Below are positions 1-12,354 of a DNA stretch of 12,354 nucleotides, piece after piece. The stretch's first letter is position 1, and the number at the start of each line of letters is the position of its first letter. The notes under the pieces were generated by a model. That model had not been told where the DNA came from. It saw nothing but the letters and a program-made list of their open reading frames with translations, and searched no databases. Source of the stretch: Candidatus Iainarchaeum sp. Its GTDB lineage: Archaea; Iainarchaeota; Iainarchaeia; Iainarchaeales; JAZDDZ01. Where the stretch lies: positions 1 to 12,354 of the forward strand of contig JAZDDZ010000013.1 in assembly GCA_043809245.1 (NCBI GenBank), written 5' to 3'. The position numbers were made by a program, and so were the translations under genes.

Positions 1-1
1 T

Positions 2-2947
2 TACACAGACCCCGAAGGAAACCCAGAGGGAACAAGCACATACAGATGGGCAAAAAACGGAACCTGGCAAACCGGACAAACAACAAAAACACTAAACGCA
101 AACAACACAACAACAGGAGACAACTGGAAATGCGAAGTAACCCCCGGCGCCCAGACAGGGACAAGCCCTGGCGCGCCAGCTGAAAGCGTGCAGGTAACCA
201 TTAACGCAAACCCACAGCCTCCGCCTGCTTCCTGCAGGTTCATTGGTGCAAACCCGCAAAGCATAATGAAAGGGGAAAACGCAAGCGCGGTAATCACGCA
301 TTCAAATTTTTCCACTCCGCCGAATTCTTATGGCTCGATTATTTGCGGTGACGGCGCAACAGGCGGAACAATTGACTGCAATGCAACAAACTGCACAATC
401 CATTGCGGAGCATACACTTCCTCAGGAACTTATCCTTTAAGCAATTTGTCAGGCCTTTCAAACGGCACTCAAACCGCGGCATCATGCCTTGACAGCGGCT
501 CGTTCAGCGTAACAGTGAATGACCCGGAAAACCAGAACCCTACCGCAACTCTTTCGGCAACTCCTGCAAGCGGGACAACGCCTCTGAACGTTGCATTTGC
601 CGCAACATGCAATGACCCTGACGGCACAATAACATCATGCAGCATTAACTTCGGCGACGGAAACACAACAGCACTTTCAACAATTGAAACAACACAAACA
701 ATACACCACACATACACAAACAGCACCGGGGCTCCGGTCACAAGGAACGCAACCCTTACTGCAACAGATGACAGGGCAGCGCAGGTTTCAAGCATACCCG
801 CAACAATTACAGTGAACCCCGTTGGAATAGTTCCCCCGACTGCAGCACTGAATGCAAGCCCTTCAAGCGGAACCGCGCCCTTAAATGTTTCATTCACCGC
901 AACATGCAATGATTCCGATGGAACGATAAGCTCGTGCTCGCTTAACTTCGGCGACGGAAACACCACAGCGCTTTCAACAATTGAAACAACACAAACAATA
1001 CACCACACATACACAAACAGCACCGGTTCAACGCTTTCAAGGACAGCTACTCTCACCGCAACAGATAACCAGGGGTTAACAGCTTTGTATACTGCGGGAA
1101 TTTCACTTGTAGTGCAGTCAAACCAGCCTCCGACAGCAAGCGCGGGACCTGACAAAAGCGTTCTGAAGGGAACACCCGCTGCATTGTTTGGATTGGGCGC
1201 AGACCCTGAAGGATATAATGTAAGTTACAGATGGAGCCTTTCAAGCGGAACAGGCAATGCATCGGACTGCACTTCAAGCGGCGTTACAAGCGCTTCGTAT
1301 ATTTTAAACTGCACTACTTCCGGCACAAGGATTGCAACGCTTACAGTTACAGACATATTGGGGGAAACCGCAAGCGACAGCGCAGTGATAACTTTTACTG
1401 ATACAACTCCACCACCGCAGTCAAACACCGCACCAACGCTTTCAGGCCTTCCTGACAAAAGCATGAACAGGGATTCATCTCCGCCTGCAAACTGGATTGA
1501 CCTACACGCTTACGCGAATGACGCGCAGGACACTGACGCGCAACTTGCTTTTTCAGTGCAAAGCCAAAGCAACAGCACGCTTGTGAACTGCTATATTTCC
1601 GGAAACAGGTATCTTGACTGCGGGATTTCCGGCGCGGGAAAGACAGGCTCAAATGACGTGAAAATCAGGGTGACTGACTCAGGGGGCCTGTTTGCAGAGG
1701 ACACTCTAAAAATAACCGTAACGGATTCTGCTCCGCCCCCGGAAAACCTTGCGCCGACAGCAAATGCAGGGGGGGCAAAGAGCGCAAATGTTAACGAGCA
1801 GGTTTCGCTGAATGGCTCAGGATCTGACCCTGAGGGGGGCGCTTTGTCTTATCAGTGGAGGCTTTCAAGCGGAACTGGAGCCGCCAATGACTGCACTGCA
1901 AGCGGAACCTATTCACAGCAGTACACTCTAAAGTGCTCTACAAAGGGAACCAGGACCGCAACCCTAACAGTTAAGGACAGCGGGGGCTTGCCTGATTCTG
2001 ATTCCGCGGTTATAACTGTAAAGGAAGTGCAGCCTGAAGGCGAGATTGTATCTGTTTCGTTTAGCTCGTACAAGCTGCGTAAAAACTCCGATGAAAACAT
2101 AACGGTTGTTGTAAAGCTTTCATCCGAATTTGGCACAAGGCTTGTAATGCTAATGGAAGGAGAACCCGTGTTCACTGTTTCACAGCCGACACGTTCATAT
2201 GCCAGCCCGCCAAATTATGTTTCAGAGTTCACTGTATCTGCTTCTGACCTTAACCTGCTTGCTGGAACAGGCACTTACGAGTTAAGGGTTGAAAGCGCGT
2301 CAAACTCGCAGTCATTCAAAAGCGATTACCTTGAGGTTTACGATTCCGGGGGCGCATTGCCGCTTGAAATGGTTTTGCTTGCAGTGCTCTGCATTGCATT
2401 GCTGGTTGCGGCTTACTTCATTTCAAGGAAGGTTCTGGGCAAAAAAGGCGTTAAACTGCCAACAGAAAAGGATATTCCAATTGTAAAAAAAGAGGAAGAG
2501 AAAGAGCAGTTTGTCAAAGGCGAGTACCCTGCAATGAAGAAAGGCAAGGCATTGGAGGATGAATTGCCAGAGCCCAAAGCAAAAAAAGGAAAAGCCGCGG
2601 GAAAAAAGCAAAAGGAAGAGAAGGACAAGGGAAAGGGAATAATTGATGACCTTTTGGAAGAGGAAGAAGAGGAAGCGAAAAAAGAAGGCCCCAAGGGGGA
2701 AGGCAAGGGCGAAGAGCTTGAGGAAATGGGTGTGGGGCTTGAAACCGGCCTTGGCTTTGGCAAAGAAGAGGAAGAGGAAAAGGACTTGTGCCCAAGGTGC
2801 TGGTCAACGCCCGTGAATGTAATTTACTGCCCTGAATGCGGCGAGGGCTTCTGCGAAAAATGCGCAAAAAAAGCGGAAATAGTCCCAGGCAAAGTGAAAT
2901 ATTTCTGCCCGAAGTGCGGAAAAACCGTGAACATTGAAAACGAATGA
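2..2947 (+). CDS. Large membrane-anchored cell-surface protein / putative adhesin (5'-truncated): Ig-like, PKD and cadherin-like repeats, one TM helix, E/K-rich tail, C-terminal C8 zinc finger
   Basis: The frame is open from nt 2 (YTDPEGNPEGTSTYRW...WKCEVTP, an Ig-like repeat), so GTG188 is not the true start. It has PKD motifs (PLNVxF...NFGDG...HTY...ATLTATD) x2, PTAxAG...DPEG..SYxW repeats x2 and a cadherin-like NTAP...IDL...D..D...RVTDSGG unit. TM MVLLAVLCIALLVAAYFI (~2369-2422) is followed by RKVLGKKG. There are many N-x-S/T sequons and four CxxC pairs at 2789-2917. Stop is TGA 2945-2947. Confidence 0.9.
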   Translation, partial: YTDPEGNPEGTSTYRWAKNGTWQTGQTTKTLNANNTTTGDNWKCEVTPGAQTGTSPGAPAESVQVTINANPQPPPASCRFIGANPQSIMKGENASAVITHSNFSTPPNSYGSIICGDGATGGTIDCNATNCTIHCGAYTSSGTYPLSNLSGLSNGTQTAASCLDSGSFSVTVNDPENQNPTATLSATPASGTTPLNVAFAATCNDPDGTITSCSINFGDGNTTALSTIETTQTIHHTYTNSTGAPVTRNATLTATDDRAAQVSSIPATITVNPVGIVPPTAALNASPSSGTAPLNVSFTATCNDSDGTISSCSLNFGDGNTTALSTIETTQTIHHTYTNSTGSTLSRTATLTATDNQGLTALYTAGISLVVQSNQPPTASAGPDKSVLKGTPAALFGLGADPEGYNVSYRWSLSSGTGNASDCTSSGVTSASYILNCTTSGTRIATLTVTDILGETASDSAVITFTDTTPPPQSNTAPTLSGLPDKSMNRDSSPPANWIDLHAYANDAQDTDAQLAFSVQSQSNSTLVNCYISGNRYLDCGISGAGKTGSNDVKIRVTDSGGLFAEDTLKITVTDSAPPPENLAPTANAGGAKSANVNEQVSLNGSGSDPEGGALSYQWRLSSGTGAANDCTASGTYSQQYTLKCSTKGTRTATLTVKDSGGLPDSDSAVITVKEVQPEGEIVSVSFSSYKLRKNSDENITVVVKLSSEFGTRLVMLMEGEPVFTVSQPTRSYASPPNYVSEFTVSASDLNLLAGTGTYELRVESASNSQSFKSDYLEVYDSGGALPLEMVLLAVLCIALLVAAYFISRKVLGKKGVKLPTEKDIPIVKKEEEKEQFVKGEYPAMKKGKALEDELPEPKAKKGKAAGKKQKEEKDKGKGIIDDLLEEEEEEAKKEGPKGEGKGEELEEMGVGLETGLGFGKEEEEEKDLCPRCWSTPVNVIYCPECGEGFCEKCAKKAEIVPGKVKYFCPKCGKTVNIENE
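530..1115 (+). repeat. Two tandem Cys-containing PKD domains (297-nt period) with an 85-bp near-identical core (645-729 / 942-1026)
   Basis: Direct alignment gives 83/85 identity, including a perfect 56-bp block (674-729 = 971-1026) within the shared peptide NFGDGNTTALSTIETTQTIHHTYTNSTG. Flanking codons are diverged. Confidence 0.9.
1121..2020 (+). repeat. Two PKD/REJ-like domains (~1121-1400 and ~1745-2020) flanking a cadherin-like domain
   Basis: PTASAG...DPEG...SYRWSLSSGTGNASDCTSSG...LNCTTSGTRIATLTVTD...SDSAVIT aligns with PTANAG...DPEG...SYQWRLSSGTGAANDCTASG...LKCSTKGTRTATLTVKD...SDSAVIT, with a 624-nt offset and a conserved Cys pair. Confidence 0.85.
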
Positions 2948-2948
2948 A

Positions 2949-2955
2949 TTTTTTT
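2949..2955 (+). terminator. Possible archaeal oligo-T terminator
   Basis: T7 run directly after the surface-protein stop, in the 12-bp gap between convergent genes. Confidence 0.45.
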
Positions 2956-2959
2956 AATT

Positions 2960-3754
2960 TCAGGCGGTAGGCTGCGGGTTAACGCTGAATTCTATTCCCT
3001 GCTTTTCTTCGCAGCCCCATGAAGTTGGCTGGTCAATGACTTCCTTCAGGTCCACTGGCGACCATATGATGAGGTCTGCTTCCGCTGGAACAGTTGAAGG
3101 CTCGCTTGCCGATGAAGCGCTTTTTCTCACTAGCTTGAGCGTGCTGAATGCCTGGCCAGTACTGCCTGCCCTTGCATAAATCGAGGAAATTTTTTCCGCG
3201 GAAAGGCTTGTGCAGAAAAGGTTTGAATGCGCTGGCTTTGACGGGTCAAAGTTCCTGCAGGCATCCAGCCCGGCATTGCCTGCGTATTTGCAAAAATATG
3301 CGGGATTGCTTAAGTGCATGAACGCAAAAACATACCTGTCCTCATTTTTAATATAGATGAAGAAAAGATAGTCAAAGGAATTAGAGATGGGTGAAAGGGT
3401 TGCGTAAACGTTTTTTGCAAGAACCATTTTTGTTTCATCGCTCAATGACTCAATTGCGCCTGTTTTTTCCGTGGCAAAGTCCTCCTTGATGTATGCAAGG
3501 AGATGGTCTATTTCAACCCCGTCCTGGTAAATTGAGTTTGCCGGGTCACGGGGAGTTGAACTGTAAAGGATTGTTGAAAGCGCGCTTGAAGCGAAATCAG
3601 AGTTGCCCTGGCGCAGCAGGCCCCTGTCAACGTTCGCGCCGAAAGTGTTGGCAAAAGAGTAAAGGAAAACGCTTAAGCCAGTCACAATCAGGAGGAAAAA
3701 CATTGCGTCAGTCAGGGCCGCCTGCCCTTTTTTATCCCTTAAAATCATTGCCAT
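2960..3754 (-). CDS. Class III signal peptide (pilin-like / minor pilin) protein
   Basis: N-terminus RDKKG|QAALTDAMFFLLIVTGLSVFLYSF has a basic leader, Gly-1/Gln+1 and a hydrophobic helix. The protein has 4 Cys. An alternative start ATG3748 overlaps the upstream stop (ATGA). A GGTGG SD-like motif lies upstream. Confidence 0.85.
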   Translation of the reverse strand: MAMILRDKKGQAALTDAMFFLLIVTGLSVFLYSFANTFGANVDRGLLRQGNSDFASSALSTILYSSTPRDPANSIYQDGVEIDHLLAYIKEDFATEKTGAIESLSDETKMVLAKNVYATLSPISNSFDYLFFIYIKNEDRYVFAFMHLSNPAYFCKYAGNAGLDACRNFDPSKPAHSNLFCTSLSAEKISSIYARAGSTGQAFSTLKLVRKSASSASEPSTVPAEADLIIWSPVDLKEVIDQPTSWGCEEKQGIEFSVNPQPTA

Positions 3755-4275
3755 GCAACCACCACCAAATGCATTGGCTTCACAATTCTCTTGTCTTCAA
3801 CGACAATAGGGAGAATCTTTACCATGAGCATTGTGCCTGAAACATTCTCGGGAATATGGCTCGCGTTAGAGCACCTGAACTCCTCCTCTGTTTCGCTTGA
3901 TTTGAAGAAGTTGAGGTTGAACACGTCAATCCCGCGGTACTGCGATTGTTCGCCGCCCAAATAATCTGTTATGAACTGTTCCGGCGCGCTTGCCGCGTTA
4001 GTTATGCCCGCGATGAATTTCAGCTTTCCGCTTGTCACCTCATTGCATCTCTGCGCGAAGTAATCAGGGCTTGAAATGTAGCCGCTTGACTTCAATACCC
4101 TCACAATTTTTAACGCGTCAAGGTTTGACTGGAATGAATCACTTTTCCTTTCAAACACCTGAAAGGTAAAAGTGAAGACTGAGAAAAAAATCACCAATGC
4201 GAAAAGCAGCGGAATCAAAGAGGGAAGGTCGTCGCCTATTGGCCCGAGAAAGCCCCTGCTTTTTCCTTTCAGCAA
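3745..4275 (-). CDS. Pilin-like protein with probable class III signal peptide
   Basis: TTG start preceded by GGGGGA and overlapping the upstream stop. N-terminus KGKSRG|FLGPIGDDLPSLIPLLFALVIFFSVF. 2 Cys. The C-terminal strand LVVVAW resembles archaeal minor pilins. Confidence 0.8.
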   Translation of the reverse strand: MLKGKSRGFLGPIGDDLPSLIPLLFALVIFFSVFTFTFQVFERKSDSFQSNLDALKIVRVLKSSGYISSPDYFAQRCNEVTSGKLKFIAGITNAASAPEQFITDYLGGEQSQYRGIDVFNLNFFKSSETEEEFRCSNASHIPENVSGTMLMVKILPIVVEDKRIVKPMHLVVVAWQ

Positions 4276-4904
4276 TGGAATCCCCCTTCAAGGTCGGCTA
4301 TATCCGGATGAATTATTTCCCCGACACTGGTTTTTGCTTCCTCGCATATCTGCGCATTGCATGGAATGACGTAAAGCGTTGCCTTTCCGCCTACAATCTC
4401 CTTCACAAAAACAAATGCGTTCCTTGTGTCAGGCAAAGCTGCCTGTGGGTCAATTATTGCCGAGTCAACAACCCCCCATTCATCATCCACCTTGCTCCAG
4501 ATCCTGACATCAGCGCTTGTCCTGAAAGAATTTGCGGCAATCGAATTGGGCTCCTTTCCCTCCTTGACTGCCTGTTGGTAGTCTTTTCTTGACATCACGG
4601 AAAAAATGAGGTAGTTAACGTATTCTCCGTTCTCAAGCTCAAGTTGCTGCCGCGAAACACGCATAACGTAATAAAAGTCATCCCCCAAAAGCCGGATGTA
4701 ATTCGGAAGGTAATGGTACGCACTTTCGCAGAGCGTTGGCGCAGCGACAAGGGAATCAGATAGCTTGACCGCACGGTTGAGCAGTAACTTCATTTCCTCT
4801 ACTTTCACTATGTCAGACAAGCCGAACAAAAAAAAGGTCACGATTGCGAAAACAGATATGACCAGGATTAACAAATTGATTTTGCTTAAAATGAATCCAA
4901 GCAC
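4269..4904 (-). CDS. N-terminally membrane-anchored pilus-associated protein of unknown function
   Basis: GTG start 4 nt after the upstream stop, with an AGGGGG SD-like motif. Hydrophobic N-terminus MLGFILSKINLLILVISVFAIVTFFLFGL without a basic class III leader. 4 Cys. Embedded among pilin-like genes. Confidence 0.8.
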   Translation of the reverse strand: MLGFILSKINLLILVISVFAIVTFFLFGLSDIVKVEEMKLLLNRAVKLSDSLVAAPTLCESAYHYLPNYIRLLGDDFYYVMRVSRQQLELENGEYVNYLIFSVMSRKDYQQAVKEGKEPNSIAANSFRTSADVRIWSKVDDEWGVVDSAIIDPQAALPDTRNAFVFVKEIVGGKATLYVIPCNAQICEEAKTSVGEIIHPDIADLEGGFHC

Positions 4905-4908
4905 GCCG

Positions 4909-5469
4909 TCAGCCCCCTAAAATCTTTTTGTAAACGCATAAAACCGGGTTGGAGCTGAATGCATTGAACTTGCTGATCAAAGTGTAGCGCCCCGAAGAAA
5001 TAATTGAATTATGCCAGTTGACAACCTCATAACCCTCTTCACGGGAAAAATCAGTGCAGCTGTCGGAAGTGAACGCCGTTGAACTGGAAATGAAAAGGCA
5101 CTTTGAAGTGCTGTGCTCGGGATTATAAAATTTCAACAGCGTGCATTCATTGCGGTAACTGCCGCAATAATAAGTGCAGGTATGCGTTTCCTGCTCATAG
5201 CTGATTTTTGTCTCAGTCACGCCCTCAGTTTCCTGATAACAGGAAGGAATAGCAAAAGTCACGGTCTGAGTGCCCTGGCCATTGGCAACAATCTGAATCG
5301 CCTGCTGCAAATCACCAAGGCTTTTTTCAAGTTCGCCCTCGCACTGCTTGTCGCGCAAAACATTCACGGCATAAAGACCAATGGTTATCACAAAAGTCAT
5401 TACAACAACCGCAATCAACAGCTCGAATGGCGCTTCCTCCTGGCCTGACTTTCCCATCTTTGAAGGCAT
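4909..5469 (-). CDS. Cys-rich class III signal peptide (pilin-like) protein, first gene of the minus-strand operon
   Basis: MPSKMGKSG|QEEAPFELLIAVVVMTFVITIGLYAV, with 8 Cys. Start moved from 5511 to ATG5469 (or 5457) because a TATA-like box lies at 5495-5501 and class III leaders are short. Confidence 0.85.
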   Translation of the reverse strand: MPSKMGKSGQEEAPFELLIAVVVMTFVITIGLYAVNVLRDKQCEGELEKSLGDLQQAIQIVANGQGTQTVTFAIPSCYQETEGVTETKISYEQETHTCTYYCGSYRNECTLLKFYNPEHSTSKCLFISSSTAFTSDSCTDFSREEGYEVVNWHNSIISSGRYTLISKFNAFSSNPVLCVYKKILGG

Positions 5470-5492
5470 ATGAATTAAAGAAAGGGCAAGGG

Positions 5493-5510
5493 AATATTTA
5501 ATGCTTCCCA
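5493..5510 (-). promoter_or_regulatory. Putative archaeal BRE/TATA promoter for the minus-strand pilin operon (leaderless mRNA)
   Basis: The minus strand reads GGGAAGCATTAAATATT. TTAAATA lies 26-32 nt upstream of ATG5469 and there is no SD before that ATG. Confidence 0.55.
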
Positions 5511-5537
5511 TCAGTGGGAAAAAGCATCAGGATTCTC

Positions 5538-5557
5538 TTATAAAAAAGTATAATAAT
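5538..5557 (+). promoter_or_regulatory. Putative archaeal BRE/TATA promoter for the ATPase operon
   Basis: TTATAAAAAAGTATAATAAT: a purine-rich run followed by TATAATA about 31-37 nt upstream of ATG5586, with no SD motif. Confidence 0.5.
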
Positions 5558-5585
5558 ACCTTCTCCCTATTTTTTATGTTTCTTT

Positions 5586-8500
5586 ATGAAGATTAGTGGC
5601 TTTGAAGTCGGGCCTTACGCCGTTAAAGAGGAGGGCGGCAAAAGGCATTTGGTTTTTGATTGCAGGGACTGCGTTTACGGAAGCTCCATTGCGGATGACC
5701 AGCACTGCCGCTACCATGTGTTAAGGGTATTGCAGGAAGTGGAGGCAAGCCTTGTAGTGCTCGCGGAAGTCTATGAAAGGGTTTACGATGAACGGCAGGC
5801 AAAAATGCTTGCCGAGATAGCGGCTGCGGCGCAGAAATTCGAAGTGGAAAGCATTTGGTCTTACGCGCACCTCGGGGACCCGCAAATTGAATCAGAGGCT
5901 TTGTTCGGGGAAAGGCATGACATTCTTGCAAAAATCTCGCACGAACTGTTAATGTTTGACCCTGTTGCGGCATACATCGCGCTCTTAGGCGAGGTAAAAA
6001 AAGAAAAGGAAAAATCAGAAAGCATGAAGGGCAGCGGAAAATACTCCGACATATATCTCAACACGCTTCTTTACATTAGGCAGCAGCTTGAAGGCACTGA
6101 ACTAATGCAGATGACAAAAAACATGCTTTTGAAATTAAAGCAGGTGCCTGAAACAATTCAGCTGTACAGGACTTTTTTCGAGGCGCAGGTAAAGCCTTCC
6201 TTCATTGGAGCAAGGCTTTTGTTCGAGGAAATGGAAACCCTGGAGCTGCTGGACGAGTATTCTGTGAAAGATTCAAGCGTGCAGATATTCAAGCACCCGA
6301 ACAAGCCGGAAAAACTTTACTTCATCAATCCCCCTGAATACACGATGCCTCCTGAAAAATACTTCATTCTAAGCAAGACAAAGGAAGTCGTGGCATCATA
6401 CAGGCCGGGGAGAACTTCGCTTTCCACGCTTGCGAAAAGCAGGAAATACTTTGAACGCGTCTACCAGTCAACGATAAAGGATTTGTGCAGGCAGAACAAC
6501 ATTCACCTGGAGAACGAGGAAATAATTGAGTTAAGCCAGATTGTTGCGCGATACACTGTTGGCTATGGAATACTTGAAGTGCTTTTATCCGACAGGAAGC
6601 TGACAGACATTTACGTTGACTCTCCAATTGGCTTAAAGCCATTGTATGTGGTGCATTCGGATTTCGGGCAGTGCCAGACAAACGTTATTTACACCCAGGA
6701 CGAGGCTGACGCGCTTGTAAGCAAAATGCGCGCTTCAAGCGGAAGGCCATTTGATGAAGCGCATCCAGTCCTGGACCTTGACTTGGCGGATTTGGATACA
6801 AGGGTTGCAGTGATTGGGCCGCCGCTTGCAATTGACGGAACAGCCTTTGCATTCAGGCTGCATAAGGTTACGCCTTGGACTTTGCCTCAGTTCATTGACG
6901 CGAAAATGCTTCCACCGCTTGCAGCGGGGCTGCTTTCATTTTTCATTGACGCGCAGGCAACAATGCTTGTGACAGGCTCAAGGGGCAGCGGAAAAACCTC
7001 GCTCATGCAATCGTTGATGCTTGAAATAGTGCAGAGCGCGAGAATAATCGTGCAGGAAGACAGCGTTACAGGCGATGCTGAAATTTTAGTGGAACAAAAC
7101 GGCAAGATGCAAAGAACTACTGTTGGAGAGCTAATTGACAGCGTGATTGAAGAAAACGGCTGTGTTAACCTTGATGGAAGGGAAATTGTTATCACTGAAA
7201 ATAACAGTTTAAAAGTTTTTGCGATGGACACAGAAGGGAAGATTTCTTTGAGTAATGCAAGCCAGCTAATGCGCCACAAAGTGAACAAGGAATTGTACGA
7301 GTTCACGACACGCAGCGGCAAGAAAATCAAGGTAACGAAAGACCACTGCCTTTTTGGCCTGAAAGGCAACGAAATAATGCCAATACGCTCTGAGGAAATT
7401 ACTGAAGGCACATTCATTGCTACGCCCCGGCTAATTCCATTTGAGGATAGGGCGGGATTGGATAAAATAAATATTTTTGAACATGCTGGAACAGCTGAAG
7501 CAGGTTTTGTTGCAGGGGGCGAGATAGAAAAATTGATTGAACGAAACTGGCTGCAGGTTAAGCAGTTTGGCCTGAAGAACTCTTACAATAAAACAACCAT
7601 TCAAGCGTGGAAGAGAAACAAGGTGCTGCCTGCAAAAATATTCCGTGACACAAAGGATTGCTTGGTTGACTTTTCAAAGGTTCTGTATAAAGACTGCAAA
7701 GACTCAAAGGCAATTCCAGCAGAGATTACCCTAAACAAGGATTTTTTGAATTTTATGGGATTATGGCTTGCTGACGGTTGCTATGACGGAAAATACGGCG
7801 TGATAATCTCGTCTCCTGACTGCAGGGAAACCGTTTCAGGGGTCGCAAGGCAATTCGGGCTGCGGGAAAGAAAGCACTCAGACGGTTTTTCATACATAAT
7901 ATCAAACACAGCCCTTGTCTCTGCACTAAAAAACATCATCGGCTTGAATGGTGATTCGCACACCAAAAAATTCCCAAAATGGGTTTACAATCTTTCAAGA
8001 AAACAAATCGCTTATGTTTTGGAAGGCTTGTTCAGCGGCGACGGTTATTCTTCAAAATATGAGGTAGGCATAAGCCTTGTTTCAAAGGAAATGACGAAAG
8101 ACATTCAGCTGCTGCTCCCACTTTTTGGAATAAACACAAGAACAAAGTTTGCCAAAAAGGGCAGAATATTCATTACTAGAATTAGCGGCATTAAAATGCT
8201 CAGAAGCTTTAAGGAAAGCATCGGTTTTCTGCAGGAACATAAAAGGCGCAAACTAAACGAAATGTGTGAAAGGGAGCCATTCCATGACATCTCGGATGTC
8301 ATTCCATTCTCAGCGGAAGCAAAAAAGGAGCTGGCTTCAGCAGTTGTGGGATTCAATAGGCATGATTATGTCTCAAAAGATTACGCTTTAGGAAGGCAAA
8401 AGCTCCAAAAATATGTTAATAAAATGGAATTTGGCTCTTGCGATTTCCTTGAAAAAATCAAAAAAATCGCTGAAAGCGACATTTACTGGGATGAAATAAA

Positions 8501-9404
8501 GGAAGTGAAATGCCTTGGAAAAACAACAGAATACGTTTACGATTTTTCGGTGCCAGGCAAAGAGAATTTTGTCTGCGAAAACATAATTGCGCACAACACT
8601 CTTGAAATCCCAGTGTCTTACATGAAGAACATTGGCTTCAACATTCAAAGGCTGAAAACCCGTTCCCCAATTGGCGTGAGCATGACTGAAAGCGAAGTCG
8701 CGCCTGAAGAGGCCTTGAGGACAGCGCTGAGGTTGGGCGATTCAGCGCTCATCATCGGAGAGGTTCGCAGTACCGAGGCTCGCGTTTTATATGAGGCAAT
8801 GCGAATCGGCGCAGCGGGAAACATTGTCATGGGAACAATCCACGGAGACAGCGCTTACTCTGTTTGGGACAGGATTGTAAACGACCTAGATGTTCCGAAC
8901 ACTTCGTTCAAGGCAACCGATGTTGTTGTTGTGGCAAGGCCCATTCGCTTTGAGGGCTCCCTGAACAGGCAGAGGCGTGTTGTGCAGGTCACGGAGATAA
9001 AAAAGGAATGGCAGAACGATCCCCTGGCGGAAGGGGGAATGCTTGACTTAATGAGCTATGATGCGCGCAAGGACAGCCTTGACTTGCTTGAAGACAATTT
9101 AAAGGAATCAGACCTTTTTTCAAGGATAAGCAAAATGAGCGGCTTGACAATGGGTGAAATGTGGGAGAGCATTAAAATGAACGCAAGCTCAAAAGCATTC
9201 CTTGTGGAGTTAAAGCAGAAAAACAAGCTGCCGGAAATTTTAGAGGCGGAAAACGTCGTTGTAGCAAACAACAAGCTGATGATGCTGAAGCAGGATTACC
9301 TTGACGAGCACGGGGAAATAGATTACTCCGCGGTTTTGGGAAAATGGAAGAACTGGGCAAAGAATTACCTTGCGAAAAGGCTGCTTGCAAGGAAAAAGGC
9401 TTAA
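5586..9404 (+). CDS. Type II/IV secretion / archaeal type IV pilus assembly ATPase (VirB11/TadA/FlaI family), intein-containing; 1272-aa precursor, ~760 aa after splicing
   Basis: Motifs GYGILEVLLSDRKLTDIYV, RPFDEAHPVLD and RVAVIGPPL; Walker A GSRGSGKT (6975-6998); Asp box VQED|TLEI split by the intein; LRTALRLGDS; Walker B LIIGEVR; MGTIHG His-box half; N-terminal CxxC-x11-C motif. Adjacent to a TadC-like gene. Confidence 0.95.
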   Translation: MKISGFEVGPYAVKEEGGKRHLVFDCRDCVYGSSIADDQHCRYHVLRVLQEVEASLVVLAEVYERVYDERQAKMLAEIAAAAQKFEVESIWSYAHLGDPQIESEALFGERHDILAKISHELLMFDPVAAYIALLGEVKKEKEKSESMKGSGKYSDIYLNTLLYIRQQLEGTELMQMTKNMLLKLKQVPETIQLYRTFFEAQVKPSFIGARLLFEEMETLELLDEYSVKDSSVQIFKHPNKPEKLYFINPPEYTMPPEKYFILSKTKEVVASYRPGRTSLSTLAKSRKYFERVYQSTIKDLCRQNNIHLENEEIIELSQIVARYTVGYGILEVLLSDRKLTDIYVDSPIGLKPLYVVHSDFGQCQTNVIYTQDEADALVSKMRASSGRPFDEAHPVLDLDLADLDTRVAVIGPPLAIDGTAFAFRLHKVTPWTLPQFIDAKMLPPLAAGLLSFFIDAQATMLVTGSRGSGKTSLMQSLMLEIVQSARIIVQEDSVTGDAEILVEQNGKMQRTTVGELIDSVIEENGCVNLDGREIVITENNSLKVFAMDTEGKISLSNASQLMRHKVNKELYEFTTRSGKKIKVTKDHCLFGLKGNEIMPIRSEEITEGTFIATPRLIPFEDRAGLDKINIFEHAGTAEAGFVAGGEIEKLIERNWLQVKQFGLKNSYNKTTIQAWKRNKVLPAKIFRDTKDCLVDFSKVLYKDCKDSKAIPAEITLNKDFLNFMGLWLADGCYDGKYGVIISSPDCRETVSGVARQFGLRERKHSDGFSYIISNTALVSALKNIIGLNGDSHTKKFPKWVYNLSRKQIAYVLEGLFSGDGYSSKYEVGISLVSKEMTKDIQLLLPLFGINTRTKFAKKGRIFITRISGIKMLRSFKESIGFLQEHKRRKLNEMCEREPFHDISDVIPFSAEAKKELASAVVGFNRHDYVSKDYALGRQKLQKYVNKMEFGSCDFLEKIKKIAESDIYWDEIKEVKCLGKTTEYVYDFSVPGKENFVCENIIAHNTLEIPVSYMKNIGFNIQRLKTRSPIGVSMTESEVAPEEALRTALRLGDSALIIGEVRSTEARVLYEAMRIGAAGNIVMGTIHGDSAYSVWDRIVNDLDVPNTSFKATDVVVVARPIRFEGSLNRQRRVVQVTEIKKEWQNDPLAEGGMLDLMSYDARKDSLDLLEDNLKESDLFSRISKMSGLTMGEMWESIKMNASSKAFLVELKQKNKLPEILEAENVVVANNKLMMLKQDYLDEHGEIDYSAVLGKWKNWAKNYLAKRLLARKKA
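7062..8597 (+). mobile_element. Intein (512 aa, Ser493-Asn1004, +1 Thr) with LAGLIDADG (DOD) homing endonuclease
   Basis: Block A SVTGDAEILV, block B IKVTKDHCLF (TxxH), block C FMGLWLADGC, block E LEGLFSGDGY, block H SKEMTKDIQLLLPLFGI, block F YVYDFSVPGKENFV and block G IIAHN/T. Removal restores IIVQEDTLEIPV. Confidence 0.95.
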
Positions 9405-9416
9405 AAAAGTGGTTTG

Positions 9417-11744
9417 ATGGCTTGGCAAGGAAGGGCGGCTGATCCAAGGGGCGAATTCTCCCCGGGCAGGCTGTACAAGGAAATCAAAGTTTCAAGGGAG
9501 GAATTTGAAGACGAAGGCGAAGGGGAATTAAAGAAAAAAAAGATTCCCGGTTTTGTCTCTTTCTGCAAGTCAATCCACAAAAGCTTTTCACTTGGAAAAG
9601 GCGCTTCCTTCTCCGAGGAAATAAAAAACGCGGTTGAATTCCTTGACTGGCCCTTGACAGCAGATGAATACAGCTCGACAGTTAAATTTGTCCTCTACTC
9701 CTCGATTTTCGGCGCAATAATCCTCGGAGTCATATTGTTCGTTTTATTGGGGGAACTTGTTTCAGCGATTTTTCCGTCAATGGCTTTCATGGCTCCGCTT
9801 TTTGTTTTCGCACCGCTTCTGATAATCGCAATGTATGCCGCTAACTTCGTGCAGACCTATCCCCTTGCAAAGGCAAAAGAAGAGCAGACCCGCGCGCTGA
9901 CGTATGTTCCGGAAATAATGGGGTACATGATAATGTCAATGAAGCTCGTGCCAAACCTTGAAAAAGCAATTGAATTCAGCGCAGGCCACGGAAGGGGAAA
10001 AATTGCGGATGACTTCAAGCGAATAATATGGGATGTGCAGTTAGGCGTTTACACCACGCTAAGCGAAGCGCTTGACAACCTCGCATACCGCTGGGGCGAC
10101 TTTTCCGAGGAATTCAAGCACGCGCTGATGATGGTGCGCGCATCAGTGATTGAGAACACCGAGGACAAGCGCTACCAGGTGCTTGACAAAACCATGGATG
10201 AAATACTTGAAAGCATTAGAAACAAAATGGAGCAATACGCTAGAAACCTTTCCCAGCCGACAACAATGCTTTTCTACATCGGCGTGCTATTGCCGCTAAT
10301 CCTCATAATAATTCTGCCAGTCGGAAGCTCTTTCAGCGGAGCACCGCTCGCAAACCCAATCCTTTTGTTCCTGCTTTACTGCATCATCATTCCCGCGGTT
10401 GCATTATCTTTTGCTTCAAATCTCGTAAAGCAAAGGCCCCCGGTTTACGAGCCCCCAAACATTCCTGAAAACACTGTTGGATTGCCGCCAAAAAACAAAA
10501 TGTTAATCGGAAAGTCTTGGGTTGACTTGAGGGCTGTTGCATTGCTTGTCCTGATTGCCGGAAGCGCTGTCACGCTGTTTGTTTCAACAGAAGGAATTCC
10601 GCCAAAATTCCTGCTTTCATCGGAAAATGAAAGGCAGCTTATTCCCGCATACAAGGATGAATCGCAAATGCTTGAGGCAAACGGAAGGGCTGCTGATTAT
10701 TTTGCCCCTCCATCAAATGAAAATCCGCAGGGAGGACAAAGGTACAGGGAACTGTTGTCGCAGAGCCTGGCTCCTGAGAAAGCGCAGGACAATCTTGCAA
10801 CAGAGCACCAGCTTTACTTTATGGATTCAAAAAGGGACGTGGCGCCTTACGTGCTTATTTTCGGAATTATGATAACTGTTTCCCTCGCATTATTTGTATA
10901 TCTTTACCATATGAACATTTACAGGAGAAAAAAACAGGTTGAAGTAATCCGAATGGAGGAAGAATTCAAGGACGCGATTTACATTCTTGCCTCGAGAATG
11001 GGTGAAAACAAGCCGGTTGAAGAGGCATTGAAGCATGCAAAGGAATTTTTGCCTAACTTCAAGGTCTCCGAACAGATTTTTGGCAGGATAATTGACAACA
11101 TTTCAATGCTTAACATGCCATTGGATGCAGCGGTTTTTGACCCGCATTACGGTGTGCTGAAAGACAACCCGAGCGCAGTGATAAGGTCTTCAATGCGTCT
11201 TTTGGTTGATTCTGTTCAGCTGGGCGTGAATGTTGCGGCGCGAACAATGATTGCATTAAGCATTCAGCTGACTAACGCACAAAAAGTGAACAAAATGCTT
11301 AAGACCCTTGTAAGCGACACGACTAACATGATGCGTTCAATGGCGTTGTTCATTGCGCCGGTTGTCCTTGGAATAACGACTGCGCTGCAGAAAATAGTGA
11401 TTGTAACGCTTGCGTCAATCGCATCATCAGGGCTTCTTTCCTCGGCGCAGACAGACCTTTCCTCTGTAAGCGTTGCAGGAATTTCGGGCAACTTCAGCGT
11501 CAGCTCATTCATAAAGCCAGATTCAGTGAAGGACATGGTCAATCCCACGCAATTCATTTTCATAATCGCATTGTACATTTTGGAGCTCGTGGTGATAATG
11601 ATTTTCTTCACAACCAAAATAGAGGAAGACAATGACTTGCTTGTAAGGGTAAACATAGCGAAATACCTGCCTATCGCAATCATTGTATTCATCGGCAGCA
11701 TTGTGCTCTCAAATTTTATTGTGGGAAGCTTTTTGGGCGGTTGA
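9417..11744 (+). CDS. Pilus assembly membrane platform protein with two T2SSF-like domains (TadB/TadC-fused, FlaJ/PilC-like)
   Basis: Polytopic membrane protein immediately after the ATPase. Two cytoplasmic repeats (VPEIMGYMIMSMKLVPNLEKAIEF and FKDAIYILASRMGENKPVEEAL) are each followed by TM pairs. Start is ATG9417 or TTG9414. Confidence 0.9.
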   Translation: MAWQGRAADPRGEFSPGRLYKEIKVSREEFEDEGEGELKKKKIPGFVSFCKSIHKSFSLGKGASFSEEIKNAVEFLDWPLTADEYSSTVKFVLYSSIFGAIILGVILFVLLGELVSAIFPSMAFMAPLFVFAPLLIIAMYAANFVQTYPLAKAKEEQTRALTYVPEIMGYMIMSMKLVPNLEKAIEFSAGHGRGKIADDFKRIIWDVQLGVYTTLSEALDNLAYRWGDFSEEFKHALMMVRASVIENTEDKRYQVLDKTMDEILESIRNKMEQYARNLSQPTTMLFYIGVLLPLILIIILPVGSSFSGAPLANPILLFLLYCIIIPAVALSFASNLVKQRPPVYEPPNIPENTVGLPPKNKMLIGKSWVDLRAVALLVLIAGSAVTLFVSTEGIPPKFLLSSENERQLIPAYKDESQMLEANGRAADYFAPPSNENPQGGQRYRELLSQSLAPEKAQDNLATEHQLYFMDSKRDVAPYVLIFGIMITVSLALFVYLYHMNIYRRKKQVEVIRMEEEFKDAIYILASRMGENKPVEEALKHAKEFLPNFKVSEQIFGRIIDNISMLNMPLDAAVFDPHYGVLKDNPSAVIRSSMRLLVDSVQLGVNVAARTMIALSIQLTNAQKVNKMLKTLVSDTTNMMRSMALFIAPVVLGITTALQKIVIVTLASIASSGLLSSAQTDLSSVSVAGISGNFSVSSFIKPDSVKDMVNPTQFIFIIALYILELVVIMIFFTTKIEEDNDLLVRVNIAKYLPIAIIVFIGSIVLSNFIVGSFLGG

Positions 11745-11745
11745 A

Positions 11746-12198
11746 TTGCGGAAAATATCCCTTAACGAAAAAGGCCAGGCTTTTGCGAGCATGCGCCTTC
11801 TCATCGGCGCGGTAATGGGCTTGCTTATATTAGTGATAATAATAAGCGCAATCTCTTACTTTGAAAACCTTGAAATCGACATAAGCGTGAAGCGCGTTAA
11901 TGACGGTTTTGCGAATGCAGTGAAGCAGCCTGACGGCTCAATACTGGAAGTAGGCGATGCCGTTCTTTTAGGGCAGACTTTCAGTTCAAGTGGAATATCA
12001 AAAAAAATGGGGATTGAAAGCGATTGCGTTGAATTATACTCACGGGGCTCCCCGGCATTCGAGGAAATAACTGCTGAAAAGGCAATAGAGGTTAGGCAGC
12101 GCGTCAAAACAAGCGTTTACGTCAGGTGCGAAACCGATCCTCCTTTCGGCTCGGACTGCCCGATTGGCTGCACTGTTTCATTCGGAAAGCCAATATAA
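11746..12198 (+). CDS. Class III signal peptide (pilin-like) protein, 150 aa
   Basis: An in-frame TTG 1 nt after the platform-gene stop, preceded by GGGCGG, gives MRKISLNEKG|QAFASMRLLIGAVMGLLILVIIISAISYF. 4 Cys. The track start at 11683 overlaps the upstream gene and is unlikely. Confidence 0.85.
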   Translation: MRKISLNEKGQAFASMRLLIGAVMGLLILVIIISAISYFENLEIDISVKRVNDGFANAVKQPDGSILEVGDAVLLGQTFSSSGISKKMGIESDCVELYSRGSPAFEEITAEKAIEVRQRVKTSVYVRCETDPPFGSDCPIGCTVSFGKPI

Positions 12199-12199
12199 G

Positions 12200-12253
12200 C
12201 AGGAAAATTAAAAGGTAACAGTTTAAAATTATCCTGTTTTTGATAGTTTTTTT
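12200..12253 (+). terminator. Putative terminator: imperfect inverted repeat followed by T-tracts
   Basis: CAGGAAAATT (12200-12209) pairs with AATTATCCTG (12227-12236), 9/10 complementary, followed by T5 (12237-12241) and T7 (12247-12253). Confidence 0.5.
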
Positions 12254-12276
12254 GTGTTGTTTTGGCGTATAGGTAG

Positions 12277-12311
12277 GTTTAAACGCATATTGTAGCTACA
12301 AAGTAGCTACT
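12277..12311 (+). promoter_or_regulatory. TATA box plus tandem palindromic operator
   Basis: TTTAAA at 12278-12283 is about 30 nt before ATG12312. Perfect palindromes TTGTAGCTACAA (12290-12301) and AGTAGCTACT (12302-12311) abut the ATG. Confidence 0.7.
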
Positions 12312-12354
12312 ATGAAGAAGGCTATTTCTTTGCGCATGGAGGGTTTTGAGGTCA
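12312..12354 (+). CDS. 3'-truncated ORF, probable ribbon-helix-helix (CopG-like) regulator or antitoxin
   Basis: MKKAISLRMEGFEV...: the ISLRM alternating strand is typical of RHH N-termini and is preceded by a TATA box and operator-like palindromes. Only 14 codons are visible. Confidence 0.5.
   Translation, partial: MKKAISLRMEGFEV

Follow-up and report, generated by a model that had tools for sequence, protein, structure and literature searches.

In the Tad/Flp pilus (type IVc), the platform is divided between TadB and TadC genes, and TadZ and secretin parts are present. In prepilin signals, a glutamate at position +5 is a bacterial rule whose absence is normal in archaea, where the usual class III pattern is [KR]G/Q followed by a hydrophobic helix (in signal motifs, the slash marks the cleavage site). 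Among the archaeal type IV filament (T4F) systems, clade 2 (system 2) is represented by the PilB/PilC loci of Haloferax volcanii and by the GspE of Archaeoglobus fulgidus (afGspE, PDB 2OAP), which we take to belong there. Clade 1 (system 1) includes the Epd pilus of Methanococcus maripaludis, and Epd-type loci carry, according to passages of Makarova 2016 (PMC4858521), “at least 5” accessory pilins in each locus, along with major pilins that are very small (~70 aa). Passages of the same source describe pilin sets as modular and movable relative to the ATPase/platform pair, and sections of two further papers (PMC6668835; PMC13705601) assign two separate platform genes to Epd-like systems. In bacteria, the H-I-J-K minor pilins form a tip complex where assembly starts, as stated in part of PMC10191384. 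For DPANN archaea, a general statement in Makarova et al. 2019 (PMC6393860) holds that pilus loci contain unrecognisable pilins. In the literature on Diapherotrites, Iainarchaeum, DPANN pili or minor pilins, and DUF7285-7289, we found no description of the locus presented here, which agrees with an earlier assessment that the system is poorly characterised.

The window analysed here, 12,354 nucleotides from Candidatus Iainarchaeum sp., is a whole contig (C13) with breaks at both ends. The Iainarchaeota, formerly Diapherotrites, are tiny DPANN archaea. In our assessment, the window very probably holds most of a T4F locus shared by nearly all Iainarchaeota, with a four-gene cassette inverted and other parts lying on other contigs, and with the subunits assembled into a filament. 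This assignment is based on a secretion-superfamily ATPase, an adjoining T2SSF platform, class III signals in PilA1, p200 and p264, and an A24 peptidase elsewhere in the genome. The features of the window are listed in Table 1.

Table 1. Features of the window, with signal motifs and domains
Feature	Positions	Strand	Remarks
Surface-protein gene, 3' part	2..2947	+	Pfam PKD_4, E 4.7e-27; convergent on the cassette
p264, last and largest cassette gene, 264 aa	2960-3754	-	KKG/QAALTD
p176, third cassette gene, 176 aa	3745-4275	-	SRG/FLGPIG
p211, second cassette gene, 211 aa	4269-4904	-	starts MLGFILSK
p200, first cassette gene	4909-5469 (long ORF to 5511)	-	KSG/QEEAPF
Divergent spacer, 116 bp	5470-5585		A/T-rich TATA-like boxes in both directions
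ATPase gene, 1272 aa including intein	5586-9404	+	T2SSE and intein domains
ATPase N-extein	5586-7061	+	lineage-specific N-domain, FlaI/GspE-like N-domain, Walker A, Walker B
Intein, 512 aa	7062-8597	+	Intein_splicing and LAGLIDADG_3 (Pfam)
ATPase C-extein	8598-9404	+	VirB11, PilT and ComGA family matches
Platform gene, 776 aa	9414-11744	+	T2SSF (Pfam)
PilA1, 150 aa (fifth pilin-like protein of the sequence-only reading)	11746-12198	+	EKG/QAFASM

All of the ORFs described in an earlier, sequence-only reading of this DNA are present, with the ATPase, the platform and one pilin-like gene on the forward strand and four small, N-terminally anchored genes on the reverse strand. As judged from their conservation, these are real genes and not chance ORFs, since each has orthologs in 33-57 of 80 related loci, with motifs and cysteines conserved. 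The PilA1 frame, called p171 as an ORF, most likely starts at the TTG at 11746 and not at 11683. The size given earlier for the control region holds provided that p200 starts at the ATG at 5469, a start backed by the N-termini of its orthologs and by the ESM Atlas gene call, which takes residue 15 of the long ORF as its first. Within this spacer lie the boxes TTATAAAAAAGTATAATAATA, ahead of the ATPase, and TTAAATAT, ahead of p200 on the opposite strand, and we infer that they act as promoters. A scan for sigma-70 promoters and terminators gave counts at shuffle level, the model being bacterial and uninformative for an archaeon.

At the other end of the cassette, the surface-protein gene begins on contig C21, and an exact 127-bp overlap joins the 3' end of that contig to the start of the window. 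The whole protein, of ~1320 aa, has a signal peptide (on C21), PKD repeats and a single TM helix, together with a charged linker in the cytoplasm and a double Zn ribbon at its C-terminus; residues ~806-979 (linker and Zn ribbon) alone match Zn-ribbon proteins of ~250-300 aa that flank the cassette in 23 of 80 related loci.

To place the locus within its phylum, we collected related loci: 316 pattern matches yielded 181 confirmed loci, the best 80 of which were examined. They come from Iainarchaeum/Diapherotrites, which upholds the view of an archaeal T4F locus in a small-genome DPANN archaeon. The comparison shows a set of predicted genes kept across the phylum, namely an ATPase, a T2SSF platform and seven small families (PilA1, PilA2, a mini-pilin and p200-p211-p176-p264). 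All four cassette genes occur in 33 of the 80 loci, and the synteny comparison across DPANN genomes that had been proposed as a check finds them in the same order and on one strand in 33/33. Of the 24 loci whose flanks reach 8 kb or more on each side, 15 contain the cassette, and in the remaining 9 it does not lie within 10 kb. Here the cassette stands upstream of the ATPase in inverted orientation, so that the gene order differs from that of most relatives. The same divergent layout occurs in nine other loci, including L006, L033, L048, L058, L060, L061, L071 and L073; rather than a special design, it is one of two arrangements of one phylum-wide gene set. This shifting position of the pilin set relative to the ATPase/platform pair is a likeness to clade 2. 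As far as the genomes compared allow us to judge, the type IV pilus-like locus is a core feature of the Iainarchaeota, carried by nearly all of them, and it is a real, lineage-specific variant of a known machine, with a putative function.

Without its intein, the ATPase measures about 760 aa. It begins with a lineage-specific N-domain of ~300 aa, an extension that sets it apart from the Epd system and that is found in 186/215 phylum genomes and 57/58 high-quality genomes, and it carries the Walker A motif GSRGSGKTS and the Walker B motif IIVQED in the N-extein; the family matches of the C-extein lie at residues ~1034-1116. For the T2SSE domain (PF00437, Pfam cut-off 24.9), the window protein reaches 53.6 bits and an intein-less ortholog 61.7 bits, and orthologs share 63-78% identity. 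The best match among solved structures to the intein-less ortholog P0002 is afGspE 2OAP (E 2.5e-34, residues 322-685), a point of agreement with clade 2; the core also aligns to the CpaF and FlaI structures in the PDB. Among NCBIfam models, FlaI ranks first (121.9 bits) and the TadA family second (117.7 bits), the latter being a likeness to the Tad/Flp system, and both scores are far under their cut-offs (550 and 373, respectively). A rotary, archaellum-like motility filament, which the rank of FlaI might suggest, is nevertheless highly improbable given how far that score falls short, the absence of an archaellin (PF01917) from the 91.8%-complete genome, and the absence of FlaH or FlaF/G-type matches among the window proteins in Pfam and NCBIfam.

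The presence in the ATPase of an intein, which would have to be spliced out, was borne out by matches to Intein_splicing (PF14890; 89 bits, cut-off 35.8), LAGLIDADG_3 (PF14528; 40.4 bits, cut-off 22.5) and TIGR01445. Comparison with intein-less orthologs sets the boundaries at ED/S...HN/T (slashes marking the junctions), placing the intein at residues 493-1004, directly after Walker B, with Ser1 (Ser493), a terminal His-Asn (Asn1004) and Thr+1 (Thr1005). Splicing blocks, endonuclease, nucleophiles and His-Asn are all recognisable, as expected of a putative class 1 intein with a LAGLIDADG homing endonuclease. Two paralogous ATPases in the same genome carry related inteins at the identical Walker-B site. 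The division of Walker B by a 512-aa insertion, together with a gene order unlike that of most relatives, could also be taken as the mark of a decaying or silent remnant, in which the intein disrupts the ATPase and the inversion breaks the operon. We find this scarcely credible: every frame is open, the intein retains its splicing residues and endonuclease motifs, intein domains occur in 14/120 ATPase homologs among the matches listed, the divergent layout recurs elsewhere, and the cassette motifs are intact.

The platform protein is polytopic, with about 9 predicted TM segments, and matches T2SSF (PF00482) over residues 180-302 at 29.1 bits (cut-off 25.2). It had been described as a fused platform; a single T2SSF platform gene is indeed present, but the fusion itself found no support, as one T2SSF domain was detected, alignment of the N-half against the C-half with hhalign gave no second repeat, and 0/11 C-terminal halves match T2SSF. 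One large platform gene directly after the ATPase is the arrangement of clade 2, unlike the two separate genes of Epd-like systems and the split TadB/TadC pair of Tad. The platform ortholog adjoins the ATPase in 69 of the best 80 of the 181 loci, and in a clade including Forterrea (seven loci, L075 and L077-L082, three of them inspected) five loci have no platform gene beside the ATPase. Split platform pairs are found in this genome only in other loci, of which there are at least four of the ATPase/TadB-TadC kind.

Directly after the platform gene, in nearly all loci with enough flank, comes a member of the PilA family; here it is PilA1, whose N-terminus reads MRKISLNEKG/QAFASMRLLIGAV... The motif [KR]G/Q-x5-[KR] is found in 76/105 PilA-family ORFs, and alignments and hydropathy indicate that [KR]G/Q followed by a hydrophobic helix is conserved across PilA, p200 and p264; each of the small proteins has a single N-terminal TM segment. 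The four putative signals had been called non-canonical for their lack of Glu+5. This label does not fit, since Glu+5 belongs to bacteria and [KR]G/Q is usual in archaea: three of the four are ordinary archaeal class III signals, with Q at +1 in 74/76 PilA-type orthologs, as in the Epd pilus.

Similarly, the reported lack of a major pilin, archaellin, FlaH or peptidase is correct for the window and does not extend to the genome as regards pilins and peptidase, whose absence from the window is explained by the contig breaks. The suggested genome-wide search recovered pilA2 and the mini-pilin gene, which open contig C3 (C3:194-996), and two A24 peptidases (PF01478, above cut-off) at C23:9620-9913 and C16:15689-16015. 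The C16 peptidase weakly matches EppA (48.3 bits, cut-off 450) and FlaK (55.2 bits, cut-off 330), at best a faint resemblance to Epd with scores so far under the cut-offs. The 3' end of C13 has no sequence overlap with any contig, and its link to C3 is drawn from synteny alone: in both L058 and L048, this divergent layout is followed by the same archaeosortase and giant-protein genes. The mini-pilin is ~50 aa long (~41-44 aa when mature) and forms one hydrophobic helix; close to its N-terminus lies a conserved acidic-aromatic pair, Q[SG]EW, which we liken to the motif of Flp pilins and thus to Tad. Together with the other small proteins, seven in all, it recalls the many accessory pilins and very small pilins of Epd loci.

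Pfam has no match for any of the seven small-protein families, and NCBIfam gave no meaningful one either. For instance, 0/56 PilA1, PilA2 and mini-pilin proteins match any pilin Pfam family, in which they differ from clade 2; the Flp family and Class_IIIsignal are among the absences, which separates them from Tad and, along with the lack of sequence matches to Epd pilin families, from Epd. The bacterial prepilin motif N_methyl (PF07963; G/F-x-x-x-E) likewise has no significant match: 2/31 p200 members touch it at E 0.21, and the other three cassette families do not match it at all. Within the cassette, profile-profile comparison gave as its sole signal a weak N-terminal helix match between p264 and p200 (probability 38%), and p200, p211, p176 and p264 are, at the level of sequence, four separate families.

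The first of these, p200, has the class III signal KSG/QEEAPFELLIAV and eight invariant cysteines among 31 aligned orthologs, which would fit an extracellular location. Its Atlas model (pTM 0.74) has as neighbours archaeal proteins with class III signals (TM 0.55), DUF7289 (0.50) and bacterial PilV/PilX clusters (0.40-0.43). In p264, an invariant Asp occupies +6 of the class III-type signal, and the model shows likeness to PDC/Cache sensor domains.

The N-terminus of p176 is [KR]G/F[IL]GPIGDDLPSLIPL, followed by a TM helix. The GPIGDDLPSLIPL motif is the most conserved stretch among the small proteins of the window, and the invariant residues among 32 aligned orthologs are G14, D15, D16, P18, S19, L20 and P22. 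The signal is atypical, with an 8-residue polar stretch ahead of the helix, unlike typical pilins. Despite its presence in 186/215 phylum genomes and 55/58 high-quality genomes, p176 has 523 homologs of which 0 carry a Pfam domain, and among the names listed all are “hypothetical” or “uncharacterized.” The neighbours of its Atlas model (pTM 0.63), at TM ~0.55, are the archaeal DUF7287/7288 proteins and the CHASE8/CusS sensor domains.

In p211, the protein begins at the motif itself (MLGF[TI]LSK[LI]NLLIL), nearly all full-length matches start at residue 1, and the would-be -1 site is D, E or M in 5/34 orthologs. These residues make a processed pilin improbable; p211 probably has no cleavable leader and remains uncleaved. 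Its predicted fold (pLDDT 95.6) is nearest to the bacterial minor pseudopilin GspI, at a middling Z of 6.1-6.4, and bacterial type IV pilins or pseudopilins fill 14 of the best 50 rows. In the models of both p211 and p264, a globular domain accompanies a long N-terminal helix, and p211 has an extra C-terminal beta domain. Foldseek against the PDB at E<=0.001 returned no match for either, and among the fold matches listed archaeal pilins, FlaF and FlaG are absent for p211, as are GspK and GspJ for p264.

The same N-terminal features would also suit p211 and p176 as bitopic parts of the assembly machine, that is, stator or alignment proteins like FlaF/FlaG of the archaellum or bacterial PilN/PilO/GspM, with N-terminal motifs that contact the platform or the ATPase. 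The start of p211 at its motif and the residues at its -1 site point in this direction, as do the conservation of GPIGDDLPSLIPL in p176, which exceeds what a mere signal would lead one to expect, and the membrane-anchored sensor ectodomains among the structural neighbours of p176. We hold this possible though doubtful, considering that p211 aligns best to true pseudopilins with its N-terminal helix included (106/116 residues of 9a1f_R), and that both genes lie inside a run of class III-signal genes in which stops and starts overlap.

We favour the view that the cassette encodes subunits of the filament, and propose the following sequence of events. The A24 peptidase would cut the [KR]G/Q signals (G/F in p176), with p211 probably staying uncleaved, and the intein would splice out of the Walker-B region to leave an active hexameric ATPase. 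The ATPase and platform would then lift the subunits from the membrane, and the hydrophobic N-terminal helices would stack into a filament. PilA1/PilA2 and/or the mini-pilin may supply the bulk subunit, and the cassette proteins may be accessory subunits of low abundance (“minor pilins”) by which the filament is begun, capped or anchored. The most likely use, and the weakest step of this account, is attachment to surfaces or partner cells.

A different use would be a short pseudopilus that works as a scaffold or piston in secreting proteins across the S-layer or in taking up DNA or substrates (T2SS-, Com- or bindosome-like), in place of a long adhesive pilus. GspI, the nearest fold of p211, is a T2SS minor pseudopilin; four accessory subunits in fixed order are also a feature of T2SS and Com operons (Pelicic 2023, PMC10191384, in its Table 1); the other ATPase/TadB-TadC loci of the genome could make adhesive pili; and a system that is near-universal and single-copy in the phylum fits a housekeeping role. 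We nonetheless consider such a pseudopilus unlikely, as the conserved neighbourhood showed no gene for a substrate-binding protein, a ComEC-like channel or a secreted cargo, and two to three PilA-type genes with a Flp-sized mini-pilin fit a filament.

Within the preferred filament, p200-p211-p176-p264 might correspond in archaea to the H-I-J-K core minor-pilin complex of bacteria, and would prime filament growth or form the tip, with p211 as the “I” subunit, an equation that we offer with little confidence. As in GspH-I-J-K or PilH-I-J-K, four different small pilin-shaped proteins stand in invariant order beside major pilin genes. In contrast to them, the cassette proteins have no sequence similarity to those minor pilins and no N-methylation/Glu5 motif, p264 resembles PDC/Cache sensor domains and not GspK, p211 has its extra domain and probably no leader, and the motor and platform are archaeal in type. 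If the equation is true, conserved opposite charges near the helix starts would be expected to pair between neighbouring subunits, replacing the bacterial salt bridge between Glu5 and the N-terminus; the residues in question are K/R in PilA and E in p200 (both at +7), D at +6 in p264, the DD pair at +7/+8 in p176 and, in p211, the K at position 8 (counted from Met1). If the likeness reflects common descent, the four-part priming complex would either predate the split between bacterial and archaeal type IV filaments or have crossed domains.

The type of machine is already known, and it is the pilin families that are unrecognised by databases, the seven small subunits of the locus being invisible to profile libraries. 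For DPANN archaea in general, passages of Sivabalasarma & Albers 2026 (PMC13705601) describe an ordered T4F locus as rare, the pilins as scattered and the subsystem as mostly ambiguous; for one DPANN phylum, we find the opposite, with nine to ten genes kept as an ordered locus in nearly every genome. A cassette with a high-confidence, pilin-shaped p211 model near GspI offers a way to test whether filament assembly in archaea begins at a minor-pilin complex, as it does in bacteria. Since the Iainarchaeota are uncultured, the locus represents a concrete candidate for how these archaea may attach to surfaces or partners.

The genes of this locus, taken with those elsewhere in the genome, make up the full parts list of an archaeal type IV filament system: an ATPase, a platform, proteins with class III signals and an A24 peptidase, kept as a conserved unit across the phylum. 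The window is an entire contig (C13) of a 1.48 Mb genome in 55 contigs (91.8% complete), and its eight genes are listed below with recurring neighbors. The gene content and every signal string quoted in the sequence-only reading were recovered from the window sequence. The four small genes on the minus strand, here called the cassette, have ends that overlap or nearly abut.

Genes of the pilus locus in the window and recurring neighbors on other contigs (L083 and L103, own genome; other L-numbers, relatives)
Feature	Position	Strand
PKD-repeat surface protein, 3' part	2-2947	+
p264	2960-3754	-
p176	3745-4275	-
p211	4269-4904	-
p200	4909-5469	-
Spacer, A/T-rich, 116 bp	between p200 and ATPase genes	
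ATPase, 1272 aa	5586-9404	+
Platform protein, 776 aa	9414-11744	+
Pilin gene (PilA1)	end at 12198	+
Convergent three-TM/Zn-ribbon gene pair	L014:18923-21086, L030:19639-21259, L041:18730-20393 and others; own genome L103:1624-3534	
Archaeosortase-family and giant CarboxypepD_reg-repeat genes	own contig C3, L083:1896-2441 and 3023-5998+; relatives e.g. L014:7919-8476, L020:282-8408	

Using one genome per species, our scan confirmed 181 related loci; the best 80 of these, which include archaeon GW2011_AR10, Candidatus Iainarchaeum andersonii and Candidatus Forterrea multitransposorum, were fetched and underlie the counts out of 80. The ATPase N-domain occurs in 186 of 215 phylum genomes (57 of the 58 high-quality ones) and p176 also in 186 of 215 (55 of 58), nearly always as one copy per genome. 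Searched locally with BLAST and HMMs, the best 80 loci revealed a recurring order of ATPase, platform, PilA1, PilA2, mini-pilin, p200, p211, p176 and p264, in which PilA1 (~150 aa) carries the motif KGQAFxxF[KR]LLIGA, PilA2 (~180 aa) carries KGQAFSVFKLLIAA, and the mini-pilin (~50 aa), present in 38 of the best 80 loci, carries E[EQ][KR][AG]Q[SG]EW..Y.LI...KPMF.QSQ. The full four-gene cassette lies in 33 of the best 80, on one strand and in the order p200-p211-p176-p264 every time, and two additional cassette loci are truncated by contig ends; of the 24 loci in which the ATPase has 8 kb or more of flank on each side, 15 hold it. The divergent layout is a variant arrangement and no separate design, since the block from the cassette to the Zn-ribbon gene is likewise inverted and upstream of the ATPase in nine other loci (among them L006, L033, L048, L058, L060, L061, L071 and L073).

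In the clade containing Forterrea (seven loci, L075 and L077-L082), the gene set is retained but dispersed: L077, L080 and L082, when inspected, had the ATPase alone, without adjacent platform or pilin genes, and no platform or pilin match was obtained in the other four. In G027, a genome of that family assembled as one contig, the p176 gene (C1:345068) is ~364 kb from the ATPase gene (C1:709438). Public records file contigs carrying the archaeal locus under Chloroflexota, Falkowbacteria and Thaumarchaeota bins (L021, L023, L024, L066), probably through binning errors.

The neighboring genes recur as well. Convergent on p264 is a charged protein of ~250-300 aa with the motif [IVL]PRR[LM][KRL]R[FL] at its N-terminus and a double Zn ribbon at its C-terminus; the HMM of this protein matches 27 of the best 80 loci. 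Before it comes a three-TM charged protein whose tail is long and charged. Contig C21 shares exactly 127 bp at its 3' end with the start of the window, which places the start of the PKD protein on C21 (L103:3492-4634) and gives it ~1320 aa in total. The PKD protein has a signal peptide and a single TM helix, and its cytoplasmic double Zn ribbon duplicates the C-terminal end of the conserved Zn-ribbon protein. Because the usual three-TM gene and a Zn-ribbon gene of full length (283 aa) already lie upstream of it on C21, the PKD protein is an extra gene whose tail repeats the Zn ribbon, and it may link an external adhesin-like domain to an intracellular partner of that ribbon.

At the other end, contig C3 opens with pilA2 (181 aa) and a mini-pilin gene. 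Behind them come genes for a multi-TM protein, for a member of the archaeosortase family (TIGR04178, 41.9 bits; cut-off 23) and for a giant surface protein with CarboxypepD_reg repeats. No sequence overlap joins C13 and C3; judging from gene order, C13 very likely continues into C3, since L058 and L048 carry the window layout and then the C3 genes. An archaeosortase gene adjoins the locus in 48 of the best 80 relatives, and their giant CarboxypepD_reg-repeat ORFs reach ~8 kb. A major pilin and a peptidase are absent from the window, as had been stated, but pilA2 and the mini-pilin gene are on C3 and A24 peptidases are on C23 and C16; no archaellin was found in the genome at its 91.8% completeness. 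The genome also holds five more T2SSE ATPase genes (C16, C28, C7 and C9; L084-L099), four of them adjoining split TadB/TadC-like platform genes, and the C9 locus (L100:207-2389) has four consecutive pilin-like genes of 133, 166, 141 and 292 aa.

The ATPase matches the Pfam families T2SSE, Intein_splicing and LAGLIDADG_3, and its NCBIfam scores for FlaI (121.9 bits) and the TadA family (117.7 bits) are both far below the cut-offs. Comparison with intein-less orthologs places an intein of 512 aa at residues 493-1004 (DNA 7062-8597), immediately after the Walker-B motif IIVQED, with Ser1, the terminal His-Asn and Thr+1 all present; the computed spliced product is ~760 aa. No solved structure is related to the first ~300 residues of the ATPase; in the ortholog P0002, the alignment to afGspE (2OAP, E 2.5e-34), CpaF and FlaI covers residues ~304-685. 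The N-extein has 968 homologs; the 120 listed share 63-78% identity, include 14 with intein domains and, where a source is named, come from Diapherotrites, Iainarchaeum, Micrarchaeota or simply "archaeon". On C16 (~9392-13000), next to a TadB/TadC pair and an A24 peptidase gene, lies a second, paralogous pilus ATPase whose LAGLIDADG intein of 515 aa is inserted at the identical point (IED|S...HN|T). Over 525 columns the inteins share 37% identity, against only 26-27% for their host exteins, which looks like a single intein lineage in the matching Walker-B site of two paralogs.

The platform has ~nine hydrophobic segments, and a single T2SSF domain can be detected in it, at residues 180-302 (29.1 bits); its C-terminal half has the same arrangement of soluble domain and TM helices. 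The description of it as "fused" is not supported, because T2SSF matches none of 11 orthologous C-terminal halves and hhalign detects no internal repeat. A single large platform gene is in any event the common archaeal form (PMC6668835). The locus resembles the Epd system in its Gln+1 signals, many minor pilins and tiny pilin (PMC4858521, section 9) but differs from it in platform, which is split in Epd (PMC6668835). It resembles euryarchaeal clade 2 in pairing the ATPase with one large platform gene and in having afGspE as its best structural-database relative, yet contains none of that clade's pilin families. Makarova 2016 (PMC4858521) has no occurrence of DPANN or Iainarchaeum; Makarova 2019 (PMC6393860) states generally that pilins in DPANN pilus loci are unrecognizable, and a 2026 census (PMC13705601) that ordered loci are rare in DPANN. 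Literature searches gave no specific description of the Iainarchaeota locus, and the supplementary tables of the census may list these genomes.

None of the seven small families matches a Pfam pilin family, and the four cassette families are mutually unrelated beyond the helix. In PilA1, p200 and p264 a hydrophobic helix follows the signal [KR]G|Q, and the PilA-family motif is found in 76 of 105 ORFs, with Q at +1 in 74 of the 76, G at -1 in 69 and K/R at +7 in 68. Archaeal class III signals usually look like this, and Glu+5 is a bacterial feature; the label "non-canonical" was therefore unjustified. Conserved charges comprise an invariant Asp +6 in p264, Glu +2 and +7 in p200, and Asp-Asp +7/+8 in p176, which has G|F and then a near-invariant GPIGDDLPSLIPL. 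Opposite charges sit at similar depth in the N-helix (K/R +7 in PilA against E +7, D +6 and DD +7/+8, with K8 from Met1 in p211) and might pair between subunits.

The N-terminus of p211 is MLGF[TI]LSK, its relatives begin at residue 1, and the residue preceding Phe is G/A/S in 29 of 34 orthologs and D/E/M in five; the protein is probably uncleaved. Its predicted model is very confident (pLDDT 95.6, pTM 0.86) and has a helix at 2-54 and a beta domain. Foldseek returned no PDB match for it at E<=0.001, and fold comparison gave Z scores of 6.1 against 3ci0_I and 5.2 against the XcpGHIJK model 9a1f, where 106 of 116 residues of chain R were aligned and the N-terminal helix was part of the match; among the matches listed, the nearest structure is the bacterial minor pseudopilin GspI, at a middling Z. 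The Atlas model of p176 lies near DUF7287/7288 archaeal proteins and CHASE8/CusS ectodomains (TM ~0.55), and that of p200 near class III-signal proteins, DUF7289 and, weakly, PilV/PilX clusters. That p211 and p176 are membrane-anchored proteins outside the filament is a minority reading that we consider somewhat unlikely. Less likely still is that the cassette corresponds in archaea to the bacterial H-I-J-K priming complex, and we give similarly low credence to a short pseudopilus serving secretion or uptake. A pilin-like gene of the C9 locus weakly matches DUF7287 (E 8.4e-5, below cut-off), and we take as a lead that these DUF families may be pilin-like.

In the filament reading that we prefer, splicing of the intein would yield the active ATPase, the peptidase would trim the class III signals, and motor and platform would polymerize PilA-type and/or mini-pilin subunits, with the cassette supplying low-abundance accessory subunits. 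As a protein of Flp or EpdE size with the highest conservation among the small proteins, the mini-pilin is a good candidate for the bulk subunit. Attachment is our default guess for the function and the least supported step; the system itself is a lineage-specific variant of a known machine, real and intact.
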